A stretch of 64,000 bases of DNA, from assembly GCA_041653515.1 (NCBI GenBank), contig JBAZFG010000002.1, positions 125,632-189,631 of the forward strand, written 5' to 3'. This DNA comes from Candidatus Nanoarchaeia archaeon (lineage in GTDB: Archaea > Nanobdellota > Nanobdellia > WJKC01). Position numbers and translations under genes: made by a program. Under the pieces are notes generated by a model. That model was not told where the DNA came from, did not search any database, and worked only from the letters and a program-made list of their open reading frames with translations. Below are positions 1-64,000 of the stretch, piece after piece (within the stretch, counting starts at the first letter, position 1; each line of letters begins with the position of its first letter).

Positions 1-198
1 AAATATAACTGCGGCAAGCTAATCAGACCATTCATAAAAAAACACAAAAAGGAAGGGGTTAAAAGATTATTGTATAAAAAGTCATTTATAAGTTTTGAAT
101 CATTAAAAAAAGAACCAATTACTTATATGGGCTTTTTATTTATGAAATCTCTGGAGTTTACTGCGTGGTGCTTTGGTATCCTAAGAAGCTTTTTCTGA
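1..198 (+). CDS. 3' end of an ORF entering from upstream of the window (65 codons, no recognisable domain)
   Basis: Frame 1 is open from base 1 to TGA at 196-198. It overlaps the convergent radical SAM gene by 18 nt, as most convergent pairs here do. Confidence 0.25.
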   Translation, partial: KYNCGKLIRPFIKKHKKEGVKRLLYKKSFISFESLKKEPITYMGFLFMKSLEFTAWCFGILRSFF

Positions 199-1704
199 TT
201 TATTACCAGCAATTTTTAACTGCCTTGGTTTAAGTAAATCACTTGTTAGATAAGTTTTTAGTTTTTCAATGCTAAACTTCAAGTTATTGAAACTCATAAG
301 TTTGGGCAATATGTTACTGCAAAAGAAGATTGGATTTAATATATGTTTGATTCTTGTTTTATAAAATCTTTGTCTTGCTTCACCAACCAATTTGTTTAAT
401 TCACTTTCACTGAACTTTTTAGTTGGATAATAAGCATAAGATGTTTCTGCATCAGGAATTTCACTATTTAGCAATCCTTCTTTTTTGTATATATCATACA
501 ACTCAGTTCCTGTATAAGGTTGTGCGATATAAAATATTGCGTGGTCTATTCCAGATTCACAAGCATACTTAATCGTTTTTTCTATATCATCACGTGTTTC
601 ATAGGGGAATCCAATTATAAAATTAGCAGTAGTCCAAATACCTTTTTTGTTCATATATCTAATTAATCTTTTTGTTTTTTCAAGGTCAACAGGTTTTCCA
701 ATGAACTTTAATGTATTCTCAGAGCCGGATTCAATAGGCATACACATTCTATAAAACCCTGCTTTCTTCATTATATCTATTGTTTCTTCATCAAGAATCC
801 ATACACTTAATCCTGCAGGTGCGTTTAAAGTAATCTTCAAATTAGCTTTAATTATCAAATTGCATACTTCTTTAACTCTTTTTTTGTTAAGTATAAATGA
901 GTCGTCATAGATTACTATCTCTTTAGCGCCATATTTGTTATGTAATTCCATTATTTCTTTGAATACTCTTTTTGCAGAGTGAGGCCTCCATCTTCTTCTC
1001 CACATAGTTTTAGTGCTGCAGAAGATGCAGTTGTACGGGCAGCCTCTGCTTGTGACCATGGTACAAATCGGCTGGTTTAAAGCATAATAAAAAGTTTCTT
1101 TACCGTTTTTCATGTAAAAATCCATGTCAAGTGCATCTCTGTCCGGCAATGGAAGTGTATCAATATTATTAATTAGTGGTCTATCTTTGTTTATTATTAC
1201 TCTTCCATTACTTTTGTATGTTAATCCTAACACATTCTTTAAACTTTTCTTGTTACTAATAGCATTGAGTAGCTCTAGAGTTGTTATTTCACCTTCACCT
1301 CTTATTATGTAATCTATATAATTTAGTTTTATCAGGTTCTCATGTTCCATTGTTGGGTGAACCCCGCCGAGGATTATCTTTATAGACTTAAAATTGTCTT
1401 TCAGTACTTTGGCCAAATTAAGAGCATCATCTTTATGTATTGTAAAATTGCTTGATATGCCAATAATATCCGGTTTTATTTTATTTATTTCATTAAAAAT
1501 GTTTTTGTTGTTTATACCCACCCTGTATAAATCTTTCTTTATTCTTGTAACCTTGTTTTGATTTAAGGCTATACAGTCAATTATCTTAACTTTATGTCCG
1601 TTCTTTTTTAAAACTGCAGATATGTATGCTAAACCAAGAGGTTCAGTTATGGTTAATTTTGGGTATTTGCTTATTATTGAGGGTTGTATTAATGCTATTT
1701 TCAT
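181..1704 (-). CDS. Class B (B12-binding domain) radical SAM enzyme
   Basis: CxxxCxxC cluster motif in SRGCPYNCIFCS. The N-terminal half looks like a B12-binding Rossmann domain (LGLAYISAVLKKNGHKVKIID, IIGISS, ILGGVHPT). ATGA overlap with the upstream gene. Confidence 0.8.
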   Translation of the reverse strand: MKIALIQPSIISKYPKLTITEPLGLAYISAVLKKNGHKVKIIDCIALNQNKVTRIKKDLYRVGINNKNIFNEINKIKPDIIGISSNFTIHKDDALNLAKVLKDNFKSIKIILGGVHPTMEHENLIKLNYIDYIIRGEGEITTLELLNAISNKKSLKNVLGLTYKSNGRVIINKDRPLINNIDTLPLPDRDALDMDFYMKNGKETFYYALNQPICTMVTSRGCPYNCIFCSTKTMWRRRWRPHSAKRVFKEIMELHNKYGAKEIVIYDDSFILNKKRVKEVCNLIIKANLKITLNAPAGLSVWILDEETIDIMKKAGFYRMCMPIESGSENTLKFIGKPVDLEKTKRLIRYMNKKGIWTTANFIIGFPYETRDDIEKTIKYACESGIDHAIFYIAQPYTGTELYDIYKKEGLLNSEIPDAETSYAYYPTKKFSESELNKLVGEARQRFYKTRIKHILNPIFFCSNILPKLMSFNNLKFSIEKLKTYLTSDLLKPRQLKIAGNKSEKAS

Positions 1705-4430
1705 TTTTTCTCCTTAATAATAAGTTTTCTTATAAACTTAACCAATTGTAAAATCATTAGATAGATTACTATAATTATAAGTGATATGTTTGTAATTAAT
1801 CTTCCTAATCCTATATTATCCTGGTTCTTATGATAAATCCTGATGCTTAATTCTCCTGTTTTATTTATGTAAAAGCTATTCATGAAATAATTAGTTTTTA
1901 TTGAGTTGAATGATTCATTGCCAATAGTGGCAACCCAGTTCTTATCGAAAGTTTCTGTTAAAGTCAAGTAAAAAGGTGAATCTATTGTAATATTCAAAAT
2001 CATTTCTGACGGATTGATTCTTATGAAATTAGTGATGTCAACATTGTTATCTTTGTTTTCATAAGTAGCATTTTCATCAAACATTATTATTGTCTTATTG
2101 CTTAACTCTGAAATCATTTCTTCATAAGTTAATTCATATTCATTATAATCAACTAATTTAATATCATTAATAATATTGTTCTTACCTTGTGAATCAATAG
2201 AAATACAATTATTATTACTGCTTAAATTAATAGTGTAATTAACAATTTTAAATTCATCCTTAATACTAGAAGTTTTGACTTCTTTTATTGTGTTATTAAT
2301 GGAAATAGAAAATCCATCATAATTTGGTCCATCAACATACCTGATTAATAATTCGTATAATCCTTCTTCATTAAGACAGATGTCAAACTTGCTGTTATTT
2401 ATTGTGTAATAACCTTTTGAGTATGTTAATAAAGTAACTATATCCAAGTCATTTAGCATAAAGCGGTATATGCTATCGAAAGACATGTCTTGTATGAACT
2501 GCGGTTTATTTTCTTGAACAATTCTTAATAGATATAAAGCATCATTATTGATTATCCTGTTAATTTCATCACTAAAAGATACTCTGCTGTTTAGCAAACC
2601 GAATAGTAAGTCATTATAACTTTTATTGCAGAATATTATCTTATCCCCGTCTGAATAATTATCAAGAAATTGATTGATAACTCCGTCTTCTTGTTCTCCA
2701 AAGAATATCAAATCATTCTTATCTAAAAAATTGTGATTTAATAATTCTTGATAAGAATCCAATGAACCAATCACTAAATTTTTATGTTCATTTATCTTAA
2801 TTTGTGATACATTATCATTTATGTAAAGAGTGACATCATCACTAAAGCTTTTGTTTTCATATGATTTAAATATTGATTTGTTTATGTACTCTTTATCATC
2901 AAAGAAGTCACCAACTAACATGAAATCATTATGTAATAAAATATATTTTATTCCTAATGCACTAAATAATTTTTTTAATTCTGAAGCATCATTTGAGTTT
3001 AATATATCAAAGTATAGTGACATTATAAACTTGAAATTTAAGTCATTGTAATTATCCTGATAGATAGTATTAAAATACATTGGGAATATTGGTATTGTAT
3101 TATTAGCCCAATCAAATACTAATTGTCCATAACTGAAAGGAAGCCACAAGGCTTTTTGAGTGTCATTTTTGAAGTAATCATTAATATCATAATAACTATT
3201 GGGTATGCTAACTGCTTTAACTTCTCCTTGATTTAATTTAAAATAACCTGATAATAATGGGCAGTTTACTACAATAATTGATACTAATACTATTGATATG
3301 ATAATTTTTTTATACTTTCTTAATTTGTTATTAATCTCCAATAGTCCACTAATAAACTGTGAAAAAAGGAAGGCATAACAAAAGCTTAATACAAAGTTTA
3401 TCTTGTCTGGCTCTCGTATCAACCAAGCCCATGAACCTAATATTGGTATTTTGTTAAGATTTGAATAAATTAATCTTAAAGGCCCAAAAGTTCCTTGGGA
3501 TAATAATAATACTAAAAGTGCTAGTAAAGTGAATGATTTGATTGATTTATCCTTTTTAATTGCTATCGCGCAGAAACTTGCAAATGGCACTATAAATGAC
3601 AATAAATAAGTTATCGGATTACTGTCAGTAGCACCCTTTAAGTAGGATCCTACAAAAAAACCATACAATCTTATTGAATTAGCAATGTTTGAGTTGCTGC
3701 TTAAGAATTCTGATTGACTAAACGGCAGGTGATATATTGTTGTATTTAATCCAGGGAGTACAAAATAACTTATTAATGGAACAAAACAAACAAGAATGAT
3801 GATCATTGTTAAAATTTTGTCTTTGAATTTATGTTTATCAATTAAAATTATGGGTAGCATACACAATGAAGTGTATATTAAATTCCTTGGGTCAAATGAC
3901 ACTATTAGTAACAATAATGACACAACTGGCGAGTATCTTTTATTTTCAAAAGATTTTATCAATGTAAGACAAATTAATGGGGCAATAGAATAACCTAATA
4001 ATATTGCAAAATAACCTAATGATGTTGTATAAACCCAATGATTTAATGTGTAAACCAGGCTTCCTGATAACGCAACTATTATCTTTTGGTTTTGTTTTAA
4101 CTTACCACTTAACTTAATTAGAAGTAAATAAGAACTAAAACTTATCAAGAAATAAACAGAGATGTACAAACATTTTGTTAAGAATTCAAGTGGCAACGGA
4201 ATTGCAGCAATTACCCTCCAAATTAAACTTTGAGGCAAGTCACCACCGCTAGGATAATTGCTTATTGGGTTCCAAGAATAAAAATAATAATTGTTTATGA
4301 TATCCTTATCAAACTGGAATACTAAGTCATTGTACAATGGTAGTCCGGGGTTAAATAATACATTGTGAGTTATTAGAACTGTAAGTAATAGTGAGTAAAC
4401 TAATCCTGTGATTAATATATTATTTTTCAT
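1701..4430 (-). CDS. Large polytopic membrane protein with C-terminal extracytoplasmic domain and terminal TM anchor; GT-C/YfhO-like architecture, function unassigned
   Basis: About 400 aa of hydrophobic TM segments, then a soluble Asn-rich domain. The C-terminal block FDKNWVATIGNESF..NSFYINKTGELSIRIYHKNQ is paralogous to the same block in 4427-7279. Confidence 0.5.
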   Translation of the reverse strand: MKNNILITGLVYSLLLTVLITHNVLFNPGLPLYNDLVFQFDKDIINNYYFYSWNPISNYPSGGDLPQSLIWRVIAAIPLPLEFLTKCLYISVYFLISFSSYLLLIKLSGKLKQNQKIIVALSGSLVYTLNHWVYTTSLGYFAILLGYSIAPLICLTLIKSFENKRYSPVVSLLLLIVSFDPRNLIYTSLCMLPIILIDKHKFKDKILTMIIILVCFVPLISYFVLPGLNTTIYHLPFSQSEFLSSNSNIANSIRLYGFFVGSYLKGATDSNPITYLLSFIVPFASFCAIAIKKDKSIKSFTLLALLVLLLSQGTFGPLRLIYSNLNKIPILGSWAWLIREPDKINFVLSFCYAFLFSQFISGLLEINNKLRKYKKIIISIVLVSIIVVNCPLLSGYFKLNQGEVKAVSIPNSYYDINDYFKNDTQKALWLPFSYGQLVFDWANNTIPIFPMYFNTIYQDNYNDLNFKFIMSLYFDILNSNDASELKKLFSALGIKYILLHNDFMLVGDFFDDKEYINKSIFKSYENKSFSDDVTLYINDNVSQIKINEHKNLVIGSLDSYQELLNHNFLDKNDLIFFGEQEDGVINQFLDNYSDGDKIIFCNKSYNDLLFGLLNSRVSFSDEINRIINNDALYLLRIVQENKPQFIQDMSFDSIYRFMLNDLDIVTLLTYSKGYYTINNSKFDICLNEEGLYELLIRYVDGPNYDGFSISINNTIKEVKTSSIKDEFKIVNYTINLSSNNNCISIDSQGKNNIINDIKLVDYNEYELTYEEMISELSNKTIIMFDENATYENKDNNVDITNFIRINPSEMILNITIDSPFYLTLTETFDKNWVATIGNESFNSIKTNYFMNSFYINKTGELSIRIYHKNQDNIGLGRLITNISLIIIVIYLMILQLVKFIRKLIIKEKK

Positions 4431-7279
4431 TTATTATTACCTTTAATTTTTAGTATTACAAATAAGCATAGGGCAAAGTACCCAATAATACCAATTATGC
4501 CACCAATCAATCTGTTAAGTCTTACAATAAAACCTGAAATTATGATTATAAAAAATGATAATGCAAGTAAATTATTATCAGGTTCTTTTAAAAATAAATA
4601 AATTAAATCATTTTTGATTAATTTATTACTAAATTTTTTGAGATTAGTTTTATACACTTTGATTTTTTTTGGATAATCTTTTGCATTTTTGCCATGTTTG
4701 AATGTTAATAATATGTTAAAGCAAATTATTTTGAGAGTTGATATTGTATACACAAAAAATAATTTTATATACTTATACAAGTTTTTAGTGTGATTACTTG
4801 ACAGTATTTTTGGTAATAGGGTAATAATCAATAATATTAAAGTAACTAATGAGATACTTATCCCTGCACTGTAAGTTAATTGTTCAGACTGATACAATCT
4901 AACAGTATAACTACCCGTTTCATTAATATAAAACGCATTAGCGAACCCGTTAACTACAAAATGATTAAATTTAGTGTTATTTGATTCTGCAATCCAGTCC
5001 TCATCATAACTCTCTGAAAAGACTAAGAAGAATGGTTCACTATTGTTTACGTTGATATTGTATTCGGCAGGATTGGTTTTTATGAATGAAATGTCTGCTT
5101 CATGTACTGCATTGTTGTTTTTTTGTTCTATTGTTTCTAGATCATTACTTATTGCAATACTTGCAAGAAGGGCTTCTCCATTGCTTGTAATGTTTATCCT
5201 ATCAGTTGCGCTGCCAAAATAATGCCATGCAATATCAGTTGAATTGCTTGCTATACTATTAGCAATTATACTGCCTGTAAACTTAATGTACAACCCGCCA
5301 GAAGTGTTAATTGGTATTGTAACTATTGAATTTGGCATTAATGTGATTATTGAACTGTCAATGCCGCTGGTGTAAACAACGTTGTACCACCACCAGCCAA
5401 ATGAATAATCAAATAATCTTGCCCAGCCGTTTGAAGCATTGCTTGTTGTTATGAATTCAGAAGGCTTTAATTTAGTTGAATTGATTAACTCAGAATCAAA
5501 GGTGTTGTCATTGATTTCATCAACCAGATTGACAAGCGCGCTGTCATCTTGTTGTATTGCAAAGAAAATCGCGGGTTTTGAACAATTGTAATCAAGCAGG
5601 TTGTTAATATTAGAGTCAACTAATGAGCTGTGCTCTGCAGCGTATATTACTGGAAGACTATTATTAACCTCAAAGACTTTGATATTGTTATAACTATTCA
5701 TTGTTATTTTTGTCTCGTTTAACTGGCTCTTCAAGTAATCAGTTTTAGATAAACCAAATGATGATACAACTTCAGGGTAATTCCTCGCGTATATTGAATA
5801 ATTGCCAAATTCGGAAATAAAATCATCCCTTGATATAACATACTTAATATTTAGTAGTCTTAACAGGCTGCTTAAATTTGAGTCTGACTCACTACGTATT
5901 AAATTTGATAAAAAAGCAGTAACTCTATTGGAATCTGATTCTACACTTATAACTTGATTAAGTGATGATTTTGGTGAGTATGTAATCATAGGGTCAATGC
6001 CTGCATAATCCAATCCTGTCATGCTTATTGGCTGGTCCAAAGGGAAGTAAAGAACCCTATAATCACTAGGGTCATTAATTAATGAATTAGTTATTTCTCC
6101 ATAACCATTACTCCATTGGTAATCTTGTAACTGCCCCATAAAATTTCCTGAAAATAATGGCAGCGCAAACAATATTATTGCAATTGGAAAAAGAATCCTT
6201 TTGCTTTTTAACAGGTTATAACTTGAGCCTAATAACAGTGCATAGCAGAATGCTGGGATAAACAATAAGTGCTGTGATTCCCTAAACAAGCCAATAAGTG
6301 GTATATTCAAGAATGCTTCCCCGAATGGTGGGTTTGGGCCTTTTGATAAGAACAAACCGATTGCAGTGGTTATTATAAAAAACCATATTTGTTTATCCTT
6401 TGATTTAATGTTAGGCAACAGTAGAATTAGTATTAGTGCGCCGCCACCAATTACTGGTATTAACAGCCAGTTCCATATAGCATCAACAAAATATTTGGCA
6501 CCGATTAATAATGGCACTGCAAAAAATGGAGGGGCATTTCTTGTGATTATGTCAATGCTTGTTGAATAATTAATAGTCGAACTTGACGTGCCGAAATTTA
6601 ACAATATTGGCATTAACCAGAATGAATGGGTTAATAACAAACTTGCGGATATAACTAATGAATTAAAAAATAATTTTTTATCTCTCATGAATATAGAATA
6701 ACAAATCATCAACAAAGGCACCATTATAAAGAACTGCAATTGTGTTACAGTAAAAGTTATCAGTATTATTGAGAGAATCAAATTTGTTTTATTGTCCTTT
6801 GATTTTATGAATGACAGGAATAATAATGGTGCAAGCATGTAAGAAAACAAGTAAGTGATGTGGCCTGCGACAACCCTGTTAAAAACAATTGGGTTTAATG
6901 CATATAACAATCCAGATAATATCCCTGCTTTGTTATTCTTTAAGACATGCCTGCTTAATAAAAACATAAAATAAGCACTGCAGAATACAAATGCTACTAT
7001 TAGCATTCTAGTTAAGAAAACACCCCCCAGACCTATTGAGCTTAGTAAACCAAGGCCTGCGTAAAAAAAGAAAACGCTTTGATAGTCCCATGTTGTTCCT
7101 AAATCTCTTTCATTCCATACATAAAAAAGGTTTTCTGATCCCTTGGTTATCATCTCACCAAATTGAGGTATACTCCAGTCATGTCTGTAACCAATTGCTC
7201 CATTTGCAGCCAGAATCCTCCAGGTTACAAGAATGCTTATAATGGCGAATAAGCAGATCACTAAAAAGTTCTTTCTCAC
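4427..7279 (-). CDS. Tandem paralogue of 1701-4430: large polytopic membrane protein, GT-C/YfhO-like architecture
   Basis: Same layout as 1701-4430. C-terminal block YDEDWIAESNNTKF..NAFYINETGSYTVRLYQSEQ aligns with the neighbour. ATGA overlap at 4427-4430. Confidence 0.5.
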   Translation of the reverse strand: MRKNFLVICLFAIISILVTWRILAANGAIGYRHDWSIPQFGEMITKGSENLFYVWNERDLGTTWDYQSVFFFYAGLGLLSSIGLGGVFLTRMLIVAFVFCSAYFMFLLSRHVLKNNKAGILSGLLYALNPIVFNRVVAGHITYLFSYMLAPLLFLSFIKSKDNKTNLILSIILITFTVTQLQFFIMVPLLMICYSIFMRDKKLFFNSLVISASLLLTHSFWLMPILLNFGTSSSTINYSTSIDIITRNAPPFFAVPLLIGAKYFVDAIWNWLLIPVIGGGALILILLLPNIKSKDKQIWFFIITTAIGLFLSKGPNPPFGEAFLNIPLIGLFRESQHLLFIPAFCYALLLGSSYNLLKSKRILFPIAIILFALPLFSGNFMGQLQDYQWSNGYGEITNSLINDPSDYRVLYFPLDQPISMTGLDYAGIDPMITYSPKSSLNQVISVESDSNRVTAFLSNLIRSESDSNLSSLLRLLNIKYVISRDDFISEFGNYSIYARNYPEVVSSFGLSKTDYLKSQLNETKITMNSYNNIKVFEVNNSLPVIYAAEHSSLVDSNINNLLDYNCSKPAIFFAIQQDDSALVNLVDEINDNTFDSELINSTKLKPSEFITTSNASNGWARLFDYSFGWWWYNVVYTSGIDSSIITLMPNSIVTIPINTSGGLYIKFTGSIIANSIASNSTDIAWHYFGSATDRINITSNGEALLASIAISNDLETIEQKNNNAVHEADISFIKTNPAEYNINVNNSEPFFLVFSESYDEDWIAESNNTKFNHFVVNGFANAFYINETGSYTVRLYQSEQLTYSAGISISLVTLILLIITLLPKILSSNHTKNLYKYIKLFFVYTISTLKIICFNILLTFKHGKNAKDYPKKIKVYKTNLKKFSNKLIKNDLIYLFLKEPDNNLLALSFFIIIISGFIVRLNRLIGGIIGIIGYFALCLFVILKIKGNNK

Positions 7280-7287
7280 AACATTTT

Positions 7288-8443
7288 TTACCTTTTTTGT
7301 GTTATAAATGTTTTCTTAACGTTGTTCAGCATGTCAGTTAACTGCAGCATTACTTTTTTGGTTGAGTATTGCTTTGCGTAAGCTTTTAGTCCTGGTCGCG
7401 GTCGCTCTTTTAGTAATTTGATTATTGCGTTAGCCCAATTAATTGCTTTATAAGGCTCGACTAACTCACCGTTTTCCTTGTTTACTAACTCGTTAAGCGG
7501 CCTGACGTTGCTGGCCAGCACTGGCTTGCCAAGAGCCCATGACTCAAGCAATACTAGTCCAAACCCTTCAACAGTGCTTGGGTTAACAACGAATTTTGAT
7601 TCACTGATTATCTTTAATTTATCAGCATGGCTGACCCTGCCAGTAAACGTAATACTGTTATTAACTCCGAGCCTGCGCGCGAGTGCCATTCACTGCTTCT
7701 TCATTGGACCATCACCAACTATTACGAACTTGGCTTTAGGGTCACGGCCGAGCACTGAAAGCATAGCCCTAATTATTGTGTTAACGTTCTTGTAGAAAAC
7801 GTGCCGGCCAATAAAACAAAACTGATTCTTGAGTCCGGCTCGCAGGTTTTTGTAATCAGCCAAGTCAATCATACAAGGCATGACTTTGATTGGCCTCCTA
7901 ATACCAGCCTTAATTAAATTATCCCTGCTGACACTGCTGATAGTGTGAATTAATGCTGGCCTGAATTTGAGGATGATTTTCTCAAGCAATGGACCCATAA
8001 TTCCGAGGCCTTTGCTGACACCTATCTGCCTGCTCCACTTACTTTAGAACGGGCCACTTGAGTAAAAATCAAAGATGCTCATCAAATGAGAGATTTTAAG
8101 AAAATAAGAAACTAAATGAGCACTGACTGCCGGCGTGTAAGTATTAGAGTGAATGACGTCGGAGTCCTTAGCAATTTTCAGGCCAGCCCTGAATGACTTA
8201 ATAATAAATGAAGCATTATTCAACAAGCTCATGTTAAGGTGGCCTTTGTAATCAATTGGCCTGTCAACCAGGTAAACTTGATGCTGTCAATCTTCTCAAA
8301 AGAAGTAGTGCCCCTTAATTGCTGGGTGATAACATTGACTTCATGCTGCGCTTAACTAACTCGCGCGCGTACTGAAAGAACAAGTACTCGCCACCCCCAT
8401 AGATTGCTGGCGGGTATAAGTGAATGAATTGAGTTATTTTCAT
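7288..8443 (-). pseudogene. Decayed duplicate of the GT4 glycosyltransferase gene at 10659-11789
   Basis: Collinear with the intact paralogue from ATG (8443) to stop (7288), roughly three quarters identical by eye in the C-terminal 95 aa. In-frame TAA at 8044-8046 and TGA at 7690-7692. At least two frameshifts between ~8260 and ~8350. The ORF track splits it into three pieces (7288-7689, 7690-7998, 8044-8232). Confidence 0.85.
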
Positions 8444-8489
8444 TATGTGGAATTGATAAAGGAAACCCTAATAAAACTTACGCAAAGTA

Positions 8490-9173
8490 TTACTTTAAAT
8501 GATCCTTGAACTTGAAATAATTACTCGGGGTCCCAATGTCAATATAATAACCTTCGTATACTTCAGTCCGCATACCTTGTTTAATCAATAATGGGAATAC
8601 TTCTTTTTCAAAACTACTATTGCTAGCAGGTAATAAATCAAGCACACTTCTTTTTAGTAACAAGATGCCGGCGTTCATGAACTTATCATCCTCTGTTGGT
8701 TTCTCAGGCCGCTCTTTCAAGCCAGCAATCAGTCCAGCCTCATTAATTTTAATAATAGTCACTTGAGTAGGATTAACAGTCTTTGTTATAACCATAGTGT
8801 TCATTCCTGTTTTATTGAAGTTTTTTTTGAGTTTTTCATAGTCAAGCTCGTGATAATTATCACCATTAATGAGAATGAAGTCATCATCAATCAATTCTTC
8901 AGCATTCTTAATAGCGCCGCCAGTGCCGAGCGGCTCTGTTTCATCAGAGTACTTAATGTTCGCGCCCCACTTACTGCCGTCGCCGAAATAGTTCTTTATT
9001 ACGTCGCTTTTGTAACCTGTTAGGATTATTATTTCATCAAAGTGTTCTTTTAACTGGATTACTAAGTACTCGATTAATGGCTTGCCATTAAACTCAGCCA
9101 TTGGTTTTGGCCTGTCATTAACAATATCCTTTAGCCTCGTGCCCATGCCGCCAGCGAGGATGACTGCTTTCAT
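8490..9173 (-). CDS. Sugar-1-phosphate nucleotidyltransferase (HddC/ManC-like short form)
   Basis: N-terminal MKAVILAGGMGTRL (GxGTRL pyrophosphorylase signature); 227 aa single-domain form. Confidence 0.8.
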   Translation of the reverse strand: MKAVILAGGMGTRLKDIVNDRPKPMAEFNGKPLIEYLVIQLKEHFDEIIILTGYKSDVIKNYFGDGSKWGANIKYSDETEPLGTGGAIKNAEELIDDDFILINGDNYHELDYEKLKKNFNKTGMNTMVITKTVNPTQVTIIKINEAGLIAGLKERPEKPTEDDKFMNAGILLLKRSVLDLLPASNSSFEKEVFPLLIKQGMRTEVYEGYYIDIGTPSNYFKFKDHLK

Positions 9174-9195
9174 TGTATATTCTATTTTAGTTACC

Positions 9196-9208
9196 TTTTT
9201 AAATATTT
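9196..9208. promoter_or_regulatory. TATA-like box tttttaaatattt, candidate shared bidirectional promoter element
   Basis: Contains the palindrome aaatattt. Its centre (~9202) lies 29 nt from the ATG of the minus gene (9173) and 27 nt from the ATG of the plus gene (9229). Confidence 0.4.
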
Positions 9209-9228
9209 GATTGTAATTAGTTAATAAA

Positions 9229-10662
9229 ATGAATGATAATTACTCATCAATGTTTGGCTCTGACAATAATTTTAAGGCCTTTAGTGTGTCGCAGGACATG
9301 TTCCCCTTGACTGTAAACGAGTCAGTTATAAAAACCGCGGTTGATAAGGGTGCGAGTGAGAACAAGTGGGTTCTTGCTTTTGTTATTGGAACAAAGCCGT
9401 GCTTTTACAAGTTTTATGGCTCAATAATAGCTGCCAAGCAAATGGGTATACCTTACATTGTTATTAATGCTAATCAGCATTATGATGATAATCTTACTTA
9501 TGGTATTAAGGAGTTTGTTATTGATGTTGCCTGTAATCTTAATATTCGCGGCGGCTTGCTACAGAAATCTGTTGAGCTAATGCTGAAATTTAATTGGTTA
9601 TCAGATTATTTTAATAAAATAAACCCTAAAGCTAAAGTTGTTCCTGTTGTGCTTGGTGATACAATATTAACTAGTATTGTGCCTGCAGCCTGGATGTTTT
9701 CAAGGAATGAAAAAGCAATACAAAATGAGGCTGGTCTTAGGAGTATGGCGCCATCAGTTTTGAGAGCTAAGAATTTTGATGTTAAGGATTTTTATGAAAA
9801 ACAAGTGACTTGTGATTGGTTCCTATTGAGAAACGAGCCTTTCCCTGAGCAATGGGATACTTTTGTCTCAGCTGCTGGTTGCGAGTATCATTTTACTCCG
9901 TTGGAGCTTAACAAACAACACTTAATAAGAGAAGGTTATCCTGAGGAAAATATATTTGTTACTGGTGGCGTTGTTGTTGACGCTCTTAATTTGAAGTTAA
10001 ATGAAAAACCAACTAAAAGTGTTTTTGATATTTACCCGCAACTTAATGATGGTGACTGGATTCGTATGGATGTTCATCGCAGGGAGAATCTCACGCCATC
10101 AAGGTTTAAGGCTATTATTGGTTCAATTAAAGGTTTGTTAGATAATGGTTTTAAAGTTAATTTTGTTGAGATGAACGCGACTAAATTTGCTATTGATAAA
10201 TATAATTTTAGAAAAACAATTGATGGCCTGAAAATGAATAAGAATTTTTTAATGACTGATGTCTGGCCTGAGTACGCTAATGTTGTTGAGTTTTATAAGT
10301 CAAAGAATTGTTTGACTGCTTTTACTGATAGTGGTGGGGTTCAGGAGGAAATGAATTTATTGGGAAAGCCTTGTTTGACTTGTCGTTTTAACACTGACCG
10401 ACCTGAGACTGTTTTTGATGCCAAGACTAACTTGTTGGTGCCCCCAATTAGCAGTGATTTTATTTTTAATTCAATTAAACATCTGAATGATTCTGGCTTA
10501 TTAAGTAATCTATCAAAAGGCAAGCCAATATATGGCGCTGGTGTTGGTAATAAATTTATGAGCGTCCTTGATGATTTAATGAAGAATAATAAGCGGTTGT
10601 TTACTTGGTCTCATCAGTTCTTGGGTTTTGGTAATGATGATGATGACGCTGATTTTCTTTAA
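9229..10662 (+). CDS. UDP-N-acetylglucosamine 2-epimerase family protein (long form with N- and C-terminal extensions)
   Basis: Family motifs GTKPCFYKF (GTRPE-like), HRRENL and DSGGVQEE. Confidence 0.75.
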   Translation: MNDNYSSMFGSDNNFKAFSVSQDMFPLTVNESVIKTAVDKGASENKWVLAFVIGTKPCFYKFYGSIIAAKQMGIPYIVINANQHYDDNLTYGIKEFVIDVACNLNIRGGLLQKSVELMLKFNWLSDYFNKINPKAKVVPVVLGDTILTSIVPAAWMFSRNEKAIQNEAGLRSMAPSVLRAKNFDVKDFYEKQVTCDWFLLRNEPFPEQWDTFVSAAGCEYHFTPLELNKQHLIREGYPEENIFVTGGVVVDALNLKLNEKPTKSVFDIYPQLNDGDWIRMDVHRRENLTPSRFKAIIGSIKGLLDNGFKVNFVEMNATKFAIDKYNFRKTIDGLKMNKNFLMTDVWPEYANVVEFYKSKNCLTAFTDSGGVQEEMNLLGKPCLTCRFNTDRPETVFDAKTNLLVPPISSDFIFNSIKHLNDSGLLSNLSKGKPIYGAGVGNKFMSVLDDLMKNNKRLFTWSHQFLGFGNDDDDADFL

Positions 10663-11789
10663 ATTAAAGTTTTGAATATATTTTCTAGTAGTGGCGTGAC
10701 TTTCTTGGTTGAGTATTGTTTGGCGTATTTTTTTATTCCTTGTTTATTTTCTTTTAGCATCTTGTTGATTTTATTTGCCCAGTCGATTGATTTGTAAGGT
10801 TCGGCCAGGTCGCCGTTTTCTTTGTTGATTAATTCATTCATTGGCCTGACATTGCTGGCTATTACTGGTTTGCCTAATGCCCATGACTCGAGTATTATTA
10901 TGCCAAATCCTTCGACTGTGCTTGGGTTGACTACGAATTTTGATTCATTTATTATCCTTAATTTATGCTCGTGACTAACTCGGCCAGTGAATAATACGCT
11001 GCTGCTAACCCCTAATCGTCTGGCTAGTGCCATCCATTGTTTTTTCATTGGTCCGTCACCAACTATTATGAATTTGGTTTTCGGGTTCTTGCCAAGCACT
11101 GATGGCATTGCTTTGATGATTGTGTCAACGTTCTTGTAAAAGACATGCCTACCAACATAACAAAATTGGTTCTTCTCTTCAGTTCTTGGCGTCTTGTAAT
11201 CAGTTAAGTCTATCATGCAGGGCACAACTCTTATTGGTCGCTTAACGCCTGCTTTTATCAAGTCCTCTTTACTGGCGTTGCTGATAGTGTGAATCATTGC
11301 TGGCCTGATTTTTAGTATTATTTTTTCCATTAATGGCCCGATTATACTGAGCCCTTTGCTGACTCCGCGCTGACCACTCCAATTATTCCAGAAACTGCCT
11401 TGAGAGTAAACATCAAAGATGCTGATAACATGGGGTATTTTTAAGCAATAGGATACTGCGTGACCACTTAATGCTGGCGCGTAAGTGTTGGAGTGAATGA
11501 TATCAGAATCCTTAGCTATCTTTAATCCTTTTTTGAATGATTTAATGATGAATGAAGCATTGTTCATTAAACTCATATTCAAGTGGCCTTTGTAATCAAT
11601 TGGTTTGCCGACCCGATGGATTTTAACCCCGTTTAATTCTTCATAGCATTTAGTGCCTTTAAGTCGCTGAGTAATAACATTAACTTCATGGCCTCGTTTG
11701 GCTAATTCTTTAGCGTACTGGAAGAACAAGTACTCGCCGCCGCCGTAGATTGCTGGCGGGTATAATTGACAGAACTGGGTTATTTTCAT
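10659..11789 (-). CDS. GT4 (GT-B fold) glycosyltransferase, intact copy of the 7288-8443 pseudogene
   Basis: C-terminal EGFGIIILESWALGKPVIAS (E-x7-E region). N-terminal YPPAIYGGGEY, typical of GT4. Confidence 0.8.
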   Translation of the reverse strand: MKITQFCQLYPPAIYGGGEYLFFQYAKELAKRGHEVNVITQRLKGTKCYEELNGVKIHRVGKPIDYKGHLNMSLMNNASFIIKSFKKGLKIAKDSDIIHSNTYAPALSGHAVSYCLKIPHVISIFDVYSQGSFWNNWSGQRGVSKGLSIIGPLMEKIILKIRPAMIHTISNASKEDLIKAGVKRPIRVVPCMIDLTDYKTPRTEEKNQFCYVGRHVFYKNVDTIIKAMPSVLGKNPKTKFIIVGDGPMKKQWMALARRLGVSSSVLFTGRVSHEHKLRIINESKFVVNPSTVEGFGIIILESWALGKPVIASNVRPMNELINKENGDLAEPYKSIDWANKINKMLKENKQGIKKYAKQYSTKKVTPLLENIFKTLI

Positions 11790-11825
11790 AAGAGGAATGA
11801 AACTAAGATGGTTTAATAAAATTAA

Positions 11826-12827
11826 CTAAATATTAATTATTTCATAGCCTTTGTCATTGAATTCGAATTCAATTTCATTAGCACCTTCTTTTTTTAGCGC
11901 GTTGCTGATATTGTTTTTAGTGTCTTCTTTGCAGGCCCATATCATGCAGCCCCCTCCGCCTGCGCCGCAGAAACGAGCACCAATTGCACCGTTGTCACGC
12001 GCTATTTTGTCTAGTAATTGCATTCTTTTTGTTGTAACACTTGGATTAAGTTTAGTTTTGAACTCCCAGTCCTTGGTGATTAATTCAGCGAATTGGTTAA
12101 TATCTTCATTTATTAGTGCATCCCTTAGTTCAATAGCAATTGCTTTGGTGTCATCAAGGTTCTTGACAGCGAATTCATTATCTTGCTCATACTTGTCTGT
12201 GTGACCTTGAAGCACTTGGCTTACATGCGGCTTGCCTGTGTACGCTAGTATCATGTTGTCATTAAGGTATTTTTTGAATGATGAGCTAATATTTAGTTTA
12301 CTTACTTTAACATTAGCTCCACCAAGGAATTCTATTTGATTAAACCCACCAAAAACACTTGTGTACTGGTCTTGCCTGCCACCAATATTCTTTAAGTCTT
12401 CTCGTTCAATAAGGAAGCCCATTTCAGCTATTTCATGGTCACTTAATGTTATATTCATTAATCCTTTTAGTGCTCCTATCACGCTGGTGCTTAGTGAGGC
12501 GCTTGCGCCTAAGCCTGATTTTGGTGGTATGTCGCTTCTGACAAAAACGTCAATACCATGGTTTGGTTTTAATCGTTTGATTATTGCTTTAATTAAATCA
12601 AGCTCAGTATCATATGTTAAGTCTTCAATTGAGTTTCTTTCGACAATTGTGTTGTAATCGTTTGAGATGATTTTAATTATACTATCATTGCGCTTGCAAG
12701 CGACTGTTCTAACAAATTGGTTTATTGCTGTATTAATAACAAAACCACCATGTTCGGTTGAGTAAGGTTCAATGTCACTTCCACCCCCACCAAAATCAAT
12801 TCGTACTGGTGCTTTGCAAACAATCAT
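11826..12827 (-). CDS. GHMP-family sugar kinase (HddA / heptose- or hexose-1-kinase-like)
   Basis: GHMP motif PPKSGLGASASL and C-terminal GAGGGG. Sits among nucleotidyltransferase genes. Confidence 0.8.
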   Translation of the reverse strand: MIVCKAPVRIDFGGGGSDIEPYSTEHGGFVINTAINQFVRTVACKRNDSIIKIISNDYNTIVERNSIEDLTYDTELDLIKAIIKRLKPNHGIDVFVRSDIPPKSGLGASASLSTSVIGALKGLMNITLSDHEIAEMGFLIEREDLKNIGGRQDQYTSVFGGFNQIEFLGGANVKVSKLNISSSFKKYLNDNMILAYTGKPHVSQVLQGHTDKYEQDNEFAVKNLDDTKAIAIELRDALINEDINQFAELITKDWEFKTKLNPSVTTKRMQLLDKIARDNGAIGARFCGAGGGGCMIWACKEDTKNNISNALKKEGANEIEFEFNDKGYEIINI

Positions 12828-12862
12828 TATTATAATATTTTAAATATAAACCTTAATAAAAC

Positions 12863-14770
12863 TTGTGTAGTTTAAGTTGTTTAATGAGGCGGGAGCATTT
12901 ATTATTATTGCTAATTTTGTTGCTTGGCGCTGGCTTGCGTTTGTATTCGTTGCGCAATGAATACTTCACTGGTAATGACGCGTTCATTCATTATAGTGTT
13001 ATCAGGCAGGCCTTGGTTGATGGCAACTTAGTTACTTATGAGCTTAGTTATGGTAATCCTGTTATTCTTGAGCCGTTGGGCTTTTATTTAGTGACACTTA
13101 TCCCATCATTTGTTCTTGGGCTTGACATAGCTTTCCTGTTAATGCCTGTGTTGTCTGGCGTGCTGTGCCTGCTGGTTGCTTATTACTTGTTAAGGGATTT
13201 GTTTGGCGAGCGAGCGGCTTTGATTGCAGTGCTGTTATTATCCTTGTCAATGGCTCATATTTACCGCACGAGCGCTAACACTTATCGGGGTGATGGTTTC
13301 TTCCTGACTGCTTTCTTGTTAACGCTTTATTATTTCAATAAGTCACTTAAGGCATCAGTTAAGTATTCAGTAGTTACTGGCTTGTTAATGACTCTTTGCG
13401 CTTCCTTGTGGAATGGTTATCCATTAGGCGTGATTGTTATTATCAGTGGTTTGATAATTAATTCAACTCTTAAGTTCTTGAAGAATGATTTTGCTAAAAA
13501 GGATTTGACTAATATTTTTGCTTTATTAGTGACTTATTATTTCACTGAGTTAATTCTTATTTTGACTGGCGTTACTAAGCGTTTGTTTTTCACGAGCAAT
13601 AACGCTGTTCACGCGGTCATTACTTTTGCGCCTTTGTTTATTGGGGTGATTTATTATTTCACTAAGCGCGTTAAGAAGTCAAGTGTTCTTGGCGTGCTGG
13701 CGGTTGTTGGGGTAGTCTTGTTGTTGTTGAATATTAATACAGTTTCATCGTTAGTGGCTCAGTCATTGTTTGAGAATACTTTGTTCTATGAAGTTGGTGT
13801 TAGTGAATTATTGCCGCCAACTTTTGATTTGTTGAGCGCGATGCTATCATGGTCTCTTTTCCTGATGTGGCCTGGCTTGTTGTTATTAGTGTTGCTAATC
13901 CTGAAGAAGCGTGACGCGCGCCATATTACTTTTCTTGTTTGGTCAGTTATAACAATTTACTTGATGCTTAATTACTCGCGTTATAATTTCATTGTATCAG
14001 TCAGCGCCGCTGCCTTGTCCGCACTGTTCATTAATTATCTTTATTTAAAGGCAGAGCAGTATCGTAAGAACGCTGGTCTTGTGCTGGTCTTAGTTCTTGT
14101 CCTGCTTTATGTGTTTGTTATTCCTTTAACAGGGTCTGTCACTAATTTGTTTAATAATCTTAACAGTGTTAGTCCGCGCGTGAATGCAGAGTGGGCTGAT
14201 GCCTTGACTTGGATGAGAGATAATCTTGAGCCTGACTTAACTGTTACTTGGTGGGACCATGGCTCTTGGGTTCAGTATTTTGCTGGTTTTCCCACAATTG
14301 CTGATAGTGTTACTGGTCAGGATATTGGCCGGATTACTCGAGTGGCTCAATTCTTGATGACTGCTAAGAATGATACTTTTAGTGACCTTGGCGCTAAGTA
14401 CTTAGTCTTGGGGGCTGATGACGTTCTTTATTCTAATGCAATTGTTAGTATTGCTGATGTTAGGGGTTTTGAGATGTATGGGCTTGACAGTGGTTATTTC
14501 CAATCAAATGATGATGAGTTGTATTTTATTAGCGGCGACCTTGTGCTCGCGCCTCGTTTCGTGTTCTTTGCTAATCAGTCAATTCCGTTGATAGAGTCTA
14601 ATGGCACTGGTTGTTTGATGATTAATTATCTTGAGCCAAGGCCTTATTTATTATTCCTTAATGATTATGCTTGCAATACTAATTATGCTCAATTAATGTT
14701 TGGTCTGGGCTTGCCTGGTTTTGAATTATTGTATCAGAATGATTATGTAGTTGTTTATAGGATTGAATGA
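12863..14770 (+). CDS. Short AglB/STT3-like oligosaccharyltransferase paralogue (variant WWDHG motif)
   Basis: Thirteen or so TM segments followed by TVTWWDHGSWVQYFAG (WWDYG-type motif). First-loop acidic motif GNDAFIHY. The likely true start is the ATG at 12884. Confidence 0.65.
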   Translation: MCSLSCLMRREHLLLLLILLLGAGLRLYSLRNEYFTGNDAFIHYSVIRQALVDGNLVTYELSYGNPVILEPLGFYLVTLIPSFVLGLDIAFLLMPVLSGVLCLLVAYYLLRDLFGERAALIAVLLLSLSMAHIYRTSANTYRGDGFFLTAFLLTLYYFNKSLKASVKYSVVTGLLMTLCASLWNGYPLGVIVIISGLIINSTLKFLKNDFAKKDLTNIFALLVTYYFTELILILTGVTKRLFFTSNNAVHAVITFAPLFIGVIYYFTKRVKKSSVLGVLAVVGVVLLLLNINTVSSLVAQSLFENTLFYEVGVSELLPPTFDLLSAMLSWSLFLMWPGLLLLVLLILKKRDARHITFLVWSVITIYLMLNYSRYNFIVSVSAAALSALFINYLYLKAEQYRKNAGLVLVLVLVLLYVFVIPLTGSVTNLFNNLNSVSPRVNAEWADALTWMRDNLEPDLTVTWWDHGSWVQYFAGFPTIADSVTGQDIGRITRVAQFLMTAKNDTFSDLGAKYLVLGADDVLYSNAIVSIADVRGFEMYGLDSGYFQSNDDELYFISGDLVLAPRFVFFANQSIPLIESNGTGCLMINYLEPRPYLLFLNDYACNTNYAQLMFGLGLPGFELLYQNDYVVVYRIE

Positions 14771-16073
14771 GCTGGACGTATTCTTCTAATGCTTTGTCTG
14801 CTATTAGTCTTTCTTCTGCTTCAATGAATACTTTAACTGTGTGCCTAGTCTGGCTTGGTCTTAATAATACGCTTACTTCATCTGGCCTTGTGAATTTGAT
14901 GCCGTCCATTGTTAGTGCTTGAGTGTTTTCTTGCATTAACCGGTTGATTATTTTGGCCGCGACTTCTTCTTTCTCTTGATGAGTGCTAAACTCAACTTCT
15001 TCTTTGATGACAACTACTTTTGGTAGTTCATCTATTAACTCGCTTAGTTTTTTGCCTGTTTCTTTTATTATTCGCGCCATCATGAGAACGCTTAACGCGC
15101 CATCGCTGAAGGGGTAGTATTCATTCCAGTAGAAATGACTGCTTTCCTCGCCGCCGAATAACCCTTTTTGTTTGACTAATTCTTTTTCAATGAAAGTGTG
15201 ACCAACCTTGCACCAAACCATTGTTCCGCCCATTGGCTTGACTATTTTTGTTTCAATAACGCTTGAAACGCTTGGCGGAGCCACTATTACTCCTTTCTTT
15301 TTTTTGAGTATTTCTTTTGTGAATAACATTGTCATCATGTTACCGTCTATTACTCGGCCTTTATCATCAACGAACACGCTGCGGTCTCCATCCCCATCAA
15401 GTCCTGCGCCAAAGCTGGCGTTTTCACTCAATACTCTTTCCTGTAATTCATGTAAGTTCTTTTCTGATGGCTCTGGACTTTTCCCACCAAAGTCTGATTT
15501 TGGCTCATTGTTTAGGACTGTTGCGTCTAATAATTTATTGAACACACTATTAGTTAATGCGCCAGTACTGCCATTAAGGCAGTCAATAACGCATTTAACT
15601 TCTATTCGGCCAAACTCTTTTTCGAGGAATCGGGCGTAATCATTAGTGGCAGTAATATCTTGTTTTACTGAAGCGCTCTCTACTTTGTTGAAGTTATAAT
15701 TATTGAATAATTCCCTGACTTCTTTTAGTTCTTCTGGCGCAATGCCTGAGCCATCCCTCATTATTATTTTAAAGCCGTTATACTCTTTTGGTAAGTGTGA
15801 GGCTGTGATGAACACGCCAAAATCATAAGTATTTAGTATTTTATAATAGCACACTGGTCCAGGCATAAAACCGCCTTTTGTTACGTTAATGCCTGATGAG
15901 CGTAATCCTTCAATTAAGTGCTCGCCTAGTGCTGGGCTTGATTCCCTGCAATCCCACCCAATAAAACAAGTGCCTTTTAGTTTGGTGCCGAGCGCTCGGC
16001 CAAGAATGAACGACTGGTGCGTCGTGATGCCCCTCCCCCTGACGTCGTACGCCATAAAAATCTCCTCCTTCAA
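14679..16073 (-). CDS. Phosphomannomutase / phosphoglucomutase
   Basis: Active-site TASHLP and the metal-binding loop GLDGDGDR. The 3' end overlaps the convergent gene by 92 nt. Confidence 0.85.
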   Translation of the reverse strand: MKEEIFMAYDVRGRGITTHQSFILGRALGTKLKGTCFIGWDCRESSPALGEHLIEGLRSSGINVTKGGFMPGPVCYYKILNTYDFGVFITASHLPKEYNGFKIIMRDGSGIAPEELKEVRELFNNYNFNKVESASVKQDITATNDYARFLEKEFGRIEVKCVIDCLNGSTGALTNSVFNKLLDATVLNNEPKSDFGGKSPEPSEKNLHELQERVLSENASFGAGLDGDGDRSVFVDDKGRVIDGNMMTMLFTKEILKKKKGVIVAPPSVSSVIETKIVKPMGGTMVWCKVGHTFIEKELVKQKGLFGGEESSHFYWNEYYPFSDGALSVLMMARIIKETGKKLSELIDELPKVVVIKEEVEFSTHQEKEEVAAKIINRLMQENTQALTMDGIKFTRPDEVSVLLRPSQTRHTVKVFIEAEERLIADKALEEYVQLIQSYKQLHNHSDTIIQNQASPDQTLIEHN

Positions 16074-16078
16074 TTAGT

Positions 16079-17236
16079 TCACACCCAGTACTTACTGTTT
16101 TCCAGTTCCTCCTTGTCTTCATTGTATACAATGTTGCCGTCAATAATGCCGCTTGCTTTTAGGAATGGCCAGACTGTTGAGCCTTTAATTAAGTTTGAGT
16201 TCTCTTCTATAACGCTTTTATAACCAATCACGCAGAAGTCATTGATCTTCACGTTGTTTTTAATTACTGTTGTGCCGTCAATGATGCTGTTGTTAATTAT
16301 TGATTTCTGGCCTATGTGAGCGTTATCAAATATCACGCTTCCTTTGATGATTGAGCCCTCGCCTACTGTGACATCATGCATTAAGTGAGTGTTTGGGCCA
16401 ATAACGCAGTTCTTGCCAATAATGCACCCTTCTTCTATGATGACTTTGCCTTTGATTTCAGTGCCTTCTTTTATTACTGTGTTCTCGTGAATTATTGAGT
16501 TTTTTAGTTCGCTCATAACTTTATTGTTTAATTCAATGTAACCTCTTGGTGTTCCAATATCTGCCCAGTCACCTTTAAATTTGAAGCCGTGTAATGTGTC
16601 TTTTTCACAGAAGTACTGCCACATACTGCCAATAGTGTCAATGTTTTGGTTTTCATTAATGTATTCTGGTAATTTTTTATCAACCCATCCTTTGCTAAGA
16701 CCATATATTAGTGTGCTACCCAGTTGTGAGCGCGCTTCATCTGCTCTTGGTTTCTCTTGGAATGATGTTATAATATTGTTTTTTAGTTCTGCGACGCCAA
16801 ATAATTCAACCATGTATTTGTGGGGTAATTCGTATAATGCTATTGTTGCGCTGCTTGGTTTTATTGATTTACTAAACTCTTTTAAGTCAAGTCCATTAAT
16901 GTAATTATCCGCGCCTAGTATTATGAAATCATCACTGCCAACTTTTCCTACAGCATAATTAAGTCCTCCAACACTGCCTAGTTTGCCTTCTTCTTGGTTC
17001 TCAATTATTATGTTAACTTTCTTGTTAATTAGGAAGTCATTAATTTTTAGTTGTTTGTTATTAATGCTGACATAAATTTCATTAATTCCTGCTTCGTTTA
17101 GTTTGTTGATTAAGTGAATGATATTTGGCACGCCTGCTATTGGTAGTAAGCATTTAGGTGTTCTTAGTGTTAGTGGGTGTAATCTTGTTCCGCCGCCGCC
17201 TGCTAGTATTAGTGCTTTCACTGAACGCCACCCCAT
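16079..17236 (-). CDS. Bifunctional-type sugar-1-phosphate nucleotidyltransferase with C-terminal left-handed beta-helix domain (GlmU/archaeal ST0452-like)
   Basis: KALILAGGGGTRLHPLT at the N-terminus. The C-terminal half has hexapeptide-like repeats (IGKNCVIGPN, VGEGSIIKGSVI). The likely real start is GTG at 17221, forming a GTGA overlap with the upstream stop. Confidence 0.8.
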   Translation of the reverse strand: MGWRSVKALILAGGGGTRLHPLTLRTPKCLLPIAGVPNIIHLINKLNEAGINEIYVSINNKQLKINDFLINKKVNIIIENQEEGKLGSVGGLNYAVGKVGSDDFIILGADNYINGLDLKEFSKSIKPSSATIALYELPHKYMVELFGVAELKNNIITSFQEKPRADEARSQLGSTLIYGLSKGWVDKKLPEYINENQNIDTIGSMWQYFCEKDTLHGFKFKGDWADIGTPRGYIELNNKVMSELKNSIIHENTVIKEGTEIKGKVIIEEGCIIGKNCVIGPNTHLMHDVTVGEGSIIKGSVIFDNAHIGQKSIINNSIIDGTTVIKNNVKINDFCVIGYKSVIEENSNLIKGSTVWPFLKASGIIDGNIVYNEDKEELENSKYWV

Positions 17237-18051
17237 TCCCTGATAGCCCTCTCGTAACGCTCTGTGTTATCGGTTGGGAGCCATTGGCCTTCGAATGGGT
17301 AACCGTTTAGTTTGCCTTTTTCCTGTATTTTTGGGAAGATGTCATATTCCATTGAGGTAGGGCCTGTTTCATTAATCATGCTGATTATTGATGGGTCAAG
17401 CACGTACACGCCTGCGTTGATTAGTTTACTTACTGGTTCAGTTGGTTTCTCAATGAAATTAGTTATTACTGGGCCTTTTAGTAATGCGACGCCAAAGCTT
17501 GATGGGTCATCAACAGTTGTTAGTGCGATTGTTGCTTGACCTCCATTCTTTCGGTGGAAGTCAAATAAGCTTTCAATATCAATGTTAACTAAGTTGTCGC
17601 CGTTAAGCATTATGAATGGTTCGTTTAGCCATTCTTTGGCTAACCTGAGACAACCTGCTGTTCCTAATGGTTCATCTTCCATTATATATCTTAGTTTGAC
17701 TCCGAACTTGCTGCCGTCTCCAAAGTAATCTTTTACTTTTTCGCCAAGGTACCCGACAGATAGTGTTATGTCGCGAACTTCGTGCTTCCGGAGGAGGCTT
17801 ATTGTGTGTTCGATTAATGGTCTTCCTTGAACAGGTACCATTGGCTTGGGTATTTCGTAAGTTATTGGTCTGAGGCGTGTTCCTTTGCCGCCTGCTAGTA
17901 TTAGTGCTTTTTTAGGGCTTTTTCTGTCAAGGGCTTTTCTTAGTAAAAATTCAATAGCGTGACTGCGGTTCCTAATGCGGACGCCGTCAACAAAAGCATC
18001 AATATCATTTGTAAGTGATTGGTCGACTGTTATAGTGATTCTATCACGCAT
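17218..18051 (-). CDS. Sugar-1-phosphate nucleotidyltransferase fused to an N-terminal ribbon-helix-helix (CopG-like) domain
   Basis: Residues 1-45 (RITITVDQSLTNDIDAFVDG...RNRSHAIEFLLRKAL) have a strand-helix-helix pattern. They are followed by KALILAGGKGTRLRPIT. Confidence 0.75.
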   Translation of the reverse strand: MRDRITITVDQSLTNDIDAFVDGVRIRNRSHAIEFLLRKALDRKSPKKALILAGGKGTRLRPITYEIPKPMVPVQGRPLIEHTISLLRKHEVRDITLSVGYLGEKVKDYFGDGSKFGVKLRYIMEDEPLGTAGCLRLAKEWLNEPFIMLNGDNLVNIDIESLFDFHRKNGGQATIALTTVDDPSSFGVALLKGPVITNFIEKPTEPVSKLINAGVYVLDPSIISMINETGPTSMEYDIFPKIQEKGKLNGYPFEGQWLPTDNTERYERAIREWGGVQ

Positions 18052-18074
18052 AAAGAGTATGAAAAAGTATTACT

Positions 18075-19508
18075 TTATATACATTTTGTCTTTTTGGCAT
18101 ACAATAAGCTAATTATTTTTTTAATTAACTTAGTGATAAAACCCCTATCCTGCTTGTCAAGCACTTTATAGTAAACCATGAGCGCGTAAAAGACTGCTGC
18201 TAGGCTAAATAAAAGTATTTTCATTATTGGTCCAGTATAAACATTAACCACTATTATTAGTGGCAATGCGCTGATTAATGACTTAACATAACTAACCCAA
18301 TTATGTTTGACATACTTACGCTGTGTTACACTCATTATTATCAGTGCGCTAACCATTAAACCAGTAAATATTATTGATGCGTTAAAAGCATTAATTAAAT
18401 AACTGCTTAGTGCTATGGTGATAATTACTTTTATTATTGAAATCCATAAAACTATTCTCGGCTTGCCTGTGCCATAAGTAATTGATTCATATATCTGATA
18501 AAAAGCCATTGCTGATAAGCCAATAGCCATTACTCTAAAAACACTTATCATCCCCAAGTACTCGCTGCCTAATAATAATGTTATGATAAAATTAGATGCT
18601 GAGAAAAAAATAGTTGCTATTGGCAAAGCGTAAATGAAAACATACTTCATGAACCGGCCGGTTAATTCTTTTATTTCCTCTTTTTTCTTATTAATAATGC
18701 TTGGCAGTAACGCGCTACTGATTGCGCCTGAGATTAATAAAATAAACAATCCTGCTTTGTTTGATAAGTCAAAGAAACTAAGCTCACTTGAATTAAAACC
18801 CAAGTATAAGTTCATCAAATAATTTGATAATGTCATAAAAATTGATGTGAAAAACATTGTTGTTGAGTACTTTAATAATTCTTTTCTCTCAGTAAACTCA
18901 CTGCCTTTGCTTAACTTATTGTAAATGACTGCATAAGCAAATAATACTGTTATTAAGTAACTAATGCCATAACCAATCACTGCGCCAGTGATTCCAAGAC
19001 CAATTATTATTAAGAGTAATGACGCAAACTTTGTGGCACTAAACAATAAGTCAACGTTCATGTAATGCTTCAAATTATTAAACCCTTGAAATATGTAGTA
19101 AGAAATATTCATTAATATGAAGAATGGGATAAACAACGCTGTTAATCTTAAATAACTGCCTAGTTCAGTATTGTTGTAAAAAACACCAATATAATCTGCT
19201 GCTACAAACACTGCTATAGCTGTTATTACACCAATTATTAACCTAACACTTATAATTTTCTTAACTAAACTAGCCATTTGCTCCTTATACTTCTGCATGA
19301 AATAAGGGAGCCCATGCTCTAAACCAAGAGTTGTTAGTTGGTGTGATAATGTTAGTATTGTAATTACTAAAGCGAAAGTTCCGTAATCAGTTGGGCCAAG
19401 TAATCTGGCAAGAAAGAATATTAATACCATTGATAGCACTGTGCTAACTGACTTACCTATTAAGTGCCAAGTAGCGTTCTTACCTACTTTCTTGATTACT
19501 TCTTCCAT
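18075..19508 (-). CDS. Wzx-like oligo/polysaccharide flippase (MOP superfamily)
   Basis: 477 aa, about 12-14 TM segments. The N-terminus (LARLLGPTDYGTFAL) is typical of polysaccharide biosynthesis protein / Wzx families. Confidence 0.7.
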   Translation of the reverse strand: MEEVIKKVGKNATWHLIGKSVSTVLSMVLIFFLARLLGPTDYGTFALVITILTLSHQLTTLGLEHGLPYFMQKYKEQMASLVKKIISVRLIIGVITAIAVFVAADYIGVFYNNTELGSYLRLTALFIPFFILMNISYYIFQGFNNLKHYMNVDLLFSATKFASLLLIIIGLGITGAVIGYGISYLITVLFAYAVIYNKLSKGSEFTERKELLKYSTTMFFTSIFMTLSNYLMNLYLGFNSSELSFFDLSNKAGLFILLISGAISSALLPSIINKKKEEIKELTGRFMKYVFIYALPIATIFFSASNFIITLLLGSEYLGMISVFRVMAIGLSAMAFYQIYESITYGTGKPRIVLWISIIKVIITIALSSYLINAFNASIIFTGLMVSALIIMSVTQRKYVKHNWVSYVKSLISALPLIIVVNVYTGPIMKILLFSLAAVFYALMVYYKVLDKQDRGFITKLIKKIISLLYAKKTKCI

Positions 19509-19511
19509 TAT

Positions 19512-20279
19512 CTACTTAGGATTATTGTGTGACTTATAAATTCTTATGAAATCAATCAAGTACCTGATAGTGCTAAACCATAATTTGGCGTTGCCTTTCC
19601 AGTAGCGTGGGTGGTAATCAAATATTAATATGTATTTGATTAATTGTTTTAAGTAAACCATTATCTCTTTGTTAAACGCTTTATCCTTCTTGACACGCTC
19701 AATGTGCATCATCATGTACTTACCACCTTTATCATACTTGCCTTGCTTTGGGTAATGGAGTGTGTCGCCTTTTAGTTCCTTAATTGTTGCTTGTTTTATG
19801 ATAACTGCCCGCTCGTGGAACTTATTCACAAATTTTATCAAACCTTGTTTTGATAATTTTGGCTCACCCCGAATGAATCGTGTAGTCAGGCAGGCCTGAC
19901 TGTTATCAAATTTGAAGTAGTTCCTTCGCTTGATTAAGTAAACGTCAGCTAATTCCTCTTCTTTTATTCCTTTAATGTTCTTTATTAGTTCTTTTGACAA
20001 AAACTCATCAGTATCAAGATAAAGCACATACCAGCCTTTTTTAACTGATTTTAAACCCTTATTTCTTATTTCTGAGAAGTCCTGAGCCTTACAATTAATT
20101 ACCCTGACTTTCTTTGATGCATTCTTAGCTATTTGTATTGTGTCATCACTTGAATTATCTATCAATACTATCTCATCAGCGATTGATTCAACGTTCCTAA
20201 CCCAGTCTTTAATGTTTTCCCCTTCATTCATTGTTGGCGCCTGGACACTTATCTTCATGTTACTTTCTAATAATAGCAA
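19512..20279 (-). CDS. GT2 (GT-A fold) glycosyltransferase
   Basis: LIDNSSDDT and a DTDE (DxD) motif. The likely true start is the ATG at 20258 (MKISVQAP). Confidence 0.7.
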   Translation of the reverse strand: MLLLESNMKISVQAPTMNEGENIKDWVRNVESIADEIVLIDNSSDDTIQIAKNASKKVRVINCKAQDFSEIRNKGLKSVKKGWYVLYLDTDEFLSKELIKNIKGIKEEELADVYLIKRRNYFKFDNSQACLTTRFIRGEPKLSKQGLIKFVNKFHERAVIIKQATIKELKGDTLHYPKQGKYDKGGKYMMMHIERVKKDKAFNKEIMVYLKQLIKYILIFDYHPRYWKGNAKLWFSTIRYLIDFIRIYKSHNNPK

Positions 20280-20280
20280 C

Positions 20281-20290
20281 TTTTAAAAAA
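20281..20290. promoter_or_regulatory. TATA-like box ttttaaaaaa, candidate shared bidirectional promoter element
   Basis: The centre lies ~27.5 nt from ATG 20258 (minus gene) and ~27.5 nt from ATG 20313 (plus gene). Confidence 0.4.
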
Positions 20291-20312
20291 TGATGTCCTC
20301 TATCGTGATTTA

Positions 20313-21041
20313 ATGATTAATAAAGCTGTTATTCTTGCCGGCGGTAAGGGAACCCGCATCGCTAACCCTGACATGCCTAAAGCCATGATTAAACTTAACG
20401 GAACCCCGATACTCGAAAACACCCTGCAATTGCTCGGCGGCTGCGGCATTAACGAGGTATTCATGTTAGTCCATTACCTTAAAGAGCAGATTATTGGTTA
20501 CTTTGGCAGTGATTTTAATGGAATGAAAATTAATTATGTCAACGTTCATGAAATCTTGAAATATGACCAGCCTATTGGTATCGCTGACGTGCTCGGCGTA
20601 ATGGATGGCCGCATTAACGAGCCATTCTTAATGATTCTTGGCGATGAAGTTTACGCTGGCACTAAGCACCCTGATATGCTTAAATCATTTAATCCTGTTT
20701 ATGACGCGATGATTGGTGTCATGCGCACTACTGATGAGCGCGCAATAAAGAAGAATTATACTCTGCGGGTTGATGATGCCTTTAATGTCACTGACCTTGA
20801 AGAGAAGCCTGATGCGCCTTGGAATGACTTGCTTGGCTGCGGCACTTACATCTTTACCCCTAAGGTCTTTGATTATATCAGGCAGACACCGTTGTCTGCT
20901 AAGAGCGGCCGCCGAGAGATTACTGACACGCTTAAGGTGATTGCGGCTAATGGCTTGCTCGCTGCCTTTGACCTTGGCGGCAGTTACGTCAATATTAATT
21001 ATAAAGAAGACATTGCCCTTGCTGAAAAACTTTTTAAGTAG
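20313..21041 (+). CDS. Sugar-1-phosphate nucleotidyltransferase
   Basis: KAVILAGGKGTRI signature; 242 aa single-domain form. Confidence 0.8.
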   Translation: MINKAVILAGGKGTRIANPDMPKAMIKLNGTPILENTLQLLGGCGINEVFMLVHYLKEQIIGYFGSDFNGMKINYVNVHEILKYDQPIGIADVLGVMDGRINEPFLMILGDEVYAGTKHPDMLKSFNPVYDAMIGVMRTTDERAIKKNYTLRVDDAFNVTDLEEKPDAPWNDLLGCGTYIFTPKVFDYIRQTPLSAKSGRREITDTLKVIAANGLLAAFDLGGSYVNINYKEDIALAEKLFK

Positions 21042-21050
21042 CCCACCCGA

Positions 21051-22289
21051 TTGTTTTACTTAATGAAGGTATGCATTGTTTGTGATTACTTGCCTGAATA
21101 CCATGATACTTGGGGTGGGGGTGAGAAAGCCTCAATCAGCATTGCCCGTTTACTGGCAAGTAAAGGCGAGGCTGTGTCAGTGGTAACTAAGAAACCAAAT
21201 AAGCCTGTTAAAGAGTTGTTTAAGCATTATTCTTTAAGGACTACTGAGGACTTCCTTGGCAGTAAGGCTGGTCTTTATTTCTCGCGCTTCAAGTCAATCT
21301 GGGTTCCGTTTGATTTAATCACTTATTTCTCCGCGCTAAAACTATTCAGGCGTATCAAGCCTGACATTATTAGTCTTGGCAATTTCCGCGAGTTATCACT
21401 TTCTGTTGTCCTTGCCGCGCACAAGCTTAACATACCAGTTGTTTATTCGGTTTATGATTACTGGTTATTCTGCCCTAAGATTGATTTAGTTGATAATAAT
21501 GGTTCTTGCAGTGCCAATTGCAATAAGTGTATTTCAGGCGAGCGCTTTGGCTCATTCAAGCGCTTGTTGGTGCCTTTAAGGAATTTTATTTTTAACCGGA
21601 TTAGTTTTGACCGCGTGATTGCATTGTCAGATAACTCGCGTCAGTTAATAGCCCGGCACGGCGTTAATAAGAATAAGTTAAGGGTTGTCCCGTTGCCGTT
21701 TGGTGACTTAAAGACTGACTTGAAGTCAAGGGTTGACCCTAATCTGATATTATTCATGGGCTGGGTTCATCACCGGAAGGGCCTTAAAATCCTTGTTCAG
21801 GCGATGAACTTGCTTGCCAAGTCAAACCCTAAGGCAAGGCTCGTTGCGCTTGGAATGCCAGCTGATAAGTCTTACGAAACTGCTGTCAGGTCAATCATGG
21901 GTGGTAACGTTGAGTTAGTTATTGGCCGTAAACCGCTTGATGAGGTTAAAAAGTTAGTTGCCCGCGCAGGTATTATTGTTATCCCGGAACAATGGGCTAA
22001 CATGTCGCCGGTGCTGCTTATCGAGTCTATGTTTAATGCCAAGCCAATCATTGCGAGCAGGGTTGGGGGCATCCCGTCATTTATCAAGCATGGTGAGAGC
22101 GGCTTGCTCGCCTGCCATGACAAGCCTGATGACTTCGCGCGACAAATTAAGTTATTGCTTGACAGCCCATCACTGGCCAAGCGCTTTGGGCTTAAAGCCC
22201 GGGAGCAGGCGCTTGATAAATTTAATAAGAACAAGGTTTATTTCAAGCTAATGAGTGTTTATGGCGGTTTACTCAAGCAAAAAGCCTGA
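21051..22289 (+). CDS. GT4 glycosyltransferase
   Basis: GT-B layout with the C-terminal block IPEQWANMSPVLLIESMFNAKPIIASRVGGIP. The likely start is the ATG at 21063 (MKVCIV). Confidence 0.8.
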   Translation: MFYLMKVCIVCDYLPEYHDTWGGGEKASISIARLLASKGEAVSVVTKKPNKPVKELFKHYSLRTTEDFLGSKAGLYFSRFKSIWVPFDLITYFSALKLFRRIKPDIISLGNFRELSLSVVLAAHKLNIPVVYSVYDYWLFCPKIDLVDNNGSCSANCNKCISGERFGSFKRLLVPLRNFIFNRISFDRVIALSDNSRQLIARHGVNKNKLRVVPLPFGDLKTDLKSRVDPNLILFMGWVHHRKGLKILVQAMNLLAKSNPKARLVALGMPADKSYETAVRSIMGGNVELVIGRKPLDEVKKLVARAGIIVIPEQWANMSPVLLIESMFNAKPIIASRVGGIPSFIKHGESGLLACHDKPDDFARQIKLLLDSPSLAKRFGLKAREQALDKFNKNKVYFKLMSVYGGLLKQKA

Positions 22290-23286
22290 AGAAGTTTATG
22301 GCAAGTTATTCTCCGATGTTAAGGGCAAGCGGGTAATAATTAAGCCTAACTTAGTTACTGACTTGCCGGCTAATAGCGGCGTCACCACTGACCTGCGCTT
22401 AGTGTCAAAACTAATTAAGTTCCTTAAGGGTCGTGGCGCCAAAGTAATTGTGGCTGAATCAGGTCTTGCTCACACTGATAGTATCATTAAGAAACTTAAA
22501 CCATCATTTAAAGTGGTTAACCTTGACAACTGTGATCGCGTGCCTGTCAAGTCACTGACTGGCTTGATATTAAAGGAGTTCCGCCTGCCAAAAATCGTTG
22601 TTGAAGCGGACTTAATCATTAGTTTTGCTAAGATGAAGACTCACGCTCTCACTACTGTCACGCTGTCAATCAAGAACTTATTTGGCTTGTTATGTCAGGG
22701 CGAGCGGAAGAAATCTCACGTGCAGGGATTAAATGAGTCAATTGTTGATTTATTCTCAGCCCTGCCAAAAGTAGTTGGTTTGGTTGATGGCCTGATCGCT
22801 CTTGACGGCAAGTTCGGGCCAGTCAGCGGTTCGCCCCGCAAAGTAGGGCTGGTCATTGGCTCAACCGACCCGCTTGCTTGTGATTCTTATTGCGCTAAAT
22901 TAATGGGTGCTAACCCTAATAAAATCACTCACATGCGCTTGTGCGCTAAAAATTGTCTTGGCAGTTTTGATGATACTGATGTTAAGGGCTTGTCATTTGA
23001 CTTGCCGCCTTTCTTCATGCCATTAGCCAGCAAGTTATTGGAGCGTTATCGCCGGCGCAAGCCTTATTTGATGAGCCCTGATAATTGCGTTAAGTGCCTT
23101 GAGTGCGTTAATAATTGTCCTGTTAAGGCTATCTCAAAGTCAATTGAGTTTGATTACAATAAGTGTATTGGCTGCATGGTCTGCGTTGAGTCATGCAAGC
23201 ATAAAGCGCTTGGGTATAAACTTAGCCTGCCAACGAGGGTGATTCATTACTTGTTTAAGACTTTCTTTAAGAGACGGCGCAAGTAA
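22255..23286 (+). CDS. DUF362 protein with C-terminal 2x[4Fe-4S] ferredoxin domain
   Basis: DUF362 blocks (IIKPNLV, KMKTHALTTVTLSIKNLFG, DGLIALDG). Two ferredoxin motifs: CVKCLECVNNCP and CIGCMVCVESC. Confidence 0.7.
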   Translation: MFMAVYSSKKPEEVYGKLFSDVKGKRVIIKPNLVTDLPANSGVTTDLRLVSKLIKFLKGRGAKVIVAESGLAHTDSIIKKLKPSFKVVNLDNCDRVPVKSLTGLILKEFRLPKIVVEADLIISFAKMKTHALTTVTLSIKNLFGLLCQGERKKSHVQGLNESIVDLFSALPKVVGLVDGLIALDGKFGPVSGSPRKVGLVIGSTDPLACDSYCAKLMGANPNKITHMRLCAKNCLGSFDDTDVKGLSFDLPPFFMPLASKLLERYRRRKPYLMSPDNCVKCLECVNNCPVKAISKSIEFDYNKCIGCMVCVESCKHKALGYKLSLPTRVIHYLFKTFFKRRRK

Positions 23287-24356
23287 TACTTTATTGTGTA
23301 AGGCCTCATTGACTGGGTCATCTTGTAGATTGCTTCCTGCTGTTCTTTTGGGTAAGCATCTGATTGTGGTTTGGCGTGCTCGCCATAAAAAGTCATGTCT
23401 GCCCGGCTATCATCAGTTGGCGGGATAAAATAAGAGAAGTGGCCGTTGACGCCTTCATTTTTAACCCACTCAACGTTCGCTAGGTCACTCTTGTATGTTG
23501 AGCCCGGCAAGCCAATGATGAAATAACAATTAACACTCCTGAAGTATTTTTTCGCAATCCTGACCGCTTTCTTCACTTGTTCTGGTTTCAAGCCTTTCTT
23601 AATGTTCTTTAATACAACCAGACTTAGGCTCTCCACCCCGAAACTAACGTGATTGCAGCCGGAGCCTGAGATTGCCTTGGCTTGCTCCTTGTTGAATAAG
23701 TCAGCGCGCAAGCCGTTGGTGCAAAACCACTTTAAGTTTAATGGTTTTATCAATTCGCAAAACTCAATAACCCTCTTGTTGACTGCGTTAAAGCAGTCAT
23801 CAATTATCTGAAATGACTTAATGTCATACTCCTTTTTTGCTTTCTTTATTTCTTCATAACAATTCTTGGCGCTTCTCATCCTTAAACGCCTGTTCCTTGA
23901 CGCGCAGTAAATGCACTGGAACGGGCAGCCAAGGCTCGTCAGCACTGGGTAAGCCCACTTGCCGCTTGACCAGTTATCCCTGAACGTCTCGTATGAGTCA
24001 AATAGGGAGTAATCAGGGAATGGCAGTTTGTCATTAAAATCATTGTTAATGTTAACATTGCTCTTGAATTGGTTGAATGGGTAGCAGCACTGGACGTCAA
24101 CAACCCCTGTCACTGACTTGACTCTTGATTTTGGGTGAGCCCGCTTGTACTCAGCCTTTATCCTTTTACTTTCATTGTAAGCGGCTGAGCGGATTGAGAT
24201 TAGTGCTGTGTCATCATTAACTTTTAAGTACCTTTTTTTTGGTTTTTGCTTAGTATTAAGGTCAATTACCCGGCTTTTCTTGAGCGTGGCAATGTAAGCA
24301 AGGCTCATGTTTGGCAGGTCCCTGTTAATCCCAGAATTAGGGTTTATCAGTATCAT
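23247..24356 (-). CDS. Radical SAM enzyme with reduced B12-binding-like N-terminal domain
   Basis: CxxxCxxC in LGCPFQCIYCAS. N-terminus MILINPN...SLAYIATL resembles the start of class B enzymes. Overlaps the convergent DUF362 gene by 40 nt. Confidence 0.7.
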   Translation of the reverse strand: MILINPNSGINRDLPNMSLAYIATLKKSRVIDLNTKQKPKKRYLKVNDDTALISIRSAAYNESKRIKAEYKRAHPKSRVKSVTGVVDVQCCYPFNQFKSNVNINNDFNDKLPFPDYSLFDSYETFRDNWSSGKWAYPVLTSLGCPFQCIYCASRNRRLRMRSAKNCYEEIKKAKKEYDIKSFQIIDDCFNAVNKRVIEFCELIKPLNLKWFCTNGLRADLFNKEQAKAISGSGCNHVSFGVESLSLVVLKNIKKGLKPEQVKKAVRIAKKYFRSVNCYFIIGLPGSTYKSDLANVEWVKNEGVNGHFSYFIPPTDDSRADMTFYGEHAKPQSDAYPKEQQEAIYKMTQSMRPYTIKYYLRRLLKKVLNK

Positions 24357-25465
24357 TTTTTCCTGACCGTTTTTTTGTAGATTGAGCAGTTAGCGCATGG
24401 GGCTGGCACTTTGCCTTTCCTTAAGCCTTCCCTTAATTCTTTGTAGTCCTTCCCAAACCAAATCTCTTTTAGTGAAAGTTCCTTAATGTTGCCAAGCGAT
24501 GTTTTCTTCTGGAAATCCCTTTGATTGGCCTCGTTTCCGACGCAGCAGGGAATAACATGTCCTGTTACGAATACGAAAGGCATTATCCATTCAATGCACT
24601 TATCCATTGGTTCCTTGTCATCTGGTACGTTGGCCCCATAGTGCATTCTTATACCATAAGAATTGGCCTTAGCCTTGACTTGCCTAAAATAAGTGTTAGG
24701 CACTTTAGTTACGAGGTTCTTTATCTCCTTGAATGGGTGTAATAATAATGTGTATATGACTTTAACGTCATCATTCATCTTAATGCTGTTAACGTAGTCC
24801 ATGAATAACGGCACTTCCTTGACGTTTATTTTGTTGACAATGAAGTGAAAGTTGACTTCCGGGAATGGTTTTTTCATTTCCTTTTTTAGTTCTATTAGCT
24901 TCTTGATGTTCTTTGTTACTACGTCAAAATTTGAGCCAACCCTTATTTTCTCGTAAGTCTCCTTTGTGGCTCCGTCAATCGAAGCCAGTATCCTATCAAC
25001 TCCTAATTCAATCAGTTTTCTTGCAATCTTTTCATTGAGGAAGATAAATGAGTCATATATCTCGACGTATATCTTCTTTTTCTTGACGTACTCTATCATC
25101 TTAAGGTAATCTTTATTTAGGAACGCTTCCCCTATCCCTGTCAGACCTATCCATTTCAAGTGTGGGAACTGGTCAATTATTCTCTTAAATTCCTCAAAGT
25201 TCATGTCCCTTGCGGGTTCACTCCAGTACGTGTGCTCGCATATTTTGCATTTGAGGTTGCACTTGGTTGTGACTTCTATTTCCATGAAAGGGGGGGTTAT
25301 ATTAAAGAACCTGCCAAGTTTTATTAGTAGCAGGTTGCTCCAGAATTTTGATTGCCATAATAAGTAGAACCATGTGTAATTATATGTTGCTTTTAGTCCT
25401 TGATGCCTTAACATGTTGTAAATAAATTTTGAGTACCTCTTGACTTTCATTATTACCTGTTTCAT
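24353..25465 (-). CDS. Radical SAM enzyme with C-terminal SPASM/twitch-like Cys-rich domain
   Basis: CNLKCKICEH cluster motif. C-terminal GHVIPCCVG...LGNIKELSLKEIW...CANCSIY. Confidence 0.75.
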   Translation of the reverse strand: MKQVIMKVKRYSKFIYNMLRHQGLKATYNYTWFYLLWQSKFWSNLLLIKLGRFFNITPPFMEIEVTTKCNLKCKICEHTYWSEPARDMNFEEFKRIIDQFPHLKWIGLTGIGEAFLNKDYLKMIEYVKKKKIYVEIYDSFIFLNEKIARKLIELGVDRILASIDGATKETYEKIRVGSNFDVVTKNIKKLIELKKEMKKPFPEVNFHFIVNKINVKEVPLFMDYVNSIKMNDDVKVIYTLLLHPFKEIKNLVTKVPNTYFRQVKAKANSYGIRMHYGANVPDDKEPMDKCIEWIMPFVFVTGHVIPCCVGNEANQRDFQKKTSLGNIKELSLKEIWFGKDYKELREGLRKGKVPAPCANCSIYKKTVRKK

Positions 25466-25490
25466 TATGATCTTTTATGATTATTTTCTT

Positions 25491-26573
25491 TTAAATCTTT
25501 TTATTGGCTTTGAATTCCTTTGAGTACTTTCTGGTTAGTTTAATGTATTCATTTCCGTACTCGTGGCTTGGCTCTATCTCGGTTCCCTCGTGCCACTCGT
25601 TGAAGCTAGTGATTGACACTACTTGAGGGTTCTTCTTTATAGCTGCTTCCCAGCAGCGTTTGTAAACACTGCCTTTTTCCCTTGACACGACTGCGTAATG
25701 CTTGATGCCGAGTGTTATTAATATCCACTTGAAGTCGCCCCTGGCTAATCGCTTGAGTAATTTGACAAATAAAGTCCACACCCGTTTGATTGAGAAATTG
25801 CTTTTTAACCCTTCAGCTAACTCGCCGATGAATTCTTTTGGTATCTCTTTGACCCCTGAGTCATCATAGCCTGGCATGACTGTCAGCACGCAAATCTTCT
25901 TGTGCTTGTCGCACATGCCTTTTATTTTTGAGTACTCAGTGAACATGTTTTTCTTGTTGAATAAAGCGTCAAGGTAAGTGTACCTGAAAGCGCCGTCAAA
26001 ATTACTAACCCATTCTTCATACTTGGAGTCAACTATTAAGTAAGCGCCGGTCGCTTTCTTAACTAAATCCCTGACTACCAGCCACTTGTTGAGTCCTAAT
26101 TGCATTAGCACTCTTGCGTATAATATGATGAACGGCTTGCCGTTAACCCTGAAAAATGATTTGTGCTTGCCATACTTGTTAATCAGTCCAATTAAGTGTT
26201 TGGCCACTTTCTCCGGCTCAAAACTATTGGGCAGGTCCTCGTAATAGAATGTTAGTTTAACGCCGGGCGTCTTGTCAGCGATGCTTAGCATTTTTTCGAA
26301 GTTTTTGTGCGTGTGAGTCATCTTCTGCTCCCAGATTGAGACGAGTAACGCGTTAATGCCTGCTTCTTTTGCCATCCTTAAGTGCTCTTTTATCACTGCT
26401 GGGTCGCTTGAGTCATAAGCGCCGAGTAACGGGTGGTCGGCTGACGCAATATCAGGCAAGCCCTTTATTTTCCTGTCAGGGTCATGGCCGCCTTGTTTCC
26501 ATTTAAGCCATTGCTTTGAGTGTTTTGGGCTGCCAAACCATGGGTAATAAAAAGCGAGCACTTTCTTGTTCAT
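25491..26573 (-). CDS. GH99-like glycoside hydrolase domain protein (endo-alpha-mannosidase-like fold), no signal peptide seen
   Basis: N-terminal AFYYPWFGSP, PLLGAYDSSDP, and C-terminal ITSFNEWHEGTEIEPS resemble GH99 family blocks. Assigned from memory of the family only. Confidence 0.5.
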   Translation of the reverse strand: MNKKVLAFYYPWFGSPKHSKQWLKWKQGGHDPDRKIKGLPDIASADHPLLGAYDSSDPAVIKEHLRMAKEAGINALLVSIWEQKMTHTHKNFEKMLSIADKTPGVKLTFYYEDLPNSFEPEKVAKHLIGLINKYGKHKSFFRVNGKPFIILYARVLMQLGLNKWLVVRDLVKKATGAYLIVDSKYEEWVSNFDGAFRYTYLDALFNKKNMFTEYSKIKGMCDKHKKICVLTVMPGYDDSGVKEIPKEFIGELAEGLKSNFSIKRVWTLFVKLLKRLARGDFKWILITLGIKHYAVVSREKGSVYKRCWEAAIKKNPQVVSITSFNEWHEGTEIEPSHEYGNEYIKLTRKYSKEFKANKKI

Positions 26574-27634
26574 AGAACTTTTTTGAAATTGCTTCCATTT
26601 ATAATTATTCTGTTTAATCCTTTCATGTGCGCTTTGACCCCAAATCTTTCTGCGTTTTTTTTGCAGTCGCTTGCCTTGAATTTATTATGCCAGTTCTGCA
26701 ATACCCTGATTAAGTTCTCCTCGTATGGCTCGTTTATTAGCACGCCTGTTTTGTTAGTGATTGTTTCCTTGAACCCTCCGTCATTGACTGCGATGACTGG
26801 TTTGCCTGACGCATTAGCTTCAACTGGCACTAAGCCAAAGTCCTCGCCTTTGTTTAATTGGATGACTGCCTTGCACTCTGAGTAATATTTTCTTAATTCA
26901 GTCTCACTTAACCGGCCGAGTAACTTAATGTTTTTGTTAGCCATTGCTTTTAGTTCTTCCATCATCATGCCAGTGCCTGCTATCATTAATTCTTGTCCTG
27001 TCTTATTGAACACTTTGATTAGTGTGTCAATGCGCTTGACTGGCTCGAGTCTTGATACGCAAAAGAAGTAATCTTTTGACTTGGCTTGTTTGTAGTCTTT
27101 TAGTTCGGTTGGCGGGTAAATCACTATTATTTTTTTGTCTGGGTAAATCTTTTGCATAATATTTTTCATGTAATAACTGTTAGCGATTACAACATCAATT
27201 TTCTTGACTGCTTTTTGGTCTGCTCTTATTGTTAATTTACTTACTAAGTTGACTAACCAATTCTTTTTTTCCAATCCATAACTGACTTTGTTTGGGTGTT
27301 CTGAGTACCAGATTGTTTTTTTACCTGACTTGCTTGCAACAACGTGACTGTTAGGTGTTTCAGCAAGCACTAAATCATATTGCTTTAGGAACGAGCCTTT
27401 TTTCAGGCACCAGAATAAGTTTACTATTGTCCTAAACATTGGCAGTTTTCGTGCCCAAGGCATTAATTCTATTATTCTTGCTTCCTTGAAGTATTCTGGA
27501 TAAACTTTTGAGTCATAGACGCTGGTATAAATTGTCACGTCATGTTTTTTTGATAATTCCTGATAGTGAATACCTGTTACTTTTTCTGCCCCGCCAATAT
27601 TTGTTAGGAATGGCACGATTATTGCTATTTTCAC
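26570..27634 (-). CDS. GT4 glycosyltransferase
   Basis: EDFGLVPVEANASGKPVIAV block and GT-B layout. GTG start gives MKIAIIVP. Confidence 0.8.
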   Translation of the reverse strand: MKIAIIVPFLTNIGGAEKVTGIHYQELSKKHDVTIYTSVYDSKVYPEYFKEARIIELMPWARKLPMFRTIVNLFWCLKKGSFLKQYDLVLAETPNSHVVASKSGKKTIWYSEHPNKVSYGLEKKNWLVNLVSKLTIRADQKAVKKIDVVIANSYYMKNIMQKIYPDKKIIVIYPPTELKDYKQAKSKDYFFCVSRLEPVKRIDTLIKVFNKTGQELMIAGTGMMMEELKAMANKNIKLLGRLSETELRKYYSECKAVIQLNKGEDFGLVPVEANASGKPVIAVNDGGFKETITNKTGVLINEPYEENLIRVLQNWHNKFKASDCKKNAERFGVKAHMKGLNRIIINGSNFKKVL

Positions 27635-27656
27635 GTTATTTATAATTAATGCAAAC

Positions 27657-27666
27657 TTTTTAAATA
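27657..27666. promoter_or_regulatory. TATA-like box tttttaaata between divergent GT4 genes
   Basis: The centre lies ~27.5 nt from the minus-gene start (27634), and 22.5 or 28.5 nt from the plus-gene ATGs at 27684 and 27690. Confidence 0.35.
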
Positions 27667-27683
27667 CTTTTTATTCATTAATA

Positions 27684-28736
27684 ATGAGTATGCGTATTGC
27701 TTTCGTTATTATTGGTTACCACCCAACTATTGGAGGTTATGGCAGGCATGTTAAACTGGTTTCTGATGAGCTTCGCAGGCGGGGCCACGAAGTCACTATT
27801 TTGACTACTAATTTTAGCCCTGGGCTTGTTGAAGCTGAGTCAGGCGTTATTAGGTTTAAACATGACCCTTTGTTTAAGATTACGCCGTCGCTTTTCTCGC
27901 ACTTGCTTCATAATGATTATGACCTTGTTCACGTTTTTGGTTATCAGAGTTTCCAGCCGTCAATTACTGCTTTGGCTAAGTGTTTTAAGAAATTCCCGTT
28001 AGTGTTTACTCCTCATTATCACCCATTCGGCCATAAGCCAATGTCATTGAGGAAATTGTTTGATGTCACGTTTGGTAATTACTCGCTTAGTCATGCTGAT
28101 TACGTTGTTACTACTACAGATTATGAGATGCGATTGCTTCGCCATCGCGCTAATCATATTAAAGTGATTCCTAATCCTTTAGAGGTTGATAAGCTCAAGA
28201 AGTTGAAAGGTTTTAAGCGCAAGTATGGCCTGAAGGGTGATTTTGTCTTGTTTGTTGGCCGGATTGAGCAGGATAAGGGTTTGCAGTACTTGATTCCGGC
28301 TGTTAAGGGCCTTGATACTACTTTGGTCGTGATTGGCAATGACGCTGGCTTTAAAGCTGAGTTACCAGTTCAGGGTAATGTCTTGTTTACTGGGCCTTTA
28401 TCGCAGGATGATTTGATGCGGGCTTATAATGAGTGCGCGTTTTTAGTGTTGCCGAGCCGTTATGAATCATTTGGGTTAGTGTTAATTGAAGCTATGCATT
28501 ATTCTAAGCCAGTGATTGCTTCGCGTGTTGGTCCTGTTCCATCGATTGTTAAGGATACTGGTTTAGTCGTGCCTTATGGCGATGTTAATGGGTTGCGTTT
28601 AGCTGTTACTAAATTATTGTCTGATAAGAAGTTGCGCCAATCAATGGGCCGTTATGCTTACCGTAACTCACTTGTTTATGGGGTTGATAATGTTGTTGAT
28701 AAATTATTAATGATTTATAATAAGGTGATTGAGTGA
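27684..28736 (+). CDS. GT4 glycosyltransferase
   Basis: ESFGLVLIEAMHYSKPVIASRVGPVP block; N-terminal GGYGRHV. Confidence 0.8.
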   Translation: MSMRIAFVIIGYHPTIGGYGRHVKLVSDELRRRGHEVTILTTNFSPGLVEAESGVIRFKHDPLFKITPSLFSHLLHNDYDLVHVFGYQSFQPSITALAKCFKKFPLVFTPHYHPFGHKPMSLRKLFDVTFGNYSLSHADYVVTTTDYEMRLLRHRANHIKVIPNPLEVDKLKKLKGFKRKYGLKGDFVLFVGRIEQDKGLQYLIPAVKGLDTTLVVIGNDAGFKAELPVQGNVLFTGPLSQDDLMRAYNECAFLVLPSRYESFGLVLIEAMHYSKPVIASRVGPVPSIVKDTGLVVPYGDVNGLRLAVTKLLSDKKLRQSMGRYAYRNSLVYGVDNVVDKLLMIYNKVIE

Positions 28737-29581
28737 AATACACTATTGGTGTCCCTGCCTATAAGGAGATTAGTATTACTAAGTGCTTGCAATCACTCTT
28801 AGCTGAGCAGTTGCCGTCGTCTGAGATAATTGTTGTCTGCCCTGATGATGAGACTGCTTTGCTTGTTAAGTCATTTAAGGGTGTTAAATTAATTAAAGAG
28901 AAGAGTAAGCAGGGCAAGCCCGCGGCTGTTAATAAGATTCTGAAGGCAGCTAAGGGTGATGTTATTATCCTGACTGACGCTGACATGTTCATTAATAATG
29001 GTAGTCTGCGCAAGTTAGTTTCTCATTTTAAGGATAAGAGTGTTGGTGTTGTCTGCGGTCACCCGGTCGTTATTCCGCAGAAGGGCATGCTTGGTTATTG
29101 GGGCAGTGTGTTGTATGACTTGGCTCATCAGTCGCGTTTGGCTGGCGCTAATCACTTATCAACTAATTTGTGTGCTTTTCGCAGGGGTTTAGTTAAGTCT
29201 ATTCCGCTTGAGTCATTGGTTGATGATTATGTTATTGGGCTTGAAGCATCAAAGAAGCATTCTTTTATTTATGAGCCAAGAGCAATTGTTAATGTTAGGT
29301 TCCCGTCCACTACTCGTGATTTTCTTAAGCAGCGGGTTAGGACTTTTGCTGGTTACATGCAAGTCAAGGATTGGTATGGTAGTAGTGAGCGCTCGTTTGG
29401 CAGTGAGGCGCGCGCAGCTAACAGTGTTTTATCCTATGTTAAATCGCCTAAAAACTTGTTTTGGGTTGTTTGTTTGGCTTTTTATCGCTTGCGCGCTTGG
29501 CTGGGCGCTTACTGGGTTTATCGTGTGAAGAAGAAAAGCCTGAAGGATGTTTGGGTTCCTGCTTTGAGCACTAAAAAGTAA
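28733..29581 (+). CDS. GT2 glycosyltransferase
   Basis: IGVPAYKE..., an ILTDADMF (DxD) motif, and a GTGA overlap with the upstream GT4. Confidence 0.7.
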   Translation: MKYTIGVPAYKEISITKCLQSLLAEQLPSSEIIVVCPDDETALLVKSFKGVKLIKEKSKQGKPAAVNKILKAAKGDVIILTDADMFINNGSLRKLVSHFKDKSVGVVCGHPVVIPQKGMLGYWGSVLYDLAHQSRLAGANHLSTNLCAFRRGLVKSIPLESLVDDYVIGLEASKKHSFIYEPRAIVNVRFPSTTRDFLKQRVRTFAGYMQVKDWYGSSERSFGSEARAANSVLSYVKSPKNLFWVVCLAFYRLRAWLGAYWVYRVKKKSLKDVWVPALSTKK

Positions 29582-29614
29582 TCTTTTTAAGTTATTAATT
29601 GTGAGTAATATCTT

Positions 29615-31162
29615 ATGTATTTTAAGGAGCATCAATTGTTTTACTTGTTTCTCGCTGTGTTCACTCTTTTTTCTTTGTTTAATATTGATTTTACTCACTT
29701 GAATTCTGATGAGGGTTCTTATGCTTTGACTGCTGTGTTCTTTAATCGGTTGGTTGGTGATTGGCTGGCTAATCCTACAATTGACCCGTCTGCGTTGTTC
29801 TCTTACGCTAAAGCTTACTACGTGTTCTACCCTAAGTTCATGTTCCTTAATGGCCCGTTGCTTAATTTGATTAACGCGCCAATCTCTTTCTCGCCGCTAC
29901 TGATGAAGTTGGTCACGCTTGCGTTCTCTATTGGCACTATCATTGTTTTGTATCATTTTGTGTTATTATTCTTTAAGAAGGAGCCTGACGCACCACAACT
30001 TGCTTTATTGTCTGCTGTCCTGACTGCTACTTCCAGCGTCTTTTTTTATTCATCTATCACTATCATGCTTGACGTGCCGAGTATTTTCTTTTTTGTGCTC
30101 GCTTTGTTCTTGTTTTTTAAGAATAAGCCTTTGTTGACTGGTTTGTGTCTTGGCTTGAGTGTTTTGATGAAGGATGTTGCCCTGCCTTACGTGGCTATTT
30201 TCTGCTTGCTTATTATTAGGGATTTCCGCAAGCAGTGGAAGTTATTCCTCATGCTTGGCTTGTCATTGTTGCCTTATATTATTTTGATTGCTGCTTCTGG
30301 CGGGCTTGACATTTTTGCCCAATACCCTGCAAAACAATTATGGTATGTTGAGCGTCAGGGCGACCCTCAGTGGTATGATTTGTCCGGCTGGCTTTATTAC
30401 TGGCAGACTATTGTGGCTAATTATTCATTAGTGGTCCTGCCGTTCCTGTTCTTTGGTATGTATTACGCTTACAAGAGTGGCCATGGTTTCATAGTCTTAT
30501 TCATCTTATTATCATTCTTAGTTGTTACTCTTATGAGTGATAAGGCTGAGCGCCGAGTGCTTAACTCAGTGATGTTCTTGTCGCCGTTGATTGCTTTGGG
30601 CGCGGCCCGTTTTTATAATCATATTAAGTCACCTAATAGTCGTTTCTTATTATTGTTCATAATCACTTTGATGTTAGTGGTTCAACTGCCGTTGTTTAAT
30701 CAGCATCTTAGCGTGCCAATGGCTGAGGTGGCTATTGATTTGGTTAATGATTGTCCTGACTGCACTGTGTTAATTGCAAGCGAGACTGGTAATGCTTACT
30801 CTAGTTTCTTAATGTATGAGTCATTAATCCGTGATGAGAACGTGTCTTTGCGTTTCATCAGGCCGGCTGTGTTTGAGTCAATGAGCGCGCTTGAAGTGAT
30901 TAATTCTGAGCGCGTTAATCGCGTTGTAGTGATTGGTGATTTTGATTACTTATGGGCTAATTATGATTACCCTGTTTACTTGCCTCAGATTAATTTCATT
31001 GTTAACCGCTATCAGTTAATCAAGGCTTATGAGTCTGATGTTGTGGGCCACATCTTTGTTTTTGATACTGGTATCACTGACCATAAGGCTTTGCCGTTGT
31101 GCGTCTCGTCGCCGTCACTGGGTTCATCGTTTTGCACTGATGCTAAGCCTTCTTTTGCATAA
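29615..31162 (+). CDS. GT-C fold membrane glycosyltransferase-like protein (ArnT/PMT-like)
   Basis: Polytopic membrane protein with a first-loop acidic motif LNSDEGSYAL, followed by a C-terminal soluble domain. Confidence 0.55.
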   Translation: MYFKEHQLFYLFLAVFTLFSLFNIDFTHLNSDEGSYALTAVFFNRLVGDWLANPTIDPSALFSYAKAYYVFYPKFMFLNGPLLNLINAPISFSPLLMKLVTLAFSIGTIIVLYHFVLLFFKKEPDAPQLALLSAVLTATSSVFFYSSITIMLDVPSIFFFVLALFLFFKNKPLLTGLCLGLSVLMKDVALPYVAIFCLLIIRDFRKQWKLFLMLGLSLLPYIILIAASGGLDIFAQYPAKQLWYVERQGDPQWYDLSGWLYYWQTIVANYSLVVLPFLFFGMYYAYKSGHGFIVLFILLSFLVVTLMSDKAERRVLNSVMFLSPLIALGAARFYNHIKSPNSRFLLLFIITLMLVVQLPLFNQHLSVPMAEVAIDLVNDCPDCTVLIASETGNAYSSFLMYESLIRDENVSLRFIRPAVFESMSALEVINSERVNRVVVIGDFDYLWANYDYPVYLPQINFIVNRYQLIKAYESDVVGHIFVFDTGITDHKALPLCVSSPSLGSSFCTDAKPSFA

Positions 31163-31183
31163 TATTTAAAAGATAGTTATTAT

Positions 31184-32422
31184 TTGAATTTTTTCGTGAA
31201 GATTGTTATTCTGGGCGCTGGGTTGACTGGCTTAGCTGCTAGTCAGTTATTATCTCATGAGCATGACGTGCTCGTTCTTGAGAAGGGTGACCAGCCCGGT
31301 GGGTTAGCTGCTAGTTTTCGCCAGGATGGTTTTGACATCCCGTTCTTTTATCATCACGTGTTCAAGCAGGAGCTTGTTACGCAGGATTACTTAGCTAAGG
31401 CAGGTATTATTATTAATAATTGGTCTAAGGTTCGGATGGGCATTAATGTTGGTGAGGGCACTGTTAATTTCTCTAACCCGCTTGAATTAATTAAATGGCC
31501 TTATTTATCATTTGGTGGCCGCATTCGTTTTGGCTTGTTTGGCGCTCAATTCTTCATGCCGCAGAACTGGTCTCGGTTGAGGGGTGTTAATGCTGAGGCT
31601 TGGCTTTTAAAAGCAGCTGGTAATGAAGTGACTAGTAAGATTTTTGCGCCGTTAATGTTTAACAAGTTTGGCATGCCTCTTAGTAAGATTAGTGCTGAGT
31701 GGTTAGCAACTCGGTTGGCTGCTCGTGAGGCTCAGAGTTTCTTTGGTTACCCTAAGGGTGGTGTGGCTCGTTTGGTTGATTACTTGGTTAAGGATAATAA
31801 CTCGCAGATTATCCTGAAGGCGCGTTTATCTGGTGTTGACTTGAAAGCTAAGACTGTATCCTATAATGGTAAGAAAGTCAAGTATGATGTGTTAATTAAT
31901 ACTATTCCGATGCCTGTGTTCTTGCCGTTAGTTAGTGGTTTGCCTGATAAGTTGCGCAAGCAGTGGTCGCGCGTTAAGTTCATTAAGCATTTGAGTTTGG
32001 TCGTGGCTCATGATAAGTTGTTGGAGGATTTTTATTGGATTAATGTTTTTGGCAAGGATTTTGGTGGCATTATCCAGCATTCTTATTTGAATGATGCTTA
32101 CCCGTTCAAGTTATCGTTCGTGTTTAGTTACGCGCCTAGTGACGCTATTTGGGGTTTGTCTGATAAAGCGGTTCAGTCTTTGTTCCTGAAGCGACTTAAG
32201 GAGTTATACCCTCACGTCAAGCCTAAGTGGTCTAGGGTTACTCGCGCAATCTATGCTGACCCTTTCTGTGATGAAGCGTATAAGTCTTATCGGCCTGATT
32301 ACGAGACTGGCGTTAAGGGTTTTTATAATGCTGGCATCCAAGTCACTAGTCCTGATTACATGCGAAGCATGAATAATTCACTGCTAAGCGGTCAGACGAT
32401 TGCAAAGAAAGTGTTAGGGTAG
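31184..32422 (+). CDS. FAD/NAD(P)-binding oxidoreductase (amine oxidase / phytoene desaturase-like family)
   Basis: KIVILGAGLTGLAAS...VLEKGDQPGGLA dinucleotide-binding motif. The likely start is GTG at 31196. Confidence 0.65.
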   Translation: MNFFVKIVILGAGLTGLAASQLLSHEHDVLVLEKGDQPGGLAASFRQDGFDIPFFYHHVFKQELVTQDYLAKAGIIINNWSKVRMGINVGEGTVNFSNPLELIKWPYLSFGGRIRFGLFGAQFFMPQNWSRLRGVNAEAWLLKAAGNEVTSKIFAPLMFNKFGMPLSKISAEWLATRLAAREAQSFFGYPKGGVARLVDYLVKDNNSQIILKARLSGVDLKAKTVSYNGKKVKYDVLINTIPMPVFLPLVSGLPDKLRKQWSRVKFIKHLSLVVAHDKLLEDFYWINVFGKDFGGIIQHSYLNDAYPFKLSFVFSYAPSDAIWGLSDKAVQSLFLKRLKELYPHVKPKWSRVTRAIYADPFCDEAYKSYRPDYETGVKGFYNAGIQVTSPDYMRSMNNSLLSGQTIAKKVLG

Positions 32423-32457
32423 TAAATCTTTTATTAGCTTGCTTCCTTTATTCTATT

Positions 32458-32775
32458 ATGCGTTACTTGCCCTTGCTTGGTTTGTTGTTGATTCTTGGTT
32501 GCACTAGTGTTGATGAGTGTAACTCAGGCGATGCTTGCACTGATTTTGAGTGTCAGGTGACTAATTGTTGGTGCGCTCATGAAGGGGTTTTATATGAGTC
32601 AGGGGTTATGGTGGTTAGTAATGTTACTGCGGCGAGCGTTGTTAGTGATTACCTTGGCGTTAGTGTTGACCGCGCGGTCAGTATTAGTGATGACTTCTAT
32701 AACGTGTTCGTTGAAGATGAAGCTTATACAGTGTATAAGGATGGAACAATAATAATGACTCAATGCGGCGTTTAA
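32458..32775 (+). CDS. Small Cys-rich secreted lipoprotein-like protein
   Basis: Signal/lipobox-like LLGLLLILGCTS, seven Cys in 105 aa, and one NVT sequon. Confidence 0.45.
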   Translation: MRYLPLLGLLLILGCTSVDECNSGDACTDFECQVTNCWCAHEGVLYESGVMVVSNVTAASVVSDYLGVSVDRAVSISDDFYNVFVEDEAYTVYKDGTIIMTQCGV

Positions 32776-32780
32776 ACTTT

Positions 32781-32820
32781 AAGACCGCCTCTTCTGTTGC
32801 TTTAGCGAAGGCGTGGTCTT
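32781..32820. terminator. Imperfect GC-containing hairpin between convergent genes
   Basis: aagaccgcct (32781-32790) pairs with aggcgtggtctt (32809-32820), leaving a 2-nt bulge. This is the only convergent junction in the window with a real spacer. Confidence 0.3.
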
Positions 32821-33880
32821 ATACTTTTAACCCACCACGTCTGCATAATGGCCTGTATAGTGTTTTTAGCCAGCTGTTCTGGCAGACGTTCTTGGCGTAT
32901 TTCTTGCCGTGCAGGTTGTACCAGATGATTGTGTTATAGATCGTGGCGCCCCAGGCTGGTATCTTGAATATTGGTGTGTCAAAGATTAACCATTTGAGGC
33001 CTGGCACTTTCCTCAAGCTCATCTCTAGTAAAAATATTGGTTGTGAGTTGGCTTTAGGAGGCTTGAATGGGTCAGTGTAGAATTTATCCCCGATAATCTC
33101 GTATTTCATCTCACCCACACCCATCTCTTGAGCATTAATGAGCATTTTATTATCATCTGTTGGTAAGCCCATGAAATTACTGCCTGCAGTGTCAATTGAT
33201 ACTCGGTCGTGGCTAGCCATTATTAAGTCGCATTGTTTTGGCACGCCTGTGCGTGGCGCGTTGCCTTCCATGACCATTGTAACATCCATGACTGCGAACT
33301 GGATTTTCTTTAAGTAAGCGTTAATGTCAGCAATACACTGATTAGCCCTAGTGTGGTATTGGTGTCTGACTCGTGGCACAATGCCCCACTGGTTCTTTAA
33401 GCCGCCGGTTAATCGGGTTAAGCAGTGAGTTTTTAGTATTGGCAGTGTGATTATGACATCAGCGTCAACAACTGTTTTAGGTAAGTCCAGTTCCTTGAAT
33501 ACTTTGCCACCAACCTTGACTTTAACCATCTTATCCTTGCTAAGGTTGATGAATGGCGCGTTGTATTTCTCGCCTAATTGTTTGAAACCCCATGCTTGGA
33601 TTGCTTCATCCAAGTGCTCTGATGCTGCTAGGTCAGCGTCGCCCATAGTGATTTGGGCTTTAGGCAATTCTTTTCTTATCTTCATTAAGACTGCCTCAAC
33701 CACCCAAGGACTGGTGCACTGGCCAGGCACTACTTGGTTGCTCATAGCATTAACTTTAAGGAATATCTTATTGCCTTTAACGTATTTTTTCCAGTCAGCT
33801 AATTCCATTGCGCGCCAAACTGTCTCGAACACGCCTGTACGGCTTCTCTTCTTGATTTTACAGAAAGCTACTTTACTCAT
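32819..33880 (-). CDS. DUF362 protein (no ferredoxin domain), paralogue of 22255-23286
   Basis: FLKVNAM, LPILKTHCLTRLTGGLKNQWG and VMEGNAPRTG blocks, typical of DUF362. Confidence 0.7.
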   Translation of the reverse strand: MSKVAFCKIKKRSRTGVFETVWRAMELADWKKYVKGNKIFLKVNAMSNQVVPGQCTSPWVVEAVLMKIRKELPKAQITMGDADLAASEHLDEAIQAWGFKQLGEKYNAPFINLSKDKMVKVKVGGKVFKELDLPKTVVDADVIITLPILKTHCLTRLTGGLKNQWGIVPRVRHQYHTRANQCIADINAYLKKIQFAVMDVTMVMEGNAPRTGVPKQCDLIMASHDRVSIDTAGSNFMGLPTDDNKMLINAQEMGVGEMKYEIIGDKFYTDPFKPPKANSQPIFLLEMSLRKVPGLKWLIFDTPIFKIPAWGATIYNTIIWYNLHGKKYAKNVCQNSWLKTLYRPLCRRGGLKV

Positions 33881-33958
33881 TATTAAGAAACCTTCACTGG
33901 CGAACTGTTTATTAATTTTTCTATACTATACGCTTTTAAATTAATCTTTCATTAGTTT

Positions 33959-35506
33959 TTGTTAATGCTAGATAAGTTATGGCAGTACGTAGTTGATAAT
34001 AAAGCGTTCTTCATAGTTATTCCATTAATATTGTTATGGACTCGTTTTGATTACGAGTCTTTTGCGATGAGCGTGACCCCGTTTGGCGTGCCGTTAGATG
34101 ATGCTTATATTGGTTATCAGTTCGCGCGCAACTTTGCTCAGGGCAGAGTATTAGAATATAATGTTGGCGAGCAGACTACTGGCGCGTCAACCTTGTTATG
34201 GCCTTTGGTGATGGCATTGATTTACTTATTGACTGGTTACTTATACCCTAATTACGTGATTGCTTTTCTAGTCATATCAAAAGTCACTGCCACAATCCTT
34301 TACTTCTTGTCAATCACTGGCATTTATTATTTGAGCCAGAAGTATTATTTCAAGAATAAGTTTGCTAGCGTGATGCTCTGCTCGTTCCTTGCTTTAGAGT
34401 TGCACATGCTTTGGGGCACGCTGAGTGGGATGGAGATGTCATTGTTTGCTTTCCTAATAACGTTCATGCTGATTGCTTTGCGTGAGAATAAGATTAAGCT
34501 TGGCGCAGTGCTTGGTGGTTTGATTGGTTTAACAAGACCTGAGGGCATGGTTTTGTACCCTGGGTTAATTCTCTTATTATTCTTCTTTAAGTTAGTTAAG
34601 ACTAAGAAAATAGTTTTTAGGGAAGTTAAAGAATTATTATTGCAATTAATTATTTTTGTTGTGATAATGATCCCTTGGCCAATCCTTAATTACATGATTT
34701 CAGGCAAGCCTTTGCCAGCGACTTTTTACATGAAAGGCGGCGTGGTTAGTCTTGCTAATTTGTTGGGTGGTTTCACGTTCGTGTTTGACGTGCTTAATTT
34801 GTTTGGCAGTGATTACGCTTTGTCATTATTATTCGTGGCTGGCGTGATTATTTATTTTGCGCTGAAGAAAGAGTTCAGTCCTGAGGCCTTACTTGCTATA
34901 ATCTTCATGGTTCTTTACGGCACAGCAATCCCTAACCTGACTGGTTTTGGTCGTTATTACATGCCTGTTTTCCCAATAATCGCTTTGGTTGCTTTCTACT
35001 CATTCAAGTTAATTGAGGGTGTTTTACCTTCTAAGTTTAAGAAGTTTGGTTCAGCGTTATTAATGCTCGTGCCAATGATAATAATCACTGTTGTGGCTTC
35101 ACCAATGGCTAATTATCAATTAAGTAATTATGATGTTTGGAAACAAGTTTATGGACATAACGTTTATAGTATTAATCATTTTGAGGTGGCAATGGCTTAC
35201 TGGTTGATTGATAATTCACAAATAACTGATGTTGTTGGCACTTGTGATATTGGTGCGCCTAGTTTTATTGCTAACCGCTACTTGGTTGATGTGTTTGGTT
35301 TGATTGGGCCTGAGGTCAGGTCTTGGAATGGAACTTATGATAGTTACTTGCGTTATCGCAACGTTACTTATTATATTGATTACCCTGCTAACGCTAATGA
35401 TAAAGTTAAGGCTAATTGCACTATTGTTTACAATACTACTTACTTGTCAATGATTACTATTACTGCCGGTTACCAGATGGCTATCTATAAATGCGAGTGG
35501 CTTTAA
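33959..35506 (+). CDS. Polytopic membrane protein, GT-C-like
   Basis: First-loop motif VPLDDAYIGYQFARNFAQG, about 12 TM segments and a C-terminal soluble domain. The likely start is the ATG at 33965. Confidence 0.5.
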   Translation: MLMLDKLWQYVVDNKAFFIVIPLILLWTRFDYESFAMSVTPFGVPLDDAYIGYQFARNFAQGRVLEYNVGEQTTGASTLLWPLVMALIYLLTGYLYPNYVIAFLVISKVTATILYFLSITGIYYLSQKYYFKNKFASVMLCSFLALELHMLWGTLSGMEMSLFAFLITFMLIALRENKIKLGAVLGGLIGLTRPEGMVLYPGLILLLFFFKLVKTKKIVFREVKELLLQLIIFVVIMIPWPILNYMISGKPLPATFYMKGGVVSLANLLGGFTFVFDVLNLFGSDYALSLLFVAGVIIYFALKKEFSPEALLAIIFMVLYGTAIPNLTGFGRYYMPVFPIIALVAFYSFKLIEGVLPSKFKKFGSALLMLVPMIIITVVASPMANYQLSNYDVWKQVYGHNVYSINHFEVAMAYWLIDNSQITDVVGTCDIGAPSFIANRYLVDVFGLIGPEVRSWNGTYDSYLRYRNVTYYIDYPANANDKVKANCTIVYNTTYLSMITITAGYQMAIYKCEWL

Positions 35507-36897
35507 GCAGAGTTATTAATGTAGAATACTATTAGTTGCGCTTGAGCTGCTGATGGGTATGCTTTGATTGGCATGATGAACGAGTAGTTAAGAGTGTAAG
35601 CATAAGCAGGGTATTGTTCGTAAGCGCTGATAACTAGGAATGAGTAATTACTTACTTGTTGGAGGAATAATTCTTCAGTGGCTGGGAACGCGTCAACTGT
35701 TTTCTCGCTGTAATAAGTTAGTTGTGGCACGCTGTTAGCCATGACGTTGCCTTCGTAAGGCAGTAAGAACTCGCCTGCTTGCTTGACATATAAGTATGAA
35801 TCCTTAGCATTATTAATGCTTGTTAACCCTGTTGGCAGGTTCTCAATAATAATGATTATTGTTATTATCGCTAACGCGTAATTAATGATTTGCTTGTTTT
35901 TACTCACGTAACTAATAATGAAGCTTGCGCCAAGAATAGCTGATAAGCAAGCAAAAGGCAGTAAGTGTATTAGGAACCTAACTTCTTTGACGCTGGTTAA
36001 CAATGAGTAGAACGCTAAGTAAATGAATAAATTAAGTGCTATGAACTGCACTTTCTTATTCTTTAATTTGAAGATGATTGGTATGATGCCAATGAACACT
36101 AGTAAACCCATTAATATACCATAATTAAACAGCATGCTAGTTATGTAATAGAACATGTCACCTGCTTGCGCTCCACCAGTCGCGTTAACATTAAATGATA
36201 GGAATGATAGTGGCGTGTATACTGGGTTGTTGAATACTATGATGTCATAAATCATTAGTGGCGCGTAACCGATTAACGCGCCAAACAACCAATAATAATC
36301 CTTTAATTTTTTCTCTTTATTAATTAATGAGTAAGCAAGGTATACTACGCTCCCAATTATTGCCGTGAACTTAATACTAGCTGCTAAACCCAATAATAAA
36401 CCACTAGGCAACCGCTTGCCTTTAATGAATAATAACGCGCTTAGCACTAATAGGAACGCGCTTGGCACATCAATAGTGAACCGTAGTGACCAGTAAAGGA
36501 AGACCCATTGAAAACACATTATTAACCCTGTAATAATCCCATACTTCTCGCCTAATAATTCCTTACCTAAGTAATAAGACGCGATTGTTAAGCCCAACCC
36601 GAATAAGATGTTAATGAACCTGATTACTAATTCATTATAACCAAAAGGCAATGATAACCCATATAATATTGCTGGGTAAACGATTGACCTGCCATCCCAC
36701 CAACCAGTTGTTGGCGTGCCAATAAACAAGCTTTTAGTCATCACTAAGTATTGAGCCTCATCCCACCAGACAGTGCTATAAGCACTAATTAATGGCAGTC
36801 TTGTTATCAGGAAGACCGCACTGATTAAACCAACCCAGAAGTACTTATTATTCACTAAATCCTTTAAGTTAATCTCGTCATTATCATTCATATTCAA
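35503..36897 (-). CDS. GT-C fold membrane glycosyltransferase (ArnT/PMT, GT39/GT83-like)
   Basis: First-loop motif VWWDEAQYLVMTKSL; polytopic. The likely start is the ATG at 36891 (MNDNDEINL). Confidence 0.6.
   Translation of the reverse strand: MNMNDNDEINLKDLVNNKYFWVGLISAVFLITRLPLISAYSTVWWDEAQYLVMTKSLFIGTPTTGWWDGRSIVYPAILYGLSLPFGYNELVIRFINILFGLGLTIASYYLGKELLGEKYGIITGLIMCFQWVFLYWSLRFTIDVPSAFLLVLSALLFIKGKRLPSGLLLGLAASIKFTAIIGSVVYLAYSLINKEKKLKDYYWLFGALIGYAPLMIYDIIVFNNPVYTPLSFLSFNVNATGGAQAGDMFYYITSMLFNYGILMGLLVFIGIIPIIFKLKNKKVQFIALNLFIYLAFYSLLTSVKEVRFLIHLLPFACLSAILGASFIISYVSKNKQIINYALAIITIIIIIENLPTGLTSINNAKDSYLYVKQAGEFLLPYEGNVMANSVPQLTYYSEKTVDAFPATEELFLQQVSNYSFLVISAYEQYPAYAYTLNYSFIMPIKAYPSAAQAQLIVFYINNSA
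36822..36894. repeat. Direct repeat copy 1 (5' end of the GT-C gene); partner at 39059-39128
   Basis: The first 33 nt (tgattaaaccaacccagaagtacttattattca) are identical in both copies. The remainder has ~10 substitutions and one 3-nt indel. Confidence 0.85.
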
Positions 36898-36945
36898 TCA
36901 CTTCTTTATTATTAATAGTCATTCTTAGTTAATAGTTTTAACCTT

Positions 36946-38328
36946 TTAGTTTAAGAGAATCTTTGAAGGTTTAAAGAAATTATTCAGAATGTTCCTAATA
37001 GGTGCTTCCCTGTGTGAGATATTATTGAATATATAAGCTAGTTTGGTAAAGTCTATTAACTCATCGAATGGAATCTTTTCTTTCAGCAGGTAAGTGCCTT
37101 TCCTAATCATGTTGTCATAATCAAGCCATTCCATTGGTTTGATAACACCTTTCTTCTTGAGTAATTCATAATAATCTGCGCCAGGGTCAGGGGTAAATAC
37201 GTAGAAATGAGCAAAGTTAGTTTTATTCTTAATGGCAAAATTAATTGTTTTAATTATAGAATCCCTTGTTTCACCTGGTGCCCCAATGATGTGGCTTGCA
37301 CTAATTTCTATACCAAAAGCCTTTAATTTTTCAATACCTTGGCTTATCTGCCTGATTGTTAAGCATTTGTTCATTGACTTAAGTATTTCATCATCCCCTG
37401 ATTCAACCCCAACAAAAGCTCTCTTGTAACCTGTTTTATGCATTATATTGAGCAAGTCATTATTTATTGTGTCAAGCCGAGTGTTACTGCCCCATGTGAT
37501 GTCAAGTTTTTCTTTTTTAATTAGACTTGTGAATTCAGTGATAAACTTATGATTAGCTGTCATTGTATCATCATAAAACATAATCTTATTGGATTTAGTG
37601 ACGTCAATAACCTGTTTTATTTCATTGATAACACTTGATGGGCTTCTAAAATTAACCTTTTTTCCAAACATTTTTTTAGAAGCACAAAACTTGCAACCAA
37701 AAGGGCATCCTCTTGAAGCTATTAATACATTATAAGTATCTTCTGCCCCAAGTTTTCTATGATTACTTGGTTTGTATTTATCTAATGGGAATAAATCTCT
37801 GGCTGGGAAAGGCAGGTCATTCAGGTCAGTACTGGTTGGTTTTGTGGGGTTTAGGATGATCTTCTTGCCTTTTTTGAATACAATACCATTAACCTCTTCT
37901 AACCTTTGGTTAGCCAGTATCTTAACAATGGTTTCTTCTCCTTCACCTAGCACGCCTATATCAAAACAGTTTAATGAAATGGTTTCTAAAGGTTCTGATG
38001 TGATGTGAATGCCGCCTAGAATTATCTTTGCATTAGTTTTTGATTTTATTTCACTGGCTATCTTAATCGTATTCTTCATAAGAGGGGTTGTTGATGTAAG
38101 ACCTATAAACTTAATGTCCTTTGAGTTAATCCTTTTTATTACATCCTCAATAGTGAATTCTTCAACATTTAAGTCAAGGCATTCAACCCTATAACCTGCT
38201 TTTCTTACGCTTGCGGCAATGTATGCTAGTCCAAGGGGTAAGCTTACTGTTTGGTTTTCCTGTCTTGAGATGTTGAAATGTTTTTTTTCAAAAAAATCTT
38301 TTTGCGGGGGATTAATGAGCAATAACAT
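36946..38328 (-). CDS. Class B (B12-binding domain) radical SAM enzyme
   Basis: SRGCPFGCKFCAS cluster motif. N-terminal LPLGLAYIAASVRKAGYRVECLD, FIGLTS and ILGGIHIT form the B12-binding-type domain. Markedly AT-rich. Confidence 0.8.
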   Translation of the reverse strand: MLLLINPPQKDFFEKKHFNISRQENQTVSLPLGLAYIAASVRKAGYRVECLDLNVEEFTIEDVIKRINSKDIKFIGLTSTTPLMKNTIKIASEIKSKTNAKIILGGIHITSEPLETISLNCFDIGVLGEGEETIVKILANQRLEEVNGIVFKKGKKIILNPTKPTSTDLNDLPFPARDLFPLDKYKPSNHRKLGAEDTYNVLIASRGCPFGCKFCASKKMFGKKVNFRSPSSVINEIKQVIDVTKSNKIMFYDDTMTANHKFITEFTSLIKKEKLDITWGSNTRLDTINNDLLNIMHKTGYKRAFVGVESGDDEILKSMNKCLTIRQISQGIEKLKAFGIEISASHIIGAPGETRDSIIKTINFAIKNKTNFAHFYVFTPDPGADYYELLKKKGVIKPMEWLDYDNMIRKGTYLLKEKIPFDELIDFTKLAYIFNNISHREAPIRNILNNFFKPSKILLN

Positions 38329-38417
38329 ACTAGAAATTAGTTTAATTAGTATTATAAGACTTTTTTAAAATTTTTTTAGAATCATAAAATTTATTTTATA
38401 AAAACTCTAAAGATGAA

Positions 38418-38573
38418 ATGCGTAAGTACAAGCCAAAGTATTTGTACTTAATTAAACAATTAAAAGATAGAGGTGTTGTGCATACTAAAATAAGGAGTGA
38501 TAAACAGTTATGCATTAAGTTAACACCTACTGGTCATTTTCTGTTAAAAATTTTGAACAAAGCGGGTAATTAA
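38418..38573 (+). CDS. Small ORF (51 aa), possibly a winged-helix-like DNA-binding protein; below the ORF-track cutoff
   Basis: Translates to MRKYKPKYLYLIKQLKDRGVVHTKIRSDKQLCIKLTPTGHFLLKILNKAGN. Its TAA shares a TTAA with the convergent NUDIX stop, a pattern seen at three other convergent pairs. Confidence 0.3.
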   Translation: MRKYKPKYLYLIKQLKDRGVVHTKIRSDKQLCIKLTPTGHFLLKILNKAGN

Positions 38574-38986
38574 TTCCGTATTAAATTGATGAAATCAATT
38601 ATACCTGGTAATAACTCGTCTTCCTTTAATTTATTAATTTCAATCCATTTTAGGTCCTTTGTTTTATGGTCATCAAGGTTTGGTTGCCCGCTGATTAATT
38701 GTGATTCATAGCATAGTACAATAACGTGTTTTCTATGGTCAGGGTAATCCCATATATTTGTATGAACATATGGAATCATTTGTTTTGGTTTAACAATATA
38801 ACCTGTTTCTTCTAATACTTCTCTGGCCACAGCATCTTCAGGTTTCTCGCCAAAATCAATTTTTCCACCTGGTAATTCCCATTTTAAATGCGCGCCCGGC
38901 ATAATTTCTTCATCCCTTAGTAAAAGTAGTATTTCATTACCTCTTTTAATTAGGGCTGTCGCGACAATAATTATTTGGTCATTCAT
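38570..38986 (-). CDS. NUDIX hydrolase
   Basis: Nudix box GGKIDFGEKPEDAVAREVLEETG. Confidence 0.85.
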   Translation of the reverse strand: MNDQIIIVATALIKRGNEILLLLRDEEIMPGAHLKWELPGGKIDFGEKPEDAVAREVLEETGYIVKPKQMIPYVHTNIWDYPDHRKHVIVLCYESQLISGQPNLDDHKTKDLKWIEINKLKEDELLPGIIDFINLIRN

Positions 38987-39035
38987 GAATTAAAAATTAC
39001 CAGATAATCCATTAAGTATTTTGTGATTACCTTTT

Positions 39036-39125
39036 TTAAATTTGATGTTGGTCAGTGATGATTAAACCAACCCAGAAGTACTTATTATTCATTAGGTCTT
39101 TTAGGTTTATTTCATCTTCATTCAT
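39036..39125 (-). pseudogene. Orphan 5' fragment (29 codons) duplicated from the GT-C gene 35503-36897
   Basis: Translates to MNEDEINLKDLMNNKYFWVGLII..., against MNDNDEINLKDLVNNKYFWVGLIS in the intact gene. Its ATG overlaps the stop of the upstream gene as ATGA. It terminates after 29 codons. Confidence 0.7.
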
Positions 39126-40141
39126 ATTGTCATCCTCGCTATGATGAATGCTGCCACGCAGAATAATGATTCAATCATCATTAAGAATGGAGTGATGTAT
39201 TCTTCTCGTTTTACTAATCTCATAGCTAAGTGTGTTAGTGAGTAAGTCTTCTTGTACTTAGGTTTTAGTGTGCCATCTTTCTGTAGTTCACCAAGACTGC
39301 TGGCCTTGAATTTCTTACGAGCTTTTAATGCAAACTCAATGAACCAAGGCGCGAACGCTATTAGCGCGAACTTCTCAATATTACCAATAATGATTGACGC
39401 GCCAAACACTGTGCCAACTAAGTATGGCAGTGTGTCGCCTGGCAGGAAACTCGCTGGGTACTTGTTGAATTTAAGGAAGCCTGCAAGACAAGCAGCTGTT
39501 GTTAAAGCAAGTATTGCGCCTTCAATCGTGCCGTAAAAATATGAGTATAAGCCAGTGCCAGTGAGTAATACTAAGCCTAAGCCTGTTTCTAAACCATTCA
39601 TGCCCGCGAGCATATTAGTCGCGTTGCCGCTGAAAATAATGATTAATGGCACAATGATTAGTGGGTAAATAATACCAATATTAACTGGCCCAACAAATGG
39701 AATGCTCACTAAGCTTTGGCCAGCGTTAATAGCCATTAATGGCACAGCAGCTATTAGTGAGATAATCACTTTATGCCATTGTTTTAATCCGATCCGCGTG
39801 TCAATCTCATCCTTATTAGTTCGTTGTTCTGGTTGAATGTTAATATCATCAAGGGTTATTAGTAAGGTTATTGTTAACACGCTTGTTAGGCCGGCGAATA
39901 ATAATGTTAAATTAGTTCCTGCGTTAGTGACAAAGACTGTGATGAAAATATAAGCCATTAAAGCTGTTAGTAAACCAATTGCTATTGGTATGCCACCACT
40001 GGTCGCCATCTTAGGCTTATTTTTCTTCTGGATATCCATTGCCTTCATACCTATTTTCTCAAGGAATCGCTTCAAGTAAGGGGCTATTATTATTGTGGCC
40101 ACAAAACCAGTTATTATTGTTATGATTAATGATTCATCCAT
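39122..40141 (-). CDS. UDP-GlcNAc:dolichyl-phosphate GlcNAc-1-phosphate transferase family (MraY/WecA/AglH-type)
   Basis: NATNMLAGMNGLETG motif; about 10 TM segments; directly downstream of aglB. Confidence 0.8.
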   Translation of the reverse strand: MDESLIITIITGFVATIIIAPYLKRFLEKIGMKAMDIQKKNKPKMATSGGIPIAIGLLTALMAYIFITVFVTNAGTNLTLLFAGLTSVLTITLLITLDDINIQPEQRTNKDEIDTRIGLKQWHKVIISLIAAVPLMAINAGQSLVSIPFVGPVNIGIIYPLIIVPLIIIFSGNATNMLAGMNGLETGLGLVLLTGTGLYSYFYGTIEGAILALTTAACLAGFLKFNKYPASFLPGDTLPYLVGTVFGASIIIGNIEKFALIAFAPWFIEFALKARKKFKASSLGELQKDGTLKPKYKKTYSLTHLAMRLVKREEYITPFLMMIESLFCVAAFIIARMTI

Positions 40142-40177
40142 TAAGGAAATGTTAGGGTGATTAGTTTTTTAATTGTT

Positions 40178-40339
40178 TGCCCCCGCAGTTTGGAATAAAC
40201 TTTTTTCAATAAGCAGGGGGATCAGGAAATGCCTAAAACTGAGGGGGATGTGCCCCCGCGGTTTGGAATAAACTTTTTTCAATAAGCAGGGGGATCAGGA
40301 AATGCCTAAAACTGAGGGGGATGTGCCCCCGCGGTTTGG
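40178..40339 (-). repeat. Tandem repeat, 73-bp unit x 2.2, each unit carrying one GC-hairpin element of the dispersed family
   Basis: Units start at 40178, 40251 and 40324 (tgcccccgc[a/g]gtttgg...) and are nearly identical. The array fills the aglB-to-GPT intergenic region, starting right after the aglB stop. Confidence 0.9.
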
Positions 40340-42958
40340 TTACCAGGCAGGACTGCCGTTATCAACCCATGGCATCATTGCAGTATAATTAATGTGATAA
40401 ATATTAATGTTGGTTGGGTCGTATTGTGATATTAATCCTCTTATGTTTAGTGAGTTACTTGAGTAGACTAATTCAAAACCAGGTATTGTTTCGTTCAATA
40501 AGTATAAGTGAGTCATGAAACGATCATTTAAGTCTGATGGGATGTGAATTAAGCCTCCTTCAATGAATTCAATACAAGAGTCAATGCCGTTAGTCTCATT
40601 AAAGTAAGTGCAGCCATTACCATAATCACAAACGCAATTGTATGGGTGAAGCGTGTTACTGCCCGTAGCTAAGTTATAAACTACTGCTTGTGGCTGACCA
40701 AAAGATTGGTCTTCAGCCATTGGTATTAAAACGTTTACTATGTAACTCTCGCCTTTAGGGAATAATACACCATCAATGATTGTGTCAGCGCCAACATAAC
40801 CTGGTGAGGCTAAGTAATTGAAAACTAGTAGTGTGCTGAATTGTTCAGGATTATACAAGTTATTATCCACTTGCTGGCTGTAAGTGTAAGGTGCGTAATA
40901 ACCTGGCCTGCCACCAATATTAGCCATCTGAACATATTTTAGTATATCATCATCCATGACTAATAAATAATTAGGCCTATTGCCTGTTTCATTATTCTTG
41001 AAGTAATCAAGTGAGTCATAAACCTCTGTCATGTTAAAGCCGCTAAACATTTGGCCGCCAATAACTTCATCCCATACTACTTGGAAGTTACCCCCATCAA
41101 CTGTTGTTGCCCGCTCGCCCATGGTTTGAACCCAGTAACCATAATCCCACCAATGAGTGAATACAGCGTTAGTGTCAGTGTTATTCCTAACCCAACTCAT
41201 TGATTCGCCCCAATCATTAGTGAAGCTTGGAATCATTGTTGAAGCATCTTCAACAATAACATAGTAACTCCATATTACTAATAGTATTGCGACTGCGTAA
41301 ATAGCTGTTGAGTAAACTTTATCACTTGTTATTTTGCTGATTAAATTATTTATCCGCTCAATAGCGTAAGCAGCTAATAACACGAATATTGGGGTGCTAG
41401 CAAAGACAATTCTTATTGCGCCCCTAGTTGCAATAACACTTAAAGCAAACCATAAGATGATTATTAGTTTACTTGGCGTTAACTCACCCCACTTACTGCT
41501 CTTATGGAATTTAATGTAAAATAATATTACTGTTAAAGCCAATAATGGCAGTGTTAGTAAGTAAGTGTTCTCAAAGAATAAATTAATTGCTTCATAACCG
41601 TTTAAGTTAACGAATTTGCTAAACATGAAGAATAAGATGAACACAGTAAACATTATCACTACTGATGTGGCTTTCTTGCCAAACTTACCTAATACTTCTT
41701 GAACTAATAATGCTCCACCAATAACAAATAATGGCACAAACCATTGAAGCCTATGCCACCAGTCAACCCCGTTAGGGTCATAGAACCATGGGGCTTGGTT
41801 TTCAGTAACTGAGACGCAGAAAGCACAAGTGCCAAAAGGGTTTAGTATTGTATCAAGAGCGCCTTGTAGTTTGGCGCCAACATCAAATAATCCAGTTAAT
41901 TGCATTACTGGCAGACCAACCATTATTAATACTGCCATCATTATTACGAAATAAAAATTATCAGGCCACTTCTTGTTCTTGATTAAGTTACTGATGAATA
42001 AATCATAAACAATTTTTAATCCAAGCACTAACGCTGTGATAGTTGGTATTAAGAACATATCAATCATGATTAAACCAAAACCATTATAGCGCAGGGTCAT
42101 TGTAGCGTTCATTAATATTATTGGGATGAACCACGCAAAGTAAGTGATTACGTTTTTATTGCTTAATTTACCCATTAAAGCAAGGAATAGGAATGCTAAG
42201 CCAATGCTGAAGAATAAGAAGTTAGCCCCACCCCAAGTCAGGCTTGATAAGCCAGCTAATACGCCTGATATTAACCCGTAAATTAATGCTTGTTTAGTCT
42301 TATTTGCCCTAATTGATTTGACTAATGCATAAATCATGCTAAACCAAAAGACTGTTGCAAGCGCTTCCTTATCACTAAACCCTGCCATGGTCCTGAATAA
42401 ATATGATGGGATTAATGATAAAAACGCTGTGGCAATTAACGCTGTTTTCTTGTTGAATATTTCTTTAGTCATTAAGAAAAAGAATATCATGCTTATTACA
42501 AACGCAACAACTGGGTAAATCATTGAATAACTCATTAGTTCGCCGCCAAATAATGGGTGAAATATTGTGTATAATCCTGCAACAAAGTAAGACACTAATT
42601 GGTGCTCCTTGAAAGTGCTAAAACCTTCTGGAAAATAACGAAATGAATCCATTTCAGGCAGGGTGCCCTGCTCCACTAGTGTTTCAGTGTAGCGGTAAAA
42701 AACATACGGGTCAAGACCAAGCAATAAACCATTGTATAATGGTATGCTTAGCATCCTAACCCAAGCCCCAACTAATATAATACTAATTAATGCTGCGTAT
42801 AATATTATCTTCTTATTTTCTTTGAGGAATTTTACTGCTTCGCCAAAATTAAGTTCATCCTCATCAGTGGTTGCTGGTTTTTTCTCTTTCTTATCACTGC
42901 TAAACCAGCCTTTAATCTTTCGCCCTATCTCCCCGAAATCAATTTCTTCATCACTCAA
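40340..42958 (-). CDS. aglB: Archaeal oligosaccharyltransferase AglB (STT3 family), long form
   Basis: Canonical HWWDYGYWVQ motif, first-loop GLDPYVFYRY, about 13 TM segments and a large C-terminal domain. Confidence 0.9.
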   Translation of the reverse strand: MSDEEIDFGEIGRKIKGWFSSDKKEKKPATTDEDELNFGEAVKFLKENKKIILYAALISIILVGAWVRMLSIPLYNGLLLGLDPYVFYRYTETLVEQGTLPEMDSFRYFPEGFSTFKEHQLVSYFVAGLYTIFHPLFGGELMSYSMIYPVVAFVISMIFFFLMTKEIFNKKTALIATAFLSLIPSYLFRTMAGFSDKEALATVFWFSMIYALVKSIRANKTKQALIYGLISGVLAGLSSLTWGGANFLFFSIGLAFLFLALMGKLSNKNVITYFAWFIPIILMNATMTLRYNGFGLIMIDMFLIPTITALVLGLKIVYDLFISNLIKNKKWPDNFYFVIMMAVLIMVGLPVMQLTGLFDVGAKLQGALDTILNPFGTCAFCVSVTENQAPWFYDPNGVDWWHRLQWFVPLFVIGGALLVQEVLGKFGKKATSVVIMFTVFILFFMFSKFVNLNGYEAINLFFENTYLLTLPLLALTVILFYIKFHKSSKWGELTPSKLIIILWFALSVIATRGAIRIVFASTPIFVLLAAYAIERINNLISKITSDKVYSTAIYAVAILLVIWSYYVIVEDASTMIPSFTNDWGESMSWVRNNTDTNAVFTHWWDYGYWVQTMGERATTVDGGNFQVVWDEVIGGQMFSGFNMTEVYDSLDYFKNNETGNRPNYLLVMDDDILKYVQMANIGGRPGYYAPYTYSQQVDNNLYNPEQFSTLLVFNYLASPGYVGADTIIDGVLFPKGESYIVNVLIPMAEDQSFGQPQAVVYNLATGSNTLHPYNCVCDYGNGCTYFNETNGIDSCIEFIEGGLIHIPSDLNDRFMTHLYLLNETIPGFELVYSSNSLNIRGLISQYDPTNINIYHINYTAMMPWVDNGSPAW

Positions 42959-42965
42959 TTTAACA

Positions 42966-43784
42966 TCATACTCCTAATGAAATGTAAACCTCTAATAATC
43001 CCCCGATTATTAATACAATGCTTGCAAGCACTATTAAATCAATGGAATCAAGTAATACCTCTTTAAATTTATTACTCTTAGGGTCATGCCTTATTACTGC
43101 TGCACTAATAATGCCTCCTGCAATGCCTGCGAGGAAGTAAGCAATTAATTCTGGCAGACCATGAACTAAGTAACGACCAAACCCTAGTGGCACTGCCTGA
43201 AAATAAGAAGACCAATTACTAATATTGGTTTTAATTGCGTTGCCAATAGCGACGCCGAGCACGCTTGAGTTCCACGTGATAATAAATATTGCGCCCGCCC
43301 CGTATAATAAGCTAAATATTAAGCAGAAGAGTAATACTTTGAAGTTATTGGCTAATATTATTTTTAATAAATCTGTTTGCACTGCATTGCCTTGAATGGC
43401 TGATGAGTTAATGCTTCTGATAGTGTTTATTTGCTCTGAGAATATTTTTGCGTTAAGGCTGTCAGGCATTATGACATACCATGTGGTGAATGTTATTAAT
43501 AATCCCATTGACATGAAGAATATTACGCCGAGCACATCTTTATGATTGCCAATTAAGGGGTATTGTTTTTTGGTGAAATCCTCTGATTCCTCTCGTTTTA
43601 GCACGTTAACTAGTAATGGCACGCCAGCCATTGTTGTAAGAAAAACCATACTTAATGACGGGTCTGATGGGAATAACCACATGCTGACTACTAAGCCAAG
43701 GCTCGCGTATATCACGCCTAATATTGTCATTTTCCAAGGCTTGGCTCTAACTTCTTTACTGCTTAATATTGACTCAAAAACCAT
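42966..43784 (-). CDS. Integral membrane protein, SpoIIM/DUF95-like
   Basis: Six or so TM segments. GLPELIAYFLAGIAGG resembles SpoIIM-family blocks. Assigned from memory only. Confidence 0.4.
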   Translation of the reverse strand: MVFESILSSKEVRAKPWKMTILGVIYASLGLVVSMWLFPSDPSLSMVFLTTMAGVPLLVNVLKREESEDFTKKQYPLIGNHKDVLGVIFFMSMGLLITFTTWYVIMPDSLNAKIFSEQINTIRSINSSAIQGNAVQTDLLKIILANNFKVLLFCLIFSLLYGAGAIFIITWNSSVLGVAIGNAIKTNISNWSSYFQAVPLGFGRYLVHGLPELIAYFLAGIAGGIISAAVIRHDPKSNKFKEVLLDSIDLIVLASIVLIIGGLLEVYISLGV

Positions 43785-44838
43785 TAATCACCTCTAATTT
43801 TCGGCTCCTGCCTTGGAATCCTTCGCCAGTATCAGTTGCTTTGATTAGTCCTTGTTTTCTTAATCGGTTAATGTAGCGCCTAAAACTCCTAATGCTTAAT
43901 TCGCCATGTATCTCGCGGTAATTCTTGTAAGCATCGCCGCTAATAATATTAGGGTTCTCTTTTATGATGTTAATTATTTTTTCTTCATGGTCGCTTAATT
44001 CCTGAGGTAAGTTAATAGTTATTGTCTTAATTGCTTCTTCAACGTGCTTGACTGTTATTTTCCTGCTAGCATCCCGCTCAGCCCTGCGTCCAGCTTCTAA
44101 TAATAAGTTGATTGCTTTCCTAACATCTGTGCCTGAATTAATACTTACTTCATGGACTACTCCTTCGCTTACAACACTTGGGTGGAACGCTTGTTTGGCC
44201 CTGCGTTCAATAATGTTTTTCATCTCGCGCGTAGTGTATGGCTTGAACTCCATGTTATTAAGGTTTAATCGCGACATTAATCGTGGTTCAATATAATTCT
44301 TGTACTTAGGGTTGTTAGTGACCATTAAGATGCATACCCGTTCTAAGTTTAGTAATGAGTATATTATGTCAAGGTCTTTTATTTTATCCACTTCATCAAG
44401 GCAGACTACTGCTCCTTTTTCCCTTAGTTTTCTCATCGCGTTATTAAGTATTTCTTCGGTCGGCACACCTTTAGGGGGATAGAGCATGCCTAATCGTCGC
44501 GCTATCTCTAAAGCTATTGTGTGAGTGGTCTGGCTTTCCCAGCAATTAATGAATACTGGTACAATATCGCTGGTCTCTTTTAATTCGTTAAAAATATATT
44601 TGATGCTCGCTGTCTTGCCAAGCCCAGGCATGCCGTGGATGAATACATTACTCCCTAAGCGATTTTGTAATAATGGTTTGATGAAACTAGCTATTTCTTT
44701 AATCTCATTGTCCCGTTCAGGCATTTCTTCTGGTTGGAATTTATAATCGAGAATAGTTTCATCCTTGAACAAAGTCTCGTTGTCCATCAGGATATCTTTG
44801 AATAAGCCCCCCATAATAGTAAGGGACACGCTAATCAT
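43774..44838 (-). CDS. cdc6: Orc1/Cdc6 replication initiator
   Basis: Walker A GMPGLGKT, Walker B VVCLDEVD and a C-terminal winged-helix region (RSFRRYINRLRKQGLI). Confidence 0.9.
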   Translation of the reverse strand: MISVSLTIMGGLFKDILMDNETLFKDETILDYKFQPEEMPERDNEIKEIASFIKPLLQNRLGSNVFIHGMPGLGKTASIKYIFNELKETSDIVPVFINCWESQTTHTIALEIARRLGMLYPPKGVPTEEILNNAMRKLREKGAVVCLDEVDKIKDLDIIYSLLNLERVCILMVTNNPKYKNYIEPRLMSRLNLNNMEFKPYTTREMKNIIERRAKQAFHPSVVSEGVVHEVSINSGTDVRKAINLLLEAGRRAERDASRKITVKHVEEAIKTITINLPQELSDHEEKIINIIKENPNIISGDAYKNYREIHGELSIRSFRRYINRLRKQGLIKATDTGEGFQGRSRKLEVINGF

Positions 44839-44860
44839 TATTAAAGGTTCCGATAATAAG

Positions 44861-44870
44861 TCTTAAATAA
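44861..44870. promoter_or_regulatory. TATA-like box tcttaaataa shared by cdc6 and the divergent ORF
   Basis: The centre (~44866) is 28 nt from ATG 44838 and 27 nt from ATG 44893. Confidence 0.4.
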
Positions 44871-44892
44871 TTGTTAAGCACAATAATTAATC

Positions 44893-45384
44893 ATGGCAAA
44901 GGAGTTTTCAGATAATTTAGGTGATAAAGCTAATGAGGATTATCAGCAAACACTTGAGATTATTTTTAGCTCAATTCTTGACCCATTGTTTGAGTTACAA
45001 AACGATGTTTTTGAGTTAAAGGGTTATGTGACTAATGTGCTGCCTGATTATATTAAAAAGTTAGTTACAACTGGTGTTGAAGAATTATACGTTAAAATAA
45101 TTGCATTCTTTAATGAGCGTGACCGAAAAATAAATGATTATTTTGACCAACAAAGAGGTCAGATTAATCAGCCAACTAATATTCCTGTTAATAGTTATGT
45201 TGTAGGTAACACTGCTATTGGTTTTAAGACGCTTGATGATTTAACCCCGCCACCGCCGCCTAAGAAGCTTGATCAATCATTTGAGAGTTCTATGTGTGAA
45301 GTAAAAAATAAACAGGATACTGTTCGTAAAAATATTATTGATGAATTAAAAGAATTGTTTACTAAGCGCGGCCCAATTGATTAA
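44893..45384 (+). CDS. Hypothetical protein (helical, with a PPPPP tract)
   Basis: Intact ORF with a TATA-like box at the expected distance. No recognisable domain. Confidence 0.4.
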   Translation: MAKEFSDNLGDKANEDYQQTLEIIFSSILDPLFELQNDVFELKGYVTNVLPDYIKKLVTTGVEELYVKIIAFFNERDRKINDYFDQQRGQINQPTNIPVNSYVVGNTAIGFKTLDDLTPPPPPKKLDQSFESSMCEVKNKQDTVRKNIIDELKELFTKRGPID

Positions 45385-45848
45385 TTTCTTAGTATATTAA
45401 CTGCTTTGATTGCTTTAATGAGCATTTTCTTGTTGACTGGTTTATTGCTTTTTAATGCGTTTTGTTGTTGTTTCCTATGCAATTCATTTATTGAGTAGCT
45501 TAGTATTACTTCAACACTTTTATCATAGTAACCGCTGGTTTTTAAGTAATAAGTGCCGTTTCCGAAATAAGTTATTCTAATATTATACTCATCGGTTTTA
45601 CTAAGCCCTACTGCTGTGAATGAATTCTTTGCTGGTGTCTTAATTGATTGATTAATCATCTGTTCTAACTGGCTGATTGATAACTCTTTTTGGTTAAGTG
45701 TTTTAAGGCTTTTTTCTTTAGCACTGATTAATTCAAGTGTTAACCCGCTTAGCCAGCCAATTGCAACGTATGTTTTTCCTGTTATTGCTTTGCTCATTTC
45801 TTGAGCAACGAATAACTCATCATCAAATTTTAGTGATGTGTACATCAT
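45381..45848 (-). CDS. Hypothetical protein
   Basis: Intact AT-rich ORF. Its stop shares a TTAA with the convergent gene. No recognisable domain. Confidence 0.4.
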   Translation of the reverse strand: MMYTSLKFDDELFVAQEMSKAITGKTYVAIGWLSGLTLELISAKEKSLKTLNQKELSISQLEQMINQSIKTPAKNSFTAVGLSKTDEYNIRITYFGNGTYYLKTSGYYDKSVEVILSYSINELHRKQQQNALKSNKPVNKKMLIKAIKAVNILRN

Positions 45849-45877
45849 TAATTGTTTCTTTTTATTATCTTATATAC

Positions 45878-46393
45878 TTAATTGGTTGATTCAAATAAGT
45901 TGTTGAGTGTTTTGTAATCAATTATTAGGCTTTTTTTTAGCTGAAATTTTGTTGTGTTAATTAATTGTTCTTGGTTTAAGTCTTTGATTTTGTTTACTTT
46001 GATGATTACATCATCCTCGTTCTTGATTATTACTGAGTCAATAGTATTGTATTGGGTAAACGTATTAGTTCTTAACTCAAATTGTTTGTTCTTCTTAACT
46101 ATTTTAAGGAAACTAAAATAACCTTCATCAAATAAAGGTTCTTTCATTGAATCATTAATTATGTTGTTAAACTCATTTTTGTTAATAAATTTATATGGGT
46201 TAATTATTATTAATCTAACCTCATCTAATCTTAACATACCTATTAATTGCTCTCTTCTTCTTCCCATTAATGCTGCTAAATTGATTGGTCCATGGTTGAA
46301 ATCATACCAGTAGTTAGTAATTAATTTATGGTCATTGCTCTCTCTAATCTTATGATTAACATCTGGTTTTGGTTTGTATTGGCCATTATTCAT
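45878..46393 (-). CDS. Hypothetical protein
   Basis: Intact AT-rich ORF. No recognisable domain. Confidence 0.4.
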   Translation of the reverse strand: MNNGQYKPKPDVNHKIRESNDHKLITNYWYDFNHGPINLAALMGRRREQLIGMLRLDEVRLIIINPYKFINKNEFNNIINDSMKEPLFDEGYFSFLKIVKKNKQFELRTNTFTQYNTIDSVIIKNEDDVIIKVNKIKDLNQEQLINTTKFQLKKSLIIDYKTLNNLFESTN

Positions 46394-46444
46394 ATTCTTT
46401 ATTACCCATAATCTTTTTTATAACAATTACTGTCCTACAATCCC

Positions 46445-47440
46445 ATGGGTGTTAATATTCGCGATTTAGTTACGCCAGTTAGGACAGACCTTAAGTCTTT
46501 ATCTGGCTGTAAGATTGGGGTTGACGCTTTTAACTGGTTATACCAGTTTATCTCAACTATCCGCCAGCCTGACGGCACGCCGTTAATGGATTCTAAAGGC
46601 AGGGTGACTAGTCATTTAACTGGCTTATTTTATCGGGTGTTTAAGTTGCTTGAGTATGGGATTAAGCCTTGTTTTGTTTTTGACGGCAAAGCGCCTGATT
46701 TTAAGTTAGTGACTGCTGAGCGTGTTAAGCGTAAGGTTGAGGCTAAGCGTAAGTATGCGCAAGCGTTGGCTGAGGAGGATTTTGTTCGCGCCCGCAGTCT
46801 GGCAGGTCAGACGAGCCGATTAACTGGTGAAATGGTATCTCAGGCTAAGGAGTTAATCATTGCTATGGGCTTGCCTGTTATTCAGGCGCCAAGCGAGGGC
46901 GAGGCCCAGATTGCTTATATGACTAGTCAGGGTGATTTTTGGGCTAGTGCTAGTCAGGATTATGATACTTTGTTGTTTGGTAGTCCGCGGTTGGTTAAGA
47001 ATATTAATATTGTTGGCAAGAAGCGCTTGCCTCGTGGTGGTTTTGTTGAGGTTGTGCCTGAAGTGATTGAATTAAAATCATTACTTGAATCACTTGGCTT
47101 GTCCCGAGAGCAATTAATTCAGCTTGGCGTATTAGTTGGTACTGATTTTAATCCTGGCGGGGTTAAGGGTGTTGGGCCTAAGACTGCGCTTAAATTAGTC
47201 CGCGCTCATACTAATCCTTTTACGCAAGTTGATTGGGTATCCAGTATTAAACCTGAGTTTATTATTGATTTTTTCCTTCATCCACCAGTGATTAAGGATT
47301 ACAAACTGGTTTGGTCTGCGCCTGATTTTGATAAAGTTAAGTCAATCTTAACTTCATTTGAGTTTAGTGAGACAAGGATTGAGAATGTTTTTAAGAAATT
47401 CCGTGAGTCAGGTCAATCACAATTAAATAAGTGGTTTTAG
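46445..47440 (+). CDS. fen: Flap endonuclease 1
   Basis: MGVNIRDLV...IGVDAFNWLYQF...TSHLTGLFYR...KPCFVFDGKAP, which are XPG N/I domain blocks. Confidence 0.9.
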   Translation: MGVNIRDLVTPVRTDLKSLSGCKIGVDAFNWLYQFISTIRQPDGTPLMDSKGRVTSHLTGLFYRVFKLLEYGIKPCFVFDGKAPDFKLVTAERVKRKVEAKRKYAQALAEEDFVRARSLAGQTSRLTGEMVSQAKELIIAMGLPVIQAPSEGEAQIAYMTSQGDFWASASQDYDTLLFGSPRLVKNINIVGKKRLPRGGFVEVVPEVIELKSLLESLGLSREQLIQLGVLVGTDFNPGGVKGVGPKTALKLVRAHTNPFTQVDWVSSIKPEFIIDFFLHPPVIKDYKLVWSAPDFDKVKSILTSFEFSETRIENVFKKFRESGQSQLNKWF

Positions 47441-48211
47441 TTATTTTCTTTTTTTCTTGAAAAAACTCTTAGCAGGTCCTTCCTTGATCGCCCAGCCAAA
47501 ACCAATGCCAATAGCAAGGCTAATACCAAGACTAACCCCTAATACAATATACTTAAAAGTGTCTTCGAGTAAGCTTGTGTTAGTTAGGCCGAATTTTGGT
47601 AAAGCCATTACCACTGCAAAGAATAATATAATGCCATAAACAATTTCTGCTATTGTCTCGTTGAATGGTATTGCGTTGCTCTTGATTTTCTTGCGCACGA
47701 AGTCAGCAAATACCATTGCAATAATTATTATTCCTGCCCCAACGCTTACTTCTGGTATTGCTCTTATTATGCCGTCAAATAATTCTGCCAAGAAAGTTAG
47801 GCTGGTCCTGACAGCTGCTTCTTTGAGGAATATAATGATAATGTAATACTTAACTATTAAGCTGACCGCATTAGTTACTGATATATTATAGAGTGATTCT
47901 TTTAGTTTCATTTTTTTTAGCCATTCATCAATTTGTGAGGCAGTCATTAATTTCTTGATTATTACTTCACTTATTTTTGCCACAACCCAACCGAGTAGTA
48001 ATATTAGTAATGCAGTGATTATTTTTGGCAAAGCTAGTATTAATGCTGTGGCTGATTCTTGTAATGCTTGAGCTGGTAATTCAACAATATTTAGTAAAGT
48101 ATCATTAACCATTATTCTTGTCTTAATGACCGTTAATTTTAAAACGTTTACTAATACTATTATTATTTGTATGGAGCTTGATTCACAGTTAGAAAAAGAG
48201 TACGCGCGCAC
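47441..48211 (-). CDS. Membrane protein (conserved TM-helix-repeat type)
   Basis: Four or five TM segments. The likely start is the ATG at 48112 (MVNDTLLNIV), which removes the overlap with the divergent gene. Confidence 0.5.
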   Translation of the reverse strand: MRAYSFSNCESSSIQIIIVLVNVLKLTVIKTRIMVNDTLLNIVELPAQALQESATALILALPKIITALLILLLGWVVAKISEVIIKKLMTASQIDEWLKKMKLKESLYNISVTNAVSLIVKYYIIIIFLKEAAVRTSLTFLAELFDGIIRAIPEVSVGAGIIIIAMVFADFVRKKIKSNAIPFNETIAEIVYGIILFFAVVMALPKFGLTNTSLLEDTFKYIVLGVSLGISLAIGIGFGWAIKEGPAKSFFKKKRK

Positions 48212-48443
48212 TGTTTTCGCGTTTAAAGAGTTATCAGTGACTGACTCACAGCAAGCGCGTGAATTATATGAGCTGGTTAAATCTTATTATGATGACGCGC
48301 TTCACTTTTACAATAAGGGCTTGAAATTAGAATCTTTTGAGTTATTCGCTTATGTTTGGGGTTTGCTTGACGCTGGCGCCAGGCTTGGTTTGTTTGACCC
48401 TGGTGCTGCGCGCCAGCACTATAAGATAGAGCAACATATTTAA
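48126..48443 (+). CDS. DUF357-like small archaeal protein
   Basis: SYYDDALHFYNKG...AYVWGLLDAGARLGL resembles DUF357. The likely start is the ATG at 48171. Confidence 0.45.
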   Translation: MTVNFKTFTNTIIICMELDSQLEKEYARTVFAFKELSVTDSQQARELYELVKSYYDDALHFYNKGLKLESFELFAYVWGLLDAGARLGLFDPGAARQHYKIEQHI

Positions 48444-48469
48444 ACCATTAATCTTTCTTTTTTCTTTTA

Positions 48470-48634
48470 ATGGTAAAGCATTGTGTTTCTTGTGGTAAGG
48501 ATGTTAGCACTATCAATAATAGTGTTGTTTTTGATTGCCCTAAGTGCGGTAAGGGTAAGATTGTTCGTTGTGGTAAGTGTCGCAGGTTAGGGATTAGTTA
48601 CTCGTGTGTTGAATGCGGGTTTAAGGGGTTGTGA
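48470..48634 (+). CDS. Zn-ribbon protein (COG2888-type, translation-associated), 54 aa, missed by the ORF track
   Basis: Translates to MVKHCVSCGKDVSTINNSVVFDCPKCGKGKIVRCGKCRRLGISYSCVECGFKGL, containing four CxxC pairs. It lies immediately upstream of aEF-1beta, which is the conserved neighbourhood of this family. Confidence 0.6.
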   Translation: MVKHCVSCGKDVSTINNSVVFDCPKCGKGKIVRCGKCRRLGISYSCVECGFKGL

Positions 48635-48910
48635 TTGTTTATGCCAAATAAAGTTATTATGACTGTTAGAGTAATGCCTGAGGGGCTTGAAGTTAATCTT
48701 GATGAATTAAAACAAGCTATTACTAATGCTTTAAAGGGCGTGGCTGAACCTGGTATTACAATTAAGAAGGAGCCGATTGCTTTTGGTCTTAATGCGCTTG
48801 ATGTTACGTTCGTGACTGATGAGGTTACTGGTTCTAGTATTATTGATGATAAATTAGCTGTTTTGTCAGGGGTTCAAACTGCTAGTTTATCCAGTGTTAG
48901 TTTGTTTTAG
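48635..48910 (+). CDS. ef1b: Translation elongation factor aEF-1beta
   Basis: VIMTVRVMPEG...IKKEPIAFGLNALDV pattern and about 89 aa. The likely start is the ATG at 48641. Confidence 0.8.
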   Translation: MFMPNKVIMTVRVMPEGLEVNLDELKQAITNALKGVAEPGITIKKEPIAFGLNALDVTFVTDEVTGSSIIDDKLAVLSGVQTASLSSVSLF

Positions 48911-49274
48911 TTAGCATTACTGCTCGCGCGTCATTAAATACTCCGTCAATAATTGATTGTTTTTTGAAGCCAGCTGACTCAAGTATTTTTATTCGCCCTT
49001 CATTGCTTTCTTGTTCTGCTGCTGCTATTGGGCCATTAATTTTTCTAGTTATTGCTTTTAGTAATAATGAGTGCTCTGGGTTCAAGTGCCAAGCGCTTAA
49101 CTCGTTTAGTGCGCCTAGTTTTTTTATTAACGCAAACCCTTTGATGCCATCATCTTCTATTACTATTTTGTTGATTGCATTATTGAATAAATTAGTTATT
49201 ATGTCTGTGTTAGTGTTGGTTAAATCTTTAATATATTTAATATCATCTCGTGTCATTTCCCGTAATCTTATCAT
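48897..49274 (-). CDS. Small GNAT-like acetyltransferase (tentative)
   Basis: MIRLREMTRDDIKYI... and C-terminal LESAGFKK resemble GNAT ends. No clear acetyl-CoA motif seen. Confidence 0.3.
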   Translation of the reverse strand: MIRLREMTRDDIKYIKDLTNTNTDIITNLFNNAINKIVIEDDGIKGFALIKKLGALNELSAWHLNPEHSLLLKAITRKINGPIAAAEQESNEGRIKILESAGFKKQSIIDGVFNDARAVMLTKTN

Positions 49275-49294
49275 AATCCTTATATGCGCATCCT

Positions 49295-50197
49295 GTGTAT
49301 AAAAGACTTATGTTGTCGCGGGTCGCATCTGATATTAAGGCGTTGCGCATTCAGGGTGCGACTAATATTGCTTATGCCAGTCTTAGTGCTTTGCGCTACG
49401 TGATGAGTAAATCTGTTAAGTCATCCAAATCTTTATTCGTTAAAGAATTATTGTCTGCGCGTAAATTATTGTTTAATGCCCGGCCTAATGAGCCAATGAT
49501 GTTTAACGCGCTTAATCACGTTATTAATAGTATTAATGATTATAGTGGTCTTGACTTCAAGGTTTATGGCTTGAGTGTTCTTGACTCGTTGAAGTCAAGG
49601 GTTGATTTAGCTAAAACTGCGATGACTAAGGTTGGGGCTGGTTTGTTAAAGAAGAATAGTGTGTTATTCACTCATTGCCACTCGAGCAGTGTGATGAGTA
49701 TTATTAAGTCAGCTAAGCCAAGAGAAGTGTATTGCACTGAGAGCAGGCCTCGTTATCAGGGTCGCATTACTGCCACTGAATTAATTAAGGCAGGGCTGAA
49801 GGTTAATATGATTGTTGATTCAGCGGTTGCTGATTATGTTAAGAAAGCTGATTGCTTCCTGATTGGTTGTGATGTTATCACGTCAACTAATATTATTAAT
49901 AAGGTTGGCTCGCGAATGATTTCTATTCTCTGCGATAAGTATGATATCCCATTGTACGTCTGCTCGTTGAGTTATAAGTTCGAGCCTGGCTCGATTGATG
50001 GTTTTATTAGCGCTGTTGAGGAGCGTAACACTAAGGAGGTCTGGGATAAACCACCGCGTGGACTGCAGATTCATAACCCTGCATTTGACGTGGTTGACTT
50101 TGAGGCTATATCTGGTTTCATCACTGACTTAGGGGTTTTGCCGCCTAATTCTTTTATTAATGCGATGCGACAAAAGAAAGGTAAGTTGTTTGATTAA
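49295..50197 (+). CDS. e2b2: Ribose-1,5-bisphosphate isomerase (eIF-2B alpha/beta/delta family)
   Basis: IQGATNIA, CTESRPRYQGRITATEL and IGCDVITS blocks. Adjacent to AMP phosphorylase. The likely start is the ATG at 49310. Confidence 0.8.
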   Translation: MYKRLMLSRVASDIKALRIQGATNIAYASLSALRYVMSKSVKSSKSLFVKELLSARKLLFNARPNEPMMFNALNHVINSINDYSGLDFKVYGLSVLDSLKSRVDLAKTAMTKVGAGLLKKNSVLFTHCHSSSVMSIIKSAKPREVYCTESRPRYQGRITATELIKAGLKVNMIVDSAVADYVKKADCFLIGCDVITSTNIINKVGSRMISILCDKYDIPLYVCSLSYKFEPGSIDGFISAVEERNTKEVWDKPPRGLQIHNPAFDVVDFEAISGFITDLGVLPPNSFINAMRQKKGKLFD

Positions 50198-50204
50198 TAA
50201 TTCA

Positions 50205-50217
50205 TTTTTTTTTTTTT
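50205..50217 (+). terminator. T13 run, archaeal oligo-T terminator candidate
   Basis: Thirteen consecutive T residues, starting 8 nt after the stop of the R15P isomerase gene. Confidence 0.5.
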
Positions 50218-50260
50218 ATAAGGGTAATATCTTTAAATCCTGATATGTTAAGAAACATTA

Positions 50261-51748
50261 ATGAGGTTTAAGGTTAAGGATTTGAATATTTCTGGTGGCA
50301 GTCATTATGTTGTGGTGATGAGTGAGGAGACTGCTGCGCTTGAAGGAGTTCATGTTAGTAGTCGTGTTAGGTTAGCTGACCATACTAAGAATATTATTGC
50401 AGTGGTTGATATTGCTGAGAAGGGCGTGCTCGACCGTTATGAATTAGGCTTGTTTAATGAGGTTGCTGAAGTCTTGCGTGTTAAGAATGGTGATTATGTT
50501 GAGGCTGTGCCTGTATCCCAGCCTAAGAGCATTGAGTATATTAAGAAGAAATTAGATGGCTTGGAGTTAACTGCGCTTGAGATTGAAGCAATTGTTAGTG
50601 ATATAATTAAGAATCGCTTGAGTCAGGTTGAGATGAGTGCTTTCGTGACTGCTTGTTATACACGTGAGTTAACAATGAATGAGACTTATTATTTGACTCG
50701 GAGCGTGGTTGATACTGGTTGTGTTATTAATTTTGGCAAAGGGGTTATTGCTGATAAGCATTGTGTTGGTGGCATTAGTGGTAATCGGACTACGATGGTG
50801 TTAGTGCCTATTATTGCCAGTCTTGGTCTTACTATTCCTAAGACTAGTAGTCGGAGTATTACTAGCCCGTCAGGTACAGCTGATACAATGGAAGTGTTTG
50901 CGCCTGTTGAATTAACTTTAAAGCGGATTAAGAGTGTTGTTAAGAAAGCAGGTGGTTGTATTGTCTGGGGTGGCAACATGAACTTGGCTGCGGCTGATGA
51001 TAAATTAATTAGTATTCGCCATCCATTATCGCTTGACCCGTTGGGTTTGATGCTGGCTAGTATTATGGCTAAGAAGAAAGCGGTTGGTAGCACTCATGTG
51101 ATTATTGATATTCCTTTGGGTGTTGGGGCTAAAACTAAGAGTATTGGTGAAGCCAAGTACCTTGGCGGTCAGTTTGAGGAGTTAGGTAAGCGTTTGGGTA
51201 TTAATGTTAAAGTGTTAATTACTGAGGGCAATAAGCCTATTGGTCGTGGTATCGGGCCCTCGCTTGAGGCCCGTGACGTTGCTTGGGTGTTAGAAGGTGA
51301 CCCTCAGGGTCCAATTGATTTGCGGGATAAGAGTCTTTATTTAGCAGGGGAATTACTTGAGTTGTGCGGTAAAGCTAGTCCTGGCGAGGGCTTATTAATG
51401 GCTCGTGAAGCGTTGGATAGTGGTCGTGCATTAGCTAAGTTTAAGGAGATTGTTAAGTTGCAGGGCGGTAAGTACAAGTCTGGGGCATCATTAAAGCCTG
51501 GTAAGTTTTCTCAGGAAGTTAAGTCAACCCGTAAGGGTATGATTATGTCAATTAATGATGACTTAATCTCTATTGTCGCGCGAATGGCAGGCGCGCCGTT
51601 GGATAAAGGGGCAGGAGTTTACTTGCATAAGACTGTTGATGAGTACGTGCTTAAGGGTCAGTTATTAATGACTGTTTACGCTGATAACGAGCGATTACTC
51701 AAGGAAGCGGTTAATAAGGTTAGTAAGGGCTTGTTTGTGATTAAGTAA
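50261..51748 (+). CDS. deoA: AMP phosphorylase (thymidine phosphorylase family)
   Basis: ADKHCVGGISGNRTT...IPKTSSRSITSPSGTADTMEVF, plus the AMPpase-type N-terminal domain (MRFKVKDLNISGG...). Confidence 0.85.
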   Translation: MRFKVKDLNISGGSHYVVVMSEETAALEGVHVSSRVRLADHTKNIIAVVDIAEKGVLDRYELGLFNEVAEVLRVKNGDYVEAVPVSQPKSIEYIKKKLDGLELTALEIEAIVSDIIKNRLSQVEMSAFVTACYTRELTMNETYYLTRSVVDTGCVINFGKGVIADKHCVGGISGNRTTMVLVPIIASLGLTIPKTSSRSITSPSGTADTMEVFAPVELTLKRIKSVVKKAGGCIVWGGNMNLAAADDKLISIRHPLSLDPLGLMLASIMAKKKAVGSTHVIIDIPLGVGAKTKSIGEAKYLGGQFEELGKRLGINVKVLITEGNKPIGRGIGPSLEARDVAWVLEGDPQGPIDLRDKSLYLAGELLELCGKASPGEGLLMAREALDSGRALAKFKEIVKLQGGKYKSGASLKPGKFSQEVKSTRKGMIMSINDDLISIVARMAGAPLDKGAGVYLHKTVDEYVLKGQLLMTVYADNERLLKEAVNKVSKGLFVIK

Positions 51749-51782
51749 AGTTTTTAAACCAATCATTGTTTTCTTTTCTTTC

Positions 51783-52025
51783 ATGGGTCGAATAAGAACT
51801 AATGAGATAAAGACAATAACTAAACTTGTTGTTGATAAATATGGATTAGATTCATTCTCTGATGATTTTGATAAGAATAAAGAATCCTTGAAGTCATTGG
51901 CAGAGGAGTTCCCGAGCCATCAAGTATTGAATAAAGTGGCTGGTTGCATAGTTAATTTAGTTAAGGATGCTAGGATTGAAGCCAAAGCCCTTGCAGCGCC
52001 CTCAGTGGTTAATGAGGATGAGTGA
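51783..52025 (+). CDS. rps17e: Ribosomal protein eS17
   Basis: MGRIRTNEIKTITKLVVDKY N-terminus; 80 aa. Confidence 0.85.
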   Translation: MGRIRTNEIKTITKLVVDKYGLDSFSDDFDKNKESLKSLAEEFPSHQVLNKVAGCIVNLVKDARIEAKALAAPSVVNEDE

Positions 52026-52132
52026 TTACTAAAATTTATAAATAATAAAGTCTATTATTATTTTTTATGAAAACTAAATGTGATTGTCTCTGGCAATGAT
52101 TTAGTTAGTCTTACTCTTAGTGGTGTTTTCTT

Positions 52133-52462
52133 ATGATTGACTTGCGCGAGTTTTATGGTGTTTTTAGCGAGCAAGTAGTGCGCGCGTATGATTGTGCTCC
52201 TGATAAGTATGTGACTAAGTCAATTAATGATGGTTTGATTGTTTATGACTTTGTTAGTTTTGATTCAATTGACTTAAAAATATTGGCTGGTACTAAGCGC
52301 TCAATGAAGGAGTTAATTAACCCAATTAGTTGTTGTAATTTATTCATTAAAGTTCCTGCAAGTCTTGATGGTTATATTAGTGATTTGGAGTCAATTGGTT
52401 TTAAGGTTCAAGCTGGCAAAGACTTATTATTACTCAGGCGCTTAGGTGATAGTAATGGCTGA
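52133..52462 (+). CDS. Hypothetical protein
   Basis: Intact ORF overlapping the trpS start by 17 nt. No recognisable domain. Confidence 0.35.
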   Translation: MIDLREFYGVFSEQVVRAYDCAPDKYVTKSINDGLIVYDFVSFDSIDLKILAGTKRSMKELINPISCCNLFIKVPASLDGYISDLESIGFKVQAGKDLLLLRRLGDSNG

Positions 52463-53534
52463 TAATGTTGTTAGTGCTTTTGGTACTAGTGAGATAAGAG
52501 ATTATGATAAATTGTTGCGCGAGTTCGGGGTTGAATCATTTAGTAAAGTTAAGTTGTCTGAGCCATTAATTATTATGCGCCGAGCCAAGGTCTTTGGTCA
52601 GCGCGACTTAAAGTCAGTTATTAATGCAATGAAGAATGGCAAGCGCTTCGCAGTTGTTAGTGGTATTAAGCCAAGCAGTCAATTGCATATTGGTTCTAAA
52701 TTAATTGTTGACCAGATTGTTTACTTTCAGAATCATGGCGGACTGGTTTATTACCCGATTGCTGATTTAGAATCATTGGTTGATAATGGTCTTGAATTAG
52801 ACAAAGCGCGTTTGCTGGCTCGTGATAATTTATTGGACTTAGCTGCATTAGGTATTGATTTTAAGAAAGCGCGGATTTACTTCCAGTCAGAGGAAGTGAA
52901 GGTTCAGCGATTAGCTTATGTTTACTCGCGTAACGTGACTAATAATATGCTTAAAGCAATTTATGGCGAGCATCCAATTGGGATGTATATGGCTGCTTTA
53001 ATTCAAGTGGCTGATATTTTATTGCCACAAATCGAGCATGGGCCAATGCCTGTGGTCGTGCCAGTTGGTTTTGACCAGGACCCTCATATTCGTTTGACGC
53101 GTGATATAGCAGTTAAGCATGGCTTGGTGCCTCCGTCATCAACTTATGTTAAGTTCATTAGTTCTTTATTGGGTGTTGAGCGTAAGATGAGTAAGCGCGA
53201 GCCTCAGGGCATGATTATGCTTAGTGAGTCACCTAAGGATGCTCGTAAGAAAATAATGAAGTACGCTTTTAGTGGCGGTCAGGCAACGGTTGAGGCTCAC
53301 CGCAAGAAGGGTGGTGACCCTGATGTTGACGTTGCTTATCAGTACTTAACTTATTTTGAGTCTGATGATAAGAAGTTAAAGAAAGTTTTTGATGATTATA
53401 AGGCAGGCCGATTATTGAGCGGTGAATTAAAAGTTATTCTTGCTGATAAAATAGAGTCTTTCTTAATTGAGCATCAAGCTAAGCGTAAGAAAGCTGAAGT
53501 AATGGTTGATAAATTCTTGAAGAAAACTTTATAA
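52446..53534 (+). CDS. trpS: Tryptophanyl-tRNA synthetase (archaeal/eukaryotic type)
   Basis: HIGH-type SQLHIGS, the GFDQDPHIRLTRDIA block and KMSKR (KMSKS-type). Confidence 0.85.
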   Translation: MIVMADNVVSAFGTSEIRDYDKLLREFGVESFSKVKLSEPLIIMRRAKVFGQRDLKSVINAMKNGKRFAVVSGIKPSSQLHIGSKLIVDQIVYFQNHGGLVYYPIADLESLVDNGLELDKARLLARDNLLDLAALGIDFKKARIYFQSEEVKVQRLAYVYSRNVTNNMLKAIYGEHPIGMYMAALIQVADILLPQIEHGPMPVVVPVGFDQDPHIRLTRDIAVKHGLVPPSSTYVKFISSLLGVERKMSKREPQGMIMLSESPKDARKKIMKYAFSGGQATVEAHRKKGGDPDVDVAYQYLTYFESDDKKLKKVFDDYKAGRLLSGELKVILADKIESFLIEHQAKRKKAEVMVDKFLKKTL

Positions 53535-53556
53535 ACTCCTTAAATAAATTCTTATT

Positions 53557-54126
53557 TTGATGAAAAAAGTTGCTTTGGTTGACTGGGGTAAGGGTGTTAC
53601 TGGTTTAGATGGGTTGCCTGCGTTCCTGGCTGATATTTTTCCAGTTAAAGCTTGCGATGACGTTCTTAAAGTCAGGCAATTATTAACAAAGCCTTTTAAT
53701 CACTGGCTTAAATCGCTTGACTCTAAGATTTGCCGTGAGTACAGCGACGTTATTGGTGTGGCGTTAATGCCTTACGTACCTAGCACAAAGGCGTTGTATG
53801 GCAATAATTTTGATAACGCTTCATTAATCCTTAATATTGCTGTTAATTCACATAATTATAATGGTTCGTTAATCTCAATTGACGTTAATACTATTGGGCC
53901 TGACCGCGCCAAAACGATTAGTATTCATGAGTTATTTGAGGTCTTTCATGGCCGGCATGAGACTCATGATGGCCGGGGCCAGCCTTGCGCTAATAATGGT
54001 GACTTGAGTAAATTAAGTTTTTGCTGCAGTCTTGAGAACACGCTTAATTATATTGATTCATTAAGCCCTTTCTTGTGCGGTCATTGTGATTATAAAGTTA
54101 AAAAGTCACGATTAATTGATTATTAA
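53557..54126 (+). CDS. Divergent archaemetzincin-like putative Zn protein (tentative)
   Basis: HELFEVFHGRHETH...C...CC...CGHC resembles the archaemetzincin HExxHxxGxxH + Cys4 layout, but the second His position is Glu. Confidence 0.3.
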   Translation: MMKKVALVDWGKGVTGLDGLPAFLADIFPVKACDDVLKVRQLLTKPFNHWLKSLDSKICREYSDVIGVALMPYVPSTKALYGNNFDNASLILNIAVNSHNYNGSLISIDVNTIGPDRAKTISIHELFEVFHGRHETHDGRGQPCANNGDLSKLSFCCSLENTLNYIDSLSPFLCGHCDYKVKKSRLIDY

Positions 54127-55597
54127 TCACTGCGTATAATTCTTTAGCATTATTATGTAATTGTTTTATTATTGCTGATACGTAATCAATACTGCTTATT
54201 ACTTCTTTTTTGTTTATTTCAAGTACTCGCATTTCCTCTGCGTTCCTGAAACCAAATCCCCTTCCTTCGCGGAATATTGGTGCAATGAATACTTCGTTTT
54301 CATTAAGGCCTGGGAGTACTTTGTTTGTTATTCCAATTGTTGTTCCAAGGTATTTTCTTGCAAATTCTTCGTTAATTAATACTGATGTTGTTTGATTAAT
54401 TCTCTCGCTTATTTCATTTAGGCTTTTGTTTCTAAGAACCATTTCACTTTTGAATTTTTGAGGCAGGCCAATCACAAAAGTACCTTTTGTTGCGATTGGT
54501 ATTTTTTCAATTCCAGTGCATTTATTATTCTTGAAAAATAGTCGTAGTAATCCCTTGCTGCTATTGAATGCAAGGACGTTTTTATCTGACCTTTTTTTTA
54601 TGTAATTGGGTTTACTGCTTAAGTAATCCTTGAATAATTCATTTATTTTTTTATCTGTCATTGGGTAAAAATTTATTCTTTCATATTCATCCGGATTAAT
54701 GCCACTTTCATTAATAGTTATTCTTTTATAATCACTTATGATTATTTTTTTTGCTTTCATTATTTCTTTGATGAATTCTACTTTCAATAAGTTCTCATCT
54801 AATTTGTTTGTGTAAGCTTCAAGCCATGCCGGCCTGAAGTCAATACTTAATGGTTTGCTGTCAGTGACTTGTATTACTATGTCCTGGCTTTTGTAATTGA
54901 ACATGAACAAGTTTTTCCATTCGCGCCAGCCAGTCTTGATTAGTAATTCGCTGATAGATTGGCCTGGGCTGAGTTCGTAAGAATAAGGGTTTATTCGCCT
55001 GACTGTTGCTGGTTTAGTGGTTGATTCTGTCATCACTGTTTTAGTTTCTTGTTTTGGCAGTTTCTGCGGGTATAATCCTACTTGCGCTACTGCCGCGCCC
55101 GCTTCATTATCCTGGTTTAATAATTTGTTAAGCACTAATTTTAGGAAACCATAAGCTTTTGTTTCTGTTATTTTTTCTTTGAATAATTGTTTCACTTCAT
55201 TGTTAATGCCTGTTTTCTTGAATGTGTTTTTTAATTCATTAATAAGTGTTTTTGAGTAATGCTCAAACATGAATTCATTGTAGTATTTGCTGAAGAAAAT
55301 ATTATCCTGGTTTAAGTCCTTAAGTGAGTTAATTGCTTTTAGTGTTTTGAAGTCATTGGTGTTAAAAATCTTCTTGCGTCTCATTGAGTGAAGTATTTTT
55401 TCTTCAACAATTTTTTGCTTAGCAGGGTTCATAACAGTGTTGGCTATCCTGATAAGCCATTTGAATAAGTTGTAATTAATTGAGTTGTTTGAAAGGTTTT
55501 TTAATTGCTCGGCTGACGCATTAATGATGGTGATTAATTCTTCATTACTTAAATTAAGACTGCTCTTCCTGCTGTTAAACCTGAAGTTAACTATCAT
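54098..55597 (-). CDS. Hypothetical protein (499 aa, AT-rich)
   Basis: Long intact ORF. No recognisable domain. Confidence 0.5.
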   Translation of the reverse strand: MIVNFRFNSRKSSLNLSNEELITIINASAEQLKNLSNNSINYNLFKWLIRIANTVMNPAKQKIVEEKILHSMRRKKIFNTNDFKTLKAINSLKDLNQDNIFFSKYYNEFMFEHYSKTLINELKNTFKKTGINNEVKQLFKEKITETKAYGFLKLVLNKLLNQDNEAGAAVAQVGLYPQKLPKQETKTVMTESTTKPATVRRINPYSYELSPGQSISELLIKTGWREWKNLFMFNYKSQDIVIQVTDSKPLSIDFRPAWLEAYTNKLDENLLKVEFIKEIMKAKKIIISDYKRITINESGINPDEYERINFYPMTDKKINELFKDYLSSKPNYIKKRSDKNVLAFNSSKGLLRLFFKNNKCTGIEKIPIATKGTFVIGLPQKFKSEMVLRNKSLNEISERINQTTSVLINEEFARKYLGTTIGITNKVLPGLNENEVFIAPIFREGRGFGFRNAEEMRVLEINKKEVISSIDYVSAIIKQLHNNAKELYAVINNQLIVTF

Positions 55598-55621
55598 ATA
55601 ATTGATTTAGCATTTTTTTGT

Positions 55622-56797
55622 TTAAGTAATTAGTCTTTCCCTGATTTTAGTGACTTCGTTTCTTAGTTTTTCTTCATTAATGCCCAATAAGTTCTTGCCA
55701 TCACGAACAATTTCTTTTCCTTTTAAGTAAACGCTTTTGATTGCGTTCTTATTCATTATTTTAGCTACAAATTCACTAACTGTCTTAAATGGTTTTAATT
55801 GGCTCATATCAATTAGTGAGAAACTAGCTTCGCTTTCTGGCCCGAATGGCTCATGAGTCATAGTGTATGCTTGATTAATTGTTACGCCAGTGAGCTCGTA
55901 GGACTCCCATGCTTCATTTAATATTGATGATGATGGGTTCCAAGCGTAACTGTCAGTGCCTAGTAACATTTTAACATTATTATTAAGCATTACTTTGTTT
56001 GGCGGCGCGTTATCACTAATCGCTTTATTGCTCGTCGGGCAGTGCATTACTTGAACGTTATTTTCAGCTAACATTAATATGTCCTTGCTGTCAGCGTAAG
56101 TGCAATGAGCTAACCTTAAGTCATGCTCAAGCATTCCAAGACTATTCAAGTAATCAATTGTTCTCATGCCAGTTAATTTCTTTATATGCTTAACATCCTC
56201 AAGTGTCTCGCATGCGTGCATGTGAATTGGCAGGTCATTTTCCTGTGCAAACAATAATCCTTCTTTTATTAATTGTGGTGTGCATTCATACTCGTTAGCT
56301 AAGCCTAACATTATTTTATTGCCGTACTTCTTTTTTAATTCAAGCGTTTGGTTGAATTGTTTGCTAATACTGCTTTTCTCTTTATGAGCATCCTTGACTG
56401 CAAGGCAAGCAGTGTAACCTAACTTGCATTTATTAATTGCTTTAATTACTGGCTCAGGGTTCATGTCCATGGTGTCAACATGAGTCACGCCTTCCTTGAT
56501 TGATTCAAGGCAGGCTAACAGTGATGCTTTGTAAACATCAATTGTTTTGCGCCTGTCATGAACCTTAAAACCAATATTATCAAAATACTCATATTTTTTC
56601 AAGCCAAGCGCAGCCCCACTCACTGCTCGACTACCAAGGTGAACGTGAGCGTTAGTTAATCCTGGCAGTAAGAATAAGCCAGTGCAATCAACGCCTTTAC
56701 TCAGGTTGTTCTTAATGTAATGAACTGATTGGTCAAAGAATATGTCTGTCTTGATTAACCGACCACCTTTCAGAATAGTGATATTATTGAGTATCAT
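55622..56797 (-). CDS. Amidohydrolase-superfamily deaminase (MTA/SAH deaminase or guanine/cytosine deaminase-like)
   Basis: PGLTNAHVHLGS, HMHACET and LGTDS metal-ligand blocks. Confidence 0.8.
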   Translation of the reverse strand: MILNNITILKGGRLIKTDIFFDQSVHYIKNNLSKGVDCTGLFLLPGLTNAHVHLGSRAVSGAALGLKKYEYFDNIGFKVHDRRKTIDVYKASLLACLESIKEGVTHVDTMDMNPEPVIKAINKCKLGYTACLAVKDAHKEKSSISKQFNQTLELKKKYGNKIMLGLANEYECTPQLIKEGLLFAQENDLPIHMHACETLEDVKHIKKLTGMRTIDYLNSLGMLEHDLRLAHCTYADSKDILMLAENNVQVMHCPTSNKAISDNAPPNKVMLNNNVKMLLGTDSYAWNPSSSILNEAWESYELTGVTINQAYTMTHEPFGPESEASFSLIDMSQLKPFKTVSEFVAKIMNKNAIKSVYLKGKEIVRDGKNLLGINEEKLRNEVTKIRERLIT

Positions 56798-56823
56798 TGA
56801 TTAATCTTTAAGTATTTTAATGC

Positions 56824-57300
56824 TTAAATAATATATTTCTCAAACAAGTTGCCTGGTCCTTTACTTGTTTTATAAAGCGTGTGTTTTTTTAGCCAATTAA
56901 TTAAGTTCATAGTTTTCTTATTATTAGTTAAGTGCAAGCCCCATGTTGATGGGTCACAAATGTATTCTTCTTCTTGATAAGTAAATTTATTCCAAACGTG
57001 ACTTAATGGTTCATTAAAGAACTCATTTGTAAGTAAGTAATTTCTGCCTTCAATGATTTTATTGTAAGCTTTACCCATTATCATAATTGTTTTAAATTGT
57101 TTATTCTCTGATAAGACGTTGTTTAGGAATTGTGCGAAGTGATTGCATAAACCTCCTTTATTTATGAATTCATTAGTGGTGGTTTCCCAATTATTTGGCG
57201 CGCAATAAGGGATATTAGCAATCGTTTCTTCAAGAAATAATTCTAATTCCTTTATGTTATTTATTTTTTTATGATAAGTGTTGTCAATTATATCATTCAT
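56824..57300 (-). CDS. Small transglutaminase-like (Cys-His-Asp) fold protein (tentative)
   Basis: GGLCNHFAQFLNNVL ... SHVWNKF ... ICDPS matches the order and spacing of the C/H/D triad of transglutaminase-like peptidases. Confidence 0.4.
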   Translation of the reverse strand: MNDIIDNTYHKKINNIKELELFLEETIANIPYCAPNNWETTTNEFINKGGLCNHFAQFLNNVLSENKQFKTIMIMGKAYNKIIEGRNYLLTNEFFNEPLSHVWNKFTYQEEEYICDPSTWGLHLTNNKKTMNLINWLKKHTLYKTSKGPGNLFEKYII

Positions 57301-57336
57301 GTTAAATTAACTTTTTTTTAGTATTTTTAAAGTTTT

Positions 57337-57488
57337 TTAGAAATCACTGAGTTTTTTCTGCTTAGTCCCTAACCGCAGGGAGGGGTGACCCCTCCCTTCA
57401 GTTTTAGGGTAATCCTGATTCCCACCCCCCTACGATTGTAATTATGCCAGAGACATGTTAGAAATCACTGAGTTTTTTCTGCTTAGTC
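57337..57488 (+). repeat. GC-hairpin element copy A (57368-57457), bracketed by 31-bp direct repeats (57337-57367 and 57458-57488)
   Basis: ttagaaatcactgagttttttctgcttagtc occurs twice, identically. The right copy is the last 31 nt (stop codon included) of nucS. The core aaccgcagggaggggtgacccctcccttcagttttagggtaatcctgattccc lies at 57371-57423. Confidence 0.85.
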
Positions 57489-58210
57489 TTATCAACTATG
57501 TTCCTGTTTGGTGGTTCTACTTGGCAGAACTTAAAGCTCCAGTCATGGAGCATTTGTTCAGCGTTCTTAGTGATGCCTGGCGCTGCGATGTAACCAATGA
57601 CTTTGTCAATTCCTTTAGCTGCCTTGATTCTCTCAACGTAGCGCCTTAGTTGTTGGACCGCGCTAAGCCCGGCAGTCACTCGCTTACACTCAATAATTAT
57701 TAATGCTCCTTCACCATCATGGCCCATCACGTCAATAAAACCATATTTTGTTTGTTCTTCAAGGCTGACTGGCCTAAAGTCAATGCTAATAATATGTGGG
57801 TGCTCATAAATCATGCGCGCCATGTCAGCTTCACTGCCCATAATCATTACTTCTTCATCATCGCTTAGTTGGCCTGAGATTAGTAAGTCAATGCTGGTTA
57901 TTTTAATGACCATTTGTTCTCTTGGGTTGATTGATTCAGCAGTGATGAATAATGAGTCGCCAGCTTCAACCCTGATGCTCGCGCCTTCTTTTATCCAGTT
58001 AACTGGGTTCCTGCCTGTTGGTTTGTGAACTAATAGTGTTTTGTCTGTTTTGATGGTGACTGCCCTGCCGCCCCGCTCGAGCTTTGAGTAAGCCCTGCCT
58101 TCATACTTAACCTCGCACTCGCAGTAAAGTGTGATTAACTCGTTTCGCTTGAGTGCTTGGTCTAATACGTTCTTGGTTGTATCAAAATCAGGTTTAACAT
58201 AATTGCTCAT
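57458..58210 (-). CDS. nucS: NucS/EndoMS mismatch-specific endonuclease
   Basis: C-terminal RecB-like nuclease block IDVMGHDGEGALIIIECKR...AVQQLRRYV; 250 aa. Confidence 0.85.
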   Translation of the reverse strand: MSNYVKPDFDTTKNVLDQALKRNELITLYCECEVKYEGRAYSKLERGGRAVTIKTDKTLLVHKPTGRNPVNWIKEGASIRVEAGDSLFITAESINPREQMVIKITSIDLLISGQLSDDEEVMIMGSEADMARMIYEHPHIISIDFRPVSLEEQTKYGFIDVMGHDGEGALIIIECKRVTAGLSAVQQLRRYVERIKAAKGIDKVIGYIAAPGITKNAEQMLHDWSFKFCQVEPPNRNIVDKTKQKKLSDF

Positions 58211-58239
58211 CTAATTCTTTATCTCGATACACATATAAA

Positions 58240-58647
58240 TTGATTTTGTTATCTTTATTATTCATGGAAGTTATTGTTGACATTTTTGATCCTAGCAAAC
58301 AGGAGTTCATTATTGGTGACCGTAGATTACCAAGCTACTTTGTTGGTAATGTAATTGGTCATTTAAAGGGTTATAAATTGTTAGGGGATGATAGTGTCCA
58401 GCAGATGCTTCCGTTACTTAATGAAATTGAATTAAATATGTATAAAACGCTTGATGATAAAACTACTCAATTAAGATTCTTGGCTTCTAAGCTGGTTGAG
58501 AAATTAACTTTTTTTGGCTCATATGACGAGCGAGTTATTATCTTAGAGGATTTCATTAACTCTGAATGTGATATGTATGTTAAGAAATTAAGGATTGATG
58601 ACCAGACTAAGAAAGAGTTAAAGCGCTTAATGGCTCTTACTCGATAA
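58240..58647 (+). CDS. Hypothetical protein
   Basis: Intact ORF. The likely start is the ATG at 58264, which places a TATA-like box (58233-58240) ~27 nt from both divergent starts. Confidence 0.4.
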   Translation: MILLSLLFMEVIVDIFDPSKQEFIIGDRRLPSYFVGNVIGHLKGYKLLGDDSVQQMLPLLNEIELNMYKTLDDKTTQLRFLASKLVEKLTFFGSYDERVIILEDFINSECDMYVKKLRIDDQTKKELKRLMALTR

Positions 58648-61456
58648 GTATTCCTGGTTTGCATGGCATTGCTTTCGGGTTATCTGCTTTGACTACATCA
58701 ACTTCTGTGTTATACTCTTGTTCAAGGAATTTGATTGCTTCGTTTAGTGATTGGTACTCACCATTCCTGTCTGGCGCGCTTAATGGCACGCGGCTTGGGT
58801 TCCTGATTAATGACTGGATGATGCCTGTCGCGTCCTTGGCGTGAGCTTTGACTGAAGCGTTCTTTAAGGCATTAGTAATTAATTCTTTTAAGTCATGCTT
58901 GTTCTTTGACTTAACCACTGATTTGTATAAGTCATACTTCCATTGGTCAGCGATGAATAATGTTATCTTTTTTGGTTTTGTTTTTATTATGCTTAATAAA
59001 CCATTAATGTCCTTGATTGTGTTCATTATTATTGATTCGTTCTGCTCAATTGATTGGTTAATCATTGATTCATTGATTTTTGGGAATCGGGCTAGTGAGA
59101 CAAACCCTTTGTTAATTTTGCTCCAAGCCTCCTCGCAGATGTGGGGTATTAATGGCTCGAGTGCTATCAGCCAGTCAGCTAGGAAAGTCCTGATTACACT
59201 ATTAAATTGTTGCGCGCTCACTCTTTTCTTGTAGTAGTTAAGCTCGTTCATGAACTCAAAGAAAATGTTAATTGCGTAAGGCCTAATCATGATATTACAT
59301 CCCTGCTCGTAAGCTTCTTTTATTCTTGAGTAAAAACGGCTGGTAATCCACTTGTCGATGCTGGTTAATTTCTTGGCTGGCAGCGCTTTACTTGCTGTCA
59401 GCACTAGATTAGCAAAATTAGTTATTTTTGTTTTGACGCTGGCAACCTCGTTCTCGCGCCAGTCAACTACTGAGTCAATGTCGCTTGAGCTTAATAAGAA
59501 CATTCTTAGTAAGTCAGCGCTGTACTTTTCAGCTACTTCAGCTAATGGTATAACGTTGCCTTTGCTCTTACTCATCTTAACCCCTTCGCGGATGACCATT
59601 TCGTTGAAACTTATTTCTTTTGGCCAGTACTTTTTGGGGAATATCTTGGTGTGGTGGAATAAGAAGAATGTTAGGTGGTTGCTGATGTGTGCTGGCGCAG
59701 TGTGGCGGTGGTCAAGTGGGTACCAATAAGTGAAATCTTCACGCATCTCACGCGCCCATTTAACTTTAAACTCACCTTTACCTAGGAATACATAATCAAA
59801 TAATTCAGGGGTTAATTGTTCTGGTTTTATTTTCTCGCGGTGAATAATGTTAATGATTGTGTAAAATGCCATGTAAATCGTTGAGTCGCTTAAGCTTTCA
59901 ATAACCCACTTGTCATCATAAGGCAGTTTTGTGCCTAAGCCTCTTTTGCGCGCGCAAGGTCTTTTCTCAAGCCAGTCAACCGTGTCAATGAATGACTTGC
60001 GGTACTTGTCAGGTATTATTGTCATATCATTAATTAATCTTCTAGTCTTGTCTTTCCATTCTTTGCTTGTGTAATCAAGGAACCATTGATCGTTAAGCAC
60101 TGCCACTATTACCTTGCCAGTGCAACGGCACTCAGCTTTGCGGCTGGTCTCGTAGAATGTGAAAGCGTCGCCTTGGCTTATTAGTTTGTTCCTGACACGG
60201 TCTTTAATTTCATTTATCTTGAGTCCTTTGAATTCAGCGCACTTTTCATTAAGCACTCCTTTGTAGAATTCATCTTTGTAAACCCTCTTGGTTGCTTGTT
60301 CTATTAGTTCCTTGTTGCGTTGGTTTTTAACGCCTAATTTGTTAATCATTTCAACTGCAGGTTCATTGCTGTAACCCTCAATGTTAATGATTGTTATTGG
60401 CTTAATTGACTTGATTTCCTTACTGTCAAGCCCGTAATCAGTTATGCCCTTGCTATCATTTTGCAAGTCTCTTAATGCTGCGTAATCAAACGGTGCGTGG
60501 GCTGGCACTGAGTAAACAATGCCTGTGGCCACGTCTGGGTCAACGAACTGACCTGGAAGTATTGGTACTTCAGTTCCTAATGGGGTGGTGACGTGTTTGC
60601 CTATTAGCTCTGTGCCAGCTAGTTCCCTTGTTTTCTTTAATCCTGTTTGCTGGTATTTTAATTTGTTGAATGCTTCAACGCTTATGATTAAGTTATTATT
60701 AGTCTCAACGTACAATGATTCAGGGTTAACCCATAAGTTAGTAATGCCATAAATTGTTTCAGGCCTTAGTGTACCTGCTACTAATTGTTTGCTGCCTAAA
60801 TCGAATTTGATTGCAGTGAACTCATTAATGCTTACTTTATCAGCGTCACCATCCTTAATATCATCCTCGCCAACAGCGTTGTCACAGTTAACACAGAAAT
60901 TAATTGGGTAACTACCCTGGGTTAATGCTTTGCCTTGTTTTAGTTTTTTAAACTGCCATTCAATAAATTTATTGTACTCTTTGTCGCCAGTGGTGAATTG
61001 TCTTGTCCAATCAACGCTGACCCCAATACTCTCAAAGTCTTGTCTGATAACGCTGGCGAAGTGCTTGGCAACGTTCATTGGTTCCTTGAATGACTCAATT
61101 ATCTTCTTGACTTTACTTTCATCTTTTTCTCTTAAGCGGACGTAATTAGTGAATAACTCGATGTAATTCTTATCACCTTTCCTTATGCGGTCGCTGATAG
61201 CTAATATTGGCGTGCCTGAGATGTGATAAGCCATGGGCCATAAGACATTATAACCTTGCTTTCGCTTGAAGCGCGCAATGAAGTCGCCGATACTGTAAGT
61301 CCTGCCGTGGCCAATATGGTAAGGGCCACTGGTATATGGGTATGGTACTGTGAAGAAATACTTCTTGCCTGTTTTTTTGGGCTCAAAGATTTTATCCTTA
61401 ACCCATTGCTTCTGCCACTTACGCTCTATTTTAGATAAATCCATCTTGTTAATCAC
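58637..61456 (-). CDS. leuS: Leucyl-tRNA synthetase (archaeal type)
   Basis: HIGH motif PYHIGHGRTY, KMSKSKGN, and a CP1 editing-domain insertion. The likely start is the ATG at 61444 (MDLSKIERKWQ). Confidence 0.95.
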   Translation of the reverse strand: MINKMDLSKIERKWQKQWVKDKIFEPKKTGKKYFFTVPYPYTSGPYHIGHGRTYSIGDFIARFKRKQGYNVLWPMAYHISGTPILAISDRIRKGDKNYIELFTNYVRLREKDESKVKKIIESFKEPMNVAKHFASVIRQDFESIGVSVDWTRQFTTGDKEYNKFIEWQFKKLKQGKALTQGSYPINFCVNCDNAVGEDDIKDGDADKVSINEFTAIKFDLGSKQLVAGTLRPETIYGITNLWVNPESLYVETNNNLIISVEAFNKLKYQQTGLKKTRELAGTELIGKHVTTPLGTEVPILPGQFVDPDVATGIVYSVPAHAPFDYAALRDLQNDSKGITDYGLDSKEIKSIKPITIINIEGYSNEPAVEMINKLGVKNQRNKELIEQATKRVYKDEFYKGVLNEKCAEFKGLKINEIKDRVRNKLISQGDAFTFYETSRKAECRCTGKVIVAVLNDQWFLDYTSKEWKDKTRRLINDMTIIPDKYRKSFIDTVDWLEKRPCARKRGLGTKLPYDDKWVIESLSDSTIYMAFYTIINIIHREKIKPEQLTPELFDYVFLGKGEFKVKWAREMREDFTYWYPLDHRHTAPAHISNHLTFFLFHHTKIFPKKYWPKEISFNEMVIREGVKMSKSKGNVIPLAEVAEKYSADLLRMFLLSSSDIDSVVDWRENEVASVKTKITNFANLVLTASKALPAKKLTSIDKWITSRFYSRIKEAYEQGCNIMIRPYAINIFFEFMNELNYYKKRVSAQQFNSVIRTFLADWLIALEPLIPHICEEAWSKINKGFVSLARFPKINESMINQSIEQNESIIMNTIKDINGLLSIIKTKPKKITLFIADQWKYDLYKSVVKSKNKHDLKELITNALKNASVKAHAKDATGIIQSLIRNPSRVPLSAPDRNGEYQSLNEAIKFLEQEYNTEVDVVKADNPKAMPCKPGILIE

Positions 61457-61545
61457 TTATTAACTCCTCTTTTTTTAACGTTGCGTAATTATTATCGCAT
61501 TATTTTTTTAAGATTTTTCCCAAGAAGACTTTAAATAATCCTAAT

Positions 61546-62748
61546 GTGTGTTCATTATTCATGCGCAATAATCTTAATAATTTCTTTGTTGAGCGCGTGA
61601 AGCACTTTAAGCACATGGCTTCATTATCCAATACTTTTTTCTTTTACTTGTTCGCCTGGGGTCTAGTCACGCCAATATTTAATATTCATATTAATGAAGT
61701 GACTAATTCACTTTTCTTGTCCGGCATTATCTTTTCTGTGTTTGGTTTTGCTAGAATATTTTTTGACCCGTCAATCGGTTTGTTATGCGACCGCGTTAAC
61801 CCTAAGAGATTATTGCAGGGTAGTCTATTGTCTTATACATTAATATTTTTCTTATACACGATTGCTAATAATTTTTATTTATTATTAATCGTGCGAGTAT
61901 TGCACGCAATTGCTTGTGCCATGCTCTGGATTTCTGGTTGGACTTTAGTTAGATTAAAGAGTAAAGGTAATTCTGCTCAGGAAGAGATTAGTGTTTGGTA
62001 CTCAGTTCAGTACATTGCTTATGTTATTGCTCCTTTAATTGGTGGCTCGTTGATAACAATGTTTTCGTGGCAACCTGTTTATTACTTAGCGTCAATAACT
62101 GCTTTTATTGCTTTTGTTTACGCTTCAATTAATGTTAAGAGTGTTCATACAAGTAATAATAGTAAGAAGCGGTTTAGGGATTTATGGCACCAGTTCTTCA
62201 TAAATAAATCATCATCAATTAGGCTAGTATTATTAACATTCCTTGAAATATTAATCGTGATTGGTTTCTATGAGTTCATGCCATTATTATTAGATCAGGC
62301 TGGGCTTAATATTGAGGAGATTAGCGTTGTGTTTGCTTTGGCTTATACTACCCCATTTATTTTATTCCCAGTAATTATTGGAGTTATTAGTGATAAGTAT
62401 GGTCGCAAAATACCAACTGCTATTGGTTTGATAATCATTAGCTTTGGGTTATTATTGTTCTGCAACGCCAGTACTTTTACTCAATTCCTGTTTTATACTT
62501 TCATTATTGTTACTGGTGATGCGTTTGTTAACTTAAGTTTTAACGCAGAGCTTAATGATATGACACCAAAAAACAGTGCTGGTGGTTTTACTGGTATTTT
62601 TGAGATGATTAAGGATTTGGCTGTGGCCATCGGCCCGTTGTTAGTTGGTGTTTTAAGTGCTGTAACTAATATTTCATTTGCTTTTATAATAATGAGTGTG
62701 ATGTCATTAGGCACTATATTAGTGCTTAAAGGGTTTAAGAATTTCTAA
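61546..62748 (+). CDS. MFS transporter
   Basis: Twelve TM segments. Motif A-like GLLCDRVNPKR and GVISDKYGRK in the two halves. The likely start is the ATG at 61561. Confidence 0.8.
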   Translation: MCSLFMRNNLNNFFVERVKHFKHMASLSNTFFFYLFAWGLVTPIFNIHINEVTNSLFLSGIIFSVFGFARIFFDPSIGLLCDRVNPKRLLQGSLLSYTLIFFLYTIANNFYLLLIVRVLHAIACAMLWISGWTLVRLKSKGNSAQEEISVWYSVQYIAYVIAPLIGGSLITMFSWQPVYYLASITAFIAFVYASINVKSVHTSNNSKKRFRDLWHQFFINKSSSIRLVLLTFLEILIVIGFYEFMPLLLDQAGLNIEEISVVFALAYTTPFILFPVIIGVISDKYGRKIPTAIGLIIISFGLLLFCNASTFTQFLFYTFIIVTGDAFVNLSFNAELNDMTPKNSAGGFTGIFEMIKDLAVAIGPLLVGVLSAVTNISFAFIIMSVMSLGTILVLKGFKNF

Positions 62749-62791
62749 AAGCAAGCCTTAAAAAGTAATTAATTCTTTTCTAAATATTAGT

Positions 62792-62935
62792 GGGCCCGTA
62801 GCGCAGTTTGGATAGCGCGACAGGCTTCTACACTCGACGCTTCGCGTCTCGTTCCGTCCTTCGGACGGCCGCTCGCTTAAAACGAGCGGGGGTGAGGATA
62901 CCTGTAGGTCGTGGGTTCAAATCCCTCCGGGCTCG
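62792..62935 (+). tRNA. tRNA-Arg (anticodon UCU) with a 69-nt intron at the canonical 37/38 position
   Basis: Acceptor GGGCCCG/CGGGCTC, D arm GCGC-agtttggata-GCGC, anticodon stem ACAGG/CCTGT with loop ct-TCT-a, T arm GTGGG-ttcaaat-CCCTC. Exon 1 is 62792-62830, the intron 62831-62899 and exon 2 62900-62935. No encoded CCA. Confidence 0.85.
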
Positions 62936-63077
62936 CACGAAAACCGCAGGGAGGGGAGACCCCTCCCTTCAGTTCATCTCCTGATTCCCACCTCCTTGAC
63001 AATTTGCGCCAGGGGTGCTGAAATATTAATCTGCACGAAGTTTTGGATGATTAGTCCAATTTACTCCGGGCTCACAC
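62925..63077 (+). repeat. GC-hairpin element copy B, bracketed by the tRNA 3' end and a 13/14-nt copy of it
   Basis: ctccgggctcgcac (62925-62938) is repeated as ctccgggctcacac (63064-63077). The core aaccgcagggaggggagacccctcccttcagttcatctcctgattccc lies at 62942-62989. Confidence 0.8.
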
Positions 63078-63179
63078 TCAAACTCGGCTACGCCTCGTTT
63101 TCGTTCTGTTTCGCTAGAAGGCTTGTTGTTTTTTAGAGCTACAAACTTATAATTATTAATTGCATTGTTTTTTAACTGG

Positions 63180-64000
63180 ATGAAAGTTGTTGAGCAGTTT
63201 CTTGGTAGTAAGAAAGGTGACTTATCTGTTTGTGAGGATAATTTAATATTATCTAATCGTTATATTGGCGTTGTTGATGGTGGGACTGATAAGTCTGGGC
63301 TTGATTGGGGTGGTCAGCTTGGCGGTAAATTATTATCTGATTTAGTGAAGCGCGTTTTTGAGACTAATGACTTGCCTGTTGATAAGATTGAAGCTTTAAT
63401 TAGAACTGAGTTCGGGCGCTTGGCTCGTGGGTTTGGCATTGATTTGGGCAATAAGTTTAACTTACCTGATGCTGCGTTGGTTGTTTATGATAGTGTTAAG
63501 CAGTTGGTTTATTATGTTGGTGATTGCAAGCTGCGTTTTGTTTATGATGATGGTTCATTAAGCGAGCAATTAATCCCTGAGTTAAAGATTGATTTGATTA
63601 ATGCTTCCTTGCGCAAAGCAGTTATTGACTCATTTAAGCAGTTAGGCTTTGACCCGTTTAAGGGTGGTTTTGATTATGGTCGCGAGTTCATTAAGCCATT
63701 ATTATTAAAGCAGTCATTGCTAGCTAACTCTAAGCAGGTTGGTGAGTGGTTTATGGGTATTCCTTACGAGTTAGTTAAGTTTAGTATTATCAATGGTGTT
63801 GATAAGATAGTTTTTAATGAGTTAAGAGTGCCTAAGAATGTTAGTCAGTTAATAATGGGTTCTGATGGTTTTATTGAATTGAAGCGGACGTTAAAGCAGA
63901 GTCTTAATCATTTGAAAAAGACAATAAGTATTGACCCTCATCGGTGCGGCAAGTACCCGTCAACCAAAGGGGTTAGTCAGGGGATGGCTTATCCTGATGA
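63180..64000 (+). CDS. 5'-partial view of an ORF running off the window end; weak PP2C/SpoIIE-like hints
   Basis: Open frame from ATG 63180 to the window end (273 codons, translated by hand). GVVDGGTDKSG and LIMGSDGF resemble PP2C-type metal-binding blocks. Absent from the ORF track because it has no stop. Confidence 0.5.
   Translation, partial: MKVVEQFLGSKKGDLSVCEDNLILSNRYIGVVDGGTDKSGLDWGGQLGGKLLSDLVKRVFETNDLPVDKIEALIRTEFGRLARGFGIDLGNKFNLPDAALVVYDSVKQLVYYVGDCKLRFVYDDGSLSEQLIPELKIDLINASLRKAVIDSFKQLGFDPFKGGFDYGREFIKPLLLKQSLLANSKQVGEWFMGIPYELVKFSIINGVDKIVFNELRVPKNVSQLIMGSDGFIELKRTLKQSLNHLKKTISIDPHRCGKYPSTKGVSQGMAYPD

What the first reader, a model, noticed from the sequence alone, without database searches (positions are those of the whole stretch)
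62925..63077. tRNA-Arg 3' end repeated 139 bp downstream, enclosing another copy of the hairpin element
The last 14 nt of the T-arm/acceptor region plus trailer (ctccgggctcgcac, 62925-62938) recur as ctccgggctcacac at 63064-63077, matching at 13 of 14 positions. The enclosed 125 nt begin with copy B of the element, 6 nt after the tRNA discriminator base. A tRNA 3'-end direct repeat is the standard att-site signature of archaeal integrative elements. Again the enclosed DNA is tiny and non-coding. Together with the nucS locus, this suggests one mechanism acting at different targets, with repeat lengths of 31 and 14 nt. Those unequal lengths are not what a fixed-length transposase target-site duplication would give.
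Basis: partly seen in the sequence, partly recalled or inferred. Interest (0 to 1): 0.65.

Follow-up and report, generated by a model that had tools for sequence, protein, structure and literature searches.

The report
Small mobile element beside tRNA-Arg
The repeat of the tRNA-Arg 3' end is real and flanks one copy of a roughly 60-base, non-coding, hairpin-bearing element that has inserted next to gene and tRNA ends in at least six archaeal lineages, duplicating 14-33 bases of its target each time by a mechanism not yet known.

Summary
tRNA-Arg(TCT) lies at 62792-62935 and has a 69-nt intron. Its last 11 nt plus 3 trailer nt (62925-62938) recur at 63064-63077 with 13 of 14 matches, far above chance.

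The enclosed 125 nt is a diverged copy of the nucS-locus element. At nucS, a relative with 90% identical NucS has the empty site, so that copy is a true insertion with a 31-nt target duplication.

The core consensus is CCAAACCGCAGGGGG-loop-CCCCCTTCAGTTTTAGG-N5-CCTGATTCCCCC. It occurs in Micrarchaeota, Iainarchaeum, Aenigmatarchaeota, Altiarchaeota, a Methanobacteriota MAG and this Nanoarchaeia MAG. Its stem covaries and it matches no Rfam family.

In 6 of 18 loci an exact or near-exact direct repeat of 14-33 nt ends precisely at the CCAAACC end; the other end of the insert varies. Five loci touch tRNA genes. There are no terminal inverted repeats and no recurrent integrase, transposase, RT or Cas1 gene nearby.

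I read this as an undescribed non-autonomous mobile element. The SSV/pNOB8 integrase att reading is not supported as stated. The mechanism is inferred, and no empty site was found for the tRNA locus.

The parts
62792..62935 (+). tRNA-Arg(TCT) gene. Exon 1 is 62792-62830, the intron about 62831-62899, exon 2 62900-62935. The T-stem has a T50/T64 mismatch and the discriminator base is G.
   Evidence: Rfam RF00005, 49.7 bits, 71-nt insertion in the anticodon loop. Sequence read. ARAGORN reports nothing.
62925..62938 (+). Proximal copy of the direct repeat: tRNA positions 63-73 plus the trailer CAC. It ends exactly where the element begins.
62939..63000 (+). Element copy B, conserved core: P1 hairpin GGGAGGGG/CCCCTCCC, then TCAG...CTGA, then a C-rich tail. 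It lacks the TTTAGG block of the consensus.
   Evidence: Covariance model R1, 53.5 bits, E 9e-12. Alignment A1.
63001..63063 (+). Element copy B, variable part. It is weakly similar to copy A for about 27 nt and then unique. Its last 10 nt (GTCCAATTTA) loosely resemble the tRNA T-loop region (GTTCAAATCC).
   Evidence: (D6: 30 nt at 77%).
63064..63077 (+). Distal copy of the direct repeat. It has A where the tRNA has G73; relatives L003 and L005 have A73.
57337..57367 (+). Copy A, displaced copy of the 31-nt repeat (reverse complement of the last 31 nt of nucS, including the stop codon).
57368..57457 (+). Element copy A, 90 nt; the core is 57368-57434. It is absent from the orthologous site of L002.
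   Evidence: R1 74.1 bits. Empty site.
57458..57488 (+). Copy A, the 31-nt repeat copy that forms the working 3' end of nucS (nucS is 57458-58210 on the minus strand). The repeat stops exactly at the stop codon.
40178..40339 (-). Element copy C: two full 73-nt tandem units plus a 16-nt partial third unit. It starts directly after the stop codon of the STT3-like gene (40340-42958, minus strand). Its P1 stem is GGGGG/CCCCC.
   Evidence: R1 66.5 bits for each unit.

Best explanation
Copy B is one insertion of a small, non-coding, non-autonomous mobile element that landed at the 3' edge of tRNA-Arg(TCT). The 14-mer pair is the duplicated target: the tRNA's last 11 nt plus 3 trailer nt. The tRNA is therefore left whole and an orphan copy sits 125 nt downstream.

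Shown:
- The element family exists, with three loci in this window and about 20 copies in other archaea.
- It has a conserved, covarying hairpin core.
- At nucS the element plus a second 31-nt target copy is absent from a close relative.
- In 6 of 18 loci a significant direct repeat ends exactly at the CCAAACC end of the core, while the other end of the insert varies (60-165 nt).

Inferred mechanism (my estimate about 0.3): the element is copied in trans through a single-stranded intermediate whose constant end is the CCAAACC end, which is the 3' end ...GCGGUUUGG on the opposite strand.
- A target 3'-OH is joined or primed at that end.
- Copying runs towards the variable end.
- The second junction is made 14-38 nt away on the other strand, so that stretch is filled in twice.
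This is target-primed copying of the kind that gives LINE/SINE insertions one constant end, one ragged end and duplications of variable length. The enzyme has not been identified.

The descriptive part (mobile-element insertion with target duplication) I hold at about 0.85. The overall figure given is a blend of the two.
For: - Repeat significance and exact abutment to the element start.
- Same element at nucS with a perfect 31-nt repeat.
- Empty nucS site in L002, where L002 positions 1633-1663 align to both window copies.
- Third locus at 40178-40339.
- 15 further loci in six archaeal lineages from one 24-base pattern.
- P1 covariation, with 4 pairs changed on both sides, 99.3% of cells paired and 0 of 500 shuffles reaching the score.
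- Model search finds 22 copies in 252 kb and none in 84 kb from the window's relatives.
- Repeats of 31, 14, 24, 31, 33 and 20 nt each end 0 nt from the core.
- Five loci touch tRNA genes. Those outside the window are L023, L024, L016 and L019.
- No terminal inverted repeats in the sequences.
- No shared neighbouring protein family.
- B is contiguous in a second assembly.
Against: - No empty site is available for the tRNA-Arg locus. Relatives L003 and L005 lack the element after tRNA-Arg, but their downstream DNA is not homologous.
- The B repeat is short, 10 nt exact and 13 of 14 overall.
- 10 of 18 loci show no flanking repeat.
- No reverse transcriptase, Cas1, transposase or integrase was found in the window.
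- There is no A-rich tail.
- In L021 and L013 the repeat copies differ only by synonymous or stop-to-stop changes, and similarity ends at the stop codon. That fits imported, once-functional gene ends better than a filled-in duplication decaying neutrally.
- The strand of any intermediate is unknown.
Confidence: 0.55

Rival explanations
1. Att-like integration. The element exists as a small circle or fragment that carries its own copy of the target's end next to the core. It integrates by site-specific or homologous recombination within that stretch. The host gene or tRNA end is replaced by the element-borne copy and the resident copy is displaced.
For: - In the L021 array all three repeat copies plus 7 further nt encode ...TKADLLKFVHR*, with 5 differences that are all synonymous or stop-to-stop.
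- In L013 both copies encode ...AIDKWAKG*, as GGG TAA versus GGT TGA.
- The nucS repeat stops exactly at the stop codon.
- In B, the distal copy has A at the discriminator position, like relatives L003 and L005, while the working tRNA has G. This fits a replaced 3' end.
- In L023 the sequence beyond the exact repeat is similar but diverged, as for two different tRNA trailers.
- One locus, L019, has a tyrosine-recombinase gene 45 nt beyond the same tRNA.
Against: - The same core is joined to unrelated repeat sequences at every locus, so each move to a new target would need a new captured segment. No known integrase system does this.
- The two nucS copies are identical at 31 of 31 positions while the 90% relative differs at 6 of 31. 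That second copy therefore arose in this lineage.
- No integrase is present in the window or next to 19 of 20 copies examined.
- Circles of 75-170 bp are very small for double-stranded DNA.
Confidence: 0.2
2. A non-autonomous derivative of an IS200/IS605-type single-strand transposon (PATE/REP-like), moved by a Y1 HUH transposase supplied in trans. The flanking repeat would arise secondarily, for example by replication realignment at the insertion.
For: - There are no terminal inverted repeats.
- A subterminal GC hairpin keeps its pairing while its sequence changes.
- The element's end lies 9 nt from the hairpin foot in all copies.
- Some subfamilies carry a second hairpin, GTGGGG...CCCCAC, near the other end (L013, L014, L018, L021).
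- In 4 of 7 repeat-bearing loci the base triplet before the variable end is TAA or TGA. This could be a short target motif.
- Orientation is biased relative to neighbouring genes.
Against: - IS200/IS605 elements make no target duplication (established knowledge of the family), whereas 6-7 loci here have repeats of 14-33 nt.
- No TnpA or TnpB gene lies in the window or beside any copy.
- The far end is not conserved between genomes.
Confidence: 0.12
3. No dedicated mobility. The GC-rich hairpin, with a possible triplex, stalls replication. Nascent strands switch template, copy the element from another locus, and return upstream, giving templated insertions flanked by duplications of arbitrary length.
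For: - One end is precise at a fixed distance from a very stable hairpin, the other end is ragged, and duplication length varies.
- Tandem arrays occur, such as 40178-40339 with 2.2 units.
- No enzyme gene was found.
Against: - It does not explain near-identical 50-60 nt cores in six distant archaeal lineages.
- It does not explain sequence conservation of the unpaired parts (TCAGTTTTAGG, CCTGAT).
Confidence: 0.1
4. Cas1/casposase-type integration of a miniature element.
For: Casposons insert at tRNA 3' ends and at the 3'-distal parts of genes, and have duplications of 1-27 nt with a median of 15 (PMC4046053). The B repeat is 14 nt and lies at a tRNA 3' end.
Against: - Casposons have terminal inverted repeats and none are present here.
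- The duplications of 31 and 14 nt in one genome are too unequal for a ruler-type enzyme.
- No Cas1 or PolB gene is in the window.
Confidence: 0.05
5. Chance similarity or assembly artefact.
For: The exact run in B is only 10 nt. The nucS and L021 repeats are both exactly 31 nt, a common k-mer size.
Against: - Shuffle tests.
- Six independent loci in different assemblies show the same geometry.
- B is identical in a second assembly.
- The Logan contig for nucS breaks one base before the end of the 31-mer, as expected if the repeat is present in the reads.
Confidence: 0.03

Closest known systems
Integrative elements with tyrosine integrases at tRNA 3' ends (SSV-type, pNOB8-type)
   Same: There is a direct repeat of the tRNA 3' end on both sides of the inserted DNA, and the tRNA stays intact. 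Gene 3' ends are also used as targets.
   Different: The insert is 60-165 nt and non-coding. No integrase was found. The repeat sequence differs at every locus for the same core, and repeat length ranges from 14 to 33 nt.
MITEs and other non-autonomous IS derivatives of archaea
   Same: Small, non-coding, multi-copy, intergenic, and dependent on functions supplied in trans.
   Different: There are no terminal inverted repeats. Only one end is conserved. The flanking repeats are long and variable rather than short and fixed.
LINE-mobilised SINEs and processed pseudogenes (target-primed reverse transcription)
   Same: One constant end, one ragged end, target duplications of variable length, a structured conserved terminal module, and tandem or nested copies.
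   Different: There is no A-rich tail. No reverse transcriptase has been identified, and no such retroposon is known in archaea. The strand and nature of the intermediate are untested.
Casposons (Cas1-solo transposons)
   Same: Targets at tRNA 3' ends and at the 3'-distal parts of genes, with duplications around 14-15 nt (range 1-27; PMC4046053).
   Different: Casposons are 8-20 kb elements with terminal inverted repeats, Cas1 and PolB genes. None of these features is present here.
IS200/IS605 family and its PATE/REP-like derivatives
   Same: No inverted terminal repeats, and a subterminal hairpin at a fixed short distance from the end. The hairpin's structure is conserved rather than its sequence.
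   Different: That family makes no target duplication. No TnpA or TnpB gene was seen.
IS1634/IS1549-type insertion sequences
   Same: Unusually long and variable direct repeats at insertion sites (from my own knowledge; not checked here).
   Different: Those are bacterial protein-coding insertion sequences with inverted repeats.

Membership tests
Tyrosine-integrase integrative element (SSV/pNOB8 type) | Integrase gene within the element or at its edge | tested here: not met
   The insert is 125 nt. Pfam, NCBIfam and PHROGs scans of about 55 window ORFs find no integrase. Only 1 of 20 neighbours of other copies, in L019, is a Phage_integrase protein.
Tyrosine-integrase integrative element (SSV/pNOB8 type) | Direct repeat equals the att core and overlaps the 3' end of a tRNA or gene | tested here: met
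   62925-62938 and 63064-63077 overlap tRNA positions 63-73. The nucS repeat covers the last 31 nt of that gene.
Tyrosine-integrase integrative element (SSV/pNOB8 type) | One element type uses one att sequence | tested here: not met
   Seven unrelated repeat sequences flank the same core.
MITE / non-autonomous DDE transposon | Terminal inverted repeats | tested here: not met
   The ends of A, B, L025, L021 and L013 were compared by eye and by the inverted-repeat search. No terminal inverted repeats were found.
MITE / non-autonomous DDE transposon | Short target duplication of fixed length | tested here: not met
   Repeat lengths are 14, 20, 24, 31, 31 and 33 nt.
Casposon | Cas1 and PolB genes and terminal inverted repeats | tested here: not met
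   The element is non-coding, there is no Cas1 or PolB gene in the window, and there are no terminal inverted repeats.
Casposon | Duplication of about 14-15 nt at a tRNA or gene 3' end | tested here: inconclusive
   B is 14 nt at a tRNA 3' end, but A is 31 nt in the same genome. The family range of 1-27 nt comes from PMC4046053.
Retroposon moved by target-primed reverse transcription | Variable-length target duplication with one constant and one variable end | tested here: met
   Repeats abut the CCAAACC end at 0 nt in 6 loci, and insert length ranges from 60 to 165 nt.
Retroposon moved by target-primed reverse transcription | Reverse transcriptase source and RNA intermediate | not testable with these tools
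   No RT gene is in the window.
IS200/IS605-derived element (PATE/REP-like) | Insertion without target duplication | tested here: not met
   A shows duplication against an empty site, and six loci have repeats. However, 10 loci have none.
Any described RNA family (Rfam 15) | Match to a curated covariance model | tested here: not met
   Only tRNA hits were found. Nothing on the element reached E < 1 in the window or in 7 other loci.
CRISPR array | Identical repeats separating unrelated spacers, with cas genes or a leader | tested here: not met
   The repeats are pieces of the local gene or tRNA, and the 'spacers' are the conserved element. No cas genes were found.

The most novel reading that the evidence does not exclude
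The element may be a previously unrecognised class of archaeal mobile DNA: a roughly 60-nt structured scaffold with no protein-coding capacity that spreads between phyla. It would insert either by target-primed copying, making it the first SINE-like retroposon in archaea. Or it would carry, directly abutting its scaffold, a 14-38-nt copy of its target that directs integration by homology. In that second case it would be a guide-bearing, self-retargeting integrative element that repairs the gene end it interrupts.
Probability: 0.25. Interest if true: 0.9.

Novelty: new variant of a known kind. Interest (0 to 1): 0.72.

Why it matters
- DPANN and related archaea have tiny genomes, and few of their mobile elements have been characterised.
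- This is a sequence-defined, structure-bearing element shared by at least six lineages. It keeps host genes and tRNAs intact by duplicating their ends.
- It provides a searchable marker of horizontal exchange between these archaea, some of which live as symbiont and host.
- It explains orphan tRNA-end and gene-end fragments that annotation pipelines misread.
- It poses a concrete mechanistic question: which host or helper enzyme makes a precise junction at CCAAACC and a 14-33-nt duplication?
- If the intermediate is RNA, or the repeat acts as a targeting segment, this would be a new mode of mobility in archaea.

Tried and rejected
**Searches that found nothing**
- The exact hairpin pattern CCGCAGGGAGGGGNNNCCCCTCCCTTCAG gave 0 hits in the viral, genome and metagenome collections, so the window's own genome is not in those sets.
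- Looser patterns in viral contigs gave 0 hits.
- BLAST of the core against phage and plasmid records found no match.
- Rfam at permissive thresholds found only tRNAs.
- Literature searches for the sequence blocks, for DPANN MITEs and for mobile sRNA genes found nothing describing this element.

**Attempts to find an empty site for tRNA-Arg**
- The tRNA 3'-exon pattern in metagenomes hit only the contig already held as L003.
- MFS-transporter homologues gave either the same genome (L006) or a contig ending 14 nt after the gene (L007).
- Homologues of the downstream ORF lie in a different genomic context. The tRNA-Arg trailer is therefore a synteny breakpoint.

**Readings considered and dropped**
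- C/D-box or H/ACA sRNA: there is no C box or ACA in register.
- HDV-like or hammerhead ribozyme: the core motifs do not fit.
- Origin recognition box near the cdc6 gene at 43774-44838: the sequence does not match.
- Integron attC: the R boxes are not conserved.
- DGR TR/VR pair: the repeat is too short, has no A-specific mismatches and no RT.
- Recombinase core site: the arms covary instead of being conserved, and the loop holds 3 to about 90 nt.

**Left unresolved**
- Whole-element folding energies are not better than shuffles apart from the hairpin.
- I could not decide between a triplex and an alternative helix for the C-rich tail.

Full report
**1. The observation**

The window is AT-rich (37% GC). 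It comes from a DPANN archaeon; the identical MFS protein is named "MAG: Candidatus Nanoarchaeia archaeon".

Rfam places a tRNA at 62792-62935 on the plus strand, with 49.7 bits and a 71-nt insertion in the anticodon loop. Read directly, it is tRNA-Arg(TCT) with an intron at about 62831-62899. ARAGORN does not see it.

The 14-mer CTCCGGGCTCGCAC (62925-62938) covers tRNA positions 63-73 plus three trailer bases. It recurs as CTCCGGGCTCACAC at 63064-63077. These are the only two matches with up to 2 mismatches in the window, against 0.11 expected. With gaps disallowed, similarity extends weakly leftwards, to 30 nt at 77% (D6).

A Logan assembly of run SRR18595300 (L006) is 100% identical to window 60571-63434. 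The arrangement therefore does not depend on one assembler.

**2. The enclosed DNA is a copy of a repeated element**

The stretch 62942-62974 is 97% identical to 57371-57403, and a second block, CCTGATTCCCACC, is shared further on.

At the nucS locus the element (57368-57457, 90 nt) lies between two perfect 31-nt repeats, 57337-57367 and 57458-57488. The second repeat is the last 31 nt of nucS including its stop codon; nucS is on the minus strand.

It starts directly after the stop codon of an STT3-like gene and holds two 73-nt tandem units plus a 16-nt partial third. Its hairpin stem is GGGGG/CCCCC instead of GGGAGGGG/CCCCTCCC, while the flanking blocks AACCGC, TCAGTTTTAGG and CCTGAT are kept.

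**3. Empty-site test at nucS**

The closest NucS homologue, P0001 (90% identity, JGI 3300021603), lies on contig L002. There the stop codon is followed directly by aaatttaaaaag..., which is the sequence that follows the second repeat copy in the window.

BLAST aligns L002 1633-1663 to both window repeats and finds nothing for the 90 nt between them. Copy A is therefore an insertion accompanied by duplication of 31 nt of target.

The two window copies are identical at 31 of 31 positions, while L002 differs at 6 of 31. The second copy thus arose in this lineage.

The Logan contig carrying the identical nucS (L001) stops one base short of the end of the 31-mer. A k=31 unitig would break there if the 31-mer occurs twice in the reads.

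**4. The tRNA-Arg locus in relatives**

Contigs with about 75% identical NucS (L003/L004 and L005) keep the MFS / class-I tRNA synthetase / nucS order. They carry tRNA-Arg(TCT) next to the MFS gene.

In both, the tRNA ends ...CGGGCTCA and is followed by AT-rich DNA without the element. The downstream gene differs, however, so these are not precise empty sites.

Other routes failed:
- The tRNA 3'-exon pattern found only L003's contig in the metagenome set.
- The closest MFS contig ends 14 nt after the gene.
- Homologues of the downstream ORF sit in another genomic context.

The insertion status of B therefore rests on analogy with A and with the family, not on an empty site.

One detail fits a replaced or duplicated 3' end. 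The orphan copy has A at the discriminator position, as in both relatives, whereas the working tRNA has G.

**5. The family outside the window**

A pattern built from copies A and C, CCCYTCAGTTTTAGGNNNNNCCTGATYCCC (24 specified bases), hit 15 loci among one-genome-per-species archaeal and bacterial genomes. All 15 are archaeal:
- four Micrarchaeota genomes
- two Iainarchaeum
- one Aenigmatarchaeota
- two Altiarchaeota (one of them the IMC4 SM1 genome, with two hits)
- a Methanobacteriota MAG, with two hits
- one unclassified archaeon

The consensus is CCAAACCGCAGGGGG-[loop]-CCCCCTTCAGTTTTAGG-N5-CCTGATTCCCCC.

The hairpin P1 covaries, for example GGGAACC/GGTTCCC, GGGGGG/CCCCCC and GGGAGAAC/GTTCTCCC. 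Four of its seven pairs change on both sides, 99.3% of cells are paired, and no shuffle reaches the covariation score. Its loop holds 3 to about 90 nt.

A second small helix, UCAG/CUGA, is invariant.

A covariance model (R1) finds 22 copies in 252 kb. These include copy B (53.5 bits) and extra copies in L021 and L026. None occur in 84 kb from the window's relatives (L002, L003, L005, L008, L009).

There is no Rfam match and nothing in viral, phage or plasmid collections.

**6. Flanking repeats are a family trait**

For each locus I aligned the 40 nt left of the CCAAACC end to the 260 nt downstream of the core. Loci with a significant repeat (0 of 300 shuffles) ending exactly at the element's first base:

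| Locus | Repeat length (nt) | Insert length (nt) | Note |
|---|---|---|---|
| A (window) | 31 | 90 | |
| B (window) | 14 | 125 | one mismatch |
| L013 | 24 | 165 | |
| L021 | 31 | 129 | |
| L023 | 33 | 116 | one indel |
| L025 | 20 | 60 | |

L015 has a 30-nt imperfect repeat 7 nt away from the element. Ten loci show no flanking repeat.

The CCAAACC end is therefore sharply defined, and the other end is not. The shortest insert, in L025, is just the core. There are no terminal inverted repeats.

**7. Where it lands**

Five loci touch tRNA genes:
- B lies after the tRNA 3' end on the same strand.
- In L024 the element starts right after a genome-encoded CCA, on the same strand.
- In L023 the repeat is the tRNA 3' end and the element is in the opposite orientation.
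- In L016 two copies make up the roughly 190-nt canonical intron of a tRNA-Arg(CCT).
- In L019 the element abuts base 1 of a tRNA.

Other copies sit at the very ends of housekeeping genes, including EF-2, two aminoacyl-tRNA synthetases, ribosomal proteins L30 and L15, and Trm5.

Tandem or nested arrays occur in copy C, L016, L021 and L013.

**8. The repeats do not always behave as plain filled-in duplications**

In L021 the array is repeat-E1-E2-repeat-E3-repeat. All three repeat copies, with 7 further nt, encode the C-terminus ...TKADLLKFVHR* of the adjacent HTH-CBS gene. Their five differences are all synonymous or stop-to-stop: GCG/GCT, TAA/TAG, CAT/CAC, AGA/AGG and TAG/TAA.

In L013 both copies encode ...AIDKWAKG*, as GGG TAA versus GGT TGA. 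At nucS the repeat stops exactly at the stop codon.

An orphan copy decaying neutrally should collect mostly non-synonymous changes. Seven of seven silent changes has a rough probability of 0.23^7. This is my own estimate, and the changes are not fully independent.

Either copies were imported from other lineages by recombination, or they alternate as the working gene end. This keeps an att-like model alive.

**9. No enzyme in sight**

Pfam scans of 49 window ORFs, with NCBIfam and PHROGs on the unassigned ones near the loci, show a protein-glycosylation cluster and housekeeping genes. They show no integrase, transposase, reverse transcriptase, Cas1 or Y1 transposase.

Neighbours of the other copies share no protein family. 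All but one are housekeeping or unassigned genes; the exception is a tyrosine recombinase just beyond the tRNA in L019.

**10. Mechanism**

Three things are shown: insertion with duplication at nucS, a precise junction at one end, and repeats of variable length.

The mechanism is inferred. One constant end, one ragged end and duplications of 14-33 nt are what target-primed copying produces in LINE/SINE systems. I take a target-primed, single-strand-intermediate mechanism as the best single guess, at about 0.3.

The rivals are:
- an att-like element carrying its own target copy (0.2), favoured by section 8
- an IS200/IS605-like hairpin-end element with secondary duplication (0.12)
- structure-induced template switching (0.1)
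- Cas1-type integration (0.05), for which casposon duplications of 1-27 nt and tRNA targets come from PMC4046053
- chance or artefact (0.03)

**11. Comparison and novelty**

The element shares single features with tRNA-targeting integrative elements, MITEs, casposons, SINEs and IS200/IS605 derivatives. It fails at least one defining feature of each (see the membership table).

I found no description of it in Rfam or in the searchable literature. Absence from those sources is not proof of novelty.

I file it as a new variant of a known kind, namely small non-autonomous mobile elements. There is a real chance, about 0.25, that the mechanism is new for archaea.

**12. Caveats**

- Only 64 kb of the host genome was available.
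- The collection scans needed exact pattern matches, so the family's true spread is underestimated.
- The taxon labels are those of the deposited MAGs.
- B lacks an empty site, and its exact repeat run is only 10 nt.
- The strand of the functional form is unknown. The strand opposite to the one I drew is co-directional with neighbouring genes in 11 loci against 3, by my own count.

Noticed in passing
It holds two 73-nt tandem units plus a 16-nt partial third and starts right after the stop codon of the STT3-like gene. Its stem GGGGG/CCCCC is compensatory relative to copies A and B.
   Followed up: yes
window 62831-62899: The tRNA-Arg(TCT) intron is unusually long (69 nt) and made of three GC-rich hairpins. 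ARAGORN therefore reports no tRNA in the whole window. The T-stem has a T50/T64 mismatch that relatives lack.
   Followed up: partly
all element copies (alignment A1, columns 10-16, 24-30, 53-59): The C-run after CCTGAT always has the same length as the G-run of the hairpin. Interruptions of the purine run are mirrored in it, and columns 10, 30 and 53 change together. This points to an alternative helix or an intramolecular triplex, which I could not tell apart.
   Followed up: partly
L016 4457-4740: A Micrarchaeota tRNA-Arg(CCT) has a canonical intron of about 190 nt that consists of two copies of the element. It appears to have a second intron in the T-loop.
   Followed up: partly
L003 2480-2640 (minus strand): The orthologous tRNA-Arg(TCT) of a relative has two introns, one in the D-loop and one at the canonical site. 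Rfam misses it at the gathering threshold. L005 has the same tRNA without any intron.
   Followed up: no
L020 4885-5017 and L027 5621-5753: Two copies in one Micrarchaeota genome share a roughly 70-nt palindromic insertion (TCACATCGAGTAGCAAA...TTTGCTACTCAATGTGA) inside the hairpin's 3' strand. A composite element has therefore been copied to two loci.
   Followed up: no
L019 1439-2644: A tyrosine-recombinase (Phage_integrase) gene starts about 45 nt after the 3' end of the tRNA whose 5' end abuts the element. This is probably a separate integrated element, but it is the only recombinase seen near any copy.
   Followed up: no
window 62936-63180 compared with L003, L005, L008 and L009: Gene order breaks exactly after tRNA-Arg. 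Relatives have Nre or a small membrane ORF there, whereas the window has an unassigned 282-aa ORF whose homologues lie elsewhere in other genomes.
   Followed up: partly
window 53557-55597: Two ORFs, 189 aa on the plus strand and 499 aa on the minus strand, have no Pfam, NCBIfam or PHROG match. They are absent from the syntenic stretch of L005, between the amidohydrolase and the class-Ib tRNA synthetase.
   Followed up: no
window 7288-7998 (minus strand): A group-1 glycosyltransferase is split by an in-frame TGA at 7690-7692 that is immediately followed by ATG. It could be a pseudogene, a recoding site or a sequencing error.
   Followed up: no
window 57337-57367 / 57458-57488 and L021 614-644 / 774-804: Both perfect repeats are exactly 31 nt, the k-mer size of some assemblers. 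Each has a natural boundary, the stop codon in one case and the first synonymous mismatch in the other, so I treat this as coincidence.
   Followed up: partly
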